Shown here: positions 1 to 64,000 of the stretch, in pieces
Numbering within the stretch: position 1 is the stretch's first letter
Layout of the letters: each line of letters begins with the position of its first letter
Assembly (NCBI GenBank): GCA_963699205.1
Contig: OY969421.1
Location: 1,624,427 to 1,688,426, forward strand
DNA: 64,000 bases
Reading direction: 5' to 3'
Source of the DNA: Vulcanimicrobiota bacterium
Lineage (GTDB): Bacteria > Vulcanimicrobiota > Vulcanimicrobiia > Vulcanimicrobiales > Vulcanimicrobiaceae
Notes under the pieces: model-generated
What the model was told of the DNA's origin: nothing
Seen by the model: only the letters and a program-made list of their open reading frames with translations
Database searches by the model: none
Position numbers and translations under genes: made by a program

Positions 1-1265
1 GCGGCAACGGCCGGCAGACGAACCTTGCGGTCGCGGAGCAAGAAAATATCTCGCCACACCTCAAGAGCAATTTCCAGTTTTCATACCAATCGAACTATGG
101 CTCGTATGTCAGTATTCCGCCGAACGAAACGTTTACCGAGGCGATCGTCCATCAGACCGCGCAGACTTCCCAGAACTATAGTTTCAGCCATAGTTCGGTC
201 GGAAGCCAGGGAAACAGCAATAGCTTTACCTTCACCGATACGCGGCAATTCAATCAGGCGCTGAATCAGACGACGACGTTCAATCTTACGAACAGCAGCG
301 CAAGCTTTGGCGGAATCACTTCGTTCAGCAATCAGTCCGAGTTCGACTACCTGCTGCAGTATACAACCTCGGGCGCCGACTATCAGATGGAGTTCGACAA
401 GATCTATTCCCTCGAGGCGGTCGGAATCAACAAGATCCCGGAGTTTCAGGTACGTCCCAGCGACTTCTTCCAGCACTTTATCGTGCCGCTTTCGGCGCAG
501 TTGACGTTCGGAGAATACAGCGAACCGTCGGGCACGGGAGAACCGCAAAGTTTGGCGACGTGGCGAGGCGACGCGAACCTCGTCGTCGGTCCGGTGGAAC
601 AGAAGGTCTTGGGGAGCGACTTTCAGGGGACGGTGACCGTCGATCAATACGCCTACGGCACCGGCGATCTCAAGGCGGCGATCGAGCAAGACTTGAGCCT
701 GACGACGCCGCTCAGCCGCCACATGGTTAACACGCTTACCTATAACGAGGCAAACTACAACGGTCCGGCGCTCGTGCCGTTCCAGTATCTCGACCAACAA
801 CCCACGCAAAACACCAAAAACGCCCAGGACATGCTGCGCATCTTCAACGACGACATTTACGCGCTTTCACTGGGCTGGACGACCAACTTCGACGGCATGG
901 CGCAGCCCTTCAGTTATCAGTTGACGGCGAAGCCATCGCCGCGCTCGGTCGTCATGCTCGCCGGTTCGCTGGTCCCCGGCCAAGGCTTTCAACCCACAAA
1001 CTTACAACTGTCGACCCCATTCGGCCGCGATGCGTCGCTGCAGTTCGTGACCAACGTCAACTGGAAGGGCCCGGGAGAACTCTTCGCCGACAAGATCATC
1101 TACTATACGCGGACGATCGGCAACTGTTATCAGTTGATGGTGCTGTACAACGAATCGCAGCAATCCGTCAACGTCGGGCTGAATATACTCGCGTTCCCCA
1201 CGCAGACCGCCGTGTTCCAGATCGGGGCGCCGCAACCGGTCGTTCCGACAACGTTTAACTTCTGA
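1..1265 (+). CDS. Outer-membrane beta-barrel protein, C-terminal part (5' end outside window); LptD/OstA-like identity possible but unproven
   Basis: Frame 3 is open from nt 3 (GNGRQTNLAVAEQENISPHLKSNFQFSYQSNYG...), not only from the Met at 387. Asn/Gln/Ser/Thr/Tyr/Phe-rich alternating pattern. Ends ...PVVPTTFNF, with the terminal Phe typical of the OMP beta-signal. Confidence 0.6.
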   Translation, partial: GNGRQTNLAVAEQENISPHLKSNFQFSYQSNYGSYVSIPPNETFTEAIVHQTAQTSQNYSFSHSSVGSQGNSNSFTFTDTRQFNQALNQTTTFNLTNSSASFGGITSFSNQSEFDYLLQYTTSGADYQMEFDKIYSLEAVGINKIPEFQVRPSDFFQHFIVPLSAQLTFGEYSEPSGTGEPQSLATWRGDANLVVGPVEQKVLGSDFQGTVTVDQYAYGTGDLKAAIEQDLSLTTPLSRHMVNTLTYNEANYNGPALVPFQYLDQQPTQNTKNAQDMLRIFNDDIYALSLGWTTNFDGMAQPFSYQLTAKPSPRSVVMLAGSLVPGQGFQPTNLQLSTPFGRDASLQFVTNVNWKGPGELFADKIIYYTRTIGNCYQLMVLYNESQQSVNVGLNILAFPTQTAVFQIGAPQPVVPTTFNF

Positions 1266-1272
1266 AGCGGCT

Positions 1273-1440
1273 CTATTGTGTATCGCAAGGAGGGTGGCCG
1301 CACCCGCACACGTCGTCTTCTTCGCGGCCCTCGACCGCATTGCGGCAGAAGTCGCCGCAATACGCCTCGCCGCCCTCGACGGGTGCCGCGACGGAGCAGT
1401 TACACGGTTCGTGCGTACACTCAACGGGGACTTGTTGCAT
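1273..1440 (-). CDS. Small Cys/His-rich protein, SmtA/BmtA-like bacterial metallothionein (55 aa, not in ORF track)
   Basis: Minus-strand ATG at 1440, TAG at 1275-1273. Translation: MQQVPVECTHEPCNCSVAAPVEGGEAYCGDFCRNAVEGREEDDVCGCGHPPCDTQ. It has 8 Cys and 2 His, spaced like prokaryotic metallothioneins (C-x-H-x2-C-x-C, YC-x3-C, C-G-C-G-H-x2-C). Starts 2 nt after the stop of the upstream lipoprotein gene. Confidence 0.6.
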   Translation of the reverse strand: MQQVPVECTHEPCNCSVAAPVEGGEAYCGDFCRNAVEGREEDDVCGCGHPPCDTQ

Positions 1441-1442
1441 CG

Positions 1443-2165
1443 TTATGGGCAGGAGGTTGGGTGCACCGGATTGTTCGAGATCTCCACGCTGACGATCTGA
1501 GACTGCGGATCGGGTGGAGTGAATCCCGTTGCGTAGTAGGTGTTATCGAACGGTTCCGTCATGCAGAGTATTGGAGAGACCCACTGGGGATCGACCGGTC
1601 CACCCGACCCTAGTGAGTCGTAGAACGTCAAACTGTTTACCGGTCCGGGTCCGACGGTAAACGCATTGAAAGTCCACTTGCTCGGGGGCGATGCGCTCGG
1701 CGAGGGCGACGGCGATACGAAGATCGCTCGCTGCGCCAGCATCGAGAATTCTGTCCCGGTGCCGTTGCTATTGAGATTGAAGGAAAACTGCTGCGGCGTC
1801 GTATGGGGGCTAAAATATCCCGGCGGCCCATGTCCGACCTGCGGCGGCACGTATTGCACAACGTGCGCGCCGGCTCCGATGCCGTTCCCTGACGCGACGA
1901 GGGCATACGAGTATCCCGCCCAGTTCGTTTGGAACGTGTCGGTCGACGGCGTCACGCCGCTGCCCGTCGTGTTGAAAACCATCATGTACTGGTAGGTGGA
2001 GAAGTTGAAGGGCGCGGCAACATCAAAGTGGATCGCAATAAATCCAGGAGGAGCGCCGCCCGGTCCTAAACCCGGCGGATTGGGCGTCACTTGACGACCG
2101 CACGCCACGACGATGAACGCCGTTACTAATACGACGACAAAACCCAGACTCAATTTGCGCATCAT
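1443..2165 (-). CDS. Hypothetical lipoprotein
   Basis: N-terminus MMRKLSLGFVVVLVTAFIVVAC has a signal peptide with a lipobox-like VVAC. Pro/Gly/Ser-rich mature part. No recognisable catalytic motif. Confidence 0.6.
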   Translation of the reverse strand: MMRKLSLGFVVVLVTAFIVVACGRQVTPNPPGLGPGGAPPGFIAIHFDVAAPFNFSTYQYMMVFNTTGSGVTPSTDTFQTNWAGYSYALVASGNGIGAGAHVVQYVPPQVGHGPPGYFSPHTTPQQFSFNLNSNGTGTEFSMLAQRAIFVSPSPSPSASPPSKWTFNAFTVGPGPVNSLTFYDSLGSGGPVDPQWVSPILCMTEPFDNTYYATGFTPPDPQSQIVSVEISNNPVHPTSCP

Positions 2166-3657
2166 GTTCTCCTCGGCGCTGCTGCGCGACGCGCTGGTCG
2201 TTGCGTGCGCGGCGCTCCTACTCGCGGCGGCATTTCCAAAAATCGGCGCAGCGTGGCTCGTTCCATTTGGAACGGCGGTATTGTTCTGGACGTGGCAAGG
2301 CGCTTCCTGGAAACGCGCGTTGCTTCTCGGTTGGTTGTTTGGTTTAATTTTTTTTGCCTTAGACTTTGCTTGGGTCGGGCATACGGTCGGACGCTACATC
2401 GGTATCTTCGGGCCGTATCTCGCATTCGGTCCGGCGGTGATCGAGGCGCCATTTGTCGCGCTAGCCGGCGCCCTCGCCGCAGTCGCGTACGCGCACATGC
2501 GGCCGAGCGTCGCACCACTCGGCGCGGCTATCGCGTTCACGCTGGCTGAATGGCTGCGATCCGTCGGACTTCTCGCGGTGCCCTTCGATCAACTCGGCTA
2601 CACGCAGGCCTCGACGCCGCTGCGCGCCTTGGCCGCGTACGTGGGCGCCTACGGCATCACGTTGGTTCTCTGCGCGTTTGGCGCGTATCTGGCCGATGCG
2701 ATCCATCGAAGAACGTTTCGGCCGTTCGGGATCGCAACGATCACGCTGTCGGCCGTTACCGTCTGCGCGTGGATCGCGTGGCCCGCGCGAACCCTCGCGA
2801 CGCCGAGGATCCCCGTCGCGGCGGTTCAGGGCAATATCGCCCAATCGTTTAAGTGGAACGCGTTGCGGTTGGCCGTCGATCGGTACACCCGCATGACGCA
2901 CGCGGCGAGCGTCGCCGGTCCGCGTCTGATCGTGTGGCCGGAGACGGTCATTACTACCGATCTGAACGGGGATCCAGCGCTCCTGTACAGTTTCGAAAAC
3001 CTGGCACGAGAAGCGAACGCTACGATCGTGGCGGGAAGTCTGCGTTGGAGCCCACGAAGAAAACTCTACAACGCGCTCTACATTTTCTCGCCGAACGGAT
3101 CGTACGCCACCTACGATAAGCGCGCGTTGGTTCCGTTTGCGGAATGGTTCCCCGGACGGCGATTCTTATGGTGGCTACCCTACATCGCTTCGCTCAACGG
3201 CGGGTTGAGCGGCGGTCGAACCAACGGCGTATATCCGACGCTCGCGCTGCCGATTGCGCCGCTGATCTGTTGGGAGTCAGCCTTCGCCGATCTTGCCTAC
3301 GCTCAGGTTCGCGCCGGCGCGCAGCTCCTAGTAGTCAGTACCGACGACGCATGGTTCGGAACGACGTCGGGACCGTACATGCACGCTCAGATCGCGCAAG
3401 TGCGCGCGATCGAAAGCGGCGCGTACGTCGTTCGTGCGGCGGCGACCGGGATTAGCGGCATTATCGCTCCGGACGGATCGTGGCAGCGGCGCAGCGCTCT
3501 GGATCGGCAGACGATCGTGCAAGGACGCGTCGGCCCGCGCGTCCCGACGGTATTCTCGAAGATCGGACCGACGCTCGTCATCGAAGCGCTCGCAGCGCTC
3601 TACGCGATCCTCTTGTTGATTCGCCGCGAGTCGCGCCGATCGGAACCCGTACTCTGA
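2164..3657 (+). CDS. lnt: Apolipoprotein N-acyltransferase
   Basis: Multi-TM N-terminal half followed by a CN-hydrolase domain (VAAVQGNI..., IVWPETV, ICWESAF). The ATG at 2164 is preferred over the track start 2113, which would overlap the divergent lipoprotein gene. Confidence 0.85.
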   Translation: MFSSALLRDALVVACAALLLAAAFPKIGAAWLVPFGTAVLFWTWQGASWKRALLLGWLFGLIFFALDFAWVGHTVGRYIGIFGPYLAFGPAVIEAPFVALAGALAAVAYAHMRPSVAPLGAAIAFTLAEWLRSVGLLAVPFDQLGYTQASTPLRALAAYVGAYGITLVLCAFGAYLADAIHRRTFRPFGIATITLSAVTVCAWIAWPARTLATPRIPVAAVQGNIAQSFKWNALRLAVDRYTRMTHAASVAGPRLIVWPETVITTDLNGDPALLYSFENLAREANATIVAGSLRWSPRRKLYNALYIFSPNGSYATYDKRALVPFAEWFPGRRFLWWLPYIASLNGGLSGGRTNGVYPTLALPIAPLICWESAFADLAYAQVRAGAQLLVVSTDDAWFGTTSGPYMHAQIAQVRAIESGAYVVRAAATGISGIIAPDGSWQRRSALDRQTIVQGRVGPRVPTVFSKIGPTLVIEALAALYAILLLIRRESRRSEPVL

Positions 3658-4214
3658 TGACACGCAGGCGGCTTTGGTACAAGCGCTTGGTAATTCTGAG
3701 CGGCGCGCTGCTCCTCACTTGGGTCATCGTCGAGATGGCACTGGCCGGCCGCGGCATTCCGCCAATACCTCGGGGACAGGCGCCGGTCGAACTGCACGGG
3801 GGACAGGTTCTCAACAATCACATCAGCACGCGTTCCTGGAGCTTCGATTACGATCGCGCGCGTCTTTCACCCGATGGAATGAGCGGGAGCGTTGATGGCG
3901 TGCGCAACGGCATCGTCTTTCGCAAAGGAAAGCCATACTTGCGAATCTCCGCGAAACACGTCTCACTCAACCTTACCTCTCTCGACTTCACCGCCGTCGG
4001 CAAGGTCCACATCGAGCGGATCGACGATCCGGAAAACCGCGCGTTCGACACCGACCTGGTCGTCTGGACGAACGATGCGAAGGTTCTTCGCATGGACCAT
4101 CCGAGCTACGTGCACTCGGGCGGTGAAACGCTACGGATCGATAAGATCTCCGTCAACTTCGACGACAGCACGATCCACTTAGGGAAAATCACCGGCGGCG
4201 TCGACATCCACTAA
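3657..4214 (+). CDS. Membrane-anchored periplasmic protein, LptC/OstA-like (tentative)
   Basis: The ATG at 3657 overlaps the lnt stop TGA by 1 nt. MTRRRLWYKRLVILSGALLLTWVIVEMALAG gives one N-terminal TM helix, followed by about 150 aa of beta-rich sequence. The upstream part of track ORF 3480-4214 is Arg-rich and overlaps lnt, so it is treated as artefact. Confidence 0.5.
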   Translation: MTRRRLWYKRLVILSGALLLTWVIVEMALAGRGIPPIPRGQAPVELHGGQVLNNHISTRSWSFDYDRARLSPDGMSGSVDGVRNGIVFRKGKPYLRISAKHVSLNLTSLDFTAVGKVHIERIDDPENRAFDTDLVVWTNDAKVLRMDHPSYVHSGGETLRIDKISVNFDDSTIHLGKITGGVDIH

Positions 4215-4265
4215 CCCTGATTTTGGAGCAAATTTCCGCAGGCTGCCCGCTGCTGCTCTTCACGA

Positions 4266-4440
4266 CCTGAAACGTAAAAGCCGCAGTCACCATCTCATAC
4301 CGGTCCCGAGGCGTCTGAAGCGCCGCGGAGGCACGGATGCCGGGAGCGGCGCTGAAGCCGAGAGCAGCGGAGCACACTGACGTGCTCCGCAAGCGTCCGA
4401 GGGAATGGTATGAGATGGCGACTGAGGCCTAGGTTTCAGG
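4266..4440. ncRNA. Candidate structured RNA or structured intergenic element, family not identified
   Basis: Nested complementarity read directly from the sequence:
- 4266-4273 CCTGAAAC pairs with 4433-4440 GTTTCAGG.
- 4286-4301 GTCACCATCTCATACC pairs with 4407-4422 GGTATGAGATGGCGAC (15/16).
- The helix continues through tandem G-A.
- It ends in a junction with two hairpins: 4319-4326/4346-4353 enclosing GGCA-CGGA-TGCC, and 4367-4375/4382-4390.
The element lies between convergent genes. Confidence 0.35.
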
Positions 4441-4734
4441 CCCCAGTTTTTTCTTTGCTTCCGCGATCAGTTTTTTGACTTTTTGCCCGCCCTTGTGCCC
4501 GATTTCTTCGTAGAAGTCGGAGCCGTACTTTTCCTTGACGACCTTGCCGCCTTTTTGTCCGATCGACTCATAGAACTCTACGCCGTGACGATCGCGCGTC
4601 GCCTTTCCACCTTTTCGACCGATGTCTTCGTAAAAAGTCGACCCGTAGCGGTCGCGCACGGTGTCGCCGCCCTTTTTGCCGGCTTCGCGGACGGACATGT
4701 CGCGCTTTGCCGCATGATCGGATTTTTCAGCCAT
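4429..4734 (-). CDS. KGG-repeat general stress protein (YciG/GsiB-like)
   Basis: Three repeats of the Y-G-x-x-F-Y-E-x-I-G-x-K-G-G type (DRYGSTFYEDIGRKGGK, DRHGVEFYESIGQKGGK, EKYGSDFYEEIGHKGGQ). Confidence 0.8.
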   Translation of the reverse strand: MAEKSDHAAKRDMSVREAGKKGGDTVRDRYGSTFYEDIGRKGGKATRDRHGVEFYESIGQKGGKVVKEKYGSDFYEEIGHKGGQKVKKLIAEAKKKLGPET

Positions 4735-4752
4735 CGGTCGTCATGGCACGTT

Positions 4753-4968
4753 TTAAGACGCGGTAGTTTTACGCTTCGGCCGTTGTCCGCCTTTCTGACC
4801 GATGACCTCGTAAAACGATGGACCGTACTTGCTCTTTGTGGCCTCGCCGCCCTTACGGCCAATCTCCTCGTAAAATTCGGAGCCGTATTTTGCCTTCACG
4901 CGTTCGCCGCCGCGGCGACCCGCTTCGCGAACGCTCATGCCGCCGGCCTGACCAGACTCTTGTGCCAT
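4753..4968 (-). CDS. KGG-repeat general stress protein, tandem paralog
   Basis: MAQESGQAGGMSVREAGRRGGERVKAKYGSEFYEEIGRKGGEATKSKYGPSFYEVIGQKGG. The start at 4968 is preceded by GAGAGGA. The track start at 4995 is less likely. Confidence 0.8.
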   Translation of the reverse strand: MAQESGQAGGMSVREAGRRGGERVKAKYGSEFYEEIGRKGGEATKSKYGPSFYEVIGQKGGQRPKRKTTAS

Positions 4969-5064
4969 TGTGATCCTCTCTATGGATAGTAGCAATTACT
5001 CTTTCCCATACAAGCGCTCGGTAAACTCAGGATTTGCTGAGAAGGTTAGCATTTCTTAACAAAG

Positions 5065-5643
5065 TCACGCTGCAAGCGCGCAAAAAACGTCGCGCGTGGC
5101 GGCCGCCAGGCGCGTGAGGTCGCCGTCGTTGTCGATCACGAAGTCGGCGCGCCGGCTCGCCTCTTCTTGCGGGATTTGAGCCGCGATTCTGGCCCGCACG
5201 CGCGTCTCGTCGAGGTGGTCGCGTGCCACGATGCGCGCAATTCGGTCGAGCACAGGCGCGACGACCACGATCGACTTGTCCACGAATCTGTCGTACCCGG
5301 TTTCGAAGAGCAACGGCACGACGTGCACGACGATCTGCTCGAGTCTGGCGCTCGCCTCACGTTCGAGGGCGCGGCGGCGAATGTGCGGATGCAGGATCGC
5401 GTTAAGGCGCGCACGCGCTGCCGAATCGGCGAAGATGATGTCGGCGAGCCCCGCGCGATCGAGCGCGCCCTCACGAACGACCTGCGGCCAGACGCGCGCG
5501 ATCTCGACGAGCGCATCGCCGTACGGAGCGACGACTTCGCGCGCGATTTCGTCGGTATCGACGATGAACGCACCCAGGGAGCGCAAGATCGCAGCTACCT
5601 CGCTCTTCCCGGCGCCGATACCGCCGGTCAAGCCAACGCGCAT
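5065..5643 (-). CDS. coaE: Dephospho-CoA kinase
   Basis: MRVGLTGGIGAGKSEV P-loop at the N-terminus, about 190 aa, typical CoaE layout. Sits downstream of rpsA. Confidence 0.9.
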   Translation of the reverse strand: MRVGLTGGIGAGKSEVAAILRSLGAFIVDTDEIAREVVAPYGDALVEIARVWPQVVREGALDRAGLADIIFADSAARARLNAILHPHIRRRALEREASARLEQIVVHVVPLLFETGYDRFVDKSIVVVAPVLDRIARIVARDHLDETRVRARIAAQIPQEEASRRADFVIDNDGDLTRLAAATRDVFCALAA

Positions 5644-5651
5644 ACGCGCGG

Positions 5652-6829
5652 TTAGGTCGAGGGCTCCTGTACCGCGGTCCCCGCGACGCCGAGGTCCGCG
5701 CTCTCTTCCTCTACGGCATATTGCTCGATCTCTTCGGGCGGTATGTCTGCCACGTGCTCGATAGACGCGGTAATCCGACGCGTCGCGTGATTGATGCTCA
5801 GTAGAGTCACTTCGACTTCTTGCGCGGCGTTGAACTGAGCCGACGCGTCGAACTCGCCCTTCGGAACCATGGCCAATATGCCGGGAATGACTTCAACCAA
5901 CAGATAGTTTGGCGTGACCTTGACGATCTGCGCCTTCAACTTGTTCGTTTCATACAGACGGTCCGCGTATTGATCCCAGGGATCGGGAAGCGCATGTTTG
6001 AGCGAAAGGCTAACTTTTTTCGCTTCCGGGTCGAACTTCATGATTTCGACGTGCACCACGTCGCCGATCTTCACGACCTCGGACGGATGCTTGATGCGCG
6101 CGTAGGAGAGTTCGCTGTTGTGGATCAAGCCGTCGATGCCGCCCAAATCGACGAAAGCGCCGAAGTCCGCAAGCCGCACGACGACGCCCTCACGAATCTG
6201 CCCGACTTCCAACGTATCGAGTAACTCTTGTTTTTTCGCTTGCAACTCCTCTTCAAGCACGAGGCGCTGCGACAGTACGACGCGATGGCGCTTGTGATCC
6301 AGATCGATCACCTTGAGCCGAAGGTGCTGGCCGATCAATTCGTCCAGATTACCGACCGGTTGCCGGCGAATTTGCGAAGCCGGTACGAAGCCGCGCATGC
6401 CGAGATCGACGAGTACGCCGCCTTTGACGACCTGAGTGACGGTTGCCTCGATCACCTCGTCGCGTTGGTGCGCCTGGATGACCTTCTCCCACGTCTTGAG
6501 CGCGCGGGCGCGGCGCTCTGAAAGGAACAGCGTGCCGTCCATCTCGTCGATGCGATGGACCATCACTTCAATCGTGTCGCCGACGCGTAACAGCTTCGGG
6601 TCGATCGCTAGCGATAATTCTCGAAACGGCAGAACGCCTTCCGATTTTCCGCCGACGTCCACGAGCACTTCGTCCTTGTCTTTCTGAACGATCGTGCCGG
6701 TGAGTACTTGGCCCTCATCGAGGACCTTGAGCGATTCTTCGTATAGGCGCTGCTCCAGCGCCGATTGATCTTCTTCTTGAATCGGAGCTACTTCGGTTGT
6801 AGAGATAGGTCTTTTCCCACTTTCATCAT
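5652..6829 (-). CDS. rpsA: 30S ribosomal protein S1 (four S1 domains). The N-terminus requires a -1 frame change or a 1-nt correction near 6812-6818.
   Basis: Four S1 repeats (GQVLTGTIV...VDVGGKSEG, VIEATVTQVVKGGVLVDLG, IREGVVVRLADFGAFVDLGG, LKAQIVKVTPNYLLVEV). The S1 frame is open for 54 codons upstream of the first canonical start (GTG 6668) and encodes the start of domain 1. The only ATG (6829) is in the +1 frame. The length 1178 nt is not a multiple of 3. Confidence 0.8.
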
Positions 6830-6830
6830 T

Positions 6831-7646
6831 TTATCGTTGGCAGCGACGACACCACCACGTTCCACGTTGCCCTAGTACGCTTCGCAAGATGCGACTCGAA
6901 ACGCATCGGCGACACGGCTGACCGTGCCGGCCGTAGACCGCGAGGTCGTTTTGGAAACTTCCGCGCCGTCCTTGCGCATCCACGTAGTCGTCCACGCTCG
7001 TCCCACGGCGTGCAATCGCGCGCTGCAAAACGTCGACAATGGCGCCATGTAAACGCGTAATTGCGGGCCTTGTCAATGCGCGGGCGGACCGGCTCGGACG
7101 GATCCGCGCCTGCCAGAGCGCTTCGCATGCATAAATGTTCCCTATGCCGGCGATGCGCCGCTGATCGAGCAGCAGAACCTTGACGGGCGTCGTCCGCCCC
7201 GCCAGCATACCCGCAAAGGCGCGCTGTGTAAAGTCTGGGGACAGCGGCTCGACGCCAAGCGATGCGTCCCAGTCGTTCTCCCGCTCGACCACACGCATGC
7301 GGCCGAATGTCCGTACGTCCGAGAACCGTAACTCGGTCCCGTCGGCGAGATGAAGGACCAGGTGGGTCGCCGGATCTTCGGGGGCACCCTGCCGGGCCAC
7401 GACCAGCCGGCCCGTCATTCGCAGACTCGTGACCATCGAACGGCCCGAACCCAGCTCGATCACCACGTACTTGCCGCGCCGACGAATGCCGACCACGCCT
7501 TCCCCAGCGACGGCCCGTTCAAATGGTACGTTGGGCGGCGAGCCGACGATCCGGCGTAAACGCACGCTCGCGCCCTCGATCGTGGTCCCGACGAGACGCG
7601 ATCGCAAGCCGCGCACGATCGTCTCGACTTCGGGCAGTTCCGGCAT
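6831..7646 (-). CDS. mutM: Formamidopyrimidine-DNA glycosylase
   Basis: N-terminal MPELPEVET catalytic motif. C-terminal zinc finger CRRC...CRRC. Confidence 0.9.
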   Translation of the reverse strand: MPELPEVETIVRGLRSRLVGTTIEGASVRLRRIVGSPPNVPFERAVAGEGVVGIRRRGKYVVIELGSGRSMVTSLRMTGRLVVARQGAPEDPATHLVLHLADGTELRFSDVRTFGRMRVVERENDWDASLGVEPLSPDFTQRAFAGMLAGRTTPVKVLLLDQRRIAGIGNIYACEALWQARIRPSRSARALTRPAITRLHGAIVDVLQRAIARRGTSVDDYVDAQGRRGSFQNDLAVYGRHGQPCRRCVSSRILRSVLGQRGTWWCRRCQR

Positions 7647-7652
7647 TGCGCG

Positions 7653-8093
7653 CTAGGGCTGGGCGCTTGGCAACGACGGCAGGCTCAAGCGAATGCCTGC
7701 GACGATGCCGTCGCGGGCGGCCTCGCCTGCCGAAAGCTCGATGACGTACTTTCCTTCCCCCGCGATGCGCGGAATGAGCTCATCGCGAATGTTTGGATCG
7801 ACCGTTGGAACGTCGGCCGCGACGCGACGTACCACGCCATCGGACGCGATGAACAACATGTCTAGCGAGACGAGGGTGTTCTTCATCCAAAACGAAACCG
7901 GCGCGTCGCTCGCAAAGACGAAGAGCATACCGGTATGTGGAGCGAGGCTCGATCGGTTCATCAATCCGCGCTCGCGCTGCGCGGGCGTAGACGCCACCTC
8001 CAGCGTAAGCGTCGCGCGGGGAGCCTGCACCACGATGGTAGGAAGCAGCGCCGCCAAGATCAGCGTTCCGACGCTAAACACGTTCCAACGCAT
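7653..8093 (-). CDS. DUF192 family protein with signal peptide
   Basis: GLMNRSSLAPHTGMLFVF...PVSFWMKNTLVSLDMLFI pattern typical of DUF192/COG1430. N-terminal hydrophobic signal sequence. Confidence 0.7.
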   Translation of the reverse strand: MRWNVFSVGTLILAALLPTIVVQAPRATLTLEVASTPAQRERGLMNRSSLAPHTGMLFVFASDAPVSFWMKNTLVSLDMLFIASDGVVRRVAADVPTVDPNIRDELIPRIAGEGKYVIELSAGEAARDGIVAGIRLSLPSLPSAQP

Positions 8094-10695
8094 CCGCTGC
8101 GATCGGTTCGACGTCGTACCAGTTGTGACCCGATTTCAGCGTGACCTCCAGCGGCACGGTAAGACCGATCGCGTCTTCCATGTGCTCGCGTACGAGCGCG
8201 GCGACGTCGTGCAATGCAGACTTTTTCACTTCAAAAATCAGCTCGTCGTGGATTTGCAGGAGCATAGCGGCGTCGTCGCCGCGAGCTCCGAGCGCTCGAT
8301 CGATGCGCACCATGGCGAGTTTCATGAGATCGGCGGCACTGCCTTGCAGCGGCGCGTTTGTGGCTTCGCGTTCGGCCGCGGCACGCAACAGGTAGTTCCC
8401 CGACCGCAATGCCGGCATGTACCGGCGACGCCCCAGGATGGTCGCGACATATCCGGTTTCACGAGCCTCGTGGAGGGTGGCATCGATCCATTCGCGCACT
8501 CGAGGAAACCGATCGAAGTACGCCGCCGTCATCGCCTTCGCCTCAGACCGGCCGATCTCGAGCCGCGCCGCCAGCCCGAAATCCGACATACCGTACAAGA
8601 GACCAAAGTTTACGATCTTGGCCATGCGTCGCTGCTCGCGATCGACGCGGACCTCCGGGGGGACGCTGAAGATTTGACGTGCGGTGAAATCGTGAATGTC
8701 CGTTTGTTCCTCGAAGGCTCGGCGCATCGCTTCGTCGCCCGAAAGATGCGCCATCAGCCGTAGTTCGATTTGACTGTAGTCGGCGGCCAATAGCACGTAT
8801 TCGTCGTCGCGGGCGACGAACGCGCGGCGAATCCGGCGTCCAAGTTCCCCGCGTACCGGAATGTTTTGCAAATTGGGATTCGTCGAGGAAAGCCTGCCGG
8901 TTGCCGTAGCGGTCTGTTTGAACTCCGTTCGCAATCGTCCGTCGCGCTGGTCGACCAAACGCGGTATGACGTCAACGTAGGTGTTTTTGAGTTTGGTGAC
9001 TTCGCGCCATTCGAGCACGAGCGCGCAAATCGGATACTCGCGCGCGAGACTTTGGAGCACCTCGACCCCCGTCGCCCATCCGGTTTTCGTTTTCTTGGAC
9101 CCGGGGATTTCCAGTTTCCCAAACAGCACGTTGCCGAGTTGCTGCGGAGAACCGATATTGAATTCTTCGCCGGCAAAGTCGTAAATTTGCCGTTGCAGCC
9201 GCATGACGGCACGGTCTATTTCGCCGCCGACGACGTCCAACTCACTGGGATCGATGGTTACGCCGGTGGTTTCCATTTTCGCCAGGACGGGCGACAGCGG
9301 CACTTCCACTCGTTCATACAGCGACAACTGTTCTCTGTTCTCGAGCTCGCTGCGCGTCTTTGCGGTCAGTTGCAGCGTCGCATCGGCGTGGGCGGCGGCT
9401 TCGGGGGGAAGGTGCACTCCCAAAAACTGGACTGCGGCATCTTCGATGTCGGCGAAGCCTTGTGCGGGATCGAGAAGGTGGGCCGCGACCATGGCATCGT
9501 CCGTAAACCTCGCACGCCCGATTTCATGTCTTTCGAACAAACGCAACATTCGCTTGGTGTCGTACGCCGCCAAGGACCTTGCGCCGCCGACCAGTTCGGC
9601 GAGCGCGGCGCGAACCGGATCCGACGAAAGCGCCGCGCGATTGAAACTGAGCCCTTCACCGGCACTCGCACTCACCCCGATGGCATCGCCGAGCGACGCG
9701 ATCGCGACGCGTTCCGCCACGGAGAGTCTTTTCAGATCTTCTGCGAGCGCGATGAACTCGGGCGGATCGGTCGACACGACGTAGCTTCGATATGTACCGC
9801 TCAGCAGCGCGTCGGGCTGTAAGAGCGGAACATCTTTGGGCGGCGCAAGTTTGCTCAACAAAGTCTTGAACTCGAGTTCGCTGTAGAGCCGGTAGAGTTC
9901 GCCGTCGCCGGGCGTCGCGTAGCGGACGCTTTCCAAATCCAACGTAACCGGAAGATCGCGGCGAACGATCGAGACCGCGCGGCATAGGCAGGCCTGCTCG
10001 CCGTATTCTCGGATGAGACGCTCCAGTTTTGCATTCCCCGCGAGCGACGGATCCGCAACCAGCGCGTCAAGGGAACCGGCGCCTTGCAAGAGGCGGCTGG
10101 CCGTCTTTTCCCCGACGCCGGGAATGCCCGGCAGATTGTCGGATGGATCGCCCTTGAGCCCGCGGTAATCCGGGAGTTGCGATGGCTCCAAGCCGAAGCG
10201 CTCACGCACCGCCTCGGTATCGTAGCGACCCAGCTCCGTAATGCCACGGCGCGTGGTAAGCACGGTGGTACGCTCGTTGACGATCTGTAACAGATCGAGG
10301 TCGCCCGTGACGACGATCGTCGCCTCTCCTGATTCCTCGGCCTGACGCGCGAGCGTTGCGATAACGTCGTCCGCTTCCTGGCCCTCCACTTCGACGATTG
10401 GAATGCGATGCGTCTCGAGCACCCGGCGCACGATCGCGAATTGACTGCGCAAGTCGTCGGGCATGGTGCGCCGCTGCGCTTTGTATTGGGCAAACTGAGA
10501 AAGGCGATCGGCGGGCATGCCTTTGTCGAACGCGGCAATGATGTGGGTGGGCTTCTCGTCGGCAATGAGTTTGTTGAGCATCATCGTGAAGCCGTAAACC
10601 GCGTTAATCGGCGCGCCTTTGCTCGTGTTCAGGGGCGGTAAAGCAAAAAAGGCTCGGTAAACCAAGCCATAGGTATCCAACAACATCAACGCCAC
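8074..10695 (-). CDS. polA: DNA polymerase I
   Basis: 873 aa. 5'-nuclease N-terminus (LLDTYGLVYRAFFAL). Pol A motifs DYSQIELR, RRMAKIVNFGLLYG, QIHDELIFE. Confidence 0.95.
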   Translation of the reverse strand: MALMLLDTYGLVYRAFFALPPLNTSKGAPINAVYGFTMMLNKLIADEKPTHIIAAFDKGMPADRLSQFAQYKAQRRTMPDDLRSQFAIVRRVLETHRIPIVEVEGQEADDVIATLARQAEESGEATIVVTGDLDLLQIVNERTTVLTTRRGITELGRYDTEAVRERFGLEPSQLPDYRGLKGDPSDNLPGIPGVGEKTASRLLQGAGSLDALVADPSLAGNAKLERLIREYGEQACLCRAVSIVRRDLPVTLDLESVRYATPGDGELYRLYSELEFKTLLSKLAPPKDVPLLQPDALLSGTYRSYVVSTDPPEFIALAEDLKRLSVAERVAIASLGDAIGVSASAGEGLSFNRAALSSDPVRAALAELVGGARSLAAYDTKRMLRLFERHEIGRARFTDDAMVAAHLLDPAQGFADIEDAAVQFLGVHLPPEAAAHADATLQLTAKTRSELENREQLSLYERVEVPLSPVLAKMETTGVTIDPSELDVVGGEIDRAVMRLQRQIYDFAGEEFNIGSPQQLGNVLFGKLEIPGSKKTKTGWATGVEVLQSLAREYPICALVLEWREVTKLKNTYVDVIPRLVDQRDGRLRTEFKQTATATGRLSSTNPNLQNIPVRGELGRRIRRAFVARDDEYVLLAADYSQIELRLMAHLSGDEAMRRAFEEQTDIHDFTARQIFSVPPEVRVDREQRRMAKIVNFGLLYGMSDFGLAARLEIGRSEAKAMTAAYFDRFPRVREWIDATLHEARETGYVATILGRRRYMPALRSGNYLLRAAAEREATNAPLQGSAADLMKLAMVRIDRALGARGDDAAMLLQIHDELIFEVKKSALHDVAALVREHMEDAIGLTVPLEVTLKSGHNWYDVEPIAADALERV

Positions 10696-10708
10696 GGCAA
10701 GAAAGTTC

Positions 10709-13057
10709 CTATCGAACCAGAATCGTTGAGGAACCCGCGGCGACGCTGCCGTCGTCGCAGATTGCCAAAATGGAAAGCGTGTATTCTCCCTTCGTTTGCG
10801 GCAGCGTGATCGGTATCGCGTCCGTGCTGGTACGAACCGCAGTCCACGTCAACGACTCCGTATACGCCTCCGGCAGCGAAACGTCGATGGGCGGTTGACT
10901 CCGGCGCACGAAGCCGAGCATCGCAGCGTGATCTCCCGTCGAGTTGACCCCGGGATGCCACGTCGGCGTTGCAGAGGCGCTGTTTTGCGTCGTCGCCGAT
11001 CCGATGGACAAGAGCGCGGGAGCGGAGCCGAACATCGCGCTCCCGGATGGCGCAACTCGACTGATGCGCACGACCGTGGTCGCGCGTTGGTTTGTGCCGT
11101 CGAGGCCGATCGTGGCGGCGGCGCCGGCCGCGAACTCCGAGCGCCCTAACGCGACGCGGGAAGTCTCCGGGCGCCCCGCGGCAGACAGTGCGACCGGCAC
11201 GGTATTCCATTCGATCGCGCCGTTGCGGACGACTGCGGTCCCTATGCGAAGATCGCCGGCGGCATTGAACGCGCGCAAACGAGCGACCGCCTCTCCCCGG
11301 GCGACCGGAACGACTTGAACTTGCGTACCTACCGCGCTCTCGAAACTGATAAAAGCCTTACCTTGAGCGCCCGATGCATCGGCGCGGATCGTCATCGTCT
11401 CGTTCGCTCGATACGCGTCCTTATCGAGCGCGATTCGAACGTTGGAACTGCGCCCATCGGTGGATCCCGACGGTGCCGCAGGATCGACCTGAACCTGTGC
11501 CGCGTCCATCGCGCGGCCGCCGTGGTCGAGCGTGGCCAACACCAGATTCGTCCCGAGTTGCGGCGAGCTAAAGTTTGCGCGCGCGCGTCCGCCCGAATCC
11601 AGCATAATGGTTTGCTGCGCGACGGTGGTTCCGTGCACCAACTGCACGGTAACGGGAGCGTTGGCCAACGGGCGCCCATCGCGACCGACCGCTTCGACGT
11701 CAAACGCAATCGGCGTGCCGACGCCCTGCTCGGCGCGGTCGACCTGCACGCGCAAAATCGCATCTGCGGTTGGGACGATCGCGCGCGTATCGGCGGTGGC
11801 ACCCTGCGCTTCCACGTGCACGCCATAGGTAGAAGCAAGACCGTCGGTCGGCCGCGGCACGAGAACGGTTGCGTCGCCGCGGTCATCGGTGCGAATAGAG
11901 GTTTCGAACCAACGCGTCGTTCCCCACGCGAGCGTTTGCGGTGAATCCGAAAGGTCGATGTGCGGCGAGCGAAAGACGCTCAGTTGCACCACGGTACCCG
12001 CGTGAGAAGCATGTACCCGCAGGGGGAGCTCTTCACGATAGTCGCACGTCGTTGTGCAATTGGCGCCGACCTCGAGCGAAAGGCCGCCGGCATTGGCATC
12101 AACGTGAATCGTCGTGCCGCCCACGCCGCCTGCGGTTTGGGCCAAGACCGCATAGTCGCCCGCGGGCGCCTCGGCCGGGATCCTCAACGAGGCGACGAAC
12201 GCACCGGCTTCATCGAGCGAGGCTCGCCATTGCGCAATCGTTCGCGCGCCCGCATGAACCGTGATGAGCGCGCTTCCGCCGGATGGGCGAAGAATGCCGC
12301 GCACTCGCGTACGTGCGAAACCCGCGACGTGGACCGCCTCGCCGGCGTGGACCACCGCGGAATCGGTGCGAACGCCCACGATCGTGGTCGGTAGCGGCGG
12401 TTGCGGCAACAAACTCAAAAAGGCGTAACTGCTTCCCCATTGCGCCAACGCGAAGACGGGATGCGCCGCGCGATTCCAGGAAACGACTCCATCGCCGTTG
12501 GTCAACATCGTTACGAACGCGCGATTAACGACGAACTCCACGCGCATGCGCGCGATCGGCATGCCGGTGCCCAAATCGGTGCCGTAAAGGATCAGGCTAT
12601 TTGGGGTTCCTTTCGCGAGAATACCGACGCGCGAGCGATTGATCCAGACTTGCTCGCCGACGTTGCCGCGCCGCGCTTCCACCACGAAAAAACCTTCTCG
12701 CGTACCGAGCGGCAGCGTAACTTCATTGGATTGGAACTGATATCCGCCGGGAGGATCGAACGTGAACGAAAGCAAGGCGCGCCGACCGTTCGTTCCGATC
12801 GGTCGGGACCGCGAATTCGATCCTGCTGAAAGGACTTCGCTTGGATCGGCCTGATAAATCGCAAATGCGACGGGCGCACTCGTATAGGTGTCCAAGCGAA
12901 CCGTAGCCGGCTTCCACGGCACGCTCGTATCGCCGGCAAACAGCGCGAAGTACGCATCGAGGCGGTGAAGATCGACGATCGGGCGTTCTGCATGCACAGG
13001 AGCGATACTCATTGCGAGAATCGCAGCCGCCGCGGCAAAAAAACGCGCGAGGTACAT
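10709..13057 (-). CDS. Large secreted protein with repeated beta-sandwich (Ig/macroglobulin-like) character; function unknown
   Basis: MYLARFFAAAAAILAMSIAPVHA signal peptide at the internal Met (13057). The Arg-rich 113-aa extension in the track is rejected. Val/Thr/Ala/Gly-rich repeats. No catalytic motif recognised. Confidence 0.6.
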   Translation of the reverse strand: MYLARFFAAAAAILAMSIAPVHAERPIVDLHRLDAYFALFAGDTSVPWKPATVRLDTYTSAPVAFAIYQADPSEVLSAGSNSRSRPIGTNGRRALLSFTFDPPGGYQFQSNEVTLPLGTREGFFVVEARRGNVGEQVWINRSRVGILAKGTPNSLILYGTDLGTGMPIARMRVEFVVNRAFVTMLTNGDGVVSWNRAAHPVFALAQWGSSYAFLSLLPQPPLPTTIVGVRTDSAVVHAGEAVHVAGFARTRVRGILRPSGGSALITVHAGARTIAQWRASLDEAGAFVASLRIPAEAPAGDYAVLAQTAGGVGGTTIHVDANAGGLSLEVGANCTTTCDYREELPLRVHASHAGTVVQLSVFRSPHIDLSDSPQTLAWGTTRWFETSIRTDDRGDATVLVPRPTDGLASTYGVHVEAQGATADTRAIVPTADAILRVQVDRAEQGVGTPIAFDVEAVGRDGRPLANAPVTVQLVHGTTVAQQTIMLDSGGRARANFSSPQLGTNLVLATLDHGGRAMDAAQVQVDPAAPSGSTDGRSSNVRIALDKDAYRANETMTIRADASGAQGKAFISFESAVGTQVQVVPVARGEAVARLRAFNAAGDLRIGTAVVRNGAIEWNTVPVALSAAGRPETSRVALGRSEFAAGAAATIGLDGTNQRATTVVRISRVAPSGSAMFGSAPALLSIGSATTQNSASATPTWHPGVNSTGDHAAMLGFVRRSQPPIDVSLPEAYTESLTWTAVRTSTDAIPITLPQTKGEYTLSILAICDDGSVAAGSSTILVR

Positions 13058-13249
13058 GCCGCGCTGCTGCTTCGGCAGGGTGTAGTACGAAGCCCGCGTA
13101 AAGCGCCGGTGTGGACGAAGAAGCATCGAGCGAGCATCCGACCTCGACGCGCTGCCGCTTCTGTGGCTTCGAGGAAGATCGCAGCGACGTGAAAGCGACC
13201 CGTGATAAGAATCATCTCCAAGTGGTCGTTGCCTGTGGGTCGTGCGGCC

Positions 13250-13849
13250 ATGCCTTCGCGGTCCTGTCGCGTAATTAAGGTCCGTAAAGTTTCTGTGAAA
13301 CGCATCACGTGCTTCGCGGCGTCGCTCGTTGCGGCAATGGCCATCTCGGCATCGCCGCTGGCCGCTGCTCCGACGCCAAAGCCGTCCGTGGCCCATCCGT
13401 CACCGATCCACTTACCGGCGATCGGGCTGCACAGCGAAGTGGTCGTTGAAGTCAACAAAAAAGGACAAGTGGTTCGCGTCAAATCGACCAAGCCGAGCAA
13501 AGTGCGGTCCTTCAACGTCCAAACGTTCGGGAATGCGTTGCAGATGTGGATCCGTAAACCGGACGGGACCGCGCAAGTCGGTCTCTATCGAATAACCTAC
13601 GATTACAATCCCAAGACGACCGGCGTAACGCGTCACGTGTCCCTCGTCTCCGCCGGCGGCAGTTGGGCCAACGACGAAGGCGCCGCCAACGTCATGATCG
13701 GCATCGCTCACAAACAAGCGCTCGAGATGCAAAAGGCGGCGTTGGAAGCGGCCAAAAAGCAGCAAGAGCGCAACGCAAAACTTCCTTCGCTGAACGAAAT
13801 CCGGGGAGTTCATCCAAGCGCGAGCCCAAAGCAAACGCTTCCGCCGTAG
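13250..13849 (+). CDS. Hypothetical secreted protein
   Basis: Basic n-region followed by FAASLVAAMAISASPLAAAP, a signal-like segment. Lys/Gln/Ala-rich C-terminal helix. Start is uncertain (ATG 13250 or GTG 13295). Confidence 0.5.
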   Translation: MPSRSCRVIKVRKVSVKRITCFAASLVAAMAISASPLAAAPTPKPSVAHPSPIHLPAIGLHSEVVVEVNKKGQVVRVKSTKPSKVRSFNVQTFGNALQMWIRKPDGTAQVGLYRITYDYNPKTTGVTRHVSLVSAGGSWANDEGAANVMIGIAHKQALEMQKAALEAAKKQQERNAKLPSLNEIRGVHPSASPKQTLPP

Positions 13850-13865
13850 CGCGCAGCCCTAGACT

Positions 13866-14714
13866 TTGAAGTACGTCACCTATCGATCGGCGCAAGGACG
13901 ATCGCGGCCGGGCGTCGTCGAGGGGACGGCGATTCGTACGATTGCCACCGGCACGCTGCGCCAGTATATCGCCCTTGCACCGCACGAGCGCATCGCCTGG
14001 CATTCTTCCGATGCACTGATTCCGCTCGGCGATGTGGCGCTCGAGGCGCCCGTCCTTCCACCGCGCAACGTCTTCTGCGTCGGGCGCAATTACGTCGAAC
14101 ACGCGCGCGAAGGAGCGCGCGCCGCCGGCCGAGAGTTGCGCCTTCCCGCCGTTCCAACGTTCTTCACGAAGGCGTCGACCTCGGTCGCCGCGCCGGACTG
14201 CGAACTGCATCTCGACGCGCGGATATCGTCGGAGTACGATTTTGAAGCCGAACTCGCAATCGTCATCGGCGTGCGATGCAAAGACGTTTCGGAAAGGGAA
14301 GCGCCGCACGTCGTCTTTGGATATACGGCATTGAACGATATCACCGCGCGCGATCTACAGCGCGCACACGGGCAGTGGTTCAAAGGTAAAAGCCTCGACC
14401 AGACGTGTCCGATTGGACCCTGGATCGTCACGCCCGAAGAGATCGGCGATCCTGCGTCACTCGATTTGAAATGCTACGTGAACTCGGTTCGAAAGCAACA
14501 CGCCAACACGGCGGCGATGATATTTTCCATCCCGCGGCTGATCGCGGAATTGTCGAAGGGACTCACCTTACTACCGGGCGACGTCATTGCGACCGGAACG
14601 CCCGAGGGGGTAGGCTTTGCACGTACGCCACCCGAGTTTTTGGCCGATGGTGACGTGCTCGACGTCCACATCGAGCGCATCGGTCATCTGACAAACACCG
14701 TGCGCATCGGCTAG
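13866..14714 (+). CDS. Fumarylacetoacetate hydrolase (FAH) family protein
   Basis: FCVGRNYVEHAREG, DFEAELAIVIG, GYTALNDITARDLQ, PGDVIATGTPEGVG. TTG start. Confidence 0.85.
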   Translation: MKYVTYRSAQGRSRPGVVEGTAIRTIATGTLRQYIALAPHERIAWHSSDALIPLGDVALEAPVLPPRNVFCVGRNYVEHAREGARAAGRELRLPAVPTFFTKASTSVAAPDCELHLDARISSEYDFEAELAIVIGVRCKDVSEREAPHVVFGYTALNDITARDLQRAHGQWFKGKSLDQTCPIGPWIVTPEEIGDPASLDLKCYVNSVRKQHANTAAMIFSIPRLIAELSKGLTLLPGDVIATGTPEGVGFARTPPEFLADGDVLDVHIERIGHLTNTVRIG

Positions 14715-14819
14715 CAACCGGTAACCGGGGTTCGAAGGGTTGCGGCGACCGCCATCGGGGCGCCGGTTCGCAGTCGCCGGAGTAGGAGTCGGTTATTTTT
14801 CGAACGTATGCACGGGAAC

Positions 14820-15938
14820 ATGGTAATCGGCGTTCCGCGTGAGAACGCGGCTAAGGAGCGCCGCGTATCGCTCGTGCCCGAGACGGTTACGCGTTTGACC
14901 AAAGCCGACGCCGAGGTGCGAGTGCAGCGTGGCGCCGGCGAGCCCGCGGCATTTCCGGATTCCGTCTATCGCGACGCGGGCGCCACGTTTGCGGACGATG
15001 CACACGCGCTTGCGCAAGCCAGCGACGTTTTCGTCTCGGTCGGCCGGCCCAACGACGACGCGCTCGCACGTTTGCGCTCCGGCAGCGTCGTCGTGGGATT
15101 CTTGAATCCACTGGGCGACCCCGCATACCTACAGCGGCTTGCGGGTGCAAACGTTACGGCGATAGCCATCGAGATGATACCACGGATCACGCGAGCGCAG
15201 TCGATGGACGCGCTCTCGTCGCAGAGCAACATTGCCGGCTATAAAGCCGTCCTGCTGGCCGCATCGGCGTTACCGAAGTTCTTTCCGATGCTTACTACGG
15301 CGGCGGGGACGATTCGACCGGCGAAAGTACTCGTGCTCGGCGCCGGCGTTGCCGGACTGCAAGCGATCGCGACGGCCCGGCGGTTAGGTGCCGTGGTGAG
15401 CGGTTACGACGTACGCGCCGTCGTCAAAGAACAAGTACTGTCGCTCGGCGCGCACTTCCTCGAGTTCGACCTCGGCGCTGACGCGGAGGGAACGGGTGGA
15501 TACGCGAAGGAGTTAACTTCCGAGCAACAAGAGCGCCAGCGCGCGTGGATGGTCGAGCAGATTGGCGCTAACGACGTCGTCATCACTACGGCGCTCGTTC
15601 CCGGAAGAAAAGCCCCCGTTCTGATCAGCGAGCTTGCCGTCGCGGCGATGAAGCCGGGCAGCGTCATCGTCGACATTGCCGCCGAAGCCGGCGGCAATTG
15701 CGCGCTCACCGTTGAGGACCAGACGATTACGTCGCCCAACGGCGTTACGATCGTTGGAACGACGAATCTCCCGAGCACGATGCCGGCCGACGCGAGCCGA
15801 TTGTACTCGCGCAACGTATATGCGCTGCTTTCTCCCTGGATGAAGGACGGCAAGTTGGAAATCGATATGAACGACGACGTCGCCAAAGGCGCCGTCGTGG
15901 TACGTGGCGGCGAAGTGCTGCTGGGCGGCGCCGCATGA
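14820..15938 (+). CDS. pntA: NAD(P) transhydrogenase subunit alpha part 1
   Basis: MVIGVPRENAAKERRVSLVPE N-terminus. Rossmann motif VLVLGAGVAGLQAI. An alternative start exists at 14808. Confidence 0.9.
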   Translation: MVIGVPRENAAKERRVSLVPETVTRLTKADAEVRVQRGAGEPAAFPDSVYRDAGATFADDAHALAQASDVFVSVGRPNDDALARLRSGSVVVGFLNPLGDPAYLQRLAGANVTAIAIEMIPRITRAQSMDALSSQSNIAGYKAVLLAASALPKFFPMLTTAAGTIRPAKVLVLGAGVAGLQAIATARRLGAVVSGYDVRAVVKEQVLSLGAHFLEFDLGADAEGTGGYAKELTSEQQERQRAWMVEQIGANDVVITTALVPGRKAPVLISELAVAAMKPGSVIVDIAAEAGGNCALTVEDQTITSPNGVTIVGTTNLPSTMPADASRLYSRNVYALLSPWMKDGKLEIDMNDDVAKGAVVVRGGEVLLGGAA

Positions 15939-16249
15939 TCGATATCGCGCATCTTATCCAACTCCTGACGGTGCTCGTTCTTGCGATCTTCGTCGGCTTC
16001 GAGGTAATTTCGAAAGTCCCGACGACGCTCCACACCCCCCTGATGTCGGCGACCAATGCAATCCACGGAATCGTGTTGGCCGGCGCCATCGTCATCGTCG
16101 CGGCATTGGCTGGTGCAGGCATCCATTCAACGATGTTGGATGTGCTGGCAATCGCCGCGGTGACGCTGGGGGCGATCAACGTCTTCGGCGGCTTTGCGGT
16201 CACCGAGCGTATGCTGCAGATGTTCCGTCGTAAGGAGAGCGGCAAGTGA
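15935..16249 (+). CDS. NAD(P) transhydrogenase subunit alpha part 2 (membrane)
   Basis: 104-aa three-TM protein with PLMSATNAIHGIV motif. Overlaps both neighbours by 4 nt. Confidence 0.85.
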   Translation: MIDIAHLIQLLTVLVLAIFVGFEVISKVPTTLHTPLMSATNAIHGIVLAGAIVIVAALAGAGIHSTMLDVLAIAAVTLGAINVFGGFAVTERMLQMFRRKESGK

Positions 16250-17634
16250 CCGTCGCGATCGACCTTGCCAATCTGCTGGCGATCGCGCTCTTCATCTACG
16301 GGCTTCACGAACTAAACTCGCCTGCCACCGCACGGCGCGGCAATCGCTTCGCCATGCTCGGCATGTTGATCGCGCTGGTCTTTATCTTGGTTCGCACCCA
16401 GGGAATCGGCTGGACCGCCGTCCTGATCGGCGTGGCGATCGGCGCAATCGTCGGCATCGTCGCCGCCCTGAAAGTAAAGATGACGGCCATGCCGCAGATG
16501 GTCGCGCTCTACAACGGCGCGGGCGGCGGCGCGGCGGCGTTGATTTCCACCGTCGAGCACTACGTGGCGCACGGTGCCGCGATGAACGATGTCATCGCGG
16601 TTTCGCTCGTTCTTTCGGCCATCATTGGAGCGGTGAGTTTCGCCGGTTCGATCATCGCGTTTCTCAAGCTGCAGGAAGTGATGACCGGACGTCCGGTGAC
16701 GTATCCCGGCCAGCAAATAGTCAACGCGCTCGTGCTGCTTGCAATCATCGCGCTGGCGGTCTGGTGTATCGTCACGCTCGGCGCGCTCCCGGCGTGGGGG
16801 TATGTCGCGTTGCTGCTCGGCGCGCTGCTGCTCGGCGTCCTATTCGTGTTACCCATCGGCGGCGCCGACATGCCGGTCGTGATATCGCTGCTCAACTCGT
16901 TCACCGGCGTCGCGGTGGCCATCACCGGTTTCGAAATCGATTCGACGCTGCTCATTATTTGCGGCGCCCTCGTCGGAGCGAGCGGAACGATTCTCACGGT
17001 TGCAATGAGCCGCGCGATGAACCGTCCGCTGACGAACGTGCTTTTCGGCGCGTTCGGCGCGAAAGGCGGTATGGAAGTTGCGGCGGCCGGCGGCGGCCCG
17101 CAACAAGTCCGCAGTGCCGGCGCCGACGACGTCGCGGTGATGCTCGCCTACGCGAACAAGGTGATCATCGTGCCCGGTTACGGCATGGCGGTAGCGCAGG
17201 CGCAGCACAGCGTCAAGGCATTGGCCGATCAACTGGAAAAACGCGGCGTCAAAGTGTTGTATGCGATTCATCCGGTCGCCGGCCGAATGCCGGGGCACAT
17301 GAACGTGCTGCTGGCCGAAGCGAACGTTCCGTACAATCAACTGCTCGACATGGAAGACGCCAATCCGGAGTTTCCGACCGCCGACGGGGCTTTGGTCATC
17401 GGCGCCAACGACGTGACGAACCCGGCGGCGCGCAACGTCGCGAGCTCGCCGATCTACGGCATGCCGATTTTGGACGTCGACAAAGCGGCCAACGTCGTGG
17501 TGCTGAAACGCTCGATGCGATCGGGCTTCGCCGGCATCGAAAATCCGCTCTACGAAATGCCCAACTGTTCCATGCTGTTCGGCGACGCGAAAGCCTCCGT
17601 CGACGCCCTTACGGCGGCCGTTAAAGCGTTGTAG
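16246..17634 (+). CDS. pntB: NAD(P) transhydrogenase subunit beta
   Basis: Multi-TM N-terminal half plus an NADP(H)-binding C-terminal domain (VIIVPGYGMAVAQAQ, AIHPVAGRMPGHMNVLLAEA). Confidence 0.9.
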   Translation: MTVAIDLANLLAIALFIYGLHELNSPATARRGNRFAMLGMLIALVFILVRTQGIGWTAVLIGVAIGAIVGIVAALKVKMTAMPQMVALYNGAGGGAAALISTVEHYVAHGAAMNDVIAVSLVLSAIIGAVSFAGSIIAFLKLQEVMTGRPVTYPGQQIVNALVLLAIIALAVWCIVTLGALPAWGYVALLLGALLLGVLFVLPIGGADMPVVISLLNSFTGVAVAITGFEIDSTLLIICGALVGASGTILTVAMSRAMNRPLTNVLFGAFGAKGGMEVAAAGGGPQQVRSAGADDVAVMLAYANKVIIVPGYGMAVAQAQHSVKALADQLEKRGVKVLYAIHPVAGRMPGHMNVLLAEANVPYNQLLDMEDANPEFPTADGALVIGANDVTNPAARNVASSPIYGMPILDVDKAANVVVLKRSMRSGFAGIENPLYEMPNCSMLFGDAKASVDALTAAVKAL

Positions 17635-20600
17635 CGCCCGGGAGGGACGAGGTCGCAATCGGAGCCGGCGGCAAGTCCTCGGGAAGCGGCGGCGGCGGTC
17701 TCCTTTTCTTGCGCTCGGTAAGCTCGACGACGATGACGTAGAGCACCGGGACGATCGCCAAATTCATTATCGTCGAGAAGAACATGCCGCCTAGGACCGA
17801 CGTGCCAAGCGAAATGCGGGATTGCGCGCCGTCGCCGTGCGCGAACGCGAGCGGAATGATGCCGAGCATGAACGCGATCGACGTCATCAAGATGGGCCGC
17901 AATCGCGTCGCCGCGGCGTGGGCGACCGCGTTGATCGTCTCGAGACCCTGCTCGCGGAGTTGATTGGCAAACTCCACGATGAGAATCGCGTTCTTCGCCG
18001 CAAGCCCGATCAGCATGACGTAACCGATCTGCGCATAGATATCGGACGACGTAATTGGAATCGGCACGGGATGGCCTGCGATCAGCGAATGGATGACGAG
18101 GCTCGCGAGTTCGAGCAGCCGGCGGATGTAGATCGCCGCAATCGCGCCGAGCAACGCCAACGGCACCGCCAGCATGATGACGAAGGGCGTCGCGACGCTC
18201 TCGTATTGCGCCACGAGTACGAGGAACACGAAGAGCAAACCCATGAGAAAGACCGCGACGGTTTGTGGACCGCTCTGCACTTGTTGGCGCGCAATTCCGC
18301 TCCATTCGTACGCCATACCATTGGGCAGGCGACTGGCGACGATGCGGGCGATGGCGTTCAGGGCGTCTCCGGAACTGGCTTTCGTCCCTGGCGAACCGTC
18401 GATCTCGTAGGCGTTGTATTCGTTGAAGCGCATGATCGCGACGTTGTCTTGTACGAGGCGCGTGTCGAGGAACTCGCTCACCGGCATCATGGCCCCAGCA
18501 CTGTTTGCCACGTAGATTCTCGACAAATCGGCCGGCAGGCTTCGATGTTTGCTCCCGGCCTGCACGACCACTTGATACGATCGCGTGCCGTAGTCGAAGA
18601 AATTGACGAACGTGGATCCGGTCGTCGCATTCATCGTGTCGAAGAACGCCTGCGGCGTGATGCCGTACGCGAGCGCCTTGGAGCGATCGAATTTCGTCAC
18701 TAAATATGGACCGGTCAACAGCGTAGGAACGCGAACTTGCGCGAGCTGCGGGTCGTTCTTGGCGTCGGCTAAAACGGCGTTGCCGACCCGATTGAGCGCC
18801 GGCAAGCCGAGGTCGTTCACGTCCTCGATCTCAATGGCAAAACCGCCCGTAGCGCCGAGCCCCGGAATGGCGGGGGGATTGGCCGGCAACGCCGTGATTC
18901 CGGGCATCTTGAGGAACCGTTGGTAGAGTTGATACTGCACGGAGAGCGCGCTGCTTCCGACGCCGTGGCGCTCCCCAAGCGGTTTGAGTTGGACGAAGAT
19001 AGTGGCTTGATTCGAGCCATTATTGGCTAGCCCGTAGCCGATGCCCGACGTGACGGCTTCGACCTCGGGCATGGCTGCGATCGTGCCTTCGAGGCGCTTC
19101 ACCGCGGCCGTCGTTTGATCGACGGATGACTGGATCGGCAGCGTGACGAGGACGTAGAGCAAACTCTGGTCTTCATTGGGCAGAAAGCCCTGCGGCGTAA
19201 TCTTGAACATGACGCCGAGCATCACCAGGCCGCCCACGAAGATGGCGATGGTCAGGCGACGGCGAGCGATCAGCCGAGGCACCAGACCTTGATACCACGC
19301 CGTCAATCCATGGAGACGCAGATTGAACCACACCATGAAGCGATTTGTGGTCGGCTCGGCACCATGAACCAATTTGTAGGTCAGCACCGGTGCCAGCGTC
19401 ATCGCGGTAAAGAGCGAAATGCCGATCGACGCCGCCATCGTCAACGCAAACTGCTGGAACAGCAAGCCGGTCGTTCCCGGCAAAAACGCGACCGGAACGA
19501 AGACGGACATCAGCGCGAGCGACGTTGCGATGACTGCCCCGCCGATTTCGCGCATGGCGCGCGCGGTCGCCTGGAATGGGGTGGTTTTATCGTCGACGAT
19601 GTGGCGAACGATGTTCTCCAGCACGACGATCGCATCGTCGACGACCAACCCGGTAGCCAACGTGATGCCAAAGAGCGTCAGCGTATTAATCGAAAAACCC
19701 AACAGTTTCATCGCCGCGAACGTTCCGATCAGCGAGACGGGAATCGTAATGGACGGGATCAGTGTGCTGTGCCAACTTTGCAGGAAGATGAAGATCACGA
19801 GCACCACGAGCAAGATCGCGATCAACAAGGTGACCAAAACTTCCTTGATCGAAGCTCGCACGAACTCCGAGGTATCGAACGCAATTTTGTAGGCGATGCC
19901 GCGAGGCATGTGGCGTGCGATACGCGCCATCGTGGCGCGCACGTTCTGCGAAATCTTCAAGGAGTTCGCCGTGGGCTCGCCCTGAATCGCCAAGACGACC
20001 GCCGTTTGCCCGTTGTACCGCGCCGAGGTCACATAATTTTGCGCTCCCAGTTCTACCGTTGCCACGTCGCCCAGTCGAAGAAATCCGCCGTTGGCCTGCG
20101 GCGCGACGACGATTTGCCTGAAATTCGTCGACGCTCTCCAAGCGCCCATTAATTTGAATCGGTATCTGGAACGGTTGGGAGCCGTTGGTCGGGGGCTGCC
20201 CGAGTTGGCCGGCGGCGACGTCGGCATTATTCTGTTTGATCGCATTGAGCAGCGTATCGAGCGAAACGTTGTTGGCTTGCAGCTTGTGTGGATCGACCCA
20301 GATGCGCATTCCGTAGGTCCGATCTCCCAGCACCGCGACCTGACCGACGCCCGGCACGCGCTTGAGCTCTTCGATCACGCTGAGATCGGCATAGTTGCTC
20401 ACGGCAACATCCGAGACCGAAGAACTCGTTGAGAGCATCGCGATTGCAAGCGTGATATTTCCCGCGCTTTTTTGTACGCTGACGCCTTGGCTTTGCACCG
20501 CGTTGGGCAGCTGCGCCAGCGCTAAATCGACGCCGTGCTGAACGTTCGTCTGATCGGTCGTCGGATCGGTGCCGAGCGCAAACGTGCACGTGATCGTGCT

Positions 20601-20861
20601 CGCGCCATTAGCGCTCGAGTACGACTGCATGTATTGCAGTCCATCGGCACCGTTGATGTTCGTTTCGAGCGGCGTCGTTACCGAACGCACTACCATCGCG
20701 GCGGTCGCGCCGGGATACTGCGCGGTCACGGTCACGGTCGGCGGCGAAATCTGCGGATACTGCGAGATCGGCAAATTGGGAATGGTGATGAGTCCCGCTA
20801 AGAGGACGACAAAACTCAGCACGCCGGCGAAAAGCGGACGGCGAAGGAAAAACTCGATCAC
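17621..20861 (-). pseudogene. RND family efflux transporter (AcrB-like), split by a 1-nt frame disruption near 20112-20120
   Basis: Track ORF 19686-20861 encodes the N-terminus (MIEFFLRRPLFAGVLSFVVLLAG...INGRLESVDEF). ORF 17621-20245 continues it (QIVVAPQANGGFLRLGDVA...). Removing one G from CAGG restores a single frame. Total length is 3n+1. Confidence 0.8.
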
Positions 20862-20932
20862 GGCGTGGCTCGCACGCTACTGGGCCCCCAATTCACGCTG
20901 AGCGTTCTGACGATAGCAAACAAAATCCCCGG

Positions 20933-22609
20933 CTATCGCGCGAAGCGGCCCGCGTTGAGCCGCCACTGATAGGCGTTCCACGTCGGAAGAAGGGCGTTCG
21001 GGCGAAAGTTCGACAAATTCCGCCGGTACGCATAGATGTAATGCGCGTTAAATAGGTAGAGAACCGGCACTCGTTCGGCGACGATGCGACCGATCTGCGC
21101 GTAGAGCCGTTTGCGCGCCGCCCGCTCGTTCGTCGCGAGTGCCGCACGCTCCAGCCCATCGACTCGCGAATCGCACCAGCGCATGTAGTTCGATGGGCCT
21201 CGGCAGTCCAGCACGGCAGAATCGTCGGGATCGGCGCCCATCGTCCAGGGCACATAGGCCAAGTCAAAGGCACCGGCGGCCAGCACGCCCGTTTTTGGAA
21301 GGAACAGTTGGGCGTTACTGACGGCCTTGATGACGACGTCGATTCCGCGTTGCCGAAGTTGCGCTTGGACCGTCGCCGCGACGCGCACTCCGGTGACCGA
21401 CTCCGGAAACGCAACGTAGACCAAACGCAGCACCGCAGCACCGCGGCGCCGTAGCCCCCCGTCACCGCGTGGCCAGCCTGCGGCATCGAACAGCTCGTCC
21501 GCGGCGGCGGGGTCGTAGTGCGGCTGGCGGACCGATCGATCGTACGCCCAGGAAAATTGCGGTTGAATCATGTCCGTTACCGGATACAACCCGAGCGTAA
21601 TCTTGCGCGAGATCGCCGCACGGTCAACCGACATCGCGAGCGCGCGCCGCACGCGCACGTCATCGAGCGGCGAACGCGAAGTATTGAACGCTAATCCGGC
21701 GACGACCGCGGTCGGAACGTTACGAAAAGCGATTTGGCGGTACCGGCGGACGATCGCAACCTGCGCCGGCGCTATCAAATTCCAATCGAGATCGCCGGTC
21801 TGCAGCAAAAGCAAGTTCGTCGATGGATCGGGTAGCAGGCGGATCTCCAACGCGTCGGGTTGCGGCCTGCCGCGCCAATAGCGTGAATTCGCAACGTAGC
21901 GCAAACCTTCGCCCCGCCTCCACCACACGAATCGGTAGGGTCCATCGACAACGGTGGGCGCCGCGTTGAATGCAGCGCGATTCAACGAGGCCTCGTGGCC
22001 CAATACGTGGGCCGGCAGCACCACCTGGGGCGTGAGGCCGTATGAGAAGTACGTCAGCACGGCGGGCGCCCACGCGTGGCGCAGATGCACGACGATCTGA
22101 GATGGCCCATTCGCTTGGGCGCGATCGATCAAGTCATAGCCTTCATGCGAGCGCACCGCGTTGCGCGGATCGCGAATCGCGTGCAGCGTAAAGAGAACGT
22201 CGGCGGACGTGACCGGCGTCCCGTCGCTCCACTCCACGCCGTGGCGCAACCGATATCGAATCGTTCGACCATCCGCCGATAGCCCGCCGTTGAGACGGCT
22301 GGGAATGGCCGCCAACAAGGCGGGTCGCGGACGGCCGCGCTCGTCCAAGTCGACGAACGGCTCGAATGCTAATCGCGCGAGCTGCTGCTCGACCGATGAA
22401 GCATCCGGGACGGCCAAGAGCGGATTGAGGGTCCGCGGATCCGCCGCGACGTCGAACCGTACCGTCAGGCCTAACGCTCGGTCGCTGCCCGCCGAGGTGC
22501 AGGCGACCGGTAGGATGCCGGCGAGGGCGACCAGCCGGACTGCGGCTCGGAGGGTTGCGCCGAATGGATTGCCGGTGTTATGCTGTTCGCGCCGAATGTT
22601 TTTCGGCAA
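20933..22609 (-). CDS. ABC transporter substrate-binding lipoprotein, family 5 (peptide/nickel type)
   Basis: Signal plus lipobox-like ...GILPVAC. Size and sequence character match SBP_bac_5 (DppA/OppA-like). Confidence 0.75.
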   Translation of the reverse strand: MPKNIRREQHNTGNPFGATLRAAVRLVALAGILPVACTSAGSDRALGLTVRFDVAADPRTLNPLLAVPDASSVEQQLARLAFEPFVDLDERGRPRPALLAAIPSRLNGGLSADGRTIRYRLRHGVEWSDGTPVTSADVLFTLHAIRDPRNAVRSHEGYDLIDRAQANGPSQIVVHLRHAWAPAVLTYFSYGLTPQVVLPAHVLGHEASLNRAAFNAAPTVVDGPYRFVWWRRGEGLRYVANSRYWRGRPQPDALEIRLLPDPSTNLLLLQTGDLDWNLIAPAQVAIVRRYRQIAFRNVPTAVVAGLAFNTSRSPLDDVRVRRALAMSVDRAAISRKITLGLYPVTDMIQPQFSWAYDRSVRQPHYDPAAADELFDAAGWPRGDGGLRRRGAAVLRLVYVAFPESVTGVRVAATVQAQLRQRGIDVVIKAVSNAQLFLPKTGVLAAGAFDLAYVPWTMGADPDDSAVLDCRGPSNYMRWCDSRVDGLERAALATNERAARKRLYAQIGRIVAERVPVLYLFNAHYIYAYRRNLSNFRPNALLPTWNAYQWRLNAGRFAR

Positions 22610-22629
22610 CTTTCCTCCATTTGTCGAAT

Positions 22630-23103
22630 ATGCTGGCGGTAACTGAAGATCTCGACGAACTAGACGTACGGCTCTTAGACGCGTTGCAACGCAACGCGCG
22701 CTCGACGTTTACGGAGCTCGGCCTCGCGGTCGGGCTGAAGGCTCCCGCGGTGCACGAGCGCGTCAAGCGCCTCGAGCAGCGCGGGTACATTCGCGGGTAT
22801 TCCGCGCAGCTCGACGGAACGCGCCTTGGGTTCAACCTCGTCGCCTTCGTCAGTTGCTACACGTCTCCAGACTGCGCATACGATCGTTTCACTCGCGCAC
22901 TCAGCGAAATGCCCGAGATCTGCGAAGTCCATTCGGTCGCCGGCGAGGAGACCTTCCTTTGTAAAGTCGTCACGCGTTCCACGCAACACCTCGACGAGCT
23001 CCTCGCGCGTTTGAAGGCAACGCCTGGAATGGCGCGGACGCGCACGACGATCGTTTTGAGCATGCCGTTCGATCGTGGCGGGATCTCGGTGGAGTCGCTG
23101 TGA
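22630..23103 (+). CDS. Lrp/AsnC family transcriptional regulator
   Basis: LDELDVRLLDALQRNARSTFTELGLAVGLKAPAVHERVKRLEQRGYI forms the HTH, followed by an RAM/ACT-like C-terminal domain. ATG at 22630. Confidence 0.85.
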   Translation: MLAVTEDLDELDVRLLDALQRNARSTFTELGLAVGLKAPAVHERVKRLEQRGYIRGYSAQLDGTRLGFNLVAFVSCYTSPDCAYDRFTRALSEMPEICEVHSVAGEETFLCKVVTRSTQHLDELLARLKATPGMARTRTTIVLSMPFDRGGISVESL

Positions 23104-24170
23104 ACCCGGCCTCACGCGTTCGCCCGCATCGTCTGGGAACCCATCGTGTCGTCGAACCAATCGGCGCCATGCCGCAACAGGCGTGGCGCGTCGATAACAC
23201 GCCGGCGGCTGCAGAGAACGAGATTCTGTGCGACGTGGACGTGCTCAACATCGACTCCGCGTCGTTCAAGCAGATCGCGGAGGCATGCGATTTTGATGCT
23301 CGCCGAATCGGCGAGCACGTCGTTGGAACCGTTCTCGAACGTGGCAAACAACACAACCCGGTAACCGGAAGCGGCGGCATGTTCGTCGGACGCGTTCTTG
23401 AAATCGGCGAGGCGCTTCGCGATCGCATCGACCTGCGCGTCGGCGACCGCATCGCATCGCTCGTTTCGCTCAGCTTGACGCCGTTGCATCTCGAGGCGGT
23501 ACGCGACGTTGACGTCGCAACGGGGCGCATCTGGGTCAACGGCAAGGCAATACTCTTCGAGAGCGGTATCTGGGCACGATTACCCCACGACATCGACGAA
23601 AACGTAGCTCTGGCGGTGTTGGACGTCGCCGGCGCCCCGGCGCAGGTGCCGCGTCTTTGCACTCCGGGCCAAACCGTCGTCGTCATCGGCGCCGCCGGCA
23701 AGAGCGGTCTCTTCTCGTGCGCGCAAGCCAAGGCGTGTGTCGGCGCACGGGGCCGCGTCATCGGCGTCGTGCACGACGCAATCGCCCCGGCGGCGCAACT
23801 CTTGACCCGCGCCGGCTTGGCGGATGACGTCGTCGAGGCCGACGCACGTCGAGCGCTGGAGACGAGCGCCAAAGTCGAAGCGCTGGCCCCGCAACTTGCC
23901 GACCTCGTGATCAACTGCGTCAACGTGGCGGGAACGGAACTCACGTCCATTCTATGCGCGCGCGACGGTGGGACGATCTACTTCTTTTCGATGTCCACGT
24001 CATTCACCGCCGCGGCCTTGGGCGCCGAGGGCATCGGCCGCGACGTGACGATGATCGTCGGCAACGGCTACGCGAAGAACCACGCCGACATCGCGCTTCA
24101 GACGCTGCGCGACCATCCACACCTGCACGCCTATTTCAACGCGAAATACAAAAGAGGAACCACACCATGA
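23100..24170 (+). CDS. kdd: L-erythro-3,5-diaminohexanoate dehydrogenase-like (Kdd-like) NAD(P) dehydrogenase
   Basis: GTHRVVEPIGAMPQQAWRVDN, NEILCDVDVLNIDSASFKQI and HNPVTGSGGMFVG match my recollection of Kdd proteins. Rossmann motif VVVIGAAGKSG. Overlaps lrp and kamA by 4 nt each. Confidence 0.6.
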   Translation: MNPASRVRPHRLGTHRVVEPIGAMPQQAWRVDNTPAAAENEILCDVDVLNIDSASFKQIAEACDFDARRIGEHVVGTVLERGKQHNPVTGSGGMFVGRVLEIGEALRDRIDLRVGDRIASLVSLSLTPLHLEAVRDVDVATGRIWVNGKAILFESGIWARLPHDIDENVALAVLDVAGAPAQVPRLCTPGQTVVVIGAAGKSGLFSCAQAKACVGARGRVIGVVHDAIAPAAQLLTRAGLADDVVEADARRALETSAKVEALAPQLADLVINCVNVAGTELTSILCARDGGTIYFFSMSTSFTAAALGAEGIGRDVTMIVGNGYAKNHADIALQTLRDHPHLHAYFNAKYKRGTTP

Positions 24171-25550
24171 GCACCGTGACCGCGATCCGTCACCTAAAGC
24201 CGCCCGCCCCCACAACCCAGTTCGAATACAAAGCCTTGAAACGGGGTGAGTTTTGGCGTCACATTCCCGCCTACGCCGAGATCGACGAAAGGACGTTTCT
24301 CGATCATCTCTGGCAACAGCGTCAATCGGTCAAGACCGCCGACGAATTACTTGGAAACGATTCGTGAGGTCTGCTCGCCCGAGTTCTTCCGCGATGCCGA
24401 AGCCGGCTTTCGCCGCGCGCCGATGGCCGTTCGCGTTTCGCCCTACGCGATCTCGTTGATCGATTGGAACGACCCGGTAGACGATCCGATTCGGCGCCAA
24501 TTCATTCCCCTCGCGTCGACGTCCCTGCCGGACCATCCTCGGCTGACCTTGGATTCGCTGCACGAGCAAGAAGATTCGCCGGTGCCGGGACTGGTGCACC
24601 GCTACGTCGACAAAGCGCTCTTCCTGCCGCTCAACGTCTGCCCCGTCTATTGCCGATTCTGCACGCGCAGTTATGCGATCGGTCCGGATACGGAAAACGT
24701 CGACAAAGTCGCGTTGGCCAAGACGCCCAAACAATGGCAAGATGCGTTCGCGTACATTTCGGAGCGCCCTGAACTGGAAGACATCGTAATCTCGGGCGGC
24801 GACGTCTATCAGTTGCCGCCGAAGAACATCGAGTACGTCGGCAACGCGTTGCTCGACATTCCGCACGTGCGGCGCATGCGCTTTGCGACCAAGGGGCCGG
24901 CGATCATGCCGATGAAGATCATCACACATCACGAATGGCTCGACGCGCTGACGTCGATCGTGGATCGCGGACGGAAGCTCGGGAAAGAGGTCGTGCTACA
25001 CACGCACTTCAACGCCCCCGAAGAGATCACGTGGATCACGGAGCGCGCGATGCGCATTCTGTTCGAGCGCGGGATCTTCACGCGCAACCAATCGGTGCTG
25101 ATTCGGGGCGTCAACGACGAGCGCGAGCGCATGCAGCTGCTCGTCAAGCGCCTTGGCCACGTCAACGTGCATCCATATTACGTGTACATGCACGACATGG
25201 TGAAGGGCGTGGAGGAGCTACGCACGACCATTGCCACCGCGGTCGACACGGAAAAGTTCGTTCGCGGCAGTACCGCCGGCTTCAATACGCCCACCTTTGT
25301 TTGCGACGCGCCCGGCGGTGGTGGAAAGCGCGACGTCCACTCTTACGAATACTATGACCGCGAGAACGGCATCGCAGTCTACGCGGCGCCGAGCGTCAAG
25401 CCCGGCAAGGCGTTCATCTATTTCGACCCGATCGACAAACTATCGACGGGCGCCCAGGCGCGCTGGGCGGTCCCAGCGATTCAGGAGCAAATGATCCACG
25501 ACGCCGTGCGGAAGGCCGGCGTCGGCGACGAACAACTCGTGTTGGCGTAG
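24167..25550 (+). pseudogene. kamA: Lysine 2,3-aminomutase family radical SAM enzyme (KamA), split by a 1-nt frame disruption near 24350-24356
   Basis: The N-terminus MSTVTAIRHL...FWRHIPAYAEIDERTFLDHLWQQRQSVKTADELL is in one frame and stops at 24365-24367. It continues as ETIREVCSPEFF... in the frame of track ORF 24246-25550. Radical SAM motif CPVYCRFCTRS. Also TFVCDAPGGGGKRDV. Total length is 3n+1. Confidence 0.8.
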
Positions 25551-25554
25551 CGGC

Positions 25555-26835
25555 TCAGTTGACGCGGCGCGATACCGCGCGCATCGTGACCGGACCCGCC
25601 GGACGCAGCGTTACGAGCGGCGCGGTTCGGAGAATTGCATCGGGTTCGAGCGCATAACGAAATCGCGACAGAAGCGCCGTTAGCACGGCCGAAATTTCGG
25701 CGAGCGCGAATTCCTCGCCGATGCACCGGCGCGCGCCGCCGCCGAATGGTACGTAGGCAAACGTCGGCGGTTCGCCGCGCAACCACCGGTCGGGGTCGAA
25801 AACGTCTGGATCCGCAAAGTAATCGGCCCGGCGGTGCAGCAGAAGCGGCGCGAAGAACACTGTGGTCTTCGCGGCGATCGACGTTCCGTCGGAGAAACTA
25901 ACGTCGCGTAGCGTTTCGCGCCCGACGATCCACGCCGGCGGATACAGCCGTAGCACTTCTTTGATGACGCGCGCGATGTAGTCGCCGTCGCCGTCGCATG
26001 CTGCCGAGGCGGTGCGTTCTTCGACGGCTGGATTGCGGGCGAGCAAGACCAACGCAAAAGTCAGTGCGTTAGCCGTCGTCTCATGGCCGGCGATGAAGAG
26101 CGTCATGATCTCGTCGCGAATTTGTTGGTCCGAAACGTCCGCGTCGTGAGCCGCCAGGAGCAGCGACAGCGCGTCGCCGCGAGCCCCGGCGTCGATTCGT
26201 CGCCGCGCGATGAGGCCGAAGATAATGCCGTCGAGCGTTGCGCGCGCCCTCCAGAAACGACGAGTCGCTCGGAGCGGCAGACGCGAGCGCAGGGAGCCGA
26301 TCGGCGTCAACATCCAAGGAAACTCGTCCATCATGAGGCGTAACGCGTCGGCGACGATGCGCGCGGCGTTGCTTTCGTCGCTTCCGAAGAGCGATTCCGT
26401 CGCAATGCGCAACGTCAGTTCCGCCATCGCGGCATGCGCGTCGAAACGTCGCCCTTCCGTTAATCGGTTCACGAAGTCGCCGGCATCGCGGCGCATGATG
26501 CGAAGGTACTCGGCGATGCGTTCGCGGTGGAACGCGGGCTGGACGACGCGTCGCATCCGGCGGTGGAGCGGATCCTCGCTGGTGAGCAGCCCGTCGCCGA
26601 GGAGCAGCCGCAGGACTCGCGTTCCAAGCGACTTCGAAAATGCATGCTGTTGCGTAACCAGAATCTCTCTTATCAGCGCCGGCTCGTTGACGAAGACGTA
26701 CGATCTCCATGGCAACGAAAAGGCGACGACGTTGCCGTACCGCTCCGTCGTGTCGCGCAGAAACTCTCCGAAGCGCACGAACGGAACGGGAAACAATCGC
26801 CGCAGCGTCGTCCAACGGCTTGGTCCGGGGATCAT
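25555..26835 (-). CDS. Cytochrome P450
   Basis: Heme-thiolate loop FGGGARRCIGEEFA. I-helix FIAGHETTA. ExxR (EVLRLYPP). Confidence 0.85.
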   Translation of the reverse strand: MIPGPSRWTTLRRLFPVPFVRFGEFLRDTTERYGNVVAFSLPWRSYVFVNEPALIREILVTQQHAFSKSLGTRVLRLLLGDGLLTSEDPLHRRMRRVVQPAFHRERIAEYLRIMRRDAGDFVNRLTEGRRFDAHAAMAELTLRIATESLFGSDESNAARIVADALRLMMDEFPWMLTPIGSLRSRLPLRATRRFWRARATLDGIIFGLIARRRIDAGARGDALSLLLAAHDADVSDQQIRDEIMTLFIAGHETTANALTFALVLLARNPAVEERTASAACDGDGDYIARVIKEVLRLYPPAWIVGRETLRDVSFSDGTSIAAKTTVFFAPLLLHRRADYFADPDVFDPDRWLRGEPPTFAYVPFGGGARRCIGEEFALAEISAVLTALLSRFRYALEPDAILRTAPLVTLRPAGPVTMRAVSRRVN

Positions 26836-28241
26836 CGCGAACGCGCCGCCTCATACGCGTTTACTCGGCCGTACCGGCAAATGATCCGATACCTTCCACG
26901 CGCAACCTCCGTGGCGATCGCGGGGCGCAGGTATCGCTGGAAATCGTTGTTTGGAAAATCGTCCGCATAGACGAGATACGCAATCCCCTTCGTGCGATCG
27001 ATCGTCGCATGCGGACGCCGGGCGGCGATCGCGGAAAACCATTCGTCGTGCGTCGCCAGCGGCGCATCCTTTGGGACGCACGCAATTGCTTGCCGCGCGT
27101 CGGCGAGGTGATCGTATTGGCGGTGCAAGTAATGCAGCGGGTGCATAGGATCGAACGCAACGAGAAAGACCACGCACATCGCCCCCGCGGCTTGCACCCA
27201 ACGAGACGCGACCGGAGACCCCCGCTGCAGGAGCGTCACGGTTCCCATGATTGCCCCGACGAGGAGCCATGGGATCCACAGCGCCGCATAGTGATCCCCC
27301 ATTCGCCAAACGTAGCCGGAGTTTGCAAGAAGCACGACCGCCGCGCCCGGCAACGCCAACAGCGCCCATCGCGAAAAAAGCGGTAAGAAGGCGAGCGGGA
27401 CTACTGCTTCCAGAACGTAGGTCAAACGGCCGACGGTGAAGATCGCTCGCACGAATGGGAGGGTCCGCGCGAACGGCGCGAGCGCCAACGCAAGCGGACC
27501 GTTGGCAAAGGAATACACGTAGAAATGGCTGGGTTTCCAACCTCCAAAGCGCGGAGCGATGATGCCATAGTACGTCGCGAGCGCCGCGACGGAGGCCAAC
27601 GCGAGTCCGATCCCCGCGATTCCGAGCGCGCGCGGGGCCGAGGCGTAGCCCTCGAGCAGTCCGCGTCCAAGGCCGTTCGTTTGCGAAGAACGCCACGCAA
27701 CGACCGCCAAAACGATCCCGAAGAACGCGAGAGTCAGCGCCGCATCCTCACGTAGGCCGACGGTCGCGATGGCGCTAAGCGAGAACCACAACCACTGCCG
27801 GCGGTCGGCAAACAGAAACAGCGCGAGGACCAGCGGCGTGAACAGTCCCAGTTCGTGAAACTCGTCAAACCCAAGCGCGATCAGCGGCGGGTAGATCAAC
27901 GTCACGAACCCCAAAGAATCCGCAAGCGCCTTCCCGGCGTAGGGCCGCGCGATTGCCGCGACGAGAGGGCCGCACGCGGCCGTCGCCGCGGCCTGAAGCA
28001 ACTGCAACGCAAGGGCGCTGCCCGATATCGCGACCAAGGGCCAGAGCAACGCCAGCGTCGGCGACCAATGGTAGCGAAAGTGCGAGCCCGCCTCGACGCC
28101 GTTGCGCATGCCGTGGAACGCGTCGGCCACGATCTGGGCAAACGTACCGGTGTCGGAGCCGTACGTCCACAGTTTCGCGCGAACAAACGCGAGGCAACCA
28201 AGAACCGCGAACTCAATCGTTGCACAGAGGATCAGTCGCAT
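26832..28241 (-). CDS. DUF2079-like polytopic membrane protein (GT-C-like)
   Basis: About 12 hydrophobic segments. The N-terminal region ...YGSDTGTFAQIV...GSHFRYHWSPTLALLWPL resembles DUF2079. Its stop overlaps the P450 start (ATGA). Confidence 0.6.
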   Translation of the reverse strand: MRLILCATIEFAVLGCLAFVRAKLWTYGSDTGTFAQIVADAFHGMRNGVEAGSHFRYHWSPTLALLWPLVAISGSALALQLLQAAATAACGPLVAAIARPYAGKALADSLGFVTLIYPPLIALGFDEFHELGLFTPLVLALFLFADRRQWLWFSLSAIATVGLREDAALTLAFFGIVLAVVAWRSSQTNGLGRGLLEGYASAPRALGIAGIGLALASVAALATYYGIIAPRFGGWKPSHFYVYSFANGPLALALAPFARTLPFVRAIFTVGRLTYVLEAVVPLAFLPLFSRWALLALPGAAVVLLANSGYVWRMGDHYAALWIPWLLVGAIMGTVTLLQRGSPVASRWVQAAGAMCVVFLVAFDPMHPLHYLHRQYDHLADARQAIACVPKDAPLATHDEWFSAIAARRPHATIDRTKGIAYLVYADDFPNNDFQRYLRPAIATEVARGRYRIICRYGRVNAYEAARSR

Positions 28242-28282
28242 CGGCAGGCTCGAACCGGCGCCTGCTCCAACGGCGCTCGTCG

Positions 28283-28834
28283 ATGAAGCAAATCTGCGTT
28301 TTTTGCGGCTCTCATCTCGGAAACGATCCCGCGTATGCGCACGTGGCTCGCGAAGCCGCCGAGAAAATCGTCCGCGCCGGATATGGCATCGTGTACGGGG
28401 GCGGGAGCGTGGGATTGATGGGTGTCGTCGCCGATGCGGCGCTCCAGGCTGGAGGGCAAGTCATCGGCGTCATACCGCAGGCGCTCGCGCGAACCGAAGT
28501 CGCGCACGAAGGTCTGACGGAACTTCACATCGTCAATACGATGCACGAGCGAAAGGCCCTCATGGACGACCGTAGCGACGCGTTCATCGCGCTTCCAGGC
28601 GGCTTTGGAACGATGGACGAGTTCGCTGAAATCCTTAGCTGGCGGCAGCTGCGCATTCACGACAAGCCGATCGGTCTCTTGAACTTTCAGGGCTACTACG
28701 ATTCGCTGCTGCGGCTTTTCGATTCGATGGTAGCGCAGGGTTTCATCGGTCCGCACACACGCGCTCTTTTCGCGGATGCGAGCACCATCGAAGAACTGCT
28801 ATCCTCCATGTTCGAACCAAAAAATCGGCCGTAG
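28283..28834 (+). CDS. LOG family protein (cytokinin riboside 5'-monophosphate phosphoribohydrolase-like)
   Basis: MKQICVFCGSHLG...GIVYGGGSVGLMG...PGGFGTMDEFAE motifs. The upstream 110 codons of the track ORF are Arg-rich artefact. Confidence 0.85.
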   Translation: MKQICVFCGSHLGNDPAYAHVAREAAEKIVRAGYGIVYGGGSVGLMGVVADAALQAGGQVIGVIPQALARTEVAHEGLTELHIVNTMHERKALMDDRSDAFIALPGGFGTMDEFAEILSWRQLRIHDKPIGLLNFQGYYDSLLRLFDSMVAQGFIGPHTRALFADASTIEELLSSMFEPKNRP

Positions 28835-28853
28835 GGCAATCAAGTCTCGGAGG

Positions 28854-31800
28854 TTACTCCGATAACGCGGTGGTCACGATGCGTTCTTGTTCGACGGCAT
28901 GCTGCCCGGCGTAGCCTTCACTGGGACTCGCGCGATAGCCGCGTCCAATGTACTCGATATCGAAACCGTCGCGCTTTCCCTCCAGCAGGCGGCGGCGCAC
29001 GAAAGCACGCGCGCCCATATTCTTGGGCTCCTCTTGCACCCAGACGATCTTTTTCAGTTTCGGATAAGCGCCGATGACGCGGTTGATTTCCGCTACGGGC
29101 AGCGGCGCGAGGAGTTCGATGCGCGCGATGGCGGTCCGCGACAGACGTCCGTAGGCTTCGTGTGCGATCAGGTCTTGATAAATCTTTCCGCTGCACAAAA
29201 TTAGCCGTTCGATGTTTTCCCGGTCGAGCGGACGCGGTTCGTCGATGACCGGTATGAAACTTCCGGAAGCCATCTCCTCGAGCCGGCCCGCGGCGCTTTC
29301 GGCGCGCAGCAGCGACTTGGGCGTCAGTACGACGAGCGGAACCGCAATGGGCGATCGCGCCTGCAGACGCAAGAGGTGATAGTAGTTGCTCGCGATCGAG
29401 GGCGAGGCGACTCGGAGATTTCCTTCGGCGACGAGTTGCAGAAAGCGCTCGGGTCGCGCGCTGGAGTGCTCCGGACCGCCGCCTTCATAGCCGTGCGGGA
29501 GCAGCAACGTTAGGCGTGAACTCTCGCCCCACTTCGCCTGACCGGCCGCGATGAATTGATCGACGATGATCTCTGCGCCGTTGAAGAAGTCGCCGTATTG
29601 GGCTTCCCATAACACGAGCGCCGCCGGTTCTTGAGCAGAGTAGCCGTATTCAAACCCCACGCAGGCGTACTCCGACAGCGGACTGTTCCGCACTTCAAAA
29701 GAGGCTTGCAGCGGCGCAACGTGCTGTAGCGGAATCCACGTTTGTCCGCTCGCCGGATCGTGGAAAACGGCATGCCGGTGGCTAAACGTTCCGCGCTGCG
29801 TATCTTGCCCGGTCAGGCGTATCGGCGTCCCCGCAACGACGAGCGACGCAAAGGCCAGCGACTCCGCCGCTCCCCAATCCACCATACCGTTGCGGGCAAT
29901 GGCCGCGTTGCGCCGTTCGAACTGACCGGCGAGTTTCTTATTGAGGGAAAAGCCCTCTGGCACGCTCGTAAGCGCGGCGTTCCAAGAGACCAACTGCGCT
30001 GCGTTCACCGGGGGCAGAACCGTGCCGTCGAACGTGTTGCTTCCCGAAATTTTTCGTCCGTGGATGTGTGATGCCAGCGCGCCTTTGACGGCGCGACGTG
30101 CCTGGGCAAGCCGTTCGAACGCGTCGTCGTACATCGCTCTTGCCTGATCCGCGCTGAGCAAACCTTGATTGACCAGCTTGTTGGCGAAGAGTTCGCGCAC
30201 CGTCGGATGACTCTTGATGCGCTCGGCCGGCTGCGGCTGCGTGTACGCGGGCTCGTCCTGCTCGTTGTGGCCGAAGCGCCGGTAGCCGATCAAATCGATG
30301 AGCGAATCGCGGCCGAATTGCTGACGAAAGTCGACCGCAAAGTGCACGGCCGCAATGCACGCGTCTACGTCGTCGGCATTGACGTGCACGATCGGAACGT
30401 CGAAGCCTTTCGCCAAGTCGGAGGCGTAACGGGTGGAACGTGCATCGCTCGGATCGGTCGTGAATCCGATCTGGTTGTTGGCGATCAGGTGAATCGTTCC
30501 GCCGGTTTCATAGCCGGGCAACGACTGCAGGTTGAACACTTCGGAAACGATGCCTTGCGCCGTAAAGGCGGCGTCGCCATGGATCAATATGGGAACGGCA
30601 CGGGGGTGATCGAGTGCGGGCACGCCGCGAGCATGATCGGTCTGCAAGGCGCGCGCACTGCCCTCGACGACCGGATCGACTGCTTCCAGGTGGCTGGGGT
30701 TATGTGCGAGCGTTACGTGGATCTTTTTGCCCTTCGAGGTCGTGAAGTCGCCCCTAGCGCCGTGGTGGTACTTGACGTCGCCCATGACGTCGTCGTCTCC
30801 TAAGTTTCCACGGTACTGCGCCGCTTCGAACTCAGTCATGACCTCTTCATAGGGCAAATTGACGACGTGGGCGATCACGTTGAGCCGGCCGCGATGCGCC
30901 ATGCCCAGCACCGCATCGGCGACGCCGTCGTCGGCCAGCATGTCGAGCATCTCTTGAAGCATGGGAACCATAACGTCGAGCCCCTCGCCCGAGAAGGTCT
31001 TTTGGCCTATGAACGTTCTGCGAACGTAGCGATCGAAGGCTTCCACGTTCGTAAGCCGCGTGAGATACTCGACCTGTGCCTGCGGCGTGTGCTTGATCTT
31101 GCTGCGGCCGGATTCGATGTAGTCGCGCAGCCATATGCGTTCCGTCGCGTTCGAGATGTGTTCGATCTCGTACGCGATCGTCGAACTGTACGTTTCGCGC
31201 AGGCGCGGCAACACGTCGGCCAGCGTGGTGCCCGGAACTTTGACGTTGAGCACGCCAGCCGGAATCGCGCTTTGGAGAGCCGGCGTCAGGCCGTACGTCT
31301 GCGGCTCCAAGGACGCGTCGCCGACCGGGGCGGCGCCGAGCGGATCGAGATTCGCGGCCAGATGGCCGTGCCGGCGGTAGGCGGAAACGATCGCCATGCC
31401 GGCCGCAACCGCGCGAAGCATCTCGTCGGACGGTGGCGCCGCGCCGACCGGCCCGAGGGCGATTTGCGGCAGCGCCGCCGCCGTAAGTCCCAGCGCGGCA
31501 AACACGGACTCGTAGAACCCGTTGCGCCCTTGGAGCAACTCGTCGATTCGGCGCAAATATTCTCCCGATTGCGCGCCCTGAATCACGCGATGATCGTAGG
31601 TACTGGTCAACTGCATGACGCGCGAAACGCCCAAAAGCCGCAGCGATTGTTCGTTCGCCGATGTGAAGCCGGGCGGATACCCGATGGCACCCGTCGCGAT
31701 GATCGCGCCCTGACCCGCCATCAAACGGGGTACCGAAGCGACGGTTCCTAGTCCACCGGGATTGGTCAAGGTGAACGAAGCGCCTTGCAGCTCGTCCGGC

Positions 31801-32765
31801 GTCAATTGATTGTCGCGCGCTCGCGCAACGAGACGTTCGTAGCGCTGTTGGAAGGCGGCGAAGTCTAAGTTGTCGGCATCGCGTATCACCGGGACGACCA
31901 GCGTTCGCGTGCCGTTCTTGCGCTCGGTGTCGACCGCCAGCCCGAGATGAACTCCGGGTTCCACGCGGAGGGGCGCACCGGTTTTGTCACGGCGGAACGA
32001 ATGCGTGATAAACGGCATTTCGATCGCTGCACGCACCAACGCGTATGCGATCAAGTGGGTAAAGGAAATCCGTTCGCCCCGCCCGGCGGCTTTAATCGCG
32101 CCGTTGAGCTCCTTACGCCGAGCGTCGAGCACGTCTACCGGAACGGAACGGAAACTCGTTGCCGTTGGGATCGAAAGACTTTGCTCCATGTAATCGGACA
32201 GCGCCGCGGCGGGTCCGCGCAGGTCAGTAACCGTTGCATCGGCCGGAATCGGCGGCGCGGGCGACGCGCGCACGTCGGAGCGCCGGCGCGCGGACGCGGC
32301 TTGACCGAGCACGTCCGAGCGCACGATCAAACCAGCCGGCCCAGAACCCCGAACCAATGAAAGATCGACGTCGAGTTGCCGCGCGATGCGTTGCGCGGCG
32401 CGATCCGCAACCGCCGCATCGCGCGGCGCGGGCGGCGGCGGCACGGCCTGCGGCTTCTTTGCGCCATTGCCACGAGTCACCGGTTTTACCGCGGCTCCGT
32501 CGTGCTTCGAGGTGTCGATATGCGCAAGCACGGTTCCGACCGCAACCGTTTGGCCCTCGCGCGCGAGTATATCCGTGAGCTGCCCGGACGCCGTCGCGGG
32601 AACTTCGACGTCGACTTTGTCCGTCGTCACTTCGACGAGCGGATCCCCTTCGGCGACGAACTCGCCGACGCGACGGCGCCATTCCACGATCGATCCTTCC
32701 GTCACCGACTCGCCCATCTCGGGAAGCGTGACGCTTACGACGATTTGATCCAAATCAGCGTTCAT
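28854..32765 (-). CDS. Multifunctional 2-oxoglutarate dehydrogenase: lipoyl domain, E3/E1-binding domain, E2o acyltransferase core and E1o (SucA), all in one 1303-aa polypeptide
   Basis: Lipoyl motif VEVTTDKVDVEVPA. PSBD-like AAQRIARQLDVDLSLVRGSGPAGLIVRSDV. E2 catalytic TSTYDHRVIQGAQSGEYL. E1o region starts at YRRHGHLAANLDPLG and runs to the C-terminus. One uninterrupted ORF. Confidence 0.9.
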   Translation of the reverse strand: MNADLDQIVVSVTLPEMGESVTEGSIVEWRRRVGEFVAEGDPLVEVTTDKVDVEVPATASGQLTDILAREGQTVAVGTVLAHIDTSKHDGAAVKPVTRGNGAKKPQAVPPPPAPRDAAVADRAAQRIARQLDVDLSLVRGSGPAGLIVRSDVLGQAASARRRSDVRASPAPPIPADATVTDLRGPAAALSDYMEQSLSIPTATSFRSVPVDVLDARRKELNGAIKAAGRGERISFTHLIAYALVRAAIEMPFITHSFRRDKTGAPLRVEPGVHLGLAVDTERKNGTRTLVVPVIRDADNLDFAAFQQRYERLVARARDNQLTPDELQGASFTLTNPGGLGTVASVPRLMAGQGAIIATGAIGYPPGFTSANEQSLRLLGVSRVMQLTSTYDHRVIQGAQSGEYLRRIDELLQGRNGFYESVFAALGLTAAALPQIALGPVGAAPPSDEMLRAVAAGMAIVSAYRRHGHLAANLDPLGAAPVGDASLEPQTYGLTPALQSAIPAGVLNVKVPGTTLADVLPRLRETYSSTIAYEIEHISNATERIWLRDYIESGRSKIKHTPQAQVEYLTRLTNVEAFDRYVRRTFIGQKTFSGEGLDVMVPMLQEMLDMLADDGVADAVLGMAHRGRLNVIAHVVNLPYEEVMTEFEAAQYRGNLGDDDVMGDVKYHHGARGDFTTSKGKKIHVTLAHNPSHLEAVDPVVEGSARALQTDHARGVPALDHPRAVPILIHGDAAFTAQGIVSEVFNLQSLPGYETGGTIHLIANNQIGFTTDPSDARSTRYASDLAKGFDVPIVHVNADDVDACIAAVHFAVDFRQQFGRDSLIDLIGYRRFGHNEQDEPAYTQPQPAERIKSHPTVRELFANKLVNQGLLSADQARAMYDDAFERLAQARRAVKGALASHIHGRKISGSNTFDGTVLPPVNAAQLVSWNAALTSVPEGFSLNKKLAGQFERRNAAIARNGMVDWGAAESLAFASLVVAGTPIRLTGQDTQRGTFSHRHAVFHDPASGQTWIPLQHVAPLQASFEVRNSPLSEYACVGFEYGYSAQEPAALVLWEAQYGDFFNGAEIIVDQFIAAGQAKWGESSRLTLLLPHGYEGGGPEHSSARPERFLQLVAEGNLRVASPSIASNYYHLLRLQARSPIAVPLVVLTPKSLLRAESAAGRLEEMASGSFIPVIDEPRPLDRENIERLILCSGKIYQDLIAHEAYGRLSRTAIARIELLAPLPVAEINRVIGAYPKLKKIVWVQEEPKNMGARAFVRRRLLEGKRDGFDIEYIGRGYRASPSEGYAGQHAVEQERIVTTALSE

Positions 32766-32805
32766 CTTATCTTTCCGCGGCTCGGGGGCCTAGTGTGCCG
32801 TCGCT

Positions 32806-33521
32806 TTACAGTTGGGGCGCCAGATACGTATAGCGGTAGGTTGCCTGCAGTACGGCGATGGTCGCGACCATGGACGGTACGACGACGGCGCCGGCAATCA
32901 AGTGGGTGAGGATGTCGTCGGCAATTTGTTGGCGGCTCATGCCCGGCGCGAAGCCGCGGGCAGCCAGCGCCTCGGCGTGTTCTTGCACGGCCGTGTGACA
33001 CGTCAGCACGACCAAGCCGCGCCGCTGCAGCATCCGGATCGATCTGTCTTGATACATGCCGGCCTCGTCGTCCGGATCGGCCCCGGCGTTGAACGACGAG
33101 CGTTCCGAAAAGAAGACGTTGGAGCCGATCGGCATACCGCGGCCATCGGTCAATTGAAGAATTCGCCGATGCGATAGCGTTTCCAAATCGCGTCGCTGTA
33201 GCCATACGCGCCGGAGACTCCATGAGCCGCAAAGACGAGCGAGATCGCGTCGGGCGGGTAACCGAAACCAAACTGCAGTCCGTTGAACGAATTCTTGATA
33301 TTGTTGAGGATCGCCGGATGAAATGCTATCGCTTCGTACACTTGACGAATCTGCGCCCGGCCGCCGACGGCCCTCGCAAAGCCTTGCGCATCGAAGTCCG
33401 ACCGGCGCTCGACGTAGTGAGCGCCGCCCGGGACGCCTTGCGACGTCGCGCTCGCCGCGCCTGTAAGCGCCGTGGACGATGCGAGAAAAGCTCCGCGGTT
33501 CATATTCGTCCGTTTTCCCAC
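32806..33521 (-). pseudogene. Hypothetical exported protein, split by a 1-nt frame disruption near 33150-33162
   Basis: Track ORF 33150-33521 (MGKRTNMNRGAFLASSTALTGAASA signal ... AIWKRYRIGEFF) continues as QLTDGRGMPIGSNVFF... in the C-terminal part of ORF 32806-33603. Total length is 3n+2. The N-terminal 140 aa of the 265-aa track ORF are Arg-rich artefact. Confidence 0.55.
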
Positions 33522-33569
33522 GCGCTGCGCCGAGGACCCTTTGCCGCTCGAGTGAAACTCTTTTCATAC

Positions 33570-34427
33570 ATGGTACCGGCGGAGATCGATCCGACGAACG
33601 CACTCTCGACCGTACTCAATCGCCGAACTTTCGTTGGTGTCGCCGCCGGGGCGGCAGTGCCGGCGCTGGCATTGGCAAGCAAGTCCGGTGGTGAACCGCA
33701 CGCGCCGTACGTCGCAGAAGATCACCCCGCGATCGCGGCCCAGCGGGTACCGCTGAGCTCTTCTGCGGGCGCGCTGAGCGCATATACGGCAAAGCCGGCG
33801 CACGCAAACGGCTCTACTCCATCAGTCGTAGTCGTTATGCACGTCTGGGGAGTCGATACCTCCATTCGCGACGTCGTTCGACGACTCGCCAAGGCGGGAT
33901 TCGTCGCAATCGCGCCCGATCTTTACGCGCGCATGAACGCACCTAGCGGCGACGGATCGACCGATTTCGCCATCTTTCGACAGTACGCACAGCGGCTGAC
34001 GAGCGAACGAGAAGATGCCGACATTGCGGCCGCGGCGGCCTGGCTGCGCGAAGGATTTCCGACAACCAAAATTGCCGTCATGGGTTTTTGCATGGGTGGG
34101 CGCATCGCAATGCGGGCTGCAATCGATAACGCAGGCACCTTCGCTGCGGTTTGTTCGTTTTACGGTGACGTAAAAACGATCGACCCTCGCGCCATCGTCA
34201 TCCCGTACTATGGAAGTTACGGCGCCCGCGACACCGGCATTCCGGCCGAGAACGTGCGCGCGTTCGCAGCGTCGCTAACGGTCGCGCACGACGTGCGCAT
34301 CTACGATGAGGCGGGGCACGCCTTTTTCGACGATCAACGCGCCTCGTACGTTGCCACTGCTGCTGCGGACGGCTGGAATCGCTTGCTGCGCTTTCTTCAA
34401 AAATATCTAGGTCCGCCGGCATCGTGA
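33570..34427 (+). CDS. Dienelactone hydrolase family protein with Tat-like signal
   Basis: NRRTFVGVAAGAAVPALALA signal. VVVMHVWGVD, GFCMGGR nucleophile elbow, AGHAFFDD. Confidence 0.8.
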   Translation: MVPAEIDPTNALSTVLNRRTFVGVAAGAAVPALALASKSGGEPHAPYVAEDHPAIAAQRVPLSSSAGALSAYTAKPAHANGSTPSVVVVMHVWGVDTSIRDVVRRLAKAGFVAIAPDLYARMNAPSGDGSTDFAIFRQYAQRLTSEREDADIAAAAAWLREGFPTTKIAVMGFCMGGRIAMRAAIDNAGTFAAVCSFYGDVKTIDPRAIVIPYYGSYGARDTGIPAENVRAFAASLTVAHDVRIYDEAGHAFFDDQRASYVATAAADGWNRLLRFLQKYLGPPAS

Positions 34428-35641
34428 TCGTCACCGAAGCACTGTTCCTGTTCCTAATCGGCGGAGCGGTTGGCGCCCTGGTCGTCTGGCTGGTCGGTAG
34501 GACGGAGGCGACGGCGCTCCGCGTTTCGCTGGCGCACGCACAACGCGCGGAAGAGAAGGCCGTCGAATCGCTGATCGAGCGCGCCAAGAACGAACTCCGA
34601 GAGACGACCGCATTGCGCGCGAGCGAGCGCGTTGGCGAACTCGTTTCTCCGATGGCACAGAAACTGTCGGAGTTCGATCGGCTCATCACGGATTTGGAAG
34701 CCCGACGCCGCCATGATGCCGGCAGCCTGCGCGAGCAGATCGACCTGCTCCTTGGTAGAGCGGATAAGCTCGAAAACGCGGCCGCGCATCTCTCGACGCA
34801 GACTTCGACGCTGGTGACCGCGCTGCGCAATCCCACGTCGCGCGGGAAATGGGGCGAGATGCAGTTGCGCAACGTCGTCGAGAAGGCCGGCATGCTGCCG
34901 TACTGCGACTTCGTCGAGCAGCAAACCGTGGCGGTCGGCGAAGTGCGGTCGCGTCCGGACATGACGGTCAATCTTCCGGGCGATCGTCGGGTGTTCGTCG
35001 ATGCGAAGGCGCCCGTTGATGCGATGCAAGCAGCGCTCGAAACCCCCGACGATCAAAGCCGAAAGAGTTTGCTCAAACGACACGCACGTGCGCTGCGCGA
35101 GCACGTCGATTCTCTCGCTCGCCGCGGCTATCACACCGCGACGGGTTCGGCCGACTACGTGGTGATGTTCGTCGCGGGAGAAGCGTTCTTGAGTTCTGCC
35201 TGCACCGAAGATCCTTCGCTCATCGAGTACGCGCTGGATCAAGGCGTGCTCGTTACGGGCCCCCTGTCGCTCGTCAGCCTGCTGCGTACCTTCGCAATCG
35301 GTTGGCAGGCCTTACGTCAAGAAGAGAACGCCAAACGCATCGCCACAATCGGTAAAGCCTTTTACGAGCGAGCCTGTAAGTTCTCCGAGCATCTTCTGGA
35401 GTTGCGCAGGCATCTCGAGCGCACGGTGAACGCGTTCAACGCGACGGTCGGGTCGTACGAGAGCAAGTTTTTGCCGCAAGGGCGCAGGCTCAAAGAAGAG
35501 GCGGCCCTGTCCGCCGACGATCTCGCCGAACTGCCGCCGATCGACGTCGTTCCGCGCGACGTCACCGCACTGGACACAACCCCCCCTGCAAAGCGGCTGC
35601 CACGTTCGCAGCGCCTTTTTCCGAAGGACGACGCGGTCTAG
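34424..35641 (+). CDS. rmuC: DNA recombination protein RmuC
   Basis: N-terminal TM helix, then a coiled coil, then SRGKWGEMQLRNVVEKAGMLPYCDF and DYVVMFVAGEAF, typical of the RmuC family. Confidence 0.8.
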   Translation: MIVTEALFLFLIGGAVGALVVWLVGRTEATALRVSLAHAQRAEEKAVESLIERAKNELRETTALRASERVGELVSPMAQKLSEFDRLITDLEARRRHDAGSLREQIDLLLGRADKLENAAAHLSTQTSTLVTALRNPTSRGKWGEMQLRNVVEKAGMLPYCDFVEQQTVAVGEVRSRPDMTVNLPGDRRVFVDAKAPVDAMQAALETPDDQSRKSLLKRHARALREHVDSLARRGYHTATGSADYVVMFVAGEAFLSSACTEDPSLIEYALDQGVLVTGPLSLVSLLRTFAIGWQALRQEENAKRIATIGKAFYERACKFSEHLLELRRHLERTVNAFNATVGSYESKFLPQGRRLKEEAALSADDLAELPPIDVVPRDVTALDTTPPAKRLPRSQRLFPKDDAV

Positions 35642-36216
35642 TATTCGTGAGGTGGGCTGCCTGAGGCGTGATCCGCCTTCCAGGCTTTCAACGCATTCAG
35701 GGTATTGGCGACGTGCAAGGACGGATCGAGGCTCGTATAGGTGTAGACGATCGTGCCGTCGGGCGCAATCACGTAGGACGTTCGATTCGCGTACTGCGGA
35801 TGCGACGCGAGGACGGCGTCGTACGACTTCATCACGCGCTGATCCGTGTCGGCGGCCACCGGAAACTTGCTGCGGCACTCGCTAACGGAGAACTTTTGCA
35901 ACTTGTCCAGCGGATCGTGAGAAACGCCGATCACCGTCGCGCCGAGCGCCTTGTATTGATCGATAGCATCGGCAAACTCATGGGCCTCGATCGTGCACCC
36001 CGTCGTGAACGCGGCCGGATAGAAGTACAGCACAACGGGGCCGCTCCTGAGCGCCTCCGCTAGCGTGAAGGTAAAGACGCTTCCCCCTTGCGTTGCCTGG
36101 AGCGTAAAGGGAGGGGCTTTGCTGCCGATGGAGAGCGCCGCCAGGGCCGGAGCGGCGAGCGTGACCGCCAACGCAGGGCCCATCAATAAAGAAAGACGCT
36201 TTCCCATTTCATACAT
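35638..36216 (-). CDS. Secreted peroxiredoxin (AhpC/TSA, Bcp/PrxQ-like)
   Basis: Signal peptide MGKRLSLLMGPALAVTLAAPALAA. VVLYFYPAAFTTGCTIEAHEF peroxidatic Cys motif. Confidence 0.8.
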   Translation of the reverse strand: MYEMGKRLSLLMGPALAVTLAAPALAALSIGSKAPPFTLQATQGGSVFTFTLAEALRSGPVVLYFYPAAFTTGCTIEAHEFADAIDQYKALGATVIGVSHDPLDKLQKFSVSECRSKFPVAADTDQRVMKSYDAVLASHPQYANRTSYVIAPDGTIVYTYTSLDPSLHVANTLNALKAWKADHASGSPPHEY

Positions 36217-36230
36217 CCCCTCTCCGTCGC

Positions 36231-36773
36231 TTACACTTTGAACTCGATATCTCGGAACTGCTTCTCGTCGTAGTTCGGATCGCCTGGCGGTCTCAGAATT
36301 TGCCTCCACCAGGCGCTATACATCGCGAGCCACTCGAAATTTTCAAAGATGTACTCGTTGTCGCGGACGCGTCGCAGTCGGAAGATGAACTCGCGGATGG
36401 TTTCCCATCGGACTCGAATCATATATCCCACCGCATCGACGAGGAGCGACGCGTCGAGGACGCGCCGCCGCGCCAGCGTCGCAACCGTTTCGAAATATTG
36501 CGCGACCAAAAGCAGTGCCCGGTCGTCGTCGGAATTGTCGAAGCGCTCCAGAATGGCGTCGTTGGTAGGATAGCGGCCCTGCACCCCTTGCAATCCTTCG
36601 AAAGCGGCCATTGCAGCGGCATCCGTCAAGCGGTTAATCGCTTCCAAAATCGCCAGTGCGTTGCGTTCGTGTTCGAGTTGCTTGTTTTGGCGCGCCAGCA
36701 AGATGGTCGAGAGGCCGAGCGCAACCATCGACACGATTACGGACGCTGCGGCCAGGACTTCGCCCGGGTTCAC
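36231..36773 (-). CDS. Hypothetical membrane-anchored protein (DUF4760-like by recollection)
   Basis: One N-terminal TM helix (VLAAASVIVSMVALGLSTILLA) followed by a helical domain. No enzymatic motif. Confidence 0.55.
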   Translation of the reverse strand: MNPGEVLAAASVIVSMVALGLSTILLARQNKQLEHERNALAILEAINRLTDAAAMAAFEGLQGVQGRYPTNDAILERFDNSDDDRALLLVAQYFETVATLARRRVLDASLLVDAVGYMIRVRWETIREFIFRLRRVRDNEYIFENFEWLAMYSAWWRQILRPPGDPNYDEKQFRDIEFKV

Positions 36774-36783
36774 GGCTACGTCG

Positions 36784-37932
36784 TTACAACCCCATCAGCC
36801 GAGCCAACACCATGCGTTGGACCTCGTTGGTGCCTTCCCCGATTTCGTTGATCTTCTGATCGCGATACATTCGGGAAATCGGATACTCGTCCATGAAACC
36901 GTAGCCGCCGTGGATTTGCAGCGCCTCATTGACGACCCGATGCGAAAGCTCACCCGCGAACAGTTTGGCGAAGCTCGCCGCTTGCACGTAGTCGCGGCCT
37001 TGATCCTTTTCCCATGCCGCCCTCAGCATCATGAGTTTCGCATGTTCGATCTGCGTGAGCATATCGACCAGTTTGAAGGAGACCGCCTGGAATTTACTGA
37101 TCGGTTTGCCGAAAGCGTGACGTTCTTTGGAATAGGTTAGCGCCTCATCATAGGCCCCCAATGCTAGGCCGATGGACAGGGCAGCGACCGAAATCCGCCC
37201 GCCGTCAAGAATCTCGAGAAATTGCCGGAAGCCCTCACCCCGGCGGCCGAGCAGGTTTTCTTCCGCCACACGGGCATCTGAGAACGACAATTCGCGGGTA
37301 TCCGACGCCCGCCAGCCCATCTTGCGATATTTCCGGCTGCGCGTGAACCCAACGGTTTCTTGCGGCACGATGATGTTTGAAATTTCGCGCGATCCGTCGG
37401 CGCGCCGCCCCGTCACGGCCGTGATCGTCGTACCTCCGCTGATTTGTGTACCGGAGTTGGTGATGAACGCTTTCGTTCCGTTGATGATCCAGTGGCCGTC
37501 GCGCAAATCGGCTTTGGTTTGCACGTTCCCCGCATCGCTGCCGGCATTTGGTTCGGTCAAACCAAAGCCCCAAAGCGTCTGACCTTGGGCCAACGGCACG
37601 AGATATTTCTGTTTCTGTGCTTCGTTCCCGAAAAGAAAGAACGGCGTCGCTCCCAGCGAGACGTGAGCCGCAAGCGTGATCGCAGTGGAGGCATCGGCAC
37701 GAGCGATCTCCATGACCGCCAGCGCGTAACTGACCGTATCGGCGCCCGCTCCGCCGTATTCTTCCGGAAACGGCAGTCCCATGAATCCCAGCGCGGCCAT
37801 CTTCTCGACGAGCTCGTACGGAAAACGCTCTTCGCGATCCATCGCCTCGGCGCGTGGCCGTACCTCCTCTCGCGCAAACTCGCGCGCAAGGCTTTGGATC
37901 GCCTTTTGCTCGTCGGTTAGATCGAAGTTCAT
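36784..37932 (-). CDS. Acyl-CoA dehydrogenase
   Basis: MNFDLTDEQKAIQSLAREFAREEV start. GLTEPNAGSDAG, QIHGGYGFMDEYPISRMYRD, IGEGTNEVQRMV. Confidence 0.9.
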   Translation of the reverse strand: MNFDLTDEQKAIQSLAREFAREEVRPRAEAMDREERFPYELVEKMAALGFMGLPFPEEYGGAGADTVSYALAVMEIARADASTAITLAAHVSLGATPFFLFGNEAQKQKYLVPLAQGQTLWGFGLTEPNAGSDAGNVQTKADLRDGHWIINGTKAFITNSGTQISGGTTITAVTGRRADGSREISNIIVPQETVGFTRSRKYRKMGWRASDTRELSFSDARVAEENLLGRRGEGFRQFLEILDGGRISVAALSIGLALGAYDEALTYSKERHAFGKPISKFQAVSFKLVDMLTQIEHAKLMMLRAAWEKDQGRDYVQAASFAKLFAGELSHRVVNEALQIHGGYGFMDEYPISRMYRDQKINEIGEGTNEVQRMVLARLMGL

Positions 37933-37981
37933 GGCGAAGGTATAAGGGCCAGCTTCAGGAAAAGTCCTCTTTGAACTGCCG

Positions 37982-38692
37982 ATGATTGCTCTCCGCGGCG
38001 TTTCGCTGGTATATCCAAACGGCGTGCGCGCACTCGACAACGTGAACCTTGAAATTGCCAAGGGCGAATTTCTCTTTCTCGTCGGACACTCGGGCACGGG
38101 CAAGTCCAGTCTGCTACGATTACTGTACCGAGAGGCAAAGTGCTCCGCCGGCGAGATCGTGGTGGACGGCATCCGCGTCGATCGCCTCCGGCGCAACCGC
38201 ATTCCAGCCTTACGGCGCCATCTCGGCGTCGTTTTTCAAGACTACAAACTGCTCATCGACAAAACGGTGTGGGAAAATGTGGCGTTTGCGATGCAGGTGA
38301 CGGGAGCTCACACGCGCGACATCATGCGACAAGTCCCTCGCGTATTGGATTTAGTCGGGCTCTCACACAAAAGCCGGATGTATCCAAGTGAGCTTTCGGG
38401 CGGAGAGCAGCAGCGTGCTGCGATCGCCCGCGCGCTCGTGAACAATCCGAAGATCTTGCTCTGCGACGAGCCCACCGGCAACCTGGATCCGGCAAACACC
38501 ACGGAGATCACGGCGCTGTTGCAGCGCATCAATCTGAAGGGCACGACGGTCGTCGTCGCGACCCACAATCAAGCCGTCGTGGATCGTATGCGCAGGAGAG
38601 TCGTACGGCTCGACGACGGACGGATTACTACCGATGAAGAGCGAGGCTTTTACTATCTTGGATTGGGGCAAACTCAAGTTCTTTCTGGGTGA
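37982..38692 (+). CDS. ftsE: Cell division ATP-binding protein FtsE
   Basis: Walker A GHSGTGKSS, signature LSGGEQQR, Walker B ILLCDEP. Followed by ftsX. Confidence 0.9.
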   Translation: MIALRGVSLVYPNGVRALDNVNLEIAKGEFLFLVGHSGTGKSSLLRLLYREAKCSAGEIVVDGIRVDRLRRNRIPALRRHLGVVFQDYKLLIDKTVWENVAFAMQVTGAHTRDIMRQVPRVLDLVGLSHKSRMYPSELSGGEQQRAAIARALVNNPKILLCDEPTGNLDPANTTEITALLQRINLKGTTVVVATHNQAVVDRMRRRVVRLDDGRITTDEERGFYYLGLGQTQVLSG

Positions 38693-39539
38693 AGTGACCC
38701 GCAACTTTTCAAGGAACGCCGGTATGCAGATGACGGCGATTGGAACGGTTGCAATCACTATCGTCCTGCTGGGCCTCTTCCTCTTCGTTCGCGCGGCGCT
38801 CGCCGACGTAGGAACGCGCCTCCTCGATCAGATCGAGATTTCGGCGTATCTCAGCGCGGATGTAACGTCCGCACAGGTGCGCGCGATCGGTCTTCTCTTG
38901 GCGCAAGATCCGCGCATCGCGTCGGCGCAGTTCGTACCGAAGCGGCAGGGCCTCGCAGAGTTGCGCGAGCGCACCAAAGGGACGATCGACACCGCGTTGT
39001 TAACGGAGAATCCGCTCCCGGATAAATTCCGGGTCAAGACTCGCGTTCCCGAGCAGGTACCGGCCGTCGCTTCGGAAGTTCGGCGCCTTGCCGGCGTCAC
39101 GAACGTCGTCTATGGTCAGCAAGTCGTTGCGCGGCTCTTGCAACTCGGTGCGGTGCTGCGCCGCATCGGCATCGCGGTCATCGTCGTGTTCTTCGTCGTC
39201 GCAGGAATCATCATCGCGAACACCATTCGGCTTACCGTCTTCGCCCGCCGGCGCGAAATCGCCATCATGCAACTCGTCGGCGCGACGAACACCTACATTC
39301 GATTGCCGTTCATCTGCGAAGGATTGCTCGACGGCGTGATCGGTGCGGCCGTAGCGGTGGGATTGCTCGTCGTGGCTCGCGGCGCGCTCTGGCCCCGACT
39401 GCTTGAGGCGCTTCCATGGGTCCAGTTGAACGCGACGCCGATGGATCCGCGCATTCTCGCCGGCGAACTGATCGCCGTCGGCGCCGCCATAGGGCTCGTG
39501 GCTTCGTGGATTTCCGTCGGACGACATCTGCGGACGTAG
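38634..39539 (+). CDS. ftsX: Cell division permease FtsX
   Basis: FFLGEVTRNFSRNAGMQMTAIGTVAITIVLLG N-terminal TM, a periplasmic loop, then three C-terminal TM helices. Start uncertain; the 59-nt overlap with ftsE applies only if 38634 is used. Confidence 0.8.
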   Translation: MKSEAFTILDWGKLKFFLGEVTRNFSRNAGMQMTAIGTVAITIVLLGLFLFVRAALADVGTRLLDQIEISAYLSADVTSAQVRAIGLLLAQDPRIASAQFVPKRQGLAELRERTKGTIDTALLTENPLPDKFRVKTRVPEQVPAVASEVRRLAGVTNVVYGQQVVARLLQLGAVLRRIGIAVIVVFFVVAGIIIANTIRLTVFARRREIAIMQLVGATNTYIRLPFICEGLLDGVIGAAVAVGLLVVARGALWPRLLEALPWVQLNATPMDPRILAGELIAVGAAIGLVASWISVGRHLRT

Positions 39540-40730
39540 ATGGCGGCTCCTAGTCGCTTCTTCGCCGTCGCGCTGATTGTCGCGGCGGTCCTCTCGCTGC
39601 CGCAAACCGCAAAACCTTCGATCGTGGATCGAATCGCCGCGGAGCGCGCGAAGGCTGCCGCCATCGCGGCGCGATTGCACGCCAAGCGCGCCGAGCTGCA
39701 GGCGGTAAGCCTCCACTATGACGACCTCCAGCGGCAACTCGGCGAAACGACCGCCGCCATCGGGACGGTTAGTGGGCGAATAGATTCGCTCGACGTTCAA
39801 CAAGCCTCAACCCAGCGCCGGATTGATTGGAACTCGTTACAACTGGGGGCCGCACAGCGGTCGCTGCACCTGCACGATTCACTACTGAAGCGTCGACTGG
39901 TCAACATTTACGAGTACGGGAACCTCACCTACCTCAGCGCACTGTTAGCCGCGCGGTCCTTCAGTGAGTTCGTCGAGCGCTGGGAAGACCTCCGCCTGCT
40001 CATCGCCGCCAACCAACGCGCGGTGCGCGCGCGAAAAATCGCGGAACAGCGGGTTGCCGCGATTGCCGCCGATTTGGAACGTACGCGCTTAGAGTTACAG
40101 CGCGAAGAAGAGTCGGCGCAAGAAGCGCGCAGCCAACTGAATTCGCTTGCCGACGAGCGGCGTAATCTCGTGGAGCTTACATCGATGCGGCGGCGCAGCG
40201 TCGCGTCGCAGGTCGCAGAAATCGAGAGCCTCTCAGCTTCCGAGGAAGCGCAACTCGAATCGCTCATCATGGAACGCGAACGCGAGATCGAGGCACAGCA
40301 TCGCGCGGCCGGCATCGCGGGCGGAGTCGAGAGTGAAGGCGCCGCGGGTTCGTTCTCATGGCCGGTGACGGGCACGATTACGTCACCGTTCGGCTGGCGT
40401 TCGAATCCGTTTGGCGGCGGTCCCGAGTTCCATCAAGGGCTCGATATCGCCGCGCCCACGGGCACGACGGTTACCGCCGCGGCGGCCGGCACGGTCATCA
40501 TGGCCCAGTGGTACGGCGGTTACGGAAATTACATTCTGATCGATCATGGCGGTGGCTATTCGACCGGATATGGCCACCTTTCGGCGATATTTGTCTCGAC
40601 GGGGCAGGTTGTGGCGCGCGGGCAAGCAATCGGAGCCGTTGGATCAACCGGGCAATCGACCGGTCCGCACCTCCACTTTGAGGTGCGTATCGCCGGAAAA
40701 CCTGTCGACCCTGCGCCCCGGCTTCATTAA
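39540..40730 (+). CDS. M23 peptidase with coiled-coil N-terminus (EnvC-like murein hydrolase activator)
   Basis: Long Ala/Gln/Arg/Leu coiled coil followed by an M23/LytM domain (HQGLDIAAPTGT, GYGNYILIDHGGGYSTGYGHL, GPHLHFEV). Confidence 0.8.
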   Translation: MAAPSRFFAVALIVAAVLSLPQTAKPSIVDRIAAERAKAAAIAARLHAKRAELQAVSLHYDDLQRQLGETTAAIGTVSGRIDSLDVQQASTQRRIDWNSLQLGAAQRSLHLHDSLLKRRLVNIYEYGNLTYLSALLAARSFSEFVERWEDLRLLIAANQRAVRARKIAEQRVAAIAADLERTRLELQREEESAQEARSQLNSLADERRNLVELTSMRRRSVASQVAEIESLSASEEAQLESLIMEREREIEAQHRAAGIAGGVESEGAAGSFSWPVTGTITSPFGWRSNPFGGGPEFHQGLDIAAPTGTTVTAAAAGTVIMAQWYGGYGNYILIDHGGGYSTGYGHLSAIFVSTGQVVARGQAIGAVGSTGQSTGPHLHFEVRIAGKPVDPAPRLH

Positions 40731-40797
40731 GACTTCGCAAGTAAAGTTACTAAAGAGCAACTTCTCACCTCTAGGAACGGGTAGTGATAGACGACAC

Positions 40798-42201
40798 ATG
40801 AGCTTGCGCCCACGTTTTCTTCTCGCCGCCTTACTGACGATCGCGTTCGCGGCATTCGCTTTCTTTTTTATCGCCCAGCGGGCCGGGACGCTCGGACGAG
40901 CGTCCGTTCTTGAAGTAGCGACGACCGGAGATCTCCGCGACCTTTTCGCCCAGCGGGATCCGACCGGCCCGTTTATCGCCGATCTCACGCTTCGCCGCTT
41001 AGAGCTTTCGTATTACAAACCGGTCGATCCACAGACGCCGATCGCCGGAGAAGTGGGCGCGCTGCGAAGCGTCTTGAGTTCGAAGCGCGGCGGCGTCTCA
41101 CTTCCCGCGCACGCCGCGACGGGTAATCCGAACGCTGACGGCGAGATTGCCGCGCAGATTTTGGCCTTTGCGGAGGAACACTACGCCGGCATCGGGGCGC
41201 ATGCGCGGGACGGTCTTACGGATGCCGCGCTGCGCGGAATCATGAAGTCCGTCAAGGATCCCTACACGGTCTATTTGTCGCCGACAGAGATTCGCGGCCT
41301 GAACGAATCGCTCTCGGGCGGTAACTTCGGCGGCATCGGCGTCTATATCTATCAATTGAGGGACGGACGAATCATCGTTCAGCCGATCGAGCAACTTCCC
41401 GCGGCGCGCGCCGGGATGAAGCCGGGCGAGGTGGTCGACAGCGTCGACGGCAGGCCGGTGCGCGGCGTGCCGATCGACCGCGTCGAGTCGATGATTCGCG
41501 GCGAAGCCGGCACCGTCGTTCACTTGCGCGCCCATCTGTATAACGGTTCGCCGCCGGACCATAGCTATGCGATCGTCCGGGAGATCATTCACGTTCCGAC
41601 GGTGCGAGCGAAGATGGAGGACGGCATCGAGTACATTCGGCTTTCGGACTTTGGAACGACGTCGGCAGACGAAGTTCGTAAGGCGCTGCTGGCAGGACGC
41701 GCCGCCGGCGCGCACGGCTACATCTTGGATCTGCGCGACAACGGCGGGGGGCTACTCGACGCGGCGGTAGCGATCTCGAGCTTCTTCATTCCTCAAGGCA
41801 CGATCGTTTCGACGATTCGGCGCGACGGGCAACGCACGAGCGAAGAAGCCCTCGGTAATGCCATCGGCGGATTGACCCCGTTGATAATTCTGGTAAACAA
41901 GTACACCGCGAGCGCGTCGGAAATCACGGCCGGCGCATTACAAGATTACCACCTTGCAACGCTGGTTGGGACGCGTACGTTCGGCAAAGGCGTCGTTCAG
42001 AGCATCTTCCCGTTGCCGGACCAGGGAGCGCTCAAGATCACTACGGCTCGCTACGTCACTCCGTCTGGCCGCGATATCCAGCATCGCGGCATCGAGCCTG
42101 ACGTCCCCGTCGCGCAGGACCCGAACCCATCTTTGATCGATACGCCGGCCGATAAACAACTTTCCGCCGCGAAGAAACGCCTGCGTCAACTCGTACGTTA
42201 A
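40798..42201 (+). CDS. S41 carboxy-terminal processing peptidase
   Basis: N-terminal TM helix, a PDZ region (GGIGVYIYQLRDGRIIVQPIEQLPAARAGMKPGEVV), and S41 motifs LDLRDNGGG, NKYTASASEI, TFGKG. Confidence 0.85.
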   Translation: MSLRPRFLLAALLTIAFAAFAFFFIAQRAGTLGRASVLEVATTGDLRDLFAQRDPTGPFIADLTLRRLELSYYKPVDPQTPIAGEVGALRSVLSSKRGGVSLPAHAATGNPNADGEIAAQILAFAEEHYAGIGAHARDGLTDAALRGIMKSVKDPYTVYLSPTEIRGLNESLSGGNFGGIGVYIYQLRDGRIIVQPIEQLPAARAGMKPGEVVDSVDGRPVRGVPIDRVESMIRGEAGTVVHLRAHLYNGSPPDHSYAIVREIIHVPTVRAKMEDGIEYIRLSDFGTTSADEVRKALLAGRAAGAHGYILDLRDNGGGLLDAAVAISSFFIPQGTIVSTIRRDGQRTSEEALGNAIGGLTPLIILVNKYTASASEITAGALQDYHLATLVGTRTFGKGVVQSIFPLPDQGALKITTARYVTPSGRDIQHRGIEPDVPVAQDPNPSLIDTPADKQLSAAKKRLRQLVR

Positions 42202-42210
42202 GTGGAAAGC

Positions 42211-43569
42211 ATGAAACGCAATCTTACGCGACTCGCTGCCTTTGCGCTCGCAACGGCTTTCCTTCAGTCCCCCGTCGGATCGGCGGCCTCACCGACGCAT
42301 CTCTCGTCGGTAGATGCCGGGGAAATATCGACCAGCTACGTCTATCTCACGGACAATTTCTACAAGCGAGTCGACGCACAGGCTGTCCTGGACTCCGTTC
42401 GCACCCAGTTGATTTCAGCGATGCGAACCGCGGGCATCAAACATATCGCGCTGCCGGCGGTTGCAGCGGGCCTCAATCCATCGGGCAACGTTCGCGAGAT
42501 CGATCGCGAAGTCGAGGTCGCCGCTGCGGAATCGCGTCCCAAATTCAGCGCCCATGATTTGAGTTATATCGCGATCGACGGCATGATGCGGGCCGTCAAC
42601 GACCGGTACACCGTCTTTCTGACCCCGAAAGAATTCGCGGGCCTCAATCAAGGATTAGACGGCGGCGACTTCGGAGGAACGGGCATCGTGATCCAGATCG
42701 ACGATAAAACGAAGTACGTTTCCGTGCAAAACGTCGTTCCCAACGGTCCCGCGGACAAAGCCGGAATCGAGCAGGACGATCTCATCACGGCGATCGACGG
42801 CGCCTCAACAAAAGGGATGAGTCTCAATCAGGCCAGCGCGAAACTGCGGGGCAAAGAGGGTACTCGCGTGACCTTGACGGTCCAACGCGACGGTTCGAGT
42901 CTGCCTGCCATTCCGATCACGCGGGCGAAGATCCATCAACTCAGCGTCTATGAAAAAATGCTTTCGGGCAAGATCGGTTATATCGCGCTCACGGTTTTCG
43001 GTCGCGAGACCGGTAACGAGCTGAACGTCGCGCTCGATCGTTTGGTACGGCAGGGCGCGCGCGCGCTGGTGCTCGACCTGCGCGACAACGGCGGAGGATA
43101 CCTGGAAGCTGCGGTTGCGGTTAGTTCCAAGTTCGTTCCCAGCGGGCCCATCGTCTCGGTAGAATCGCGCGCGTCGAATATCACGACGCTCGACGCCGAC
43201 AATACGGCGATCTCACCCATTCCGCTGGCCGTACTCGTTAACGGCTACACCGCGTCGGCGTCGGAGATCACGTCCGGAGCAATCCAAGACAGCAGCGTCG
43301 GTACGATCGTCGGTACGAAGACCTTCGGCAAAGGCGTCGTTCAAACGATCTATCCGCTGCCCGACGGCAGCGCGATCAAGATCACCACCGCGCGCTATCT
43401 GACGCCGCGAAACCGCGACATCAACCATCTTGGCATTACGCCCGACATCGTCGTCGCCGAGAACAAGCATCCGCAGTTCGGCGTTCCGGCGAAAGACGAA
43501 CAGTTAGCGCGCGCGCTCCAATACCTCGGCGAAAAACTCGCGCACCTTACCCAAGATAACGGAGTGTAA
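42211..43569 (+). CDS. S41 carboxy-terminal processing peptidase, tandem paralog
   Basis: Signal peptide, a PDZ region (GGTGIVIQIDDKTKYVSVQNVVPNGPADKAGIEQDD), and LDLRDNGGG, NGYTASASEI, TFGKG. Confidence 0.85.
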   Translation: MKRNLTRLAAFALATAFLQSPVGSAASPTHLSSVDAGEISTSYVYLTDNFYKRVDAQAVLDSVRTQLISAMRTAGIKHIALPAVAAGLNPSGNVREIDREVEVAAAESRPKFSAHDLSYIAIDGMMRAVNDRYTVFLTPKEFAGLNQGLDGGDFGGTGIVIQIDDKTKYVSVQNVVPNGPADKAGIEQDDLITAIDGASTKGMSLNQASAKLRGKEGTRVTLTVQRDGSSLPAIPITRAKIHQLSVYEKMLSGKIGYIALTVFGRETGNELNVALDRLVRQGARALVLDLRDNGGGYLEAAVAVSSKFVPSGPIVSVESRASNITTLDADNTAISPIPLAVLVNGYTASASEITSGAIQDSSVGTIVGTKTFGKGVVQTIYPLPDGSAIKITTARYLTPRNRDINHLGITPDIVVAENKHPQFGVPAKDEQLARALQYLGEKLAHLTQDNGV

Positions 43570-43582
43570 GACCCCTTACCTC

Positions 43583-46000
43583 TTATGAGGCTTTCTTCCG
43601 CGGAGCCGTAGCGCGCTTGCGCTTGGGCTTTTCGGGGGCATTTTCTGACGAGCTTTCGCTCCGCGTGGCGCGAGAACGTTTTGGCCTCGCTTCCGGCGTC
43701 GTTTCTTCGGACGCGCGCTTCAAGCGACTGCGGCGCACGTTTCTTTGCGCGGGGAGCGCGAGGGCGCTCGCCGCCCCTTCCAACTCTCCCGGAGTCGCGG
43801 GCTGGACCGTGGCGGTGCGGCGCCGTCGCCGGGTGGGTTGCGGCCGCTTCGGCTCTTGCGCGGGGGGCATCGAAAGGCTCGGAGGGGGCGGCGCGACGGC
43901 CGGCGGCGGGGCCGGGAGGACGGGAGCGATCGGAAATGCCTCTTCCGTGACGGCTTCCGCGACTCCGATCGGCGGTCGCCCGCCGCGGCCACGGCGTCGC
44001 CGACGTCGTCGGCGGCGTTTCCGCCCGCCTCCCTCACCTTGAGTTGAGGCTTCGGCTCCGATGACGATCGCGTCGGGTTGCGCTTCGCCCCTGCGCTCTG
44101 CGCGCAGCGCCTTGTCTTGCTCCTCTTCTTCCTCAGTTGCCGAAGATATGCCGATCGGCGGGCGCGCCGCCGATTGCCGTGCGGCGTCCTCCGCAAGCTC
44201 GCGCAATTGACGCGTCCGTTCGGCAGGGGTCGGCTCCGCACGGCGCGCCGGCCGCCGCTTGCGGGGCTTCGCACCCACAGTCACGAGGTCGGCCAAGACG
44301 TAATCGCGTTCGTCATCCACGTCCAGAATACGAATGCGAACGAAGTTACCGGCGTTGCTTGCGGCGTTTTCCACTTCCGCGATGCGTCCATCGACCACCG
44401 CGGCGGCCGACGTCGCGTTGGGCAAACGCCCCGGCAAAAGTTCGACCTCTTGTTCGTCGCCGACGCGCACCGCGTGTGCACGTTTCGTCCCGCGAGGCGC
44501 GACTTCGATCCGCGCCCTTTCGGGATGAATCATTGGATCGACGCGAACGAAGATCGTACGACCGAGCGCTCGCGCAAGTTCCTGACACTCGTTTTGGTAC
44601 CAAAAATCCATCTGAACGGCGACGGTCGGCGCGACGTGCGCGATCACGTCGCCGGTCGCGCCGTGGCGCACTTCATGCCGAATCTGTCGAAACGTCTCAA
44701 TCGCAACGGACTGCGCCGACATGACGCTGCCGACGCCGTCGCACGTCGGACAACCGCCGCGTAACTGAGCGCCGAGATCTTTTCCGATTCGCTTTCGAGT
44801 GAACTCGAGTAATCCCAAGTTGGAAAACGATTGAATCGTCGCCCGAGTCCGGTCGCGCCGAAGACTTTCTTCCATTTTGGCGATCACTTTTTCCCGCGAC
44901 CCGTCCGAAGCCATGTCGATGAAATCGACGACGACGATGCCGCCGATGTCGCGCAAGCGTACTTGCCGCGCGATCTCTTCGGCCGCCTCCATGTTCGTTC
45001 TTAGGATCGTATCTTCGAGGTTGCGGCCGCCCGTGAACTTGCCGGAATTGACGTCAATCACGGTAAGTGCCTCGGTCGATTCGATAACGATCGACGCGCC
45101 CGAAGGAAGATTGATCTTCGGCTTCATCAGCTTTTGCAGTTCTTCGTTGATCTTGTAGTCCTCGAAGAGCTGTCGTCCCATGTTGTAATACTCGAGCCGG
45201 CCGATGTATTGCGGACCGAGCAGTTGAAGAAGATCGCGAACCTTGCGGTACTCTTCCTCGTCGTCGATCAACACGCGATCGACGTCCGCCGTAATGAAAT
45301 CGCGCGCAGCCTTGTAAATCAGATTCATGTCTTTATGGAGCAACGACGGGGAAGCCGCGCGCTTATACGTTTCAAGAATGCCGTGCCACATTCGAATCAG
45401 CACCCCCAGATCGGCGATAAGCTCGGCTTCGCTCGCGCCCGACGCGGCGGTACGGACGACGGTTGCCATGCCTTCGGGGCGGATGCGCTTCATCACCGAC
45501 TTGAGCCGGTTGCGCTCGTCGACGGAGTCGACCTTGCGCGAAACGCCCGAATATTTGCCCGTCGGCATCAAAATGAGATAGCGCCCGGGCAGCGAGATAT
45601 TGGTCGAAATTCGGGCGCCCTTGAGCCCGCGCGGCTCCTTGACGATCTGCACCAAAACGTCGTCGCCGCGTTTTACCTTCTCGCTGATCGTGAAACCGCT
45701 ATGGCCCTGTGTAATTTCGACGTCGCCGATGTTGAGCGGTTGCTTGTTAATATCGTCAACGTAGAGAAAGGCGTTGCGGCCCAAGCCGATATCGACGAAC
45801 GCAGCCCCCATCCCGGGAAGCACGTTCTGCACCTTTCCTTTATAGATCGAGCCGATGACTTTCTCTTCGCGCTCGATGTAGAGCTCGGCTAAGCCGCCGT
45901 TCTCTAGTATCGCGACCCGGTTTTCCCACGGGTCGCTCGAGATCAATATCTCGCTCGCCAAATTGTCCTCAAGAAAATGTTCGAACTTGCCGGTCGCCAC
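43583..46000 (-). CDS. Ribonuclease E/G family protein with an Arg/Pro-rich C-terminal extension
   Basis: N-terminal S1 domain (IYKGKVQNVLPGMGAAFVDIG). Catalytic core (VIDVNSGKF, GGIVVVDFIDM). Zn-link CPTCDGVG. C-terminal tail with RKRRRRRRRRRGRGGRPP and a Pro/Ala-rich stretch. Confidence 0.85.
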   Translation of the reverse strand: MATGKFEHFLEDNLASEILISSDPWENRVAILENGGLAELYIEREEKVIGSIYKGKVQNVLPGMGAAFVDIGLGRNAFLYVDDINKQPLNIGDVEITQGHSGFTISEKVKRGDDVLVQIVKEPRGLKGARISTNISLPGRYLILMPTGKYSGVSRKVDSVDERNRLKSVMKRIRPEGMATVVRTAASGASEAELIADLGVLIRMWHGILETYKRAASPSLLHKDMNLIYKAARDFITADVDRVLIDDEEEYRKVRDLLQLLGPQYIGRLEYYNMGRQLFEDYKINEELQKLMKPKINLPSGASIVIESTEALTVIDVNSGKFTGGRNLEDTILRTNMEAAEEIARQVRLRDIGGIVVVDFIDMASDGSREKVIAKMEESLRRDRTRATIQSFSNLGLLEFTRKRIGKDLGAQLRGGCPTCDGVGSVMSAQSVAIETFRQIRHEVRHGATGDVIAHVAPTVAVQMDFWYQNECQELARALGRTIFVRVDPMIHPERARIEVAPRGTKRAHAVRVGDEQEVELLPGRLPNATSAAAVVDGRIAEVENAASNAGNFVRIRILDVDDERDYVLADLVTVGAKPRKRRPARRAEPTPAERTRQLRELAEDAARQSAARPPIGISSATEEEEEQDKALRAERRGEAQPDAIVIGAEASTQGEGGGRKRRRRRRRRRGRGGRPPIGVAEAVTEEAFPIAPVLPAPPPAVAPPPPSLSMPPAQEPKRPQPTRRRRRTATVQPATPGELEGAASALALPAQRNVRRSRLKRASEETTPEARPKRSRATRSESSSENAPEKPKRKRATAPRKKAS

Positions 46001-46110
46001 GCTGCTCCTCGCCGCGCGTCTGACAGGGCGGCATCGGCCGCCACGACAAGGTCGCTAAAAACTTTTGCTCGCGATTTCCTGACGCAACCCAGCGGGACCT
46101 TCTCCGGCGG

Positions 46111-47247
46111 CTAGGCATTGCCGAGAACGTCGCGATCCTTCTGAGAATAAATATTCAGCAGAATACCGACCGCGGCAAAATCGGTCAGCATCGCCGAGCC
46201 GCCGTAGGACATGAAAGGCAGCGGAATTCCGGTGATCGGCATGATGCCGATCGTCATCCCAACGTTGACGAGCACGTGAAAGAACAACATCCCTACTAAC
46301 CCGGCGGCCAACAGGAAACCGAAGCGGTCGCGCGCCGCCAGCATTGTCCGAATACCCGCATAGACGATCGCGGCATAGAGCACCAGCAAGAGCAGTGCGC
46401 CGGCGAAGCCCCACTCTTCGGCGAGTACCGTAAAGATAAAGTCTCGAGAATGTTCCGGCACGAAGTTGAGTTGCGTCTGCGTGCCATGATAAATTCCGCG
46501 TCCGAAGAGTTCGCCGTTGCCGACGGCGATCTCCGATTGGTTCAAGTTATACCCGGAGCCCTGCGGATCGGCTTTGGGATTGAGAAAAACGAAAAGTCTC
46601 GTCCGCTGAAACGGTTTGAGGACCGCATTGGTCCCCACGGCGCCCGCTGCAATAACCAGCATCCCCAACAAATAGATCGCGAAATCACCGAGTTTCGGAA
46701 GCGCAAAAAAGAGATCGACGGTAAGTATCGCAACCAGCACCAACGAGGTTCCGAGATCGGGTTGCTTGAGAATCAGGAGCGCCGGAACCGCAACGGTGAG
46801 CAGCGGCTTCCACAGCTGGAGCAAATTATCAAACGTCTTCGCCGACAACACCGCAGCCAGCGCGATTGCAACCATCAGTTTGGCAGGCTCCGACGGCTGA
46901 AACGTACCCAGCGGCCCCAGAGAGATCCAACGCTGCGCTCCCATGGCGCTGTGTCCGCCCCGCAAAATGAAGAGCAGCAGCAACAGATTAGCGATGTAGA
47001 GCGGCAAGGCCCACCGCTGCCAGTTGCGATAATCGACGAGCGATAGCCCAATCATCAGCCCGACGCCCATGGCGAAATACAGTGTCTGCTTCTGGAACTC
47101 GCCGGTCGCGCCGGGAGAGTGAATCCCTGCCGACTTAATACAGACTAGTCCAACGAATGCTATTCCGACGGCACAGCACGCGAGGAGCCAGTTGTTCCGC
47201 CGCGCGAAGCGCCGCATTTCGGCGGCGCGAAGCGCCAGTACCGCCAC
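46111..47247 (-). CDS. rodA: SEDS family protein, RodA-like
   Basis: About 10 TM segments. Conserved QPSEPAKL, DLGT, FIFTVLAEEWGF, PLPFMSYGGS. Immediately downstream of minE. Confidence 0.8.
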   Translation of the reverse strand: MAVLALRAAEMRRFARRNNWLLACCAVGIAFVGLVCIKSAGIHSPGATGEFQKQTLYFAMGVGLMIGLSLVDYRNWQRWALPLYIANLLLLLFILRGGHSAMGAQRWISLGPLGTFQPSEPAKLMVAIALAAVLSAKTFDNLLQLWKPLLTVAVPALLILKQPDLGTSLVLVAILTVDLFFALPKLGDFAIYLLGMLVIAAGAVGTNAVLKPFQRTRLFVFLNPKADPQGSGYNLNQSEIAVGNGELFGRGIYHGTQTQLNFVPEHSRDFIFTVLAEEWGFAGALLLLVLYAAIVYAGIRTMLAARDRFGFLLAAGLVGMLFFHVLVNVGMTIGIMPITGIPLPFMSYGGSAMLTDFAAVGILLNIYSQKDRDVLGNA

Positions 47248-47258
47248 GGTTTCGTTGA

Positions 47259-47696
47259 CTACGGAGCAACTGGCGCCGGCGCAGGCGCTGATTTCTTGCG
47301 ACGGCGTCGTCTGCGCGTGGGCGGCGTTTGACCGGCAGCACCCGGTTTTGCGGTTCCCGCTTTCTTCCTTTTGCTTGCGGCCGAAGAATCCGAGGCGACG
47401 GCCGTCGCATGTTCTTCACGCTTGCCGTTCCCGTTAGGAGTGGGCCGGTTGACGGAGAGAATCGGGATGTTGGCCAGCATGGCGAGCGCGCTCTCTTGAC
47501 GTTCGAAGTTGACTTCGATTCGTGCGCGATCGACCTCGACGTGACGCGAGATCACGTCGACGAGATCGCGTTTCATCATGTCAATTATTTCGGGCGCGAG
47601 TTCGAGATGATCCGTCATCAACACCAAACGCAGGCGCTCCTTTGCGGTCGCGCTCGAACCACGTTGGCCAAAAAGCCGTCGCAAGAAGTCGATCAC
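47259..47696 (-). CDS. minE: Cell division topological specificity factor MinE with a basic C-terminal extension of about 60 aa
   Basis: MIDFLRRLFGQRGSSATAKERLRLVL... MinE core of about 85 aa. Then NGNGKREEH...KRKKAGTAKPGAAGQTPPTRRRRRRKKSAPAPAPVAP. Its start overlaps the stop of the upstream minD paralog by 4 nt. Confidence 0.85.
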   Translation of the reverse strand: MIDFLRRLFGQRGSSATAKERLRLVLMTDHLELAPEIIDMMKRDLVDVISRHVEVDRARIEVNFERQESALAMLANIPILSVNRPTPNGNGKREEHATAVASDSSAASKRKKAGTAKPGAAGQTPPTRRRRRRKKSAPAPAPVAP

Positions 47697-48547
47697 GAGC
47701 GACGGCCTCCGAATACCGAGGTTAGCCGCTCGAGCAGCGTTTGCTTCGCTACCGGAGGCATCGGGACGGGAATCTCTTCGCCGGCGAGTCGAGCCGCGAT
47801 TGCGTGGTAGGCTGCAGCGGTGGGATTATCTTTGCGTAATGCCAGCGGCTCGCCTCGATTAGTGGTGATGATGATTTCGGGTTCATCCGCAATCACGCCC
47901 AGCAGCGGCAAGCGCAGGATCGCATTGACGTCGTCGACTGAGAGCATCTTTCCGCGCTTGACCAACTGCGGACGCAGACGATTCACGATCAGCTGCGGGT
48001 GAAAACGGTTCCCGAGCAGCCCGATCACGCGATCGACGTCCCGCACGGCCGACACTTCAGGCGTGCAAAGCACGATCGCTTCGTCGGCGCCCGCGATCGC
48101 GTTGCGAAATCCGAGCTCGATCCCGGCCGGGCAGTCAATCAACACGAAATCGAATCGCTCTCGCAGCCTGCCGATCAGGCCCTCCATCTGCGCCGTTTGT
48201 ATCTCGTCCTTCTCGCGCGATTGCGCGGCGGCCAGCAACCGAAGGTTCTCACCGTGCTTGCCGGCCACCAAGGCTTCGTCAAGATCCACGCGCTCTTCCA
48301 AGACGTCGAGCACGTGGTATTTCACTCGGCTTTCGAGGCCCAGTACGATATCGAGATTGCGCAGACCGACGTCGGCATCCACCAACACGACGCTCGCGCC
48401 TCGCGCGGCCAGCGCCGTGCCGAGATTGGCGGTGGTGGTCGTTTTGCCGACTCCGCCTTTGCCGGACGTTAGGACGATGGCTCGACCCCGCCGCACGGCC
48501 GCGGCGTTGGCCTCGGCTTCGATCGCAATCGGCTCGATGTCTTGCAC
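47693..48547 (-). CDS. MinD-type ATPase, second tandem paralog
   Basis: Deviant Walker A TSGKGGVGKTTTTANLG, DADVGLRNLD, IDCPAGIE, NRLRPQLVKRGKMLSVDDV, TTNRGEPLAL. C-terminal TLLERLTSVFGG, an amphipathic-looking tail. GTG start 1 nt after the minD stop. Confidence 0.85.
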   Translation of the reverse strand: MQDIEPIAIEAEANAAAVRRGRAIVLTSGKGGVGKTTTTANLGTALAARGASVVLVDADVGLRNLDIVLGLESRVKYHVLDVLEERVDLDEALVAGKHGENLRLLAAAQSREKDEIQTAQMEGLIGRLRERFDFVLIDCPAGIELGFRNAIAGADEAIVLCTPEVSAVRDVDRVIGLLGNRFHPQLIVNRLRPQLVKRGKMLSVDDVNAILRLPLLGVIADEPEIIITTNRGEPLALRKDNPTAAAYHAIAARLAGEEIPVPMPPVAKQTLLERLTSVFGGRRS

Positions 48548-48548
48548 G

Positions 48549-49340
48549 TTACCCCGCTTTCAGCGCTCCAATGAGACGGCCCAAGAGGCCTGGCTGGTCA
48601 AAAGTCGTAAACGGAACTAGTTCGCCTTCCAAGCGCCGCACGATCTTGTCATAAATTACACTGAGCCGGCTCGCGTCCCGCAGGGCAATCGGTTCGCCGC
48701 GATTGGTCGTGTCAATGACGTCTTCATCTTCGGGGACGACTCCCACGAGTTCGATCGCCAGGACGTCACAGACGTCTTCGACGGACAGCATGTCGCCGTT
48801 GCTGACCATTTCGGGCCGCAAGCGGTTGACGATGAGACGAATCGGTTTGCCGGCGGCGGCGATTTTGCCGACGACGCGATCGGCATCACGGATGGAACTG
48901 ACCTCGGGCGTCGTCACGACGATTGCTTCCGCAGCCCCTGCGACGGCGTTCCGAAAACCGGCCTCGATGCCGGCCGGCGAATCGACGATCACGTAATCGG
49001 ATTGTTCCGCCGCCTGATCGACGATCGACGTAAACTGCTCCGGCGTGATCGCGTCTTTTTCGCGCGTTTGAGCCGCCGGTAAGATCGCCAGGGATTCGAA
49101 GCGCTTGTCTTTGATGAGCGCCTGCCGGAGTTGGCAGCGTCCTTCGGCCACTTCGACCAAGTCGAACACGATTCGCTTTTCCAGCCCCAGCACCAAATCG
49201 AGATTGCGTAAGCCGATATCCGCGTCGATGAGTACGACGCGTTTTCCTCGCTTGGCCAAGGTCGCGCCAAGGTTCGCGGTCGTCGTCGTCTTGCCGACGC
49301 CGCCCTTGCCGGACGTCACGACGATTCGCCGAGCGCTCAT
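48549..49340 (-). CDS. minD: Septum site-determining ATPase MinD
   Basis: MSARRIVVTSGKGGVGKTTTTANLG, DADIGLRNLD, VDSPAGIE, NRLRPEMVSNGDMLSVEDV, TTNRGEPIAL. C-terminal GLLGRLIGALKAG membrane-targeting-like helix. Its ATG overlaps the minC stop (ATGA). Confidence 0.9.
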   Translation of the reverse strand: MSARRIVVTSGKGGVGKTTTTANLGATLAKRGKRVVLIDADIGLRNLDLVLGLEKRIVFDLVEVAEGRCQLRQALIKDKRFESLAILPAAQTREKDAITPEQFTSIVDQAAEQSDYVIVDSPAGIEAGFRNAVAGAAEAIVVTTPEVSSIRDADRVVGKIAAAGKPIRLIVNRLRPEMVSNGDMLSVEDVCDVLAIELVGVVPEDEDVIDTTNRGEPIALRDASRLSVIYDKIVRRLEGELVPFTTFDQPGLLGRLIGALKAG

Positions 49341-50197
49341 GACGGCACGTTGGCGGCCACGAGTTCGGCGAGCCGTCGCAGTGGAACGATCCCGATTTTG
49401 CCGTCGCGCACGAACGCGACTTCGGGTGACGTCGCCAATCGGCGCGCCGGTTCCGGCTCCGTCGCGATGCACGTGGCGATACGCAGTTGCGTCGCAAGCA
49501 GTTCAACTGCATAAATGCGCGATTGCAGTTCCCCGCCGGCCCCGGCATGCGCGATGCCGCCAAGCCTTCCGAAAACGACGATATCGCCCGTAGCCACCAA
49601 CTCGGCACCGGGATTGACATCGCCCACGACCACGATGTTTCCGGTATGGTGAAGCACCTGCCCGCCCCGCAGCGTCGCCGCATGATAGAGGGTGGCCGTC
49701 GGCGTTTCGACGAGCCGCAGGCTCGCTTGCCGCGAGTCTTTGCTATCGATGCGTAACCGCGGGACGCTGGCCTCGCCTCGCCGTCGTCGCTGCGCGATGT
49801 CGCCGCGAGCGCCCGCGAAGTCTGCAATGAGCGAGCTCGCCGAGTCGGACAGTTTGATGCGTGCGCGGCTCTCGAACGCCAAGGACGCATCCGTGGCGAG
49901 CTCCTCCAAACCGTCGGCGGCGCCGGCGAGAGCGCTCAGCGTGATTCCGGCCTCGCCCAAGAGCGCCCGCAGCCGCGCCACGCTATCACGCGTGGGACAT
50001 GCATTACCGAAGTTCGCGACGGCGTGACTTCCGTTGTAAAAGCCGGGTTGCTGGGCGAGGCGAGCTTCCAGCTGCACGAAAGCCTGCTCCAAGTCATGCT
50101 CCGGCAACGTGACTTCAAGTCCGTCACGCCTGCCGCGCAAGAGTGTCACGCCGCCCTGTGCGGGAACGCTAAAGAAGAAACCTTGCCCCCTCCCCAC
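49337..50197 (-). CDS. minC: Septum site-determining protein MinC
   Basis: C-terminal beta-helix repeat LRGGQVLHHTGNIVVVGDVNPGAELVATGDIVVFGRLGGIAHAG. Positioned upstream of minD. Confidence 0.8.
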   Translation of the reverse strand: MGRGQGFFFSVPAQGGVTLLRGRRDGLEVTLPEHDLEQAFVQLEARLAQQPGFYNGSHAVANFGNACPTRDSVARLRALLGEAGITLSALAGAADGLEELATDASLAFESRARIKLSDSASSLIADFAGARGDIAQRRRRGEASVPRLRIDSKDSRQASLRLVETPTATLYHAATLRGGQVLHHTGNIVVVGDVNPGAELVATGDIVVFGRLGGIAHAGAGGELQSRIYAVELLATQLRIATCIATEPEPARRLATSPEVAFVRDGKIGIVPLRRLAELVAANVPS

Positions 50198-50289
50198 GAA
50201 ACTCGCAGATTCTTAACGTTGTCCACATATAATACACAGTGGCTTACAATAGACTACAAGGGCCCTTGCAAAAAAGGAAGTCACATCGC

Positions 50290-52353
50290 ATGTTGCGTCG
50301 CACCATTCCACTAGTCGTCGCCGCCTCATTGCTGGCAGGCGCGGTCGTTCCTGCGCCCGTTCGGGCAATGTCCACGCAGGCCGAAATCGCTCTGGGTCAG
50401 GCCGAGGATCAACAAATTGTGGCAAGCAGCGTCATCGAAACGGATCCGCTGCTCAACGCCTACGTCCAAGGCATCACGAGCAATCTTTGGAATCAAGTCG
50501 AGCGCAAGGACGTCCCGTACTCCGTCAAAATCATCAAGGACAGCCAGATCAATTCGTTCGCGACACTTGGCGGGTTCATCTACGTCAACGAGGGACTCAT
50601 CGACTTCGTGCAGTCGGACGACGAACTCGCGAGCGTCCTCGGGCATGAAACCGGACACATCGAGCGGCGTCACGTGCTTACGAACTACTCCAAGGCCGAG
50701 ATCCTCAACATCCTGTTCGGAATCGCCTCTATTTTCTCGCCGCTCATTTATGAGTTTGGCGGACTTGCCGAGGCGGGACTGATGGCGAAAGTTTCGCGCG
50801 AAGATGAGATCCAGGCCGATCGGTACGGCCTGCAACTGATGTCCCGGGCGGGTTACGATCCGGAATCTATGGTGACGATGATGGCGCATCTTGCAGTCTT
50901 GCAAGGCGAGCACAGCGACGCCGTTAGCAAATATCTGGAAGATCATCCCGATCCGAAGGCGCGCGTCGCGCATCTCATGGGGTATCCGGAGCTCGATCCC
51001 AACGACGTGACGCTCCCGCAGCAACTCGTCCAGGCATCGAGCGATGAGGAACGCGCTCGCTACGAGTTTTCACGGCTTCGCCTCGCGCAAGTCCTGAACA
51101 AAGACCCGCAAAACCCCGAAGCGCTGCTGGATCTGGGACAATCTGAGCTAGCTCTCGGACTACCCAGCAAAAGCGAGCAAACGCTTGCCGAAGCCGCTCA
51201 ACTCGGAACGCCCGCCACGCGCGCAGCGGCCAACGCTCGAATTGCCGCGTTGCGTCAGATGGAGATTCAGCGCGTCAATTTAACGAAGCCCGACTTGCCG
51301 AAATTGCAAGCCGCGGTTACGGCAGCCCAGGCATCGCATGCGCTTGGCGCAACCGAAATCGCACAGCGCGCAGCGCAGGGCAAAGACCAACTCAAGGCAG
51401 TCACCAGCCGCCTCGAGACGCTCCAATACGAAGTTCCCGACCTGAGCCGCGTCAACGTTCGCCGCGGCACGCGCGTCGAAGCGATCGTGAAGAACCTCAA
51501 CTCGATAGCCCGGTCCCTCAACAGCGCGATCCAGGATGCGGGAAGCGATTCGGGACCGATCGGCGGCGTCGGATCGCTGGAAAAGAATAAGGAGGGCGGA
51601 CTACTCAAGGAGAGCGCCGACGTCTATCAAGAGATGCTCGCACCCTTCGCGCTGCGCCCCGTTCCGACGCAATCGGTCGCGGTGTTTCCGTCCTACGGGT
51701 CCATGATGAACGAGCTTTCGCTCGCCGACGGCGACATGCTGCGCTCAGTAGATGCCGCTCGCGCCTCGCTGACAATGCTCGATCAAACTTTCGGCGATCT
51801 CGACGAATTTCTAAAAGCACTCGACCACGCATCCTTGAGCTTCAACGGCGATATCAGCGAAAGCGAATACACGACGCTGGCACCGATGATGCGCAAGGTG
51901 GTGGAAGAATTCAGCACCGCTGCAACCGCCTCATCGCAGGGAGCTCAACTGTTCAATCTGGCCCGCTCGCGCATGCTGTCGACGCGCATCACGCTCCTGG
52001 GTCTCGGAACTTCTCCGCAGATGTATTCGACGCTCCGTTACGCTTTGCAGCGACGTTTCGGCATGGACGGCGTCGATTACCGGACGATGCTCCGTGAGGG
52101 CATCACGCCCGGAGACGTTGCGGCGGCGACGATCATAGCCGCGGACATCAAGAGCACGCCCCAGAGCGTCATCGCAGAAGCGAAAAGCTCGGGACAAACG
52201 GTCATCGACGTTGCGAACGACCACAAGATGCACGCGTGGCCGCTCGAAATCTTCTTGGGCCTCGTCTATTTGGATTACACCGACGATCCGACCAAAGAAC
52301 TCCGTCAGGCTGACGGAACGCTGGCGGTCAATCTGAGCCGGCTCGGATTGTAG
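50290..52353 (+). CDS. M48 family metallopeptidase (BepA-like) with a TPR-like segment and a long uncharacterised C-terminal region
   Basis: Signal peptide MLRRTIPLVVAASLLAGAVVPAPVRA. Zinc motif LGHETGHIERRH and downstream EIQADRYG. TPR-like NKDPQNPEALLDLGQSELALG. About 400 further residues have no recognisable motif. Confidence 0.75.
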   Translation: MLRRTIPLVVAASLLAGAVVPAPVRAMSTQAEIALGQAEDQQIVASSVIETDPLLNAYVQGITSNLWNQVERKDVPYSVKIIKDSQINSFATLGGFIYVNEGLIDFVQSDDELASVLGHETGHIERRHVLTNYSKAEILNILFGIASIFSPLIYEFGGLAEAGLMAKVSREDEIQADRYGLQLMSRAGYDPESMVTMMAHLAVLQGEHSDAVSKYLEDHPDPKARVAHLMGYPELDPNDVTLPQQLVQASSDEERARYEFSRLRLAQVLNKDPQNPEALLDLGQSELALGLPSKSEQTLAEAAQLGTPATRAAANARIAALRQMEIQRVNLTKPDLPKLQAAVTAAQASHALGATEIAQRAAQGKDQLKAVTSRLETLQYEVPDLSRVNVRRGTRVEAIVKNLNSIARSLNSAIQDAGSDSGPIGGVGSLEKNKEGGLLKESADVYQEMLAPFALRPVPTQSVAVFPSYGSMMNELSLADGDMLRSVDAARASLTMLDQTFGDLDEFLKALDHASLSFNGDISESEYTTLAPMMRKVVEEFSTAATASSQGAQLFNLARSRMLSTRITLLGLGTSPQMYSTLRYALQRRFGMDGVDYRTMLREGITPGDVAAATIIAADIKSTPQSVIAEAKSSGQTVIDVANDHKMHAWPLEIFLGLVYLDYTDDPTKELRQADGTLAVNLSRLGL

Positions 52354-52367
52354 GCGACTCACAGCCA

Positions 52368-53354
52368 ATGACGACCCGGGCCGACGCTCGAACGCTCTTA
52401 GGTCTCCTCCGTAAAGCAATCGACGTTCGCTCGCTCGGTGCGCACGTCCGGACGCCGTTCCGGTTCTTGCTCTGCGGCGATCCCGCGCTGATCGCCCAGA
52501 TGCGCGGCCTGCTGCTGCGAGGTCACGACCAGCCGGTTCCGCCGGAAGCCTCCGCCTGCCTCGAGACGTTACGGCTCGACGCTCCGCTGCAGACCAACTG
52601 GCAGGAAGTTCGCGCAATCATTTTTCTGGGCCGTAAAGGGGATCTCGCATCCGCCCAGTTGAGCCGTTTGAGCGGGGCCCGGGTGCCGATCTTCGCGCTT
52701 ACCGTCGATCCGCAAGCGCGTCCCAGTGGACCGGCAACCACGCCGTCACGGGGAGAATGGAGCGAGTACGTCGTCCCGGAGATCGCCGCGGTGCCGCTGC
52801 GTCCGACGTTCTTCACCCACCTCGTCGACTCTGCGAAGGGCGCAGAGATCGCCGTTGGACGTCATCTGCCGGTGTTGCGCGAAACCGTCGCCGCCAAACT
52901 GACGCGCGATGCGGCAAACAGCGCGCTGAAGGTAGCCCTCGCGAGCGCCGTCGTCGATCATATACCGATCCTAGGCTTAGCTTTAGGTGCCGTGGCTTCG
53001 GCGGGCGACATGGTTGCGATTACCGGGATTCAAGTGATGCTGATGCTGCATATCGAGGCCGCTTACGGACGCGACCCGGACCTACAGCGAACGTGGCAGT
53101 TGTTGCCGGTTATCGGCGGCGGCTTTGGGTGGCGCACGTTGGCGCGCGAACTCTCCGGATTCATACCCGTCGCCGGTCTCGCCATCAAAGGTGCGATCGC
53201 CTACGCGGGAACCATCGTCGTCGGTGAAGGGGTCACGTTCTTTTTAGAACACGGGCATGCGATGACGCCAAGTCAGGCGACGGCGCTCTACGAGCGCACC
53301 AAGAACGACGCCTTGCGCGTCGGTCGCGAATTCGTCGCCAAACTGCGCAGTTAG
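52368..53354 (+). CDS. DUF697-like protein with a degenerate GTPase-like N-terminal domain (tentative)
   Basis: C-terminal DHIPILGLALGAVASAGDMVAITGIQVMLMLHIEAAYG...GFIPVAGLAIKGAIAYAGT resembles DUF697. The N-terminal region lacks a P-loop. Confidence 0.5.
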   Translation: MTTRADARTLLGLLRKAIDVRSLGAHVRTPFRFLLCGDPALIAQMRGLLLRGHDQPVPPEASACLETLRLDAPLQTNWQEVRAIIFLGRKGDLASAQLSRLSGARVPIFALTVDPQARPSGPATTPSRGEWSEYVVPEIAAVPLRPTFFTHLVDSAKGAEIAVGRHLPVLRETVAAKLTRDAANSALKVALASAVVDHIPILGLALGAVASAGDMVAITGIQVMLMLHIEAAYGRDPDLQRTWQLLPVIGGGFGWRTLARELSGFIPVAGLAIKGAIAYAGTIVVGEGVTFFLEHGHAMTPSQATALYERTKNDALRVGREFVAKLRS

Positions 53355-53983
53355 TGCTCGTCGGCTCACTGGCCGAAATTCGGCGGTATCCGATCAAGAG
53401 CCTATGCGGCGAGCATCTCGATTGCGCGCAGATCGGCCGCGACGGACTCGTGGGAGATCGCACGCGAGCGTTCTTCGTTCGCGCCGGAGGACGGCGCATC
53501 GGGAACACGTACCGCGGTAAAGAAAACGACGAGCTGCATCTCTTGCGGCGGCCGAAAGACGCCCATAATGCGGCGGCTCGGCGGGGCGTCGAAGTCGAAC
53601 TGCGCGACGGCGAACGCTTTTTCGACGCCGCGGCAATTTCGGTCATCGTAGATGGATGGTTGAATGACTTGAGCCGCCACGTCGGATATGCCGTACAGTG
53701 GCAGCGGTTCCGGCCGAATTTCTTCGTCACCGCCGCAAGCGATTTCAACTTGACGGAAAGCGCCTTGATCGGTACGGCTCTGTGCGTTGGAGACGTTCGC
53801 CTCACGGTTCAAGCGCCGATCTCACGCTGCGTCGTGACGACGTACGATCCGCACGGAAACGGAAAAGATCCCGAGGTGTTGCGCTTTATCGCGAATCAAC
53901 GCGACAACATCATGGGCATCTACTGCGACGTCATCTCGGCGGGGCGAGTTCGTATCGGCGACCGAGTGAGCAGCGGTCTCTAG
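53354..53983 (+). CDS. MOSC domain-containing protein
   Basis: LVGSLAEIRRYPIKSLCGEHL (MOSC_N-like), RFRPNFFV, ISRCVVTTYDP (conserved Cys). GTG start. Confidence 0.8.
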   Translation: MLVGSLAEIRRYPIKSLCGEHLDCAQIGRDGLVGDRTRAFFVRAGGRRIGNTYRGKENDELHLLRRPKDAHNAAARRGVEVELRDGERFFDAAAISVIVDGWLNDLSRHVGYAVQWQRFRPNFFVTAASDFNLTESALIGTALCVGDVRLTVQAPISRCVVTTYDPHGNGKDPEVLRFIANQRDNIMGIYCDVISAGRVRIGDRVSSGL

Positions 53984-53986
53984 GGA

Positions 53987-54023
53987 GGCCTGATTTCGTC
54001 GAGCGACTCCGCGAAATCCGGCC
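53987..54023 (+). terminator. Hairpin downstream of the MOSC gene (possible terminator, no U-tract)
   Basis: GGCCTGATTTCG (53987-53998) pairs with CGAAATCCGGCC (54012-54023), with one mismatch and a 13-nt loop. Not followed by a T-run. Confidence 0.3.
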
Positions 54024-54084
54024 TACCTGCACCCACACCCGGAATGGTCCTAGCGTAGCGCACGCAGCGCCGGCGCGCCCTAGA

Positions 54085-54092
54085 TAAAGCGC
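54085..54092. repeat. Target-site duplication, left copy (TAAAGCGC)
   Basis: Identical 8-mer TAAAGCGC immediately outside both inverted repeats (54085-54092 and 57858-57865). Confidence 0.8.
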
Positions 54093-54115
54093 GGGCATTA
54101 TATACTTGGCAAAAC
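54093..54115. repeat. Terminal inverted repeat (distal to the transposase)
   Basis: GGGCATTATATACTTGGCAAAAC. The reverse complement of 57835-57857 is GGGCATTATATACTTGACAAAAC. Confidence 0.85.
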
Positions 54116-54165
54116 GGAATACCTACCGTATAGTGGCCGGGTGACAGGGCGACGAATCTTCAGGC

Positions 54166-54480
54166 ATGGGACCGAAAGGCTTCTGGGTCGCACTTGCAAT
54201 CACCGTGGCGTACCTAATCGCTCGGCCTCATCTTGGCTCTGTCTGGTACGTTGAAGCGTTTGGCTTGACGGCTAGCACTCCTGAACCGCCAACTAATCCG
54301 CATGGGACGGGCTCCCTCCTTGAGGGCCTTCGTCCCCTTGATTCTCCCCCAATGGGGCCACCTGCTGCTGTCTTCCCTGACCGGCAATCTTGTTTTAGCG
54401 CGCTGGCGGCCTATGAACGAACCACGGGCGTTACGGGAGCTTACTGCGCTACCCGAACGGCCCTGCTGTGGGGCTGGTAG
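54166..54480 (+). CDS. Hypothetical small protein (cargo ORF, weak)
   Basis: 104 aa with one N-terminal hydrophobic helix (FWVALAITVAYLIA), then Pro/Gly/Thr-rich. No convincing SD. Confidence 0.3.
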   Translation: MGPKGFWVALAITVAYLIARPHLGSVWYVEAFGLTASTPEPPTNPHGTGSLLEGLRPLDSPPMGPPAAVFPDRQSCFSALAAYERTTGVTGAYCATRTALLWGW

Positions 54481-54504
54481 TTTTGGCGCTTGCCGTCAAC
54501 GGGG

Positions 54505-55533
54505 TTACTCGTATTCCGAGATAGTTGGCGGAGTTTCATTATGGCGCTGCGTTTCTTCGGTTGAAACTTGAGTCTTAAGAGGAAGCTTGGGCTGCGAGAT
54601 CACACCCCGGACTTTCACGATCTCGTAGGAAGGGTTTGATTCGCCATCCTTGGTGCGTCTTACGATAACCCTGGCCTCGACTCGGAGGAAATCCCCGCCG
54701 CGAATAATCTTCTCGCCTCGGTCAACCGATTTTACAAAATCCGCGTCCAACATCGCGGCGCGAATGTGAGCTTTGCCTTCCCAGAACCGCCAAGTTTTTA
54801 AGTCGGGGTCGAACGTGATTTGGCGCACCTGCCATGTCCGCGGCTGTATGTCGTCTGAGAGTACGTCGCCTTCGTCTGGTGTGATCTCGGTGCCCTCGGG
54901 TAGATTGACGGTAAATCCGCTAAGGTCGTCTCGCCTTATCTGGTTCGTTTTTCGCTGACCTTTTTTAAATCGAAGCTCCTCTATGCCGTCGCGCCGCAAC
55001 GGATTTGTAAGCGTTTCAAGGTCGTTCCGAACGTCGGCGCGCTGGTACATTTCCCAGGCTCCAGAGTCAACAAAAAGCGTGGCGTTGTTGTAGACCACCC
55101 TGGTTGCCGCCTCGTCTTTTTCAATCAGTGACGGCTTCCCGTGTCCGATACGCTTGGCGATTCCAATAAGCCCGAGCACGCCTAAGCCGCCCCCGATTTT
55201 TATAACGTCGTCGCCAAGAACGCCGAGGGTATCCAAAATACTCTTGAGGTCCTTAATTTGCGTCGTGCCTAAGAGAGACCTGATTTGCTCGATAGTATTC
55301 TGGATAAGGTGAATGTCAATTCCGAATGAGCCGCGTTTAAGATCGGCGCGCACCCGAACAGAAACTGCCGCCCGCTCACCGTTAAGCGTTTGGTTCGCCT
55401 CTGTGCAAAGACGGCTGAAGGCCAGCAGGGAAGGAGCGAGGTCCGTTATATCCATCTCGCCATTCTCAACCGCTATGCCATTAAATTCGAGGGTGAACTC
55501 CTCGGAACTAGACATCTGCCACGGCGCTTTCAT
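54505..55533 (-). CDS. Hypothetical protein, no recognisable family (largest cargo ORF)
   Basis: 342-aa ORF with balanced, non-Arg-rich composition. Central Gly/hydrophobic stretch VIKIGGGLGVLGLIGIAKRI. Beta-rich C-terminal half. Alternative start at Met7 (55515). Confidence 0.65.
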   Translation of the reverse strand: MKAPWQMSSSEEFTLEFNGIAVENGEMDITDLAPSLLAFSRLCTEANQTLNGERAAVSVRVRADLKRGSFGIDIHLIQNTIEQIRSLLGTTQIKDLKSILDTLGVLGDDVIKIGGGLGVLGLIGIAKRIGHGKPSLIEKDEAATRVVYNNATLFVDSGAWEMYQRADVRNDLETLTNPLRRDGIEELRFKKGQRKTNQIRRDDLSGFTVNLPEGTEITPDEGDVLSDDIQPRTWQVRQITFDPDLKTWRFWEGKAHIRAAMLDADFVKSVDRGEKIIRGGDFLRVEARVIVRRTKDGESNPSYEIVKVRGVISQPKLPLKTQVSTEETQRHNETPPTISEYE

Positions 55534-55552
55534 CCTTGGATACCCCTAACCC

Positions 55553-55738
55553 ATGGGACATGGTAAAATAGCTGCGATGGGCACGAAGATTCGAACGGCC
55601 GAGGAGGTTGAGGCCCCCGAAACCGCTTTTGAGCGGTTCAAGAAGGTGGTCATCGCGCTAGCGGTGACACCGAAGAACGGCAAGCCTGTATCCACGACGA
55701 AACGCCGGAAGAAGCCTAGCTCGGCTCGGGGCCGATAG
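55553..55738 (+). CDS. Hypothetical 61-aa protein (cargo ORF, weak)
   Basis: MGHGKIAAMGTKIRTAEEVEAPETAFERFKKVVIALAVTPKNGKPVSTTKRRKKPSSARGR. No SD. Its 3' end overlaps the convergent 60-aa ORF by 23 nt. Confidence 0.25.
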   Translation: MGHGKIAAMGTKIRTAEEVEAPETAFERFKKVVIALAVTPKNGKPVSTTKRRKKPSSARGR

Positions 55739-55898
55739 CCCCCTTTTCGGGGCGCTCCATTATTTCGCGGTGCTTGCGCTCCGCTTCCCAATAGGCTTCG
55801 ATAGCGGCTTCTTTCGTTGGGCCATGAACGGCCCATCCGTCGCCGTGGGCCGCCCACCCGTACTTAATCGGAGTAACGATCGGGTATTGCTGCTGCAT
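55716..55898 (-). CDS. Hypothetical 60-aa protein, HicB/UPF0150-like feel (cargo ORF)
   Basis: MQQQYPIVTPIKYGWAAHGDGWAVHGPTKEAAIEAYWEAERKHREIMERP... The ATG at 55898 is preceded by AAGGGG. Confidence 0.4.
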   Translation of the reverse strand: MQQQYPIVTPIKYGWAAHGDGWAVHGPTKEAAIEAYWEAERKHREIMERPEKGAIGPEPS

Positions 55899-55976
55899 AC
55901 CCCTTAACGATAGCCAAAGCACAAGGGCGCATAAAATACAGTATCAGAATAGAAGTGCTCGGACTCCCGCTAGCCC

Positions 55977-56005
55977 TTGACTTTTGTTTTGGTATTCCGT
56001 AGGAT
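55977..56005 (+). promoter_or_regulatory. Sigma-70-like promoter for the 56040-56687 cargo gene
   Basis: TTGACT (55977-55982), 17-nt spacer, TAGGAT (56000-56005). Lies 35 nt upstream of the ATG at 56040. Confidence 0.4.
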
Positions 56006-56039
56006 ATGTTCCGTGTTAGAACCGCTCGAACAAGATTTT

Positions 56040-56687
56040 ATGCCCTACGGTCCGGGTGCCCGGACGGTCGCCGTGATCAACCGAATCCATGAGGGAAAAT
56101 CCGGCAGCCCGCTCACCCCGGCTAAGTTGGCCGCTCTCGGTGTAGCCGAAGGGAACGCCGTTCGTGTGCAGCGTTCGCTTTATTTTTTGGGGCTTATTGA
56201 CGAGGAGGGGAACCTCACCGAGGGTGCTACGCGGCTACGGAAGGCGGCGAGCGGCGAGTATGCCGAGGCCCTCGCGGAGATCATTCGCGATAAATACGCC
56301 CCCATCATCGAAATGTACGACCCGGCAACGGCGACCGGATTAGATCTGAACAATGCGTTCAGGCAGTACGAGCCTGCCGGACAAAAAGACAATATGATTC
56401 GGCTATACACGGCTCTTTGTCAAGAGGCTGGGTTAATGCCGACGACTGAGAAAAAGCGTGGTCGTCCGCTTGGGTCAAAAGCCAGCGATGGGTCGGCGAA
56501 GCTGCAAAAAAACCGGGAGCAGGCGCGTACCAATGGCACAACTCACCAAAACCATCCTCCGCCGGCACCCTCAATAGTGAACCTTCTCGTATCGAAATTT
56601 CCGGACTTTAATCCAGAGTGGGAGTCCGCCGTCCAAGAACGATGGTTTCAGGCGTTCTCGCGGCTTCAGGAGGAGCTTAAGAAATAA
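56040..56687 (+). CDS. Hypothetical protein with wHTH-like N-terminus (DUF5343-like by recollection) and a basic linker (cargo ORF)
   Basis: MPYGPGARTVAVINRIHEGKSGSPLTPAKLAALGVAEGNAVRVQRSLYFLGLIDEEGNLTEG... A central KKRGRPLGSK AT-hook-like patch. C-terminal helical segment. Confidence 0.6.
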   Translation: MPYGPGARTVAVINRIHEGKSGSPLTPAKLAALGVAEGNAVRVQRSLYFLGLIDEEGNLTEGATRLRKAASGEYAEALAEIIRDKYAPIIEMYDPATATGLDLNNAFRQYEPAGQKDNMIRLYTALCQEAGLMPTTEKKRGRPLGSKASDGSAKLQKNREQARTNGTTHQNHPPPAPSIVNLLVSKFPDFNPEWESAVQERWFQAFSRLQEELKK

Positions 56688-56846
56688 AGCAGCTTTGATC
56701 GCGACAGAAGCCGCCCCCGGTCGTAAAGGGGAGAGCGGCTCCGTGGTAAGTGCCGGTATCGTCGTCCGGCGGCTACCTTGGCGGTCAAGAGGTACGGGGG
56801 TCGTTTGCGGTAAGAGGCGACGGCCCTCGATCTTTTCTTAGCGGCT

Positions 56847-57809
56847 TTAGCGTTTCCCCGTCAAGGTCTTATACGTTAGCCGCTTGCCCTCGGCTAGCTT
56901 CGCGGCTTCAACGAAACGCGGCCCGTCTGTATTCTCGCGCTCATTGAACCGATAGACTTGCTCCTCGACGTATCGTTGCAGATGCTTCGGGCGAGGAGCA
57001 ATATACGTTCCGCGAATGGTGCGCTTGAATACGCTGAAGAACGATTCGATGGAATTCGTGTGAACGTGGCCCTCCACATAAGAATAAGCGTGATCTATCA
57101 CCCGATGGATAAAGTCCCGCTCTAGTCCTTGGTACCAGCGTCCGCCGTCAGTATGAATCTCCGAACCGCGCTTCACGCGGCGGCGAATCTCGGGCTGTAG
57201 CTCGCGGCCCTCTACGAAGGGCGCAACCCATGCTCGCACCTTACCCTTGCGCTCTTTGGACGAGCGCTGCACAATGCCCATGACGGCGGCCTTATCGCCT
57301 GAAAGACGACCTCGCATATAGCTCGACGGCGACCCTTCAAGCCGCGCACGCCGCTTGCGGTTCATTAGCTGGACCGAACCGCCGACGTAGGTTTCATCGG
57401 CCTCGACGGGGCCTTCCAGGGGTTCTTCGGACTCGTCACGCATGGCTTCGCGAATCCGATGGAGCATGAACCAGGCCGTCTTTTGCGTGACGCCAAGCGC
57501 CCGCGCAAGCTCGCAGGATGACGTTCCGTTACGGGTCGCCGTCAGCAACCAGATCGCTGGCAACCACTTGGAAAACGAGATCGGGCTATCTTCAAAGATC
57601 GTGCCCGTCTTGGCCGTAAACTGCTGGCGGCATTCCTTGCATGACCAGCGCCGATACTTGGGCATATACGCGACCTTGGCATTCCCACAATGCGGACAAC
57701 CCGCACCATTCGGCCAACGCAGGCCCGCGAAAAAGTCATGCGCTACCTGGGCGTCAGCGAAATACGCGACGGCTTCGGTAAGAGTGCGCGGGACTTGTAA
57801 CTTGCCCAT
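56847..57809 (-). CDS. IS1595 family transposase (ISXO2-like DDE)
   Basis: N-terminal zinc ribbon CPHCGNAKVAYMPKYRRWSCKECRQQFTAKTGTIFEDS. HTH segment SSCELARALGVTQKTAWFMLHRIREAM. DDE domain with ADETYVGG ... IHTDGGRWY ... HTNSIESFFSVFKR. Confidence 0.9.
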   Translation of the reverse strand: MGKLQVPRTLTEAVAYFADAQVAHDFFAGLRWPNGAGCPHCGNAKVAYMPKYRRWSCKECRQQFTAKTGTIFEDSPISFSKWLPAIWLLTATRNGTSSCELARALGVTQKTAWFMLHRIREAMRDESEEPLEGPVEADETYVGGSVQLMNRKRRARLEGSPSSYMRGRLSGDKAAVMGIVQRSSKERKGKVRAWVAPFVEGRELQPEIRRRVKRGSEIHTDGGRWYQGLERDFIHRVIDHAYSYVEGHVHTNSIESFFSVFKRTIRGTYIAPRPKHLQRYVEEQVYRFNERENTDGPRFVEAAKLAEGKRLTYKTLTGKR

Positions 57810-57834
57810 ACCTCTACTTTACCAGGCAAAGGTA

Positions 57835-57857
57835 GTTTTGTCAAGTATATAATGCCC
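57835..57857. repeat. Terminal inverted repeat (transposase-proximal)
   Basis: GTTTTGTCAAGTATATAATGCCC, the reverse complement of the 54093-54115 repeat with one mismatch. Confidence 0.85.
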
Positions 57858-57865
57858 TAAAGCGC
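57858..57865. repeat. Target-site duplication, right copy (TAAAGCGC)
   Basis: Identical to 54085-54092 and directly abuts the inverted repeat. Confidence 0.8.
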
Positions 57866-57911
57866 ATTAGACCGTTCGCCAGTGCCGATTGGTCGTTCCG
57901 AGGGTAACGTT

Positions 57912-58511
57912 CTAAAGTGCGCGGCGGCCTTCCAAGGCTTTTGTTATCGTCATTTCATCGGCGTAATCGAGGTCGCCGCCGATGGGCAAGCCGTATGCGA
58001 GCCGCGTTACCGCGACACCGAGCGGCGTTAGTAATCGCGAGAGATACAGCGCGGTGGCCTCTCCTTCGGCATTTGGATTGGTCGCCAGAATGATTTCGTG
58101 AGGCTCGTCGCGCCCAATCCGTTCGACCAGGTCTTTGACGTGGAGTTGGGCGGGGCCGATTCCATCAATTGGCGAGATCAAACCGCCCAACACGTGATAT
58201 CGCCCCGTAAACGCTCCGGTTCGCTCGATCGCATAGACGTCTTTCGCCTCGGCAACGACGCAGATGGTACTTGCGTCGCGCCGTTCGTCGGCGCAGTATT
58301 CACATTCGCCGTTTTCCGCAAGCGCGAAACAAGTCGGGCACGAACTCACGCCGTCTTTGAGCGCCACGATCGCTTGCGCCAAAGTCGCCGCTTCGTGGCG
58401 CGGACGATTCAACAAATGGAAAACGAGTCGCGCGGCGGTTTTCGGGCCGATCGTCGGCAGCTTACTGAACTCACCGATCAGCGTTGCCACCGGGCTGGCG
58501 ATTTTTGTCAC
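57912..58511 (-). CDS. recR: Recombination protein RecR
   Basis: LPTIGPKTAARLVFHLL HhH motif. Zinc finger CPTCFALAENGECEYC. Toprim ICVVAEAKDVYAIE. Confidence 0.9.
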   Translation of the reverse strand: MTKIASPVATLIGEFSKLPTIGPKTAARLVFHLLNRPRHEAATLAQAIVALKDGVSSCPTCFALAENGECEYCADERRDASTICVVAEAKDVYAIERTGAFTGRYHVLGGLISPIDGIGPAQLHVKDLVERIGRDEPHEIILATNPNAEGEATALYLSRLLTPLGVAVTRLAYGLPIGGDLDYADEMTITKALEGRRAL

Positions 58512-58816
58512 ATCAATCCGGGAATGCGCATCCCTCCGGTCACGGAGTTCATGCGATTTTGCGAGATCTCGCCGGCTTTGCGCAGCGCTTCGTTGACGGC
58601 AACCGTTACGAGGTCTTCCAGGGTCTCGAGATCGTCTTGGTCCACCGCGTCTTTACCGATCCGGATGCGCTTGACGCGCTGGTCACACGTCATCTCAACG
58701 GTCACCGACCCGCCCGCAGCACTTCCCGTAACCACCGTATCGGCAAGTTCCTTTTGGGCTTTCACCATCTCGGCTTGCATCTTTTTGAATTGCGCCATCA
58801 AGTGTGCTTGATTCAT
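58508..58816 (-). CDS. ybaB: YbaB/EbfC family nucleoid-associated protein
   Basis: 102 aa. MNQAHLMAQFKKMQAEMVKAQKEL...GGSVTVEMTCDQRVKRIRI... Lies in the canonical dnaX-ybaB-recR order. Confidence 0.85.
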   Translation of the reverse strand: MNQAHLMAQFKKMQAEMVKAQKELADTVVTGSAAGGSVTVEMTCDQRVKRIRIGKDAVDQDDLETLEDLVTVAVNEALRKAGEISQNRMNSVTGGMRIPGLM

Positions 58817-58834
58817 GGTACTCCCTAGGAGGCG

Positions 58835-60370
58835 CTAACGAATCCGTTCGTTCGCGTAGTCGAAAAGCGCATCGGCATCCGTAGCATCCGCTGAAGTCGC
58901 GGAAAAACCGCTCGAGTCGACTTTGGCACGCACCTGCAACGGCACGCCTAAGACCTCCGCGATGGCGGATTCGATCAGTTTAGCGTGTTGCCGCACGGCG
59001 TCGGCGTTCCAATCGCTCGGAAGCTTCAGCACGACGGCGTTACCATCGACCGCCTCGACGACGGCACGCGAAAGCACCGCCCGCAGCGGCTGCCGTTCGC
59101 CTTCGACTTTAGTGCGCACGCGCTGCCACGCAGCGCGCACTTGATGCACTGAAACCGCGCTCGAGGGGGCCGAGGAAACCGGCGCATTTGCTTCTTTCGA
59201 AACGGTATCCAGCGGCGCAGCCGCCGCCGGCCCTGCCAAGCGCTCTTCGAGCGTCGCGATTCGGGCGCCAAGCGCCTGGAGGGACGCGTCTTCCCCGGAC
59301 AGGATGAATCGCAAGAGTGCTGACTCGAGCTCCAACCGCGCGTTCCCGCCGCTGCGCGACAACGTGAGCCCCTCTCCAAAAACGCGCAGCGCGCGAACAA
59401 GCATCGCCTGCGACAGGCTTTGCGCCGCGAGCGCCGCTCGATGGGCGTCCTCCGGCGCGAGATCGCGGACGAGCAAATCCGGATCGATACGCGCGATGAG
59501 CAAGTTGCGAAAGCCGACGATCGATGAACGGATGAGGATTTGAAAGTCGATCCCGGCATCCCCGGCGCGCTCGACGGTCGCCAAGGCCGCGGCTGGATCG
59601 CGCGCGATGACGGCATCGATGAGCTCTTGCGCAAAGCCGTGTCCACTGGAGCCGAAGGCCTGGTCGAGCATCTGCGTGTCGATCGTCGCGCCTTGTGAAA
59701 AAGCGGCCAACTGCTCTAGCATCGTCAGCGCGTCGCGCAAGCCGCCTTCTGCCCGGTAAGCGATGGCAGCCAGCGCATTTTCTTCGACCGCGATGGCTTC
59801 GCGGCGCGCAATTTCCCTCAAACGGTCGATCATCACCGGCACGGCGATGCGGCGAAACGCGTATCGTTGGCAGCGTGAAAGAATCGTAACGGGGAGCTTG
59901 TCGGGTTCGGTCGTCGCCAGAACGAACAACGCGTGCGGCGGCGGTTCTTCGAGCGTTTTTAGAAATGCATTGGCGCCTTCCCGCGTTAACATGTGGGCCT
60001 CGTCTATGATGTACACCTTCATCCGCATCGTCGCCGGTGCGAACTTTACCGCCTCACGCAGCCTCCGAATCTCGTCGATGCCGCGATTGCTCGCCGCGTC
60101 GATCTCCAGCACGTCCAACGCCGTCCCGGCCAGCGTCGCGGCGCAGTTCTCGCAGGTGTTGTCGGGAACGACCGTAGGGCCGCCGACACAGTTGACGCAC
60201 CGCGCCAGGATTTTTGCGGCCGAAGTTTTGCCCGAGCCCCGCGGCCCGGAAAATAGATATGCGTGCGCGAGCTTTCCGCTTTCGATTGCGGCGGTGAGCG
60301 TTCGCACGACGGCGTCTTGGCCCACGAGATCGGCGAACGTCAAGGGACGCCAGGTGCGGTAGAGAGACAC
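58835..60370 (-). CDS. dnaX: DNA polymerase III subunit gamma/tau
   Basis: VSLYRTWRPLTFADLVGQ start (GTG 60370; the track TTG at 60379 is also possible). Walker A GPRGSGKTS. IIDEAHML. Zn module CVNCVGGPTVVPDNTCENC. Confidence 0.9.
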   Translation of the reverse strand: MSLYRTWRPLTFADLVGQDAVVRTLTAAIESGKLAHAYLFSGPRGSGKTSAAKILARCVNCVGGPTVVPDNTCENCAATLAGTALDVLEIDAASNRGIDEIRRLREAVKFAPATMRMKVYIIDEAHMLTREGANAFLKTLEEPPPHALFVLATTEPDKLPVTILSRCQRYAFRRIAVPVMIDRLREIARREAIAVEENALAAIAYRAEGGLRDALTMLEQLAAFSQGATIDTQMLDQAFGSSGHGFAQELIDAVIARDPAAALATVERAGDAGIDFQILIRSSIVGFRNLLIARIDPDLLVRDLAPEDAHRAALAAQSLSQAMLVRALRVFGEGLTLSRSGGNARLELESALLRFILSGEDASLQALGARIATLEERLAGPAAAAPLDTVSKEANAPVSSAPSSAVSVHQVRAAWQRVRTKVEGERQPLRAVLSRAVVEAVDGNAVVLKLPSDWNADAVRQHAKLIESAIAEVLGVPLQVRAKVDSSGFSATSADATDADALFDYANERIR

Positions 60371-60508
60371 GGCGCACAAACTTTAGCGGGGCGTTTGGAT
60401 GGTGCCTGCCGGCGGGTAAGGTTGCAACGAGCCGGCCGGCGCAATGGTTATGAGAGTTGCTTCCCAAGCGGCGGTGCTTGGTTCATTGTTGGGATCGGAA
60501 TAAGAAGG

Positions 60509-62152
60509 ATGCCCGTAGATCTTCACGCAGCGCTCCGCGAAAAATTCGGCTTCGCCGGCTTTTATCCCGGACAAGAAGAGGTTATCTCGCGTGTTTTGCA
60601 AGGGCAAGACGCGCTCGCGATCCTAGCAACCGGCGCAGGCAAGAGCCTGACGTACCAACTGCCGGCGCTGTTGCTAGACGGCACGACCGTCGTGGTGAGT
60701 CCCTTGATCGCCTTGATGAAGGACCAGCTCGATATGTTACGCGAGCGCGAAATCACCGAGGTGGTGGCGCTCAACTCGACGCTATCCGAGGATCAAGAAA
60801 TCCGAGCCAGGCAGCGCATCGCTTCGGGAACGTTGCGCATCGTGTATACGACCCCGGAAAAGCTCGAGGATGAAGCGTTTTTGGGATTGCTGCGCTCTAT
60901 CCGCGTACCGCTCTTCGTCGTCGACGAAGCCCACTGCATCAGTCAGTGGGGTCACGATTTCCGCCCGGCATACCTCGCGCTCGGAGCCGCAATTAACAAA
61001 CTGAACCATCCGACCGTGTTGGCCCTTACGGCGACGGCCACGCCCTCGGTACGCGAAGATATCTTGCATCAACTCGGCATCGAACACGTCAAGCCGATCG
61101 TCCGAGGATTCGATCGCCCCAAGTTGATTTACGAGGCTCGCAAGGCCGACAAAGAAGTCGACAAGCTCAAGATTCTTACCAGCCTATTCACGGGGGAAGA
61201 CGCGCTCAAGGGAACGGGGATCATTTACACGGCAACGATCAAGAACGCACTCGAGGTAACGCGTTACTTAATGGATGATTTGCGAGTTGCAGCCGCGGTC
61301 TATCACTCGAAATTGCATAAAGAAGAGCGTACCTCCGTCCATAATTTGTTCATGGATGAATCGATTCGCGCCGTCGTCGCCACCAATGCCTTCGGCCTGG
61401 GCATCGACAAGCCGAACATTCGGTTCGTCGTGCATTACGATCTGCCGGGCTCGCTGGAGGCCTATACTCAGGAAGCCGGACGCGCGGGACGCGACGGTGA
61501 TCCGTCCCGGTGCATCTTGATTTATCGGATGAGCGACACGCGCGTGCAAAACTATTTTCTGACGGGGAAGTATCCCGACGTCGAAGAGGTCCAGCGCGTT
61601 TTTGGAACGATCGAGGTTTTCGCGGGTCAATCCGCCGGCGTGTCACTAGTCGATTTGCGTAAGATTCTACAACTGCCGCTCACCAAGTTGAAAGTGATTC
61701 TGGCGCTGCTGAAAAAATCGGGCTACATTCAGCACGTCGGAAAATCGGCCTATGGGTTGACCGAGGCGGTGCGAAAGCATCGCGAGTTAATCTTGAATCT
61801 GGCGAACTACGAAACGAAAAAATCCTACGATCAAAGCAAACTGGCGATGATGCTGCAGTACGCCGAGACGGCATCGTGCCGGCGGCGCTTCATCCTCAAC
61901 TACTTCGGTGAAGATTTCGAGCAGGCCAACTGCGGTGCGTGCGATAACTGCCTGCGCGCGCAACGGCAAGGTGCCGCGATTGCGGCCATAGACAGCCGCT
62001 TCAAGATCGCCGAACTCGTGAGCCATGCAAAATTCGGAACGGGAACGGTCGAACGCACGGAGCGCGATCTCGTTACGGTGCTGTTTCCGAGCGTTGGTTA
62101 TAAGACGCTACTGGCCTCTGCCGTCAGTCGAGCCGAAGCGCAAATTGCATAA
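60509..62152 (+). CDS. recQ: ATP-dependent DNA helicase RecQ
   Basis: FYPGQEEVI, TGAGKSLTYQLPA, VVDEAHCISQWGHDFRP, ATNAFGLGIDKPNIRFVVHYDLP. Zn-binding CRRRFILNYFGEDFEQANCGACDNC. The ATG at 60509 is preceded by AAGAAGG. Confidence 0.9.
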   Translation: MPVDLHAALREKFGFAGFYPGQEEVISRVLQGQDALAILATGAGKSLTYQLPALLLDGTTVVVSPLIALMKDQLDMLREREITEVVALNSTLSEDQEIRARQRIASGTLRIVYTTPEKLEDEAFLGLLRSIRVPLFVVDEAHCISQWGHDFRPAYLALGAAINKLNHPTVLALTATATPSVREDILHQLGIEHVKPIVRGFDRPKLIYEARKADKEVDKLKILTSLFTGEDALKGTGIIYTATIKNALEVTRYLMDDLRVAAAVYHSKLHKEERTSVHNLFMDESIRAVVATNAFGLGIDKPNIRFVVHYDLPGSLEAYTQEAGRAGRDGDPSRCILIYRMSDTRVQNYFLTGKYPDVEEVQRVFGTIEVFAGQSAGVSLVDLRKILQLPLTKLKVILALLKKSGYIQHVGKSAYGLTEAVRKHRELILNLANYETKKSYDQSKLAMMLQYAETASCRRRFILNYFGEDFEQANCGACDNCLRAQRQGAAIAAIDSRFKIAELVSHAKFGTGTVERTERDLVTVLFPSVGYKTLLASAVSRAEAQIA

Positions 62153-62159
62153 GGCGGGC

Positions 62160-63752
62160 GTGCTGTTTGCGGCGTTGGCCGCACTCTCCGCCGCTGCGCC
62201 TCCGCCTTCTGAATCACCGACGCCCGTACCATCGCCGACGCCTTCCGCGACCCCGGCCGTGACGTCGACGTCGCGGCCGGCCGCAACGCCGACCGCGCCA
62301 CCGCTCACCGTCACGCCGGCGCTCGCGCAAGTACCCGTCGGCGCCAGCGCACAAATAACGGTCGGCTCGGCGATCAGTCCTATTTCGGCGTCGGTACCCG
62401 ACCCCTCACTGGTCTCGATTTCGGTCGATCAGCCCTCGTTGCGCGTGACGTTGACTGGGCTGGCGGTCGGCACGACGACGTTGCACATCAGCGATGCGCG
62501 TGGCGTGACTCGCGACGTACCGGTCCGCGTTGCAAACTACGCAGGAGCAATCGAACCGCATCTATCGTTGCAGCTTACCGGCGACCCGGCCTCCGCGCAG
62601 TTCGTGCGCGAACAAGTCAGCAATGCCCTGGAAACGGCGACGCGTGCGCGACCCGGGGCCGACGTCGTTGTCACGCAGGACGACGTTCCGATGCGCGGGC
62701 CGCTCGAGCAGGATGACGTAGCGTCGTTCGACGTCCCCGTTTTGATTCAAGGCAATCAATACTTCGAGGTCGATGGTTCGACGCGGGTGGACGTCGTAAA
62801 CGTCGCGGTACCGCCTATCTCGCCAAACTCTCTGATGGTCAGCGATTATCCCGAGCGTCTGACGGAGAACGGAACGCTGTTCACCGCGGATCTTCGCTAC
62901 GATGAGCCTTCGAGGTTTCTCTACTTTCACTACAATCCGGGTGGACAGCCCGATCGTCGCATCGTGTTGCGCGCCGCCAATTTGTCCTCAGAACCGTCGA
63001 TCGTGCAATTTATTAGCGGCCAAGGTGGCCCGTCTTCCAATGAGATGGAAGCAGGTCATTCGGCGACGCGCCGCTTTTTGGTCAACGTCGTGCAGAATCA
63101 GGGAAGGTTGATAACGATCCCCGGCAAGAGCTCCATCAACCTCGTGGCGCAGCCGCTTCCCGCCCGCGCGATCGTCTGCAATCTGTTGCAATTGCGCGTG
63201 TTGTCCGGAGGGAACGTTCACTTGACGCTCTTTGCGCAAAATGCCGCGGAGGATCCGAATGCTGCACTGGGCACCGCCGATCTTCTGGAAGCGGCGCACA
63301 AGCACGCGCGCGGCATCTATCCGATTGCCGAGTTTCACTTTGCGGCGCAGTGGAGGGTCGATCAAGAGTACCTGGAGTTGCCGATCGGCCAACTGCCGCT
63401 TCCAAACCACCTAGTAGGACAGGCGCTTGCCGGCGATTATGGCGTACTCCAGTCGTTTGTCGTGACGTTGGAGAACCCGCTTTCGACACCCACGGCTGTG
63501 GCGCTATATGAGAACCCGCGCGGAGGCCGAGCGACCGCGACCTATCTCATCGATGGCGTCTTAGTGCAATCTCATCAGGTGCCGCCCTACTCCCGTTACA
63601 AAGTCCGGCAATACGTCGTTCCTGCGCGCGGCTTCGTTCGCGTGACGATCGTCACGATGCCGGAAGCGGGATCCAGTCTTCCGTTAAAACTGATCTTCGC
63701 TCCCGACGACGGGAGCGTCGCACCCAGCGCGCCGGGTTCACCGGTCTACTAG
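62160..63752 (+). CDS. Secreted protein with a Pro/Thr/Ser linker, a Big_2-like Ig domain and an uncharacterised C-terminal domain
   Basis: GTG start at 62160 gives VLFAALAALSAAAP, a signal-like segment. PT-rich linker. Ig-like VPVGASAQITVGS...LTGLAVGTTTLHISDARG. About 380 further residues have no motif. Confidence 0.55.
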   Translation: MLFAALAALSAAAPPPSESPTPVPSPTPSATPAVTSTSRPAATPTAPPLTVTPALAQVPVGASAQITVGSAISPISASVPDPSLVSISVDQPSLRVTLTGLAVGTTTLHISDARGVTRDVPVRVANYAGAIEPHLSLQLTGDPASAQFVREQVSNALETATRARPGADVVVTQDDVPMRGPLEQDDVASFDVPVLIQGNQYFEVDGSTRVDVVNVAVPPISPNSLMVSDYPERLTENGTLFTADLRYDEPSRFLYFHYNPGGQPDRRIVLRAANLSSEPSIVQFISGQGGPSSNEMEAGHSATRRFLVNVVQNQGRLITIPGKSSINLVAQPLPARAIVCNLLQLRVLSGGNVHLTLFAQNAAEDPNAALGTADLLEAAHKHARGIYPIAEFHFAAQWRVDQEYLELPIGQLPLPNHLVGQALAGDYGVLQSFVVTLENPLSTPTAVALYENPRGGRATATYLIDGVLVQSHQVPPYSRYKVRQYVVPARGFVRVTIVTMPEAGSSLPLKLIFAPDDGSVAPSAPGSPVY

Positions 63753-64000
63753 CGCGTAGATTCGCTCGACGGCGGCCGCCGCGCCATCCCACGAGAAGCG
63801 CGCGGTTGCGCCCGCGCGCCGGCGCAAAGCACGTTCGTCTTCGCGCCCTTCGAGCGCGGCTCGTAATGCGGTAATCCAAGTGTTGAAATCCTCGAGGGCG
63901 ACGACGGGCGCGTCGTCGCCTACGATTTCCGGAAGCGACGTTCGATCCGAAACGATGCATGGCACGCCTGCACAGAGCGCCTGCGCCGCCGCATATCCAA
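63738..64000 (-). CDS. Group 1 glycosyltransferase, C-terminal part (5' end outside window)
   Basis: The frame is open to the window edge. ...GYAAAQALCAGVPCIVSDRTSLPEIVGDDA matches the GT-B/GT4 C-terminal motif. Confidence 0.7.
   Translation of the reverse strand, partial: GYAAAQALCAGVPCIVSDRTSLPEIVGDDAPVVALEDFNTWITALRAALEGREDERALRRRAGATARFSWDGAAAAVERIYALVDR

Follow-up and report, generated by a model that had tools for sequence, protein, structure and literature searches.

The 175-nt element at positions 4266–4440 (+ strand) of the window, the 64,000-nt stretch of DNA analysed here, is one unit of a so far unclassified and undescribed structured-RNA family. The family occurs across class-level Eremiobacteria, with hundreds of copies in the sampled genomes. 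In each copy a conserved three-way junction of ~100 nt caps a closing helix that is almost perfectly paired (median 33 bp) and has a sequence of its own. This combination of long helices of free sequence with a conserved junction is unusual, whatever its function. Judged from sequence, the units may be CsrA-binding decoy RNA modules dispersed by copying, the present copy perhaps also forming the 3′ end of convergent transcripts; we advance this reading tentatively, at somewhat under an even chance.

The window copy is differentiated into a long closing helix and the three-way-junction core, described here on the + strand. An outer stem pairs 4266–4273 (CCTGAAAC, also given as CCUGAAAC) with 4433–4440 (GTTTCAGG, also given as GUUUCAGG), and is paired in the MFE structures of both the + and − strands. 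The main closing helix follows, with arms of 28 nt each (4280–4307 with 4401–4428; 86% complementary by inverted-repeat search), the sequence of the 5′ arm being found in no other copy. It ends in a UCCC/GGGA pairing read in the sequence (4304–4307 with 4401–4404) and passes, through a tandem GA/GA seen by RNAfold (4308–4309 with 4399–4400), into the inner helix P1. The tandem G-A and the P1 5′ strand GGCGU together span 4308–4314, with partners at 4393–4400; P1 pairs as GGCGU/GCG-U-CC, leaving U4396 bulged. Arm A (4315–4357) is built from CU/AG, a second tandem GA/GA, the 8-bp P2 (4319–4326/4346–4353), an internal loop GGA/GGGA and an apex hairpin GGCA-CGGA-UGCC (4330–4341), which caps the P2 arm and presents the apex loop CACGGAUG (4332–4339). 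The junction strand CCGAGAGCA (4358–4366; consensus of 44 copies, CGAG.GCAG) separates arm A from arm B (P3; 4367–4390), a 9-bp hairpin (4367–4375/4382–4390) with the loop ACUGAC. All helices named in the initial annotation are present in the sequence where it had placed them.

RNAfold of 4215–4450 recovered the same three-way junction, reproducing the fold proposed in that annotation, with an MFE of −120 kcal/mol on the + strand. By comparison, 200 dinucleotide shuffles averaged −87.8 ± 4.6 kcal/mol (z = −6.98), none of them as good; the − strand gave −124.9 kcal/mol (z = −6.44). Perfect inverted repeats of at least 14 nt within 330 nt number only 28 in the 2.48-Mb genome, and both top-ranked repeats with a ~96-nt interior are family copies, one at a tRNA locus and one at atpG–atpD. 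The window copy falls under the cut-off of this census because its arms hold one mismatch. Shuffles and census together thus place the structure far above chance and above the genome background, confirming that the hairpin fold of 4266–4440 is real.

Nothing relevant was found in three Rfam searches, in line with the earlier failure to place the element in a known family. The whole 64-kb window gave no match at the gathering threshold; the element itself (E ≤ 10) gave just a chance match to sbrA (E = 1); and 14 related loci (E ≤ 0.5) gave only tRNAs and chance matches to miRNA precursors. Neither the element nor these 14 loci matched the CsrB, CsrC, RsmX, RsmY or RsmZ families. A housekeeping RNA or riboswitch was likewise rejected, with tmRNA, RNase P, SRP, 6S, Y RNA and the Rfam 15 riboswitches all failing to reach the gathering threshold.

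The host, a Candidatus Cybelea of the Eremiobacterota, carries at least seven dispersed copies, the six besides the window copy lying at G000:C1 584183, 1828856, 1777776, 1268401, 158765 and 1240972, and a covariance model found the family in 129 of 251 Eremiobacterota genomes, with 1 to 16 or more copies in each. The idea of a single-copy ncRNA gene is therefore abandoned. Over 4303–4405 the window copy scores 120.5 bits (R1) and 100.4 bits (R2). A second copy in the same genome, flanked by tRNA-Leu and tRNA-Gly, shares the core but carries it on a wholly different stem; it lies in tRNA sense inside the tRNA cluster in 10 Cybelea genomes, including this one, and ARAGORN detects only the flanking tRNAs there. 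A further copy sits within atpG–atpD. Copies are almost always intergenic and adjoin stop codons. Between co-directional genes, 12 units are antisense and 3 sense to their neighbours, so many copies would need a promoter of their own; a consensus scan found no sigma-70-type promoter upstream. The 5′ flanks are A/T-rich, which is ambiguous as a promoter signal.

Covariation across relatives, a check suggested at the outset, is plentiful. Among 58 distinct copies, 92.0% of cells are paired, against 69.2% in shuffles and 30–44% in slid controls, and 25 of 28 pairs show compensatory changes. These are spread over all three helices: P1 (94.7% paired; 5/5 pairs), P2 (7/8) and P3 (9/9). The copies also favour one sense strand, the + strand of the window. 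The sense fold is the more stable in 39 of 42 copies (mean margin 6.8 kcal/mol), G-U pairs outnumber A-C mismatches in the closing stems by 30 to 7, and one U-G pair is conserved in 39 of 58 copies.

At the locus itself, the element lies between convergent genes. An LptC-like gene (3657–4214, +; from the ORF list and gene calling) stands upstream on the same strand, with orthologues in 36 of 37 Cybelea genomes. A KGG-repeat stress-protein gene (4429–4734, −; ending ...LGPET*) converges on the element, and a second KGG gene occupies 4753–4968 (−). The stop codon of the first KGG gene is at 4429–4431, and the 3′ arm of the outer stem overlaps the final codons of this gene, as had been proposed. 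In most of 30 Cybelea relatives the LptC-like/KGG gap is empty, at roughly 10–35 nt, which overturns the view of a unique ncRNA gene conserved at this position.

A terminator scan picked out a small GC hairpin followed by a T-run, GGCCTAGGTTTCAGGCC CCAGTTTTTT (4426–4451, +), whose hairpin (4426–4442) includes the 3′ arm of the outer stem; this is probably a + strand terminator. The closest relative (G007) has a homologous hairpin and T-run, although its gap holds a different insert, and in other Cybelea species the gap is occupied by bidirectional terminator hairpins of the usual AT-rich kind. Together with the convergent setting and the overlapped KGG stop region, these features would suit a plain bidirectional 3′-end hairpin that terminates transcription, or stabilizes the mRNAs, of the LptC-like and KGG genes, around a core without function. 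We regard this explanation as very unlikely. Like intrinsic bidirectional terminators, the window copy is a GC-rich hairpin between convergent genes with a 3′ U-run, but it is far larger, its core is conserved whatever the locus, and a terminator needs no 100-nt junction, conserved loops or 25 covarying pairs. U-tails accompany only 2 of 42 copies in sense and 4 of 42 in antisense, so that no terminator is conserved across the family and canonical termination is rejected as its function; some copies lie inside operons (atpG–atpD and the tRNA cluster), where termination would harm. The earlier suggestion of a 3′-UTR stability element thus survives as a possible by-function of the window copy, given the + strand U-run after its helix, and fails as a property of the family (2/42).

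The most conserved letters of the family lie in the two hairpin loops, with the pattern CA(N)GGAYG. The apex loop reads CA(N)GGA(U/G)G in 48 of 58 distinct copies, on a stem of 3–4 bp. The arm-B loop carries GGA in about 40 of the 58 and ACGA in 14, and copies without GGA in one loop usually carry it in the other; the copy at G022:C1:1613831–1613933 has two GGA. The window copy follows this pattern: its arm-B loop has no GGA, and the motif is present only in its apex loop (GGA at 4335–4337), which falls within the most conserved stretch of the family and by motif is a CsrA/RsmE-type GGA site. For CsrA the SELEX consensus is RUACARGGAUGU, its GGA lying in a hairpin loop on a stem of ≤4 bp, and a CsrA dimer bridges two sites 10–63 nt apart (PMC7652899). 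The family loops match such a site, with GGA in the loop, a short stem and, in the one copy measured, two loop sites about 39 nt apart, within the bridging range. The conserved tip looks like a CsrA binding site. Counting against a CsrA decoy, each unit holds only 1–3 GGA motifs; so do the missing sigma-70-type promoter and family-wide terminator, the mostly antisense placement between co-directional genes, the seven element-positive MAGs in which no csrA was found, the high turnover, the near-identical copies at contig ends and the lack of similarity to the Rfam Csr/Rsm families.

The element also tracks csrA. The host gene (G000:C1:700487–700636) encodes a 62-aa CsrA with the RNA-binding Arg in an HRAEV motif, and its gene neighbourhood is non-flagellar. 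Among 61 relatives, csrA is present in 43 of 43 element-positive genomes and the element is absent from 9 of 9 csrA-less genomes; a further 9 are csrA-positive and lack the element, which counts against the decoy reading. Across 251 genomes of the phylum, 122 have both, 7 the element only, 54 csrA only and 68 neither (odds ratio 22, kinship ignored). Counted by genus, the same four classes hold 33, 2, 29 and 27 (p = 1.7e-5, kinship again ignored). Genus g52 contributes both of its members to the seven element-only MAGs. Searched at E ≤ 10, these seven gave no csrA match above the cut-off, and a hidden csrA was rejected as an account of them. All Cybelea and f3 genomes lack FliW and flagellin yet retain csrA, and a flagellar CsrA–FliW–flagellin context was rejected everywhere except in genus g2.

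We propose the following scheme, in which transcription, CsrA binding, titration and the mode of spread are all inferred. The + strand of the window would be transcribed as the 3′ end of an lnt/LptC-like transcript, stopping at the U-run at 4446–4451, and the long helix would shield the RNA from exonucleases. The apex loop (4332–4339) would bind the CsrA dimer of the genome, as would the arm-B loop in most copies. Bound in this way, the dispersed units would act as decoys, jointly titrating CsrA in aflagellate lineages without a FliW partner. They may spread by copy-and-paste and be tolerated chiefly at the 3′ ends of genes; there the palindrome could double as a 3′-end hairpin for convergent genes. 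The more specific claim, that the units are RNAs antagonizing an 'orphan' CsrA in Eremiobacteria that have neither flagella nor FliW, working as dispersed, self-multiplying single-dimer decoys on long protective duplexes, is one to which we give roughly a one-in-three chance.

CsrA need not be the partner. The same type of loop on both arms would suit any homodimer, about a quarter of loops have ACGA in place of GGA and would be poor CsrA sites, and seven element-positive genomes lack csrA. The unit might accordingly be a trans-acting or scaffold RNA for another dimeric protein. Alternatively, RNase III might cut the unit and so free a three-way-junction RNA of ~120 nt; perfect duplexes of ~33 bp are classic substrates of this enzyme, and the closing helices here are near-perfect, with a median of 33 bp. 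We think both variants improbable: no candidate partner emerged, the context of the GGA (CA-N-GGA-UG on a short stem) is specific for CsrA, and the co-occurrence with csrA is strong.

As CsrA decoys, the units would resemble CsrB/CsrC and RsmX/RsmY/RsmZ of the Gammaproteobacteria in several respects. Hairpin loops present GGA within CA(N)GGA(U/C)G, a unit has two such sites with a spacing (one copy) inside the range that a CsrA dimer bridges, and the element occurs only with csrA, with few exceptions (122 of 129 element-positive genomes). Rsm RNAs, too, have several gene copies per genome. The differences are substantial. Csr and Rsm RNAs carry 5–22 sites each, whereas a unit here has 1–3; single units thus fall below the ≥5 sites by which such RNAs are recognized, and multiplicity would have to come from the 7 to 16 or more units in a genome. 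Here the sites are mounted on a three-way junction closed by a ~33-bp helix of the RNA's own ends, and copies are dispersed, turn over fast and stand in either orientation to their neighbours. Neither a promoter of the GacA/UvrY type nor a conserved terminator was seen, the Rfam models find no match, and the host phylum is Eremiobacterota.

CsrA is among the most widespread post-transcriptional regulators of bacteria. The RNAs firmly established as its antagonists come mainly from Gammaproteobacteria, and elsewhere the antagonist known is FliW, a flagellar protein. In this uncultured lineage of soil and peat, csrA persists in most genomes without FliW or flagellin. A conserved, covarying, many-copy RNA that bears CsrA-type loops and tracks csrA is a direct candidate for the control of CsrA there. 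If the decoy reading is true, a Csr/Rsm-type sponge system would here be seen outside the Proteobacteria for the first time.

The copies turn over rapidly. Copy number ranges from 0 to 16 or more and shifts fast between species. In G007, the closest relative, the tRNA-locus copy is missing and the LptC-like/KGG gap holds another variant, in the opposite orientation; this same gap has received independent insertions, in both orientations, in the host (G000), G007 and G026. Near-identical copies lie at contig ends in G037, G171 and G104, resembling the behaviour of mobile elements; the recent copies of G037 share stems, and G171 and G104 hold many near-identical cores. Such turnover would be natural for a selfish, non-autonomous, MITE-like mobile hairpin, whose junction is recognized on one DNA or RNA strand by a transposition or copying machinery, whose GGA loops are coincidental and whose effects on the host are those of incidental 3′-end hairpins. 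Presence that is polymorphic at orthologous sites and the nearly constant intergenic placement beside stop codons agree with this, and tolerance of G-T on a single strand is compatible with a strand-specific ssDNA intermediate. We nevertheless judge it rather unlikely. Its variable ends around a conserved centre invert the pattern of the MITEs and REPINs that are known. Target-site duplications are not evident at the copies compared (G037 and G171/G104), no parent element with a transposase was seen beside any copy, and none of the 42 Cybelea and g2 genomes has a Y1/RAYT/IS200-type transposase (PF01797), on which ground mobilization by REPIN/RAYT or IS200/IS605 TnpA was rejected. One copy has kept a fixed orientation within a tRNA operon in 10 species, including the host, and the conserved unpaired letters match the motif of an RNA-binding protein in an element that tracks csrA.

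Comparison with known repeats divides along the same lines. REP/BIME sequences and REPINs are short palindromes that occur between genes in many copies, often at gene 3′ ends, and can stabilize mRNA 3′ ends. The family shares the size, placement, palindromy and copy number, and the outer G-rich/C-rich frame of copies from genus g18 is REP-like in look. In REPINs, though, the stem is conserved and the loop free, an arrangement that this family inverts, its stem varying freely and its apex being conserved and covarying; nor does any Cybelea or g2 genome hold a Y1_Tnp/RAYT gene. The initial annotation had named a multi-copy REP-like repeat as an outcome that would refute its reading: multi-copy is correct, REP-like is not. 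Neisseria Correia/NEMIS, enterobacterial ERIC and pneumococcal BOX/RUP are transcribed MITE-type repeats that fold as RNA hairpins. They are alike in length (100–200 nt), in forming one long hairpin from the whole unit, in numbering tens of copies per genome and in lying near genes in both orientations; co-transcription with neighbours is likely, and the duplexes are possible RNase III targets. They differ in keeping terminal inverted repeats and target duplications, whereas termini are not conserved across the present family. A conserved, class-wide internal three-way junction bearing loops of a protein-binding type is not known from any of them.

Several explanations for the variable stems were discarded. 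Insertion of the core into a pre-existing palindrome finds no counterpart in the empty LptC-like/KGG gaps, which hold no palindrome, in 22 kb of g18 flanks, which have no core-less G-rich hairpins, or in the host genome, which is nearly devoid of other long inverted repeats. Derivation of the stems from target sequence was rejected as well, the arms of the G026 and G000 inserts being unlike the empty sites. Nor is a special hypermutation of stems needed: the stem is shared by orthologous copies (L156 vs L172) of the sister genomes G171 and G104, and species of the genus (about 70–77% aa identity in a neighbouring gene) have diverged enough to randomize sites that are held by pairing only. A phage origin was also dismissed; one IMG/VR contig has a hairpin like arm A only, not the element.

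The family is relevant to Rfam, to the annotation of Eremiobacterota MAGs and to the study of how structured repeats spread. Its copies also break MAG assemblies, lying at contig ends.

The gap between an LptC-like ORF (3657–4214, + strand, 5′ of the element and on the same strand) and a convergent KGG-repeat ORF (4429–4734, − strand, the first of two; a second, shorter KGG-repeat gene at 4753–4968 lies directly upstream on the same strand) holds a real structure. All the helices that the initial annotation had listed there are present where it placed them, and RNAfold of 4215–4450 reproduces the long closing helix and three-way junction. The + strand of this segment folds at −120 kcal/mol versus −87.8 ± 4.6 kcal/mol for 200 dinucleotide shuffles (z = −6.98), the − strand at −124.9 kcal/mol (z = −6.44). 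An inverted-repeat search recovered the main arms (4280–4307/4401–4428); the whole 2.48-Mb genome has only 28 perfect inverted repeats (at least 14 nt, within 330 nt), and the two top-ranked with a ~96-nt interior are family copies, at a tRNA locus and between atpG and atpD. Two other clusters, made of repeated perfect 14–17-nt inverted repeats and lying beyond the window (G000:C1:1801202–1801392 and 630252–630558; gtggtggcaacaccgtg... and gcggagtcaaagtc...), are unrelated to the element. Its unclassified status stands: Rfam 15 at gathering thresholds gives 0 matches within the 64-kb window, a permissive search of 4100–4600 returns solely sbrA (E = 1, chance), and 14 related loci yield tRNAs and chance miRNA-precursor matches, nothing else.

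The element is no unique ncRNA gene; it belongs to a large dispersed family. BLAST located a second core copy in the same genome (84% identity), in the spacer separating tRNA-Leu(UAG) from tRNA-Gly(GCC), with tig and clpP downstream; it has the same fold (z = −9.4) but a wholly different closing-helix sequence. A covariance model built on the 103-nt core (R1) matches 43 of 61 close relatives, at 0–17 copies per genome, many at contig ends. A second model rebuilt from 44 copies (R2, whose per-genome tallies above 15 are read as at least 16) matches 129/251 genomes sampled phylum-wide and 35/91 genera, all confined to a class-level group with families f1–f3. By R2 the own genome has seven copies (contig G000:C1). 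The window copy (1628729, +) separates the convergent LptC-like and KGG genes, and 158765 (+) separates a dnaE-like gene from a convergent neighbour. Two further copies lie in sense, 1828856 (−) behind rpsO and 1777776 (+) in the atpG–atpD spacer; two are antisense to their operons, 1268401 (+) adjoining tmk and 1240972 (−) behind a dnaJ-like gene. The seventh, 584183 (+), sits in a tRNA operon. One relative (G037) carries at least seven near-identical copies, stems included, and two others (G171 and G104) have many with almost identical cores and divergent stem middles. Genus g2 (G037; L135–L137, L145–L148) also has a short hairpin repeat (CACGCGAGCATCGCGTG or variants of it) that recurs ~100 nt or less from element copies.

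Folding 42 copies with their flanks revealed a common plan: units have a median length of 153 nt and a closing helix of median 33 bp with few unpaired bases, the stem sequences bearing no relation between copies. The core consensus runs GGCGU-YU-GA, P2 (8 bp, in arm A), G(G/A)AG-CCA-(N)GGA-UGG-CG(A/G)GAG and P2′, followed by (C/A)GA(A/G)G.CGAG.GCAG, P3 (the arm-B hairpin, about 9 bp, loop C-N-(G/C)-G-A-Y) and AA-(G/A)CG(U/G)CC. Covariation bears out the proposed structure: across 58 distinct copies, in an alignment fitted to the model and so biased toward structure, standard pairs fill 92.0% of pair cells versus 69.2% when shuffled and 30–44% with slid partners, and compensatory double changes occur at 25/28 pairs, a margin that is nonetheless large. 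A set of 43 distinct copies gave a similar result. P2 and P3 undergo complete sequence replacement between genera.

The modelled (window +) strand is more stable than its complement in 39/42 copies (mean gap 6.8 kcal/mol), the window copy being among the three whose antisense fold is equally or slightly more stable. Closing stems contain 30 G-U pairs versus 7 A-C mismatches, a U-G pair sits at the base of the inner helix P1 in 39/58 copies, and the tRNA-locus copy is always in tRNA sense, inside the tRNA cluster, in 10 Cybelea genomes including our own. Together these argue for selection on one strand in its folded, single-stranded form, most simply read as RNA; a strand-specific ssDNA intermediate is possible. 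Among 30 non-tRNA copies the 3′-side neighbour converges on the element in 24, and of the units between co-directional genes 12 are antisense and 3 sense, a bias suggesting that in sense orientation the unit has an activity that operons tolerate poorly. U-tails are rare (2/42 sense, 4/42 antisense), and a scan found no consensus match to a sigma-70 promoter. The two sense cases include the window copy, for which a terminator-like site is predicted at 4426–4442; here the element probably doubles as the 3′ end of the convergent transcripts. A plain terminator leaves the conserved, covarying junction and the operon-internal copies unexplained.

Across most of 30 Cybelea relatives the LptC-like/KGG gap is only roughly 10–35 nt, and in some it is occupied by bidirectional terminator hairpins of the usual AT-rich kind. 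In G026 the gap holds a family member of opposite orientation with a different 30-bp stem. In G007, the closest relative (89% amino-acid identity in the neighbouring gene), it holds a ~200-nt hairpin that scores only 14.8 bits, antisense; judged by eye, this hairpin retains the inner P1, the GAGCAG junction and a P3 with a CGGAU loop, but has a different P2 arm. Because the relatives' gaps are short or hold other hairpins, the window copy is an insertion specific to this lineage; it arrived with its own stem and changed the final codons of the KGG gene. The KGG protein ends ...KKKLGPET* here (4429–4440), its last codons in the outer stem, and ...LGPENA* in G026, within that genome's own different stem (also L045, L041); empty-gap genomes have other endings, such as ...LGSEKV* in G022. 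At another locus (L160 ~390–470; G171:C2 near 2126171), a full unit has beside it a truncated antisense copy in which the stem, P1 and P3 remain but arm A is missing; taken with the G007 variant, it points to arms that can be exchanged as modules.

The tRNA-locus copy is absent from G007, G014, G027, G110, G169, G170 and G181. In many Cybelea genomes direct boxes, AGCGAGC (5′) and GCGAGCG (3′), bracket it (L009 3140–3325; L174, L177); they persist in G027 and G181 with the core missing or replaced, and a GAGCG box lies 3′ of many non-tRNA copies. These boxes may signal processing, mark an attachment site or belong to a promoter. REPIN and TnpA-type mobilisation models fail because RAYT/IS200-type Y1 transposases occur in no Cybelea or g2 genome; neither insertion into pre-existing palindromes nor target-derived stems is supported.

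Among the 61 close relatives, csrA (PF02599) is present in 43/43 element-positive genomes and the element is absent from 9/9 csrA-less genomes of four genera (Fisher p = 3e-6, ignoring phylogeny). Across the 251 phylum genomes, csrA is present in 122 and absent in 7 with the element, and present in 54 and absent in 68 without it (odds ratio 22; genus-level counts 33/2/29/27, p = 1.7e-5; phylogeny ignored in both). The seven exceptions, MAGs 85–97% complete, gave no csrA even at E <= 10; dependence on csrA is not absolute, since both members of genus g52 lack it. Our own csrA (G000:C1:700487–700672, −, outside the window) lies beside rpsB-tsf-pyrH-frr with no flagellar genes adjoining, and encodes a 62-aa protein with the conserved RNA-binding arginine in its HRAEV motif. 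Genus g2 alone has FliW (PF02623) and flagellin (PF00669), their genes flanking csrA; Cybelea and f3 genera keep csrA without either, and tblastn with a flagellin N-terminus found none in our own genome. Cybelea CsrA ends in a short Pro-rich tail (…HRAEVLAKPRRPPSGRSSAS), and the FliW-linked CsrA proteins of g2, about 96 aa, carry a long C-terminal extension. In Gammaproteobacteria, from which fliW is absent, sRNAs act as the antagonist (PMC7652899); as FliW-less lineages here likewise keep csrA, an RNA antagonist would be a reasonable expectation.

Conservation in the family peaks at the arm-A apex, G(G/A)AG-CCA-(N)GGA-UGG-CGAGAG, which presents CA(N)GGA(U/G)G on a 3–4-bp stem in 48/58 copies (CACGGAUG at 4332–4339 in the window copy). 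The arm-B loop shares this form, with GGA in about 40/58 copies and ACGA in 14; ACGA in one loop is usually accompanied by GGA in the other, as in the own genome's four 'type 2' copies. Loop-to-loop distance, counted by hand in a single copy (L015), is about 39 nt. For CsrA, SELEX gave the consensus RUACARGGAUGU, in which ACA and GGA never vary and GGA occupies the loop of a hairpin no longer than 4 bp; one dimer bridges two sites 10–63 nt apart (PMC7652899). The family loops match this CsrA site. They also match the CAGGA(U/C/A)G repeats of CsrB. Motif, architecture and distribution make a CsrA-binding decoy the best-supported candidate mechanism, though one somewhat less likely than not: the sense RNA would present the decoy module on a long helix that protects it. 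A selfish mobile hairpin is a serious rival that accounts for the copy-number dynamics, but explains neither the conservation of the centre instead of the ends nor the csrA link. A lone arm-A-like hairpin, GCCGC-GGGA-GCCAUGGAUGGC-GGGA-GCGGC, occurs with the rest of the junction missing on a 10-kb viral contig (IMGVR_UViG_3300042269_000635; L192 1364–1393).

Follow-up and report, generated by a model that had tools for sequence, protein, structure and literature searches.

Two bona fide bacterial MinD genes stand side by side in the Min operon of the class Vulcanimicrobiia. Comparison of the two proteins across the class traces them to a single tandem duplication in the ancestor of Vulcanimicrobiia (Eremiobacteria), and all sampled descendants with a remaining Min operon keep both copies, placed between minC and minE. 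The minC-minD1-minD2-minE layout is a clean synapomorphy of the class.

Organisation of the operon

The pair lies in a 64,000-nucleotide stretch of a Vulcanimicrobiota bacterium genome (contig OY969421.1), referred to here as the window, where the order of genes on the minus strand is minC-minD1-minD2-minE-rodA. The names of homologs point to Ca. Cybelea (Vulcanimicrobiota, formerly Eremiobacterota). The minC gene (49337..50197, minus strand, as are all features below) encodes 286 residues with matches to TIGR01222 (98 bits, cut-off 95.25) and to the Pfam families MinC_C and MinC_N. It overlaps minD1 by 4 nt, the ATG of minD1 lying within the ATGA that ends minC. The minD1 gene (48549..49340) encodes a protein of canonical length, 263 residues, and its TAA is followed after exactly 1 nt (48548) by the GTG of minD2 (47693..48547; 284 residues from the GTG). 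The minD2 gene overlaps minE (47259..47696; 145 residues; TIGR01215 62 bits, cut-off 49.3; Pfam MinE) by 4 nt, the TGA of the one and the GTG of the other falling in the GTGA at 47693-47696. These coordinates bear out the first-pass annotation, which had described two full-length minD genes in tandem, 1 nt apart, with the second overlapping minE by 4 nt. The next gene downstream of minE is rodA (46111..47247; TIGR02210 391.6 bits, cut-off 336.7). MinD1 and MinD2 would be co-produced from a single compact operon whose genes are probably coupled in translation.

The window and all of the class loci that were fetched (20 of 20) have the order minC-minD1-minD2-minE, with a RodA match after minE in 17 of the latter. 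In MinE the N-terminal membrane helix and the contact helix (AKERLRLVL) are normal, and the C-terminal tail beyond them is long, basic and proline-rich; MinE reading frames span 119-222 residues throughout the whole phylum.

Both copies are bacterial MinDs

MinD1 (370.3 bits) and MinD2 (343.7 bits) both score above the equivalog cut-off of NCBIfam TIGR01968, minD_bact (212.9 bits), and they are the only two proteins to do so in a six-frame search of the 2.48-Mb genome. The motifs that had been picked out by eye are present in both translations: TSGKGGVGKTTTTANLG, DAD(I/V)GLRNLD, D(S/C)PAG, NRLRP...MLSV(E/D)DV and TTNRGEP. The best PDB sequence matches of both proteins are MinD, those of MinD1 being 4V03 (4.9e-77), 6RIQ and 3Q9L. 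The AF2 model of MinD2 (pLDDT 81.8, pTM 0.81) has its best Foldseek matches in 6RIQ (6RIQ_C), 4V03, 3R9J and 3Q9L, with target-normalised TM scores of 0.91-0.94 and rmsd of 1.4-1.9 Å. The two copies share 55% identity over 241 residues (BLASTP, E = 4e-86), close to the earlier estimate of about half of positions, and since they are only 55% identical, they are not an assembly repeat. Within a single genome, identity between the copies ranges from 54 to 61% across the class.

It has to be considered whether minD2 is something other than a native MinD, either a MinD acquired horizontally and inserted into the operon or a ParA-type ATPase of another kind (an orphan ParA, an FlhG or a MipZ-like protein). 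This reading is largely refuted and its probability is now very small. The 343.7 bits of MinD2 on bacterial MinD stand against scores below the cut-off for ParA_partition (60 bits, cut-off 180) and for archaeal MinD, minD_arch (167.6 bits, cut-off 201.75), and in the Foldseek search of the MinD2 model FleN/FlhG and Soj rank under all MinD entries. Family cut-offs and PDB sequence matches place both copies, and fold matches the second, inside the bacterial MinD family.

Both C-terminal tails align by HMMER to the membrane-targeting end of Pseudomonas aeruginosa MinD. The putative membrane-targeting helix of MinD1 is PGLLGRLIGAL (48561..48593), its tail lying opposite KKGFLQRLFGG, and that of MinD2 is QTLLERLTSVF (47711..47743); residues 271-279 of MinD2 form a helix in the AF2 model, at low confidence. 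The first-pass annotation had described the tails as amphipathic-looking; their hydrophobic moment does not exceed the values for control windows inside the proteins, a test that did not discriminate, and so the case for membrane binding is one of homology.

Distribution and origin of the pair

Two MinDs are present in 131 of the 132 sampled genomes of the class, and exactly one in none of the 132; the seeming exceptions are contig breaks, frame breaks or the lack of any MinD match. A 3.51-Mb single-contig genome from the same family (G071) also has the pair. The comparison survey took in the rest of the phylum, Chloroflexota and Clostridia-type genomes. Genomes of the phylum outside the class have one MinD or none. 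Among those with MinD, two copies occur in 0 of 43 Chloroflexota and in 4 of 172 Clostridia-type genomes (G395, G408, G521 and G556); in the three Clostridia-type pairs with listed positions the copies are separated by about 1.45 Mb or fall on separate contigs, none of them adjacent. Within its phylum the duplication is thus class-wide in Vulcanimicrobiia and absent from other members, and a single MinD is, as had been supposed, normal elsewhere.

The first-pass annotation had allowed that the duplication might be annotated already and hence not novel. The former part holds, in that public MAG records name close relatives of MinD2 as MinD. As to the latter, no paper describing the pair was found: literature searches, in which the word 'mind' is a source of noise, returned no description of a bacterial MinD pair or of Eremiobacterota Min genes. 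The pair is therefore already annotated in public records yet undescribed in the literature found.

Phylogenetic analysis of both copies resolves a MinD1 clade (support 100/97) and a MinD2 clade (100/99), each of which mirrors the split between families f1+f2 and family f3. The clades are sisters with moderate support (93/80). Two sister orthologous clades suggest that the gene was duplicated in tandem once, before the class diversified, and their span across the whole of it agrees with the earlier view that the duplication is old.

The point in favour of a foreign minD2 comes from a quick broad tree, which did not resolve the sister relation and, with outside representatives included, left MinD2 apart from MinD1 (supports 83-87). 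That separation is set aside by the AU test. In the presence of 99 outside representatives, constraining MinD1 and MinD2 to group yields a tree that improves on the free-search tree by 26 lnL units (p-AU 0.757), showing that a better topology, with the two as sisters, had escaped the free search. A foreign origin is further opposed by five derived residues common to MinD1 and MinD2 (G26A, E213D, S221T, D248G and P249E), and by a representative search covering 1.84 billion proteins, in which no full-length cluster representative is more than 54% identical to MinD2, with higher values only in fragments or partial matches. Many representatives have a long N-terminus that resembles the MinD2 extension, but both the C-terminal sequence (QDYLIDLKTPYKG...) and the position in the tree are those of another MinD group, taken to be plastid or algal-type.

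Conservation of functional residues

The residues known to matter in MinD are retained in both copies. The deviant Walker A motif xKGGxGK[ST] (K11, K16), switch I D38 and D40, and Walker B D120 are present in 20 of 20 MinD1 and 21 of 21 MinD2 sequences. Invariant in both clades are K11, K16, T17, D38, D40, R44, N45, E53, D120, E146, D152, D154, M193, N222 and G224, and nearly so S148 and D198. Five of these, E53, M193, D198, N222 and G224, presumably belong to the overlapping MinC/MinE site of Escherichia coli MinD. The full set of MinC/MinE-site residues (E53, S148, D154, I/L159, M193, D198, N222 and G224) is present in MinD2, and all but residue 159 in MinD1.

A screen of the alignment columns with 80% or more conservation in MinD found none replaced in MinD1 or MinD2, and for this reason neither copy is taken to be degenerate or a pseudo-ATPase. 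Values of dN/dS are 0.04-0.13 for MinD1 and 0.05-0.16 for MinD2, indicating purifying selection on both. Both copies have the look of active MinDs, able to bind the membrane and to respond to MinC and MinE.

Divergence between the copies

Relative to other MinDs, the fixed changes of MinD1 are N54K, L159K/M, Q192D, x219D and A235L (E. coli numbering); positions 54, 59, 192, 219 and 235 are also fixed differences between MinD1 and MinD2. Residue 159 lies in helix 7, where S148, D154 and I159 belong to the site shared by the RSGQ motif of MinC and by MinE (review PMC6803595). It is leucine in MinD2 and in single-copy MinDs; in MinD1 it is lysine in families f1 and f2 and methionine in family f3. 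The MinD-contact motif of MinC is RGGQ in the window, whereas family f3 and the remainder of the phylum have RSGQ. The change from RSGQ to RGGQ occurs in exactly those lineages in which residue 159 of MinD1 became lysine. This co-variation is a single phylogenetic event.

The second copy is further distinguished by an N-terminal extension, of about 20 residues in the window (48488..48547), which passes from an acidic stretch rich in alanine and proline into RRGR. Residues 1-17 have AF2 pLDDT values below 50, a prediction of disorder. An alternative in-frame GTG at 48494-48496 could give a MinD2 of canonical length in this genome. Related genomes (21 of 21) have a start codon for minD2 at -8 to +43 nt relative to the minD1 stop, with the whole spacer an open frame; since the spacer is open in all 21 and an alternative start is lacking in several, the extension counts as conserved. 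The extension and GTG start noted in the first pass thus belong to a real open reading frame. Extensions of 16-177 residues are found in 21 of 21 MinD2 orthologs and are absent from MinD1 and single-copy MinDs. They carry short subclade-conserved motifs, for example E-L-(L/I)-A-L-P-A-P and T-V-E-E-A-(L/I) in family f3.

Because all known functional residues are present in both copies, and both occupy the same position in the operon, the second copy could be functionally redundant, retained for the sake of dosage or robustness while the two share out no tasks. This is very unlikely in view of the divergence: identity within a genome is only 54-61%, the fixed differences are held class-wide, and the N-terminal extension is private to MinD2 in 21 of 21 genomes. 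Both copies are moreover under strong purifying selection, and redundant duplicates are normally lost, yet no genome of the class has just one copy.

Possible modes of action

The likeliest mechanism, to which we would give about an even chance, is one sub-functionalised Min system with mixed MinD1-MinD2 dimers whose MinC/MinE grooves are unequal. MinD1 and MinD2 would be expected to form mixed dimers on the membrane because they are probably produced together from one operon and share every highly conserved MinD position, the nucleotide-sandwich dimerisation motifs included. One groove of such a dimer would be formed with the changed helix 7 of MinD1 (lysine or methionine at 159, not leucine) and the other with the ancestral helix 7 of MinD2, and the competition of MinC and MinE for a pair of identical sites would then cease. 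Membrane or partner binding would probably be tuned by the N-terminal tail of MinD2, which is acidic and predicted to be disordered. The pair would act as a single system with no spare copy.

A stricter arrangement, put forward only tentatively, is an obligate MinD1-MinD2 heterodimer with one groove tuned to MinC and the other to MinE, which could bind simultaneously, the MinD2 tail serving as an extra regulator. If true, this would alter how gradients or oscillations are generated and whether MinCD copolymers can form. Duplicates have turned into hetero-pairs among related P-loop (SIMIBI-class) NTPases: the A1 and A2 halves of ArsA, Nbp35 and Cfd1, and Ffh and FtsY are all duplicated nucleotide-sandwich dimers with non-equivalent halves, although they belong to other families with other functions and provide precedent only.

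On sequence grounds, the full sets of catalytic and partner-site residues fit two independent homodimers equally well. Separate homodimer pools could share one MinE, with one pool carrying MinC to block polar division and the other, probably MinD2 acting via its N-terminal tail, positioning a different cargo such as the chromosome, pili or intracytoplasmic membranes. This would mean two gradients or oscillators per cell. Each copy is indeed a complete MinD with its own membrane tail (by homology) and an intact MinE site, helix-7 residue 159 is unlike between the copies, and the short subclade-conserved motifs in the MinD2 extension could be partner-binding. Archaeal MinD paralogs do have separate cargoes (10.1101/2020.04.03.021790, 10.1101/2024.08.01.606218). 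The only relative in culture forms rods as well as filaments of up to 92 μm (PMC9758169), which hints at unusual division control. Nevertheless, separate pools appear less likely than mixed dimers. Shared dimer motifs and co-expression from one operon make mixing hard to avoid without negative design, which is not seen at conserved positions; the operon, in the fetched class loci, is without a candidate gene for a second cargo; and all 131 genomes have kept both copies, which is less expected of two separable functions.

Comparison with known systems and significance

The canonical MinCDE systems of E. coli, P. aeruginosa and Aquifex aeolicus (3Q9L, 3R9I/J, 6RIQ, 4V02/3) comprise the same three families in the same gene order. 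The likeness extends, in MinD, to a deviant Walker A that has the signature lysine, to the switch residues and helix-7 MinC/MinE site and, by homology, to the C-terminal membrane tail; in MinE, to the N-terminal membrane helix and contact helix; and in MinC, to the RSGQ-type motif. Unlike these systems, Vulcanimicrobiia have two minD genes fixed class-wide, a changed helix-7 residue in MinD1, a disordered N-terminal extension in MinD2 and, in the family of the window, an RGGQ motif in MinC.

Asymmetric MinD heterodimers have been engineered in E. coli: as summarised in PMC6771821, Park et al. 2015 used such mutants in testing the role of MinCD copolymers. They likewise have non-equivalent MinC/MinE-binding sides, whereas in Vulcanimicrobiia the asymmetry would be of natural and ancient origin, provided that heterodimers do form. 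Several MinD-family ATPases per cell, with divergent roles, are also found among Euryarchaeota (MinD1-4 of Haloferax volcanii), but these belong to the archaeal MinD subfamily, whereas the Vulcanimicrobiia pair is of the bacterial type and lies within minC-minE. According to 10.1101/2024.08.01.606218, no Haloferax MinD homolog had been shown to act in division. The Clostridia-type genomes with a second MinD resemble Vulcanimicrobiia in having two genes above the bacterial MinD cut-off; these, however, are rare and the pairs with listed positions are non-adjacent.

The MinCDE system is the textbook example of a self-organising protein pattern. To our knowledge, current models all assume a symmetric MinD homodimer, with MinC and MinE competing for two identical sites. 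Vulcanimicrobiia, with a pair of diverged MinDs retained in a single operon throughout the history of the class, provide a natural test of this assumption. The pair could show whether asymmetric dimers work, how a disordered N-terminal tail affects membrane cycling, and how partners co-evolve, with MinC passing from RSGQ to RGGQ along with the change in helix 7.

The min operon and its two MinD genes

The min genes of the window form a closely spaced minus-strand string in the ORF listing and in the sequence, running from minC (49337-50197, 286 aa) through minD1 (48549-49340, 263 aa), minD2 (47693-48547, 284 aa counted from its GTG) and minE (47259-47696, 145 aa) to rodA (46111-47247, 378 aa). 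minC stops and minD1 starts within one shared ATGA, the minD1 TAA and the minD2 GTG are one base apart (48548), and minD2 stops and minE starts within a shared GTGA. MinC (TIGR01222), MinE (TIGR01215) and RodA (TIGR02210) each score above their own NCBIfam cut-offs; on the bacterial MinD equivalog (NCBIfam, cut-off 212.9) MinD1 reaches 370.3 bits and MinD2 343.7 bits, and the Pfam assignments are consistent with the NCBIfam names. The two MinDs are 55% identical across 241 aa. The first-pass annotation had described adjoining MinDs 1 nt apart, an overlap of the second with minE and identity at about half the positions, and this tandem layout is right in all particulars.

Downstream of rodA, on the same strand, an RNase E/G-like gene (43583-46000) has a low-complexity C-terminal region of ~230 aa that is Pro/Ala-rich and includes an Arg run. 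MinE ends in a basic, Pro/Ala-rich tail of ~60 aa (47259-47440, minus strand). Its reading frames are 119-222 aa in nearly every fetched locus across the phylum and, because single-MinD genomes also have a long MinE, the long tail is not linked to the MinD duplication.

Distribution of the pair

The genome that holds the window (2.48 Mb, single contig, 97% complete) has minD1 and minD2 as its only MinD-model matches above the cut-off in a six-frame search. The class Vulcanimicrobiia was sampled as three families (f1, f2 and f3) and roughly 48 genera. Exactly two matches, close by on one contig and one strand, were found in 57/57 matching genomes from a sample of 60 relatives. A phylum survey of 201 evenly drawn genomes, 132 of them from this class, shows the pair to be class-wide: 131 class genomes have two MinDs (in three pieces in one of them) and one has no match, and outside the class 41 genomes have a single MinD and 28 have none. 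No sampled class genome has exactly one. An apparent exception (genome G173) is a contig break, and in the three-contig assembly G220 frame breaks divide both MinD genes into two pieces each. Three genomes, 85-90% complete, are without any MinD match. At locus L048 (G049:C1:243671-244405), from a six-contig genome, the MinD1 ortholog shifts frame at the P-loop, with the model match beginning at position 10 (frame SHRVKGGVGKTT); the shift marks a pseudogene or, alternatively, an indel from sequencing.

Gene order was read from 20 class and 20 out-of-class loci. The order minC-minD1-minD2-minE holds in all 20 class loci, with rodA next in 17, and in these the minC-side copy is always closer to MinD1 of the window and the minE-side copy to MinD2.

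A single MinD, which the first-pass annotation took as the usual state, is indeed usual in the phylum outside the class and in a further survey that covered Chloroflexota (MinD in 43/151 genomes, two copies in 0), a Clostridia-type phylum (172/201, two copies in 4) and ten named genomes, among them Paenibacillus, Desulfosporosinus, Fusobacterium and a Vampirovibrionales MAG (10/10, two copies in 0); Pseudomonadota were not in the sample. The four Clostridia-type genomes with two MinDs (G395, G408, G521 and G556) have a full-scoring second copy; where positions were listed, for three pairs, it lies on another contig or ~1.45 Mb off.

Public records label the close homologs of MinD2, at 75-91% identity, as MinD, and most of these are filed under 'Candidatus Eremiobacteraeota', 'Candidatus Cybelea sp.' or 'Candidatus Baltobacteraceae'; in NCBI taxonomy Ca. 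Cybelea belongs to phylum Vulcanimicrobiota and class Vulcanimicrobiia. Literature searches found no published description of the pair, their other matches being archaeal MinD paralogs, plant MinD and synthetic constructs only. The description of Vulcanimicrobium alpinum, which grows as rods and filaments 1.5-92 um long, makes no mention of Min genes (PMC9758169). The suspicion that the duplication was already annotated is therefore correct in part: the MinD2-type gene is named MinD in public annotation, and the pair, real and class-wide, is classed as an undescribed variant of the Min system, since no describing paper was found.

Origin of the pair

In a careful maximum-likelihood tree of 64 MinDs, the MinD1 clade (support 100/97) and the MinD2 clade (100/99) are sisters (93/80), and the single-copy MinDs of the phylum form a separate clade (89/90). 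Each copy's clade repeats the split of f1+f2 versus f3, which bears out the earlier view that the duplication is old. The MinD2 stem is longer than that of MinD1 (0.70 against 0.39), and among 1.84 billion cluster representatives no full-length protein outside its own cluster exceeds 54% identity to MinD2. A quick tree with 99 outside representatives left the MinD1, MinD2 and single-copy groups unresolved; in an AU test the constrained MinD1+MinD2 tree was better than the free-search tree by 26 log-likelihood units (p-AU 0.757). Derived states common to both copies relative to the single-copy clade are G26A, E213D, S221T, D248G and P249E. The 64-MinD tree, the AU test, these residues and the tandem position together support a single in-situ duplication in the ancestor of the class, after it had separated from the other lineages of the phylum. 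The duplication is ancient, tandem and never lost since.

Both copies retain conserved MinD positions

Aligned to E. coli MinD (numbering via 3Q9L), both copies are invariant at K11, K16, T17, D38, D40, R44, N45, E53, D120, E146, D152, D154, M193, N222 and G224, and S148 and D198 are retained by nearly all sequences; apart from S148, D154 and I159, the functional roles of several of these E. coli residues are presumed. Of the columns conserved at >=80% across a set of 122 further MinDs, none has been replaced in the MinD1 or the MinD2 clade. Pairwise dN/dS is 0.04-0.13 for MinD1 and 0.05-0.16 for MinD2, with f1-f3 identities of 68% and 63%, and both C-terminal tails align with P. aeruginosa MinD at its membrane-targeting end (HMMER). 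An AF2 model of MinD2 (pLDDT 81.8, pTM 0.81, core ~90) has residues 1-17 disordered and a low-confidence helix at 271-279; Foldseek puts 6RIQ, 4V03, 3R9J and 3Q9L on top (target-normalised TM 0.91-0.94), with archaeal MinD, FleN/FlhG and Soj below. The conserved residues, purifying dN/dS, tails and MinD2 fold thus make both copies look like working MinDs. That the second copy is no MinD, or is of foreign origin, is highly improbable: its equivalog score and the structural ranking place it inside the family, and its clade is sister to MinD1.

The N-terminal extension and GTG start reported for MinD2 are genuine as a reading frame. In 21/21 genomes a start codon is found between -8 and +43 nt of the stop of minD1, in most of them no more than a few bases away, and the spacer is an open frame throughout. 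The extension (16-20 aa in f1, 28-39 aa in f2, 27-177 aa in f3) is acidic and Ala/Pro-rich, usually ends in a basic patch followed by G-R-A-I-V, and has short motifs that recur from genome to genome inside subclades; MinD1 and single-copy MinDs have no comparable extension. The longest, ~177 aa and Ala/Pro/Gly/Ser-rich, is at locus L039 (G043:C42), where a 548-nt open frame lies between the genes, and related f3 genomes have E-L-(L/I)-A-L-P-A-P in common near its start. Proteins P0134-P0152, MinD representatives of 390-725 aa, have N-terminal regions that are long and unrelated, with near-identical C-termini (QDYLIDLKTPYKG...). They group as a single tight clade resembling MinD of plastids or algae, its members having transit peptides or wrongly called starts, and were rejected as relatives of the MinD2 extension.

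Fixed differences and a model for the pair

The ancestral residue is kept by MinD1 at positions 41 (I; V in MinD2), 59 (D; H) and 61 (V; L), and by MinD2 at 159 (L), where MinD1 has K in f1 and f2 and M in f3. MinD1 has K at 54, where MinD2 has N or S (N being the single-copy state), D at 192, where MinD2 has K (one R) in f1 and f2 and T (one S) in f3, D at 219 (V or I in MinD2) and L at 235 (T). According to a review, the helix-7 residues S148, D154 and I159 contact both the RSGQ motif of MinC and the contact helix of MinE (PMC6803595). Across loci L034-L073 this MinC motif is RGGQ in f1 and f2 and RSGQ in all f3; out of class it is mostly RSGQ, with RAGQ in two genomes and no match in one. 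The RGGQ lineages are exactly those with K at MinD1-159 and K or R at MinD2-192, which is suggestive of partner co-variation, though it represents one evolutionary event only.

The class thus has two intact, co-located MinDs under selection with set differences. Pure redundancy fits their common conserved core and is improbable beside those differences. The two genes are probably translationally coupled, and both proteins probably come from one message. MinD dimerises via conserved nucleotide-sandwich motifs; because these and the other conserved positions are kept in both copies, which would share a message, mixed MinD1-MinD2 dimers are the default expectation. Two distinct homodimer pools with a common MinE are a possible but less favoured arrangement. 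In a mixed dimer the two MinC/MinE grooves would not be equivalent, and there is about an even chance that MinD1 and MinD2 are a sub-functionalised pair within one Min system, acting chiefly as heterodimers.

Follow-up and report, generated by a model that had tools for sequence, protein, structure and literature searches.

The 64-kb window (the whole stretch of DNA analysed here) contains an element of 3765 bp (positions 54093–57857) located in the spacer that separates recR from a convergent MOSC-domain gene, without disruption of any host gene. One transposase gene and about 2.7 kb of cargo are enclosed by inverted repeats (IRs) of 23 bp that match at 22 of 23 positions: GGGCATTATATACTTGGCAAAAC on the cargo side (54093–54115, forward strand) and, read as the reverse complement, GGGCATTATATACTTGACAAAAC on the transposase side (57835–57857, reverse strand). 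When the window was searched allowing up to 3 mismatches, these two matches alone were found, and 0 of 100 shuffles matched. Both IRs are abutted by the octamer TAAAGCGC as a perfect 8-bp duplication (54085–54092 on the left and 57858–57865 on the right). IRs and duplication are thus as an initial sequence-only reading had described them. That reading had also called the interior visibly more AT-rich than the flanks, which is correct, though the difference amounts to only ~4 points (56.3% G+C versus about 60.5%). Logan short-read contigs from run ERR11594400 break exactly at both ends of the element, contig L001 at 54093 and contig L002 at 57858.

The transposase gene (56847–57809, reverse strand) is intact and encodes 320 amino acids (aa). 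Its product was assigned to the IS1595 family by the Pfam profiles DDE_Tnp_IS1595 (PF12762; 5.5e-36, 124 bits, cut-off 27) and Zn_ribbon_IS1595 (PF12760; 6.6e-11, 42 bits, cut-off 25.4), the latter matching an N-terminal zinc ribbon, and by NCBIfam NF033547 (4e-58, 197 bits, cut-off 75). The protein retains D138, D221, E255 and K262, which are invariant in the family. In agreement with the sequence-only reading, which had confined the transposase to this interval, no second transposase or IS copy was found in the 64-kb window. The 90%-identity cluster of the transposase consists of a single sequence on a single contig, without further copies. The nearest known transposase is 78% identical, and plasmid-borne relatives share less than 40% identity.

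The 2.7 kb of cargo hold at least three credible genes. The first (54505–55533, reverse strand) encodes a 342-aa PDC-S42/LAPAL-motif protein, a candidate for single-gene phage defence, with a full-length match to PADLOC PDC-S42 (1.1e-62 over residues 9–310), further matches to NCBIfam NF053583 (2.4e-51, 174.9 bits, cut-off 60) and phrog_3243 (5e-44), and a DLAPSLL motif. A 60-aa open reading frame (ORF) upstream of it on the same strand (55716–55898) was called by the Logan gene caller and has a gene-like G+C content by codon position; it matched no family, had no homologue in the sister elements described below and is unique to the element in the window. The second main cargo gene (56040–56687, forward strand) encodes a DUF5343 protein (Pfam, 4.2e-10, 40.5 bits, cut-off 27) of 215 aa from the ATG at 56040, the frame being open from 55977. 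Its match to PADLOC PDC-M34A was weak (2.3e-6) and no other ORF of the element matched a PDC-M34 partner; the multi-gene candidate PDC-M34 was rejected. A small ORF with a basic tail (55553–55738, forward strand; 53–61 aa, probable start ATG at 55577) carries the motif AFERFKxxVxxxxxxPK, matches no Pfam family and recurs in related elements. An ORF of 104 aa near the cargo-side end (54166–54480, forward strand) is doubtful and more likely non-coding subterminal DNA: it lacks a family match and a call by the Logan gene caller, and its third-position G+C (0.56) is lower than its second-position G+C (0.61), unlike in real genes here.

Three promoter-like sites were recognized by consensus match. 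One faces inward from the cargo-side end (54106–54134, forward strand; TTGGCA, 17 nt, TATAGT) and has its −35 box within the IR, another precedes the transposase gene (57816–57844, reverse strand; TTGACA inside the IR, 17 nt, TAAAGT), and the third lies before the DUF5343 gene (55977–56005, forward strand; TTGACT, 17 nt, TAGGAT). The conserved IR core ATACTTGAC would provide a −35-like box at each end; one end probably drives the transposase gene, and the other may initiate transcription into the element.

Related elements and the possible function of their cargo

All of the 61 related elements for which two ends were identifiable carry cargo inside their IRs. They are 1.7–5.4 kb long, never about 1 kb, and 43 of them are flanked by perfect 8-bp duplications. 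Across the clade the IR core ATATACTTGAC is conserved, and the target consensus is CWAATTWG, to which the duplicated octamer of the window fits poorly (3 of 8 positions). The four closest sisters (L089, L090, L092 and L096) have transposases about 70–80% identical to that of the window and nearly identical IRs; on the transposase side the IR of all four is identical to that of the window element.

Defence- and conflict-type genes dominate the cargo of the element and its relatives. In the clade they include DUF3800, HEPN, RelA_SpoT/PDC-S33, SocA antitoxin, AbiU/AIPR, methylase, HNH, Mrr and Fic genes, and the sister L090 carries a complete PD-Lambda-5 system (A, 4e-115; B, 2e-101). The small basic ORF is kept in all sister elements although their cargo differs, and it was detected within the cargo of 20 of the 61 elements (E<1e-3); the protein probably belongs to a semi-conserved backbone of the clade. 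The defence-rich cargo, with a complete PD-Lambda-5 system in one sister, suggests that very small single-transposase elements may move defence genes in little-studied phyla of soil bacteria, among them the Eremiobacterota and Acidobacteriota.

For the PDC-S42/LAPAL protein itself, the genomic context of its homologues is informative. In bacteria they adjoin restriction-modification, DndB, ParDE and Mrr genes, while in temperate phages they lie between endolysin and integrase. Phages A2 and vB_LmoS_188 both encode the homologue outside the structural module, with the lysis genes on one side and the integrase on the other, and in vB_LmoS_188 it additionally adjoins a putative superinfection-immunity gene. 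An AlphaFold2 model of the window protein (pLDDT 86.7) had no global match in the PDB; the fold search returned OB-fold-like local matches only, and no capsid or tail folds. These observations are consistent with a candidate single-gene anti-phage or abortive-infection effector that may contain an OB-like beta-barrel. They speak against a phage-derived structural protein, a function implied by the NCBIfam name of the family ("LAPAL motif-containing putative phage structural protein") and compatible with its occurrence in phage genomes (phrog_3243). Alternatively, the cargo might consist purely of addiction or stabilisation genes, selfish in that only the element profits from them, as a large share of the clade's cargo resembles toxin-antitoxin genes (RelA_SpoT, SocA, HEPN and Fic); the complete PD-Lambda-5 system aboard a sister element and the company of restriction-modification, Dnd and Mrr genes argue against such a non-defence reading. 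Our literature search returned no work on PDC-S42, experimental evidence included, and we regard a cargo without any defence role, in either form, as unlikely but as a serious alternative to defence.

The insertion site between recR and the MOSC gene

In the two closest relatives (L099, RecR 93.5% identical; L100, RecR 91.5%) the recR–MOSC spacer is empty and measures 134–143 bp. At the position that corresponds to the duplication in the window, both contain a single octamer between the same conserved flanks, and cargo, IRs and transposase are all absent. The presence of one octamer in an otherwise empty spacer identifies the 3765-bp unit as a genuine insertion. The sequence-only reading had proposed to look in relatives for such an empty site, and also for cargo ORFs residing here without IRs or transposase, which would have spoken against it; the former was found and the latter was not.

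Alignment of the orthologous sites shows the conserved target motif GGTCTAAT-N8-nYTAGGGC. Its recR-side flank is shared by occupied and empty sites alike and reads ATTAGACC in the window (57866–57873; reverse complement GGTCTAAT). The MOSC-side flank, CCCTAGA at 54078–54084 (reverse complement TCTAGGG), aligns with nTTAGGGC/nCTAGGGC in the two empty sites and in two of the three other occupied sites, while L089 reads AGTAGCG. We propose that the single DDE transposase with its N-terminal zinc ribbon binds both terminal 23-bp IRs and that the whole unit, including the cargo, would be inserted via an 8-bp staggered cut, which would yield the TAAAGCGC duplication upon landing in this conserved motif of the recR–MOSC spacer.

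In three more distant lineages (L089, L092 and L096) related elements occupy exactly the same orthologous octamer as in the window. Each of the four occupied lineages has its own perfect pair of octamers (GCGCTTTA, TGAGTTTG, CAGATTTC and CACTCTTG), the L092 element is inserted in the opposite orientation, and the cargo of the four is unrelated apart from the small ORF. Independent perfect duplications at one orthologous octamer in four lineages point to an insertion hotspot, and four divergent lineages struck at the same 8 bp constitute a testable case of target choice by a transposase of the IS1595 type.

The identical position in these divergent lineages could also result from one ancestral insertion that was inherited vertically and possibly domesticated, followed by cargo turnover and in-situ inversion. 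The transposases have diverged (74–81% identity) to a similar extent as RecR (78–84%), and recombination between the IRs could account for the opposite orientation in L092. Nevertheless, copies of the octamer located 3.7 kb apart cannot co-mutate, so that a separate perfect pair in each lineage argues against a single ancestral insertion, as do the empty spacers in the two closest relatives, the unrelated cargo and the location of the sister L090 at another locus. We therefore consider an old resident of the spacer very unlikely. The sequence-only reading had called the insertion recent and probably still mobile. The perfect duplication, the 22/23 match of the IRs, the intact ORFs and the contig breaks at both ends agree with a recent insertion that may still be mobile, yet recent holds in a relative sense only, namely as later than the divergence from relatives with only ~78% identity in the flanking DNA.

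As a tentative proposal, with somewhat less than even chances of being correct, the related elements may form a widespread soil-bacterial IS1595 clade (IR core ATATACTTGAC, consensus CWAATTWG) that carries phage-defence and toxin-type genes with a minimal machinery of one transposase and in which many members also encode a small basic protein not described before. The recR–MOSC motif would be targeted repeatedly by one subgroup, making the spacer a miniature, IS-serviced hotspot for defence genes.

The mobile unit and its relation to known systems

We are highly confident that positions 54093–57857 represent a single intact IS1595-family transporter IS (tIS), in which the transposase moves the whole unit with its cargo, inserted in the recR–MOSC motif. 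Most described IS1595 members are single-gene elements of 0.7–1.1 kb, such as ISApl4 with 712 bp (PMC12561309), but that only a transposase part of ~1 kb is mobile here, with an unrelated or solitary end at 54093 and 2.7 kb of host DNA or a neighbouring island in between, can practically be dismissed: no IR-like sequence occurs near the transposase stop within the window even at 3 mismatches, the perfect duplication brackets the entire 3765 bp, the empty sites of the relatives lack the cargo too, the second IR lies beyond 0.7–4.4 kb of variable cargo in every related element (four sisters and 56 more distant ones), and one Logan contig covers, without a break, the sequence from within the transposase gene across the cargo to 54093. 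The sequence-only reading had taken the whole segment as the mobile unit for want of a second IR beside the transposase stop, and had named a closer IR in other copies as the observation that would overturn it; both points were decided in its favour. A composite transposon was rejected in view of the one transposase gene and the lack of a second IS copy in the window. A site-specific integrative element of the integrase or Tn7 type was rejected as well, as profile searches of the genes of the element found no integrase or Tns-like genes and the site, although used in four lineages, is not that of L090.

The passenger genes are enclosed by the IRs of one IS, and neither a second flanking copy nor an internal IR is present. 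One zinc-ribbon DDE transposase, short IRs, an 8-bp duplication, passenger genes and the absence of a second IS copy are shared with the tIS of the IS1595 family, which were reportedly described by Siguier, Gagnevin and Chandler in 2009. Within this family, members of the ISNwi1 subgroup have GGnnATTAT ends, DDEK and ER4 signatures, and lengths of about 1.75–4.75 kb with passenger genes. The element in the window may be a member of this subgroup: its ends GGGCATTAT, the patterns E255-x6-K262 and E283-x3-R287 and its size of 3765 bp would fit. Judged from the 78% identity of the nearest transposase, it is a new sequence of a known tIS kind. To our knowledge, PDC-S42 and DUF5343 as cargo, the recurrent small ORF and the repeated use of one chromosomal site by such elements have not been reported before.

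Tn7-like and certain other transposons likewise carry variable defence cargo on one transposition module and use fixed attachment sites. The window element resembles them in its variable defence-type cargo and in the repeated occupation of one conserved chromosomal site, but it has a lone small DDE transposase and lacks TnsABCD/TniQ, CRISPR targeting genes and a tyrosine or serine recombinase, and the site preference of its clade, unlike a fixed attachment site, is not exclusive, as L090 demonstrates.

In itself the element is unremarkable, being a well-formed tIS from a family already known for passenger genes. Transporter IS have been described in two families, IS1595 and IS66, and according to TnCentral occur in no others (10.1101/2021.05.26.445724), and 8-bp direct repeats are a trait at the IS1595 family level (PMC12561309); together with the 43 duplications in related elements, this bears out what the sequence-only reading had said of the family. 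Transposon-like restriction-modification units with short IRs and 8-bp duplications were described by Furuta, Abe and Kobayashi in 2010 (PMC2853133). As in the window, defence genes lie between IRs and an 8-bp duplication is evident against the empty site of a relative, and the Neisseria unit includes a COG3677-type transposase-like gene. In those units the cargo is restriction-modification and the transposase seems inactivated, whereas the window element combines an intact transposase with a candidate single-gene system and genes of unknown function. Compared with the PDC-S42/NF053583/phrog_3243 family, which the window protein matches over its full length, the gene here rides an IS instead of an integrase-bounded island or prophage. 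The element hence offers a compact mobile context for a gene whose family numbers 5331 representative clusters and is without a solved structure.

Extent of the mobile unit

Four independent lines of evidence agree that the mobile unit is the entire 3765-bp segment at 54093-57857, as the sequence-only reading had proposed; both its observation and its interpretation were borne out by the ends of the element, by the empty site in relatives and by a far inverted repeat (IR) lying beyond the cargo. Reading of the sequence and a repeat search both showed that the 23-bp terminal IRs agree at 22 of 23 positions when GGGCATTATATACTTGGCAAAAC (54093-54115) is set against 57835-57857 in reverse complement. 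A pattern search allowing up to 3 mismatches recovered these two sites alone in the 64 kb and none in 100 shuffles, and the same approach located no IR-like sequence by the transposase stop, consistent with the claimed absence of a closer IR. Reading of positions 53900-58100 confirmed the 8-bp target-site duplication TAAAGCGC, which adjoins both ends (54085-54092 and 57858-57865). As proposed, there is a single transposase, a 320-aa ORF at 56847-57809 (-), matching the Pfam families DDE_Tnp_IS1595 (5.5e-36) and IS1595 zinc ribbon (6.6e-11) and NCBIfam NF033547 (4e-58). The ORF is intact and has kept all of the family-invariant residues D138, D221, E255 and K262. The interior is indeed richer in AT, with a G+C content of 56.3% in the element and ~60.5% in its flanks. 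The element-end sequence for recognising further copies is GGGCATTATATACTTGRCAAAAC; a search of the 64-kb window for additional copies (IS, IR or cargo) found none. An exact-sequence look-up returned no identical record for the transposase or the MOSC protein.

In the closest relatives by RecR, L099 (93.5% identical) and L100 (91.5%, GCA_019236755.1), the recR-MOSC spacer is empty. The two genes lie 134 and 143 bp apart, respectively, with nothing between, and the alignment places one 8-mer between the same conserved flanks: GGTCTAAT-ATCGATTA-GTTAGGGC in L099 and GGTCTAGT-GCGAATTG-GTTAGGGC in L100. Taking the IS and one duplicate out of the window site (8-mer plus flanks at 54078-54092 and 57858-57873) yields GGTCTAAT-GCGCTTTA-TCTAGGGC, so that the reconstructed empty site reads ...GGCGCGCCCTAGATAAAGCGCATTAGACCGTTCG...

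More distant relatives were represented by 80 genome loci with transposases 44-60% identical; the conserved IR core ATATACTTGAC served to locate both ends of 56 elements among them. All 56 end beyond the cargo and none at ~1 kb; their lengths range from 1.7 to 5.4 kb, of which 0.7-4.4 kb is cargo following the transposase. Two Logan short-read contigs from run ERR11594400 also break at the termini. One, L001, matches window positions 57492-54093 at 100% identity and ends with the element's first base, while the other, L002, is identical over 60095-57858, ending at the base that directly follows the element. Contigs that break exactly at both termini would be expected if an assembly graph joins one IS end to two or more different flanks. 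L001 breaks also at 57492, within the transposase gene, which suggests a second, diverging transposase variant in this sample.

Target choice and the recR-MOSC site

The duplicated 8-mers of 44 elements with perfect duplications yield the palindromic consensus C-W-A-A-T-T-W-G. The three sister elements other than L090 whose flanks have been sequenced on both sides (transposases ~70-80% identical) occupy the same orthologous recR-MOSC 8-mer as the window element. Their duplications are TGAGTTTG in L089 (7945-7952/11758-11765), CAGATTTC in L092 (7945-7952/11690-11697), where the element lies in the opposite orientation, and CACTCTTG in L096 (868-875/4102-4109). The occupied hosts have diverged to 78-84% identity in RecR and 52-66% in MOSC. 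One ancestral insertion, inherited by these hosts, would account for the shared position. The 8-mer pair is identical inside each genome and different between genomes, and the nearest relatives of the window genome are empty; judged from these sequences, a preferred site hit independently in each lineage is therefore the far likelier reading.

The flanks GGTCTAAT and TTAGGGC are kept in the empty sites too and are thus host sequence. These flanks, CTAAT...TTAG, resemble the two halves of the clade consensus target. Neither the window nor the empty sites showed a known RNA or tRNA at the target, and the idea that the motif is a dispersed repeat was rejected, as it has no repeats elsewhere. In one related lineage (L101 7604-7609; also L102-L105) recR and the MOSC gene, which converge, share 6 bp, leaving neither spacer nor target motif; every one of the 16 contigs read was unoccupied. 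A fourth close sister, L090, lies elsewhere, on the downstream side of a sigma-70 gene, with the consensus-like duplication CTAATTTG; the subgroup is hence not confined to the recR-MOSC spacer. In L089, recR and the IS are separated by ~790 bp of additional DNA (7159-7952) that contains a 67-aa ORF; the other lineages lack this DNA, and it may be a further insertion at the same hotspot.

Cargo genes of the element

The largest cargo gene, at 54505-55533 (-), encodes a 342-aa protein assigned to PDC-S42 by PADLOC (1.1e-62) and to NCBIfam NF053583, "LAPAL motif-containing putative phage structural protein" (2.4e-51); phrog_3243 was also matched. A search with the LAPAL profile returned 5331 representative clusters, the top matches being nearly all ~300 aa. 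The AlphaFold2 model was confident (pLDDT 86.7). A PDB fold search with it gave no global match, and the local matches were OB-fold-like only (E ~1e-3, TM ~0.5 on the target), the best being SSB, RPA, the LysRS N-terminal domain and HIN. Against the viral fold library nothing convincing was obtained, with a DUF6575 protein as the best match (TM 0.33).

The neighbourhoods of homologues argue for a predicted accessory or defence role of PDC-S42 over the structural one that the NCBIfam name implies. A 58%-identical homologue resides in an island bounded by an integrase, together with Fic, BglII/MT-A70 and DndB genes, and a 29%-identical one adjoins a type III restriction-modification pair, ParDE and Mrr. 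In the temperate phages A2 (ORF19, L106 5004-5906) and vB_LmoS_188 (a Listeria phage; ORF27, L107 4989-5876) the homologue is encoded between the endolysin and integrase genes, a position that fits the name "putative phage structural protein" poorly, and in vB_LmoS_188 it adjoins a putative superinfection-immunity gene. The endolysin-integrase interval is the usual place of lysogenic-conversion ("moron") genes.

A second cargo gene, at 56040-56687 (+), encodes a DUF5343 protein (40.5 bits against a cut-off of 27) with a weak match to PDC-M34A; no PDC-M34 partner gene was found in the element. That LAPAL and DUF5343 form a conserved pair was rejected, the neighbours of LAPAL homologues being unrelated to DUF5343. 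Neither gene occurs in any of the 80 related IS loci, sequence searches of solved structures with both proteins gave no match, and a literature search found zero occurrences of PDC-S42 or DUF5343. Upstream of the PDC-S42 gene lies a 60-aa ORF (55716-55898, -) found in this element alone. A 104-aa ORF at 54166-54480 is doubtful by its codon-position composition and is probably not a gene.

Two stretches are common to the window element and its sisters L089, L090, L092 and L096, the five closest elements: the transposase region, at 72-81% DNA identity, and ~60-135 nt of the far end. The cargo of the five is unrelated save for one short segment, which codes for a basic-tailed ~50-aa protein (motif AFERFKxAVxxIAxxPK), the sole cargo-region gene common to all. 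It is located at 55553-55738 (+) in the window, with the start probably at 55577, and on the (-) strand in L089 (10037-10219), L092 (10115-10294), L096 (3143-3298) and L090 (11254-11406). A profile search found copies within the cargo of 20 of 61 clade elements (E<1e-3), mostly 50-290 nt beyond the transposase stop and on either strand; one match alone lay outside the cargo, inside the transposase gene of the distant element L027. The protein matched no Pfam family. We read this small ORF as a putative, semi-conserved piece of the element backbone.

Relation to known elements

Judging by its size, its DDEK-type pattern and its GGGCATTAT ends, the element may belong to the ISNwi1 subgroup of ISfinder, which carries passenger genes. 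A 2010 paper (PMC2853133) described restriction-modification genes placed between IRs, in units that show 8-bp duplications and include a COG3677 transposase-like gene. Annotated relatives on plasmids are labelled just "IS1595 family transposase" and share <40% identity. Because the nearest transposase is 78% identical, the element is, by sequence comparison, a new IS within an already known type, the transporter IS (tIS). No paper connecting IS1595 with defence cargo was found in a literature search. What would lift the element above a routine IS call is its defence-type cargo, together with the recurrent site and the small ORF, given the roles predicted for them.

The transposase would bind the IRs and mobilise the unit in full. 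By consensus match, a -35-like TTGACA/TTGGCA lies in the IR core, and by the same kind of match the transposase may be expressed from a promoter-like site at 57844-57816 that uses this box, with an inward promoter-like site at the other end (54106-54134). The cargo might give a benefit, e.g. phage resistance, or stabilise the element. Across the clade (56 elements, L003-L082) the IR is conserved as GGyAAT(A/T)ATATACTTGAC..., with a -35-like TTGAC in the core, and the hosts include Acidobacteriota, Verrucomicrobiota, Eremiobacterota/Vulcanimicrobiota, Gemmatimonadota and other groups.

Raw counts over the cargo of the 56 distant elements gave a 14-member BLAST cluster of DUF3800, a HEPN-containing family (9 members), RelA_SpoT/PDC-S33 (4) and SocA/Panacea antitoxins (3); DNA methylases, AbiU/AIPR, HNH, Mrr and Fic were also present. 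Recurrent ~300-aa genes in this cargo were ruled out as distant LAPAL homologues, as they belong to the DUF3800 and HEPN families. The cargo of the sisters L092 and L096 encodes DUF3800 proteins. The 3534-bp sister element in L090 (7953-11486; also in L091 and L093) carries a complete PD-Lambda-5 system, consisting of A (439 aa, 4e-115) and the methyltransferase B (304 aa, 2e-101). In L073, one of the distant clade elements, the cargo includes a second IS1595-type transposase ORF (7725-8771), which may be a nested insertion.

Follow-up and report, generated by a model that had tools for sequence, protein, structure and literature searches.

The window analyzed here, a 64,000-nucleotide stretch of a Vulcanimicrobiota bacterium contig, contains an IS1595-family element of 3765 bp (~3.8 kb; positions 54093-57857) in which passenger genes and a transposase lie between inverted repeats. 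The left, transposase-distal repeat (GGGCATTATATACTTGGCAAAAC, 54093-54115, + strand) had no matches in shuffled sequence and is complementary at 22 of 23 positions to the 23-nt right repeat (57835-57857, - strand); no such match would be expected by chance. Reading of the sequence places identical copies of an 8-bp target-site duplication, TAAAGCGC, outside the two repeats (54085-54092 and 57858-57865). The 320-aa DDE transposase (56847-57809, - strand) matches PF12762 (5.5e-36), the zinc ribbon family PF12760 at its N-terminus (6.6e-11) and NF033547 (4e-58; 196.8 bits, cutoff 75). The IS1595 family was reportedly defined by Siguier et al. in 2009, and three features expected of a transporter IS in this family were found: the transposase type with its zinc ribbon, the repeats with an 8-bp duplication, and passengers between the repeats. 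The insertion site is intergenic, with a MOSC-domain gene on one flank and recR on the other. The exact element was seen at this one site only; a 3400-bp contig (L007) is 100% identical and begins precisely at the left repeat.

Promoter-like sites of the element, recognized as consensus matches, occur at the expected positions. One faces inward and partly overlaps the left repeat (TTGGCA-17-TATAGT, 54106-54134, + strand, 10/12 consensus match), with TTGGCA-17-TAAAGT as its equivalent in the sister element L070, and another, for the transposase, partly overlaps the right repeat (TTGACA-17-TAAAGT with TG, 57816-57844, - strand, 10/12 match). An Rfam scan of positions 53900-58000 gave no match, and no phage genes were found in or around the IS. 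The search for direct repeats around the 342-aa segment described below returned short chance-level matches only, one pair of which represents two similar ribosome-binding regions.

All five ORFs that the original prediction had listed between the left repeat and the transposase (54116-56846) are present, and they are genuine IS cargo, as it had proposed, lying inside the inverted repeats of an element with an IS1595 transposase and a flanking 8-bp duplication. Its count of four to five cargo genes holds for four non-transposase genes, encoding 342, 224, 61 and 60 aa, which are conserved elsewhere and real, but not for the 104-aa ORF (54166-54480, + strand), whose coding status is unsupported. 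This ORF has no family match, the source annotation omits it, and its codon-position GC1/2/3 of 0.64/0.61/0.56 is unlike that of neighbouring genes and not gene-like; given this atypical composition and the lack of any homologue beyond the identical L007 copy, it was dropped as a gene. Measured from the left repeat, it starts where an 82-aa membrane-type ORF starts in L070. A terminator-like hairpin (54458-54476, + strand) lies between the convergent 104-aa ORF and 342-aa gene; it is a pattern match, and such sites are rarer than in shuffled sequence.

The 61-aa protein (55553-55738, + strand) has a basic tail and is called in the source annotation. Its homologues in L067, L070 and L072 retain a conserved core, FERFK, with 53-56% identity to L070 and L072 by tblastn, and the L067 homologue (641-790 of that locus) stands immediately past the left repeat, upstream of PD-Lambda-5_A. 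The gene is common to all informative sister elements and, as judged from sequence comparison, belongs to the backbone of the IS lineage. The sister elements themselves (L067-L072) share the terminal repeat of the element studied here, have transposases 70-76% identical to its own and occupy other sites: L067 and L070 have their own 8-bp duplications (CAAATTAG and CACTCTTG, respectively), and L071 adjoins uvrA. In L067 the cargo includes a PD-Lambda-5 system with both components (A at 4e-115, B at 2e-101) and therefore complete; its defence function has been experimentally validated (PMC9519451). L070 and L072 carry DUF3800 genes. These elements suggest that very small IS1595-type elements, and not just large transposons or islands, shuttle defence genes, and that backbones closely related to one another differ in cargo.

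The 342-aa protein (54505-55533, - strand) had been described as lacking any recognizable motif. The PADLOC scan suggested at the time yielded a full-length match to the defence candidate PDC-S42 (1.1e-62; residues 9-310 against positions 2-288 of a 302-position profile), and the protein also matches NCBIfam NF053583 (LAPAL_fam; 174.9 bits, cutoff 60), with an LAPSL motif at residues 32-36, and phrog_3243 (5e-44). The peptide stretches quoted in the original prediction are present, as is the beta-rich C-terminal half, which appears in an AlphaFold model of pLDDT 72. The C-terminus is modelled as OB-fold-like: we assign to its beta strands, residues 223-312, the Foldseek matches to single-strand-binding, LysRS-N and HIN-200 proteins (2e-3 to 4e-2). 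When PDB sequences were searched with a profile from the 342-aa alignment, nothing real emerged. The proposed membrane-inserting segment is weak, its best Kyte-Doolittle 19-residue window scoring 1.47 (usual threshold 1.6) in a stretch of low AlphaFold confidence. The GC content of the gene is 53%, compared with ~56-64% in host genes, and this lower value suggests a foreign origin.

Homologues of the 342-aa protein were found at six other loci, the closest being 58% and 29% identical. At L004-L006 the homologue directly follows the two genes of a type III restriction-modification system, in the vicinity of ParDE, Mrr and an integrase, and at L001 its neighbours are DndB, Fic, an integrase and a restriction-modification pair made up of a BglII-type endonuclease and a methylase. 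PDC systems are a set of 145 guilt-by-embedding defence candidates, which are predictions only (bioRxiv 10.1101/2024.01.29.577857), and PADLOC lists PDC-S42 as a single-gene candidate. The 342-aa protein is best regarded as a predicted stand-alone anti-phage candidate. Our literature search found no paper mentioning PDC-S42, PDC-M34 or DUF5343. As a compact natural 3.8-kb construct with promoter-like sites, the element would be suited to a functional assay of this widespread candidate.

The second large passenger gene encodes a DUF5343 protein and is preceded by the promoter-like site that had been read there, TTGACT-N17-TAGGAT (55977-56005, + strand, 9/12 match). The ORF is present as predicted, but its length of 215 aa probably needs correction: a start at GTG 56013, giving 224 aa (56013-56687, + strand), is more likely because it is the source annotation's own call and the residues preceding FMPY are conserved in homologues. 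A GTG 56013 start would be leaderless, with the -10 hexamer ending 7 nt upstream; TTG 55977 coincides with the -35 hexamer. The protein matches PF17278 (E 4.2e-10; 40.5 bits, cutoff 27), which was also found in 23 of 23 homologues, and belongs to a family of 2456 representative clusters. Its layout comprises a helical domain whose N-terminus is winged-helix-like, a C-terminal helical hairpin and, as the linker, a basic segment with an AT-hook-like RGRP motif, confined to the close DUF5343 subfamily (13 of 170) (AlphaFold pLDDT 84; ~97 across residues 1-140). Foldseek searches with this model gave weak winged-helix matches only (best E 0.2), and the DUF5343 alignment, run as a profile against PDB sequences, found nothing real. 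The earlier suggestion that the protein binds DNA is plausible. Pfam, NCBIfam and PADLOC models match both large proteins, and IS1595 elements with passengers are an established class; the description of the cargo as novel was thus overstated. Nor do the remarks hold that the 342-aa protein has no recognizable motif and that the ORFs are unlike the usual IS accessory genes, since both large proteins fall in catalogued families and, of the ORFs of small or medium size, two are found again in related IS elements.

Divergent from the DUF5343 gene lies a 60-aa ORF (55716-55898, - strand), called with the same length in the source annotation, which has a good Shine-Dalgarno sequence (AAGGGG) ahead of ATG 55898 and the motif GW.A.G.GWAV.G.T.EEA. 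Copies 52-60% identical are found divergently upstream of DUF5343 in L008-L013, and an iterative profile collected 30 ORFs, the window's own and duplicate contigs counted in. The family search gave no Pfam or PADLOC match and sub-threshold PHROG matches only (best E 0.009). A HicB-like identity, guessed from GW...G.T.EEA, was unsupported by any library, and the PDB profile matches were designed repeat proteins, obtained by chance.

Across 51 species genomes, DUF5343 stands next to an IS1595 or IS1 transposase in 12 (~24%), the transposase being IS1595 in 10 of the 51. An IS1-type transposase lies beside DUF5343 in three further loci, L036 and L039 among the 51 genomes and the metagenome locus L011. 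Inverted-repeat pairs around transposase and DUF5343 were identified in L008, L017, L034, L046, L054, L057, L059 and L060, and DUF5343 was inside the repeats wherever these could be located. The gene order of the window, small ORF (-), DUF5343 (+) and transposase (-), recurs in L054 and L059. Elsewhere the 60-aa/DUF5343 pair adjoins variable genes, often of nuclease or defence type; neighbours of DUF5343 include NYN/HEC-09 (seven loci), DUF4760, DUF7718, HEPN and PD-Lambda-3_B. In L016 the small ORF and the NYN gene share a strand, with the NYN gene 176 nt downstream, and in the window the 342-aa gene lies 182 nt downstream of the 60-aa ORF. HEC-09, the commonest neighbour, reportedly gave no protection when assayed alone. 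From these gene neighbourhoods, the 60-aa/DUF5343 pair is a portable cassette recurring beside IS1595/IS1 transposases in many phyla. Flagging DUF5343 and its 60-aa partner as recurrent companions of these transposases and of NYN/HEC-09 genes offers a starting point for the functional assignment of a family of ~2500 sequence clusters. With the nearest homologues at 58-62% identity, saturation of synonymous sites would be expected in any dN/dS comparison.

Taken together, the region is probably the passenger compartment of an IS1595-family transporter IS whose passengers form a mosaic of at least three evolutionarily independent units rather than one module: the 61-aa backbone gene, the 60-aa/DUF5343 divergent pair, and the stand-alone 342-aa PDC-S42/LAPAL gene.

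The 60-aa/DUF5343 pair and the 61-aa gene could instead serve transposition in a subgroup of IS1595 elements, through target choice, regulation of the transposase or maintenance, which would leave the 342-aa gene as the sole passenger. Such a role would fit the position of DUF5343 within the repeats beside the transposase in the eight resolved elements, drawn from several phyla, the observation that every transposase match in the 12-kb DUF5343 loci adjoins DUF5343, and the presence of the 61-aa gene in the sisters. The minimal element L008 (2547 bp) contains the transposase, a small ORF and DUF5343 only, and L059 (2832 bp) is similar, its small ORF encoding 137 aa and not being detected by the 60-aa profile. 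In the subgroup L054, L057 and L060, transposase and DUF5343 diverge in parallel. Overall, however, their divergence is uncorrelated (Spearman 0.15, p 0.31), and between the window and L008 the transposases are 34% identical and the DUF5343 proteins 62%. The closest sisters, L067, L070 and L072, are entirely without DUF5343, and the orientation of DUF5343 relative to the transposase varies. Most DUF5343 homologues, including ~75% of the genomic loci, have no transposase nearby, and Dehalococcoidia keep the gene, without the small partner, at a conserved housekeeping position flanked by ftsZ and a deacetylase gene. We consider a role in transposition unlikely on this balance.

The original prediction favoured a single dedicated two-gene module, a toxin/immunity, abortive-infection or addiction pair of DNA-binding protein and 342-aa protein mobilised by the IS. 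Both genes do lie within one IS, 480 bp apart, the 342-aa gene is downstream of and on the same strand as the partner ORF of DUF5343, and the DUF5343 protein has a weak match (2.3e-6) to PDC-M34A, one component of a candidate system of two genes, PDC-M34. No match to component B was found, however, in the window or among the 83 neighbours recorded for homologues of DUF5343; for PDC-M34, the PADLOC candidate paper lists family numbers only in its supplementary tables (bioRxiv 10.1101/2024.01.29.577857). Against a pair stands also the filing of PDC-S42 by PADLOC as a single gene. None of the six other 342-aa loci has DUF5343, the small ORFs or a transposase nearby, a PDC-S42 homologue occurs in 0 of 57 other DUF5343 loci, and the two are found together only in the 100% identical L007 copy. 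The paired toxin/immunity reading fails, by the first of the refuting results that the original prediction had itself named, because the two proteins never co-occur elsewhere, and we regard such a module as improbable. The defence flavour of the earlier proposal survives in another form, in the PDC-S42 candidate and in the validated system carried by a sister.

A structural role in phages for the 342-aa protein, with the region as a prophage remnant rather than defence cargo, might be read from the NF053583 name 'LAPAL motif-containing putative phage structural protein', the PHROG match and homologues in three temperate phages, but is highly improbable. The gene is not part of the structural module, as the name would imply, in phages A2 and vB_LmoS_188, where it occupies a moron slot between endolysin and integrase and adjoins a putative superinfection-immunity gene. 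No phage genes were found in the IS or its surroundings, other homologues come from restriction-modification or Dnd islands and, as isolated genes, from archaea, and the predicted OB-like fold is not a known virion fold. The NCBI name is probably misleading for the PDC-S42 family.

For the mosaic of independent passengers, the most likely mechanism is one in which the transposase would move the whole unit and DUF5343 would act as a DNA-binding regulator at the shared 114-bp divergent promoter region (55899-56012). There it may control its own gene and a leftward transcript of the 60-aa gene followed by the 342-aa gene. Against this model, such a common transcript would be antisense to the 61-aa gene, because that gene sits between the other two on the opposite strand, and the 342-aa gene has no promoter-like site that could be found immediately ahead of it. 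We infer that the 342-aa protein may then function in defence as a single-gene anti-phage effector of abortive-infection type, whose OB-fold-like C-terminus would recognise a nucleic-acid or phage cue. A broader and doubtful extension is that the 60-aa/DUF5343 pair is a portable control cassette, sensor or silencer, used by IS1595/IS1-type elements to carry and tame interchangeable anti-phage effectors (NYN/HEC-09, PDC-S42, DUF4760, HEPN) on either arm of the divergent promoter. If true, the cassette would amount to a miniature transposase-driven plug-in defence platform and could account for the lack of protection by HEC-09 alone.

The transporter IS concept (PMC9330008) includes IS1595 elements with passengers such as tISCpe8 and MTnSag1 (PMC5704250). 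The element resembles these in having repeats of ~23-25 bp, an 8-bp duplication, enclosed passengers and, as its only transposase, a DDE enzyme of IS1595 type whose N-terminus bears a zinc ribbon. Where the known examples carry a gene for lincosamide resistance and functions in mobilisation, this one has the defence-type gene PDC-S42 and the DUF5343 cassette, and its sisters have PD-Lambda-5 or DUF3800, likewise of defence type. In the literature we found no paper linking IS1595 with defence cargo. As a PDC-S42 protein, the 342-aa product has the full-length profile match and, at L001 and L004-L006, relatives that border restriction-modification or Dnd genes, in line with how the candidate is defined, but the window copy sits in an IS between housekeeping genes rather than embedded in a defence system, and its defence role is a prediction.

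Transcription regulators of the BrxR/CapW type accompany many unrelated defence systems. The DUF5343 protein is likewise of predicted winged-helix type, beside a divergent promoter and interchangeable defence-type genes, but it has neither sequence nor significant structural relation to them, lacks a WYL domain and also occurs in housekeeping contexts. Transposons are vehicles for defence systems as well, for example through Tn7-like cargo. The elements described here share with these a transposase-bounded structure and variable defence cargo exchanged among closely related backbones, but at 2.5-4.2 kb they are much smaller, and each has one DDE transposase and one or two cargo genes but lacks targeting machinery.

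The five ORFs predicted between the distal inverted repeat and the transposase gene were all present as described in an ORF check of the window, and all of them lie inside one complete insertion sequence. Its terminal inverted repeats (54093-54115 and 57835-57857) are complementary at 22 of 23 positions, a match found in none of 100 shuffles, and the target-site 8-mer TAAAGCGC stands once at each end (54085-54092 and 57858-57865), which defines an element of 3765 bp (54093-57857). The element, whose AT content exceeds that of the flanking DNA, separates a MOSC-domain gene from recR and encodes on the minus strand an IS1595-family transposase with a zinc ribbon (56847-57809). Promoter-like hexamers face inward just inside both repeats, and another precedes the gene identified below as DUF5343 (five sites observed versus 1.8 +/- 1.6 in shuffles). 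The motif TTGACAAA, part of the inner terminal repeats, is common to distantly related IS1595 elements (the window and comparison loci L046, L054, L057, L059 and L060); in the window it (54106-54111 and 57839-57844) is also the -35 hexamer of the inward promoter-like sites at both ends. A 3400-bp contig from run ERR11594400 (L007) was 100% identical to window positions 54093-57492. Its first base is also that of the left inverted repeat, as would be expected if the element were multi-copy or polymorphic in the sample.

The 342-aa protein (54505-55533, minus strand), in which the original prediction recognized no motif, is not an orphan, being matched by families in PADLOC, NCBIfam and PHROG. 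A PADLOC profile scan recovered a full-length match to PDC-S42 (1.1e-62), NCBIfam NF053583 ('LAPAL motif-containing putative phage structural protein') scored 174.9 bits (cutoff 60), and phrog_3243 also matched. The PDC systems are 145 putative candidates, whose prediction rests on their being embedded in loci for BREX, DISARM or type I restriction-modification (bioRxiv 10.1101/2024.01.29.577857). A homologue with 29% identity lies 46 nt after a type III restriction-modification pair on the same strand, with ParDE, Mrr and an integrase nearby, and DndB, a BglII-type endonuclease, an MT-A70 methylase, Fic and an integrase accompany a 58%-identical homologue. In archaea, the homologues stand as isolated genes, with a primase-type and a HEPN gene in the vicinity. 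The phage homologues, ORF19 of Lactobacillus phage A2 (L065, 4004-4906) and ORF27 of Listeria phage vB_LmoS_188 (L066, 3989-4876), are both located between endolysin/lysis genes and the integrase, adjoining immunity-type genes. This interval is the usual lysogenic-conversion slot and not a structural module, and because of this position in both phages the family name 'putative phage structural protein' looks wrong.

The AlphaFold model of the 342-aa protein (pLDDT 72) has an N-terminal alpha/beta domain bearing conserved LAPSL and GSF motifs, a low-confidence Gly/hydrophobic stretch (residues 79-116) and, after it, a beta-rich middle domain. Foldseek matches to single-strand-binding proteins, the LysRS N-domain and HIN-200 (2e-3 to 4e-2) were assigned to the C-terminal beta-strand region (residues ~223-312), which in the model looks like an OB-fold barrel. 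Conserved residues of the C-terminus include W248, R249, D263 and F266. The possible membrane-inserting segment was not supported, the hydrophobic stretch reaching 1.47 in a 19-residue hydropathy window, under the usual membrane-helix threshold.

The second large ORF, predicted as 215 aa (56040-56687, plus strand), is a real gene, but homologues and the source annotation point to a start at GTG 56013, which would give a protein of 224 aa. It matches Pfam DUF5343 (40.5 bits, cutoff 27) and, weakly, PDC-M34A. Residues 1-140 are modeled by AlphaFold at pLDDT ~97; in a Foldseek search of the PDB with this model nothing matched significantly, and the winged-helix-like N-terminus proposed for the protein was recovered in weak matches only. 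Next comes a basic disordered linker with an RGRP AT-hook-like motif restricted to the close DUF5343 subfamily. The family comprises 2456 representative clusters at E <= 0.001, and the nearest member among named genomes is in Candidatus Velthaea, phylum Vulcanimicrobiota. Upstream of DUF5343, on the minus strand, lies the 60-aa ORF (55716-55898), which has 52-60% identity to sequences in six metagenome loci (tblastn) and whose profile found 30 ORFs, the window's own and duplicate contigs counted. As this ORF is conserved and divergently oriented, the two genes represent a conserved divergent pair.

A toxin/immunity-type module pairing the 342-aa and DUF5343 proteins had been proposed, and this pairing does not recur elsewhere. 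DUF5343, the small ORFs and the transposase were absent from all six other loci with 342-aa homologues, and a PDC-S42 homologue was found at 0 of 57 other DUF5343 loci; the sole locus holding both genes is L007, the identical copy of the element. The original prediction itself named such a lack of co-occurrence as refuting a paired module, and by that measure the two large proteins do not form one. In this element the slot downstream of the 60-aa ORF is filled by the 342-aa gene, and a generic relation, in which the 60-aa/DUF5343 cassette goes with interchangeable genes, is plausible.

Scanning one genome per species yielded 51 DUF5343 loci. An IS1595 transposase directly adjoins DUF5343 in 10 of these and an IS1-type transposase in two more (L036, L039), as well as in metagenome locus L011; all transposase matches within the 12-kb loci adjoin DUF5343. 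In eight cases an inverted-repeat pair surrounds transposase and DUF5343, the elements measuring 2.5-4.2 kb. The gene order of the window, small ORF (-), DUF5343 (+), transposase (-), is repeated in L054 and L059, and the third region of DUF5343-bearing elements varies (NYN/HEC-09, DUF4760, DUF7718 or unknown genes). Extra cargo ORFs in L017 (7719-8489), L046 (7905-8528), L057 (7049-7907) and L060 (7061-7926) include a 256-aa protein rich in Cys and a membrane/coiled-coil protein of 207 aa, and had no match in Pfam or PADLOC except DUF7718 (L060).

The tally of 50 downstream and 33 upstream DUF5343 neighbors included NYN/HEC-09 at seven loci in all, several transposases, and one each of HEPN, PD-Lambda-3_B, DUF3800 and DUF4760. 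The NYN/HEC-09 genes (L016, L017, L021, L026, L032, L041, L046) lie 130-230 nt from the DUF5343/small-ORF pair; six match PADLOC HEC-09 at up to ~1e-40, and that of L017 more weakly (E 2.9e-6). HEC-09 alone gave no phage protection in a published screen, and so may need the DUF5343/small-ORF partner. In L016 the NYN gene follows the small ORF on the same strand after 176 nt, a spacing that mirrors the 182 nt by which the window's 342-aa gene follows its 60-aa ORF.

The link between DUF5343 and transposase is not one of stable co-inheritance, since their pairwise identities were not correlated (Spearman 0.15, p 0.31) and since Dehalococcoidia DUF5343 genes occur in an ftsZ-deacetylase locus. 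These Dehalococcoidia/Chloroflexota genes (L045-L053, L055, L056), a distant branch at ~30% identity, sit in a conserved chromosomal locus with ftsZ and a histone-deacetylase-family gene on either side, and neither the small partner ORF nor a transposase is present there. Such a setting may reflect a housekeeping function in DNA binding for some members of the DUF5343 family.

An exact-pattern scan of metagenomes for the window's inverted repeat recovered six contigs with sister elements, whose transposases are 70-76% identical to that of the window. One (L067) holds a complete 3534-bp element, with duplication CAAATTAG, in which a full PD-Lambda-5 system (A 4e-115, B 2e-101) comes after a 61-aa-like gene; PD-Lambda-5 has been validated by experiment and shows broad activity (PMC9519451). 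In L070 and L072 the cargo consists of DUF3800 genes, membrane-type ORFs and a 61-aa-like gene, and L071 adjoins uvrA. The 61-aa-like genes identify the 61-aa ORF (55553-55738, plus strand) as part of the backbone of this IS lineage; neither DUF5343 nor PDC-S42 was found in these sister elements. At the place held by DUF5343 in the window, L068 has a 138-aa ORF (1323-1739, minus strand) with a possible winged-helix C-terminus, convergent with the transposase gene, and the two elements share ~145 conserved nt past the transposase stop.

The sister IS of L070 (DUF3800 cargo, frameshifted transposase) is inserted, in a related genome, at precisely the nucleotide between the MOSC gene and recR where the window element lies. 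Both have the identical flank ATTAGACCG, and each is bordered by a perfect 8-bp duplication of its own, TAAAGCGC in the window and CACTCTTG in L070 (868-875 / 4102-4109). Separate duplications at one site suggest a hot spot that was hit independently in each genome, not a single insertion that both inherited. The 104-aa ORF (54166-54480, plus strand), a putative gene, starts at the same place relative to the left repeat and promoter-like site as the membrane-type ORF of L070. It is not called in the source annotation, has no homologues beyond the identical L007 copy, and its codon-position GC (0.64/0.61/0.56) is unlike that of every neighboring gene.

Defense-type cargo of this IS lineage, different cargo on closely related IS backbones, and a recurrent DUF5343/60-aa cassette inside IS1595/IS1 elements all appear not to have been described in the literature searched. 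Passenger genes are already known from IS1595 elements such as tISCpe8 and MTnSag1, which form an established class (PMC5704250; concept PMC9330008). The window element belongs to this class, and as its two large proteins fall in existing, uncharacterized families, it is an element of a known kind.
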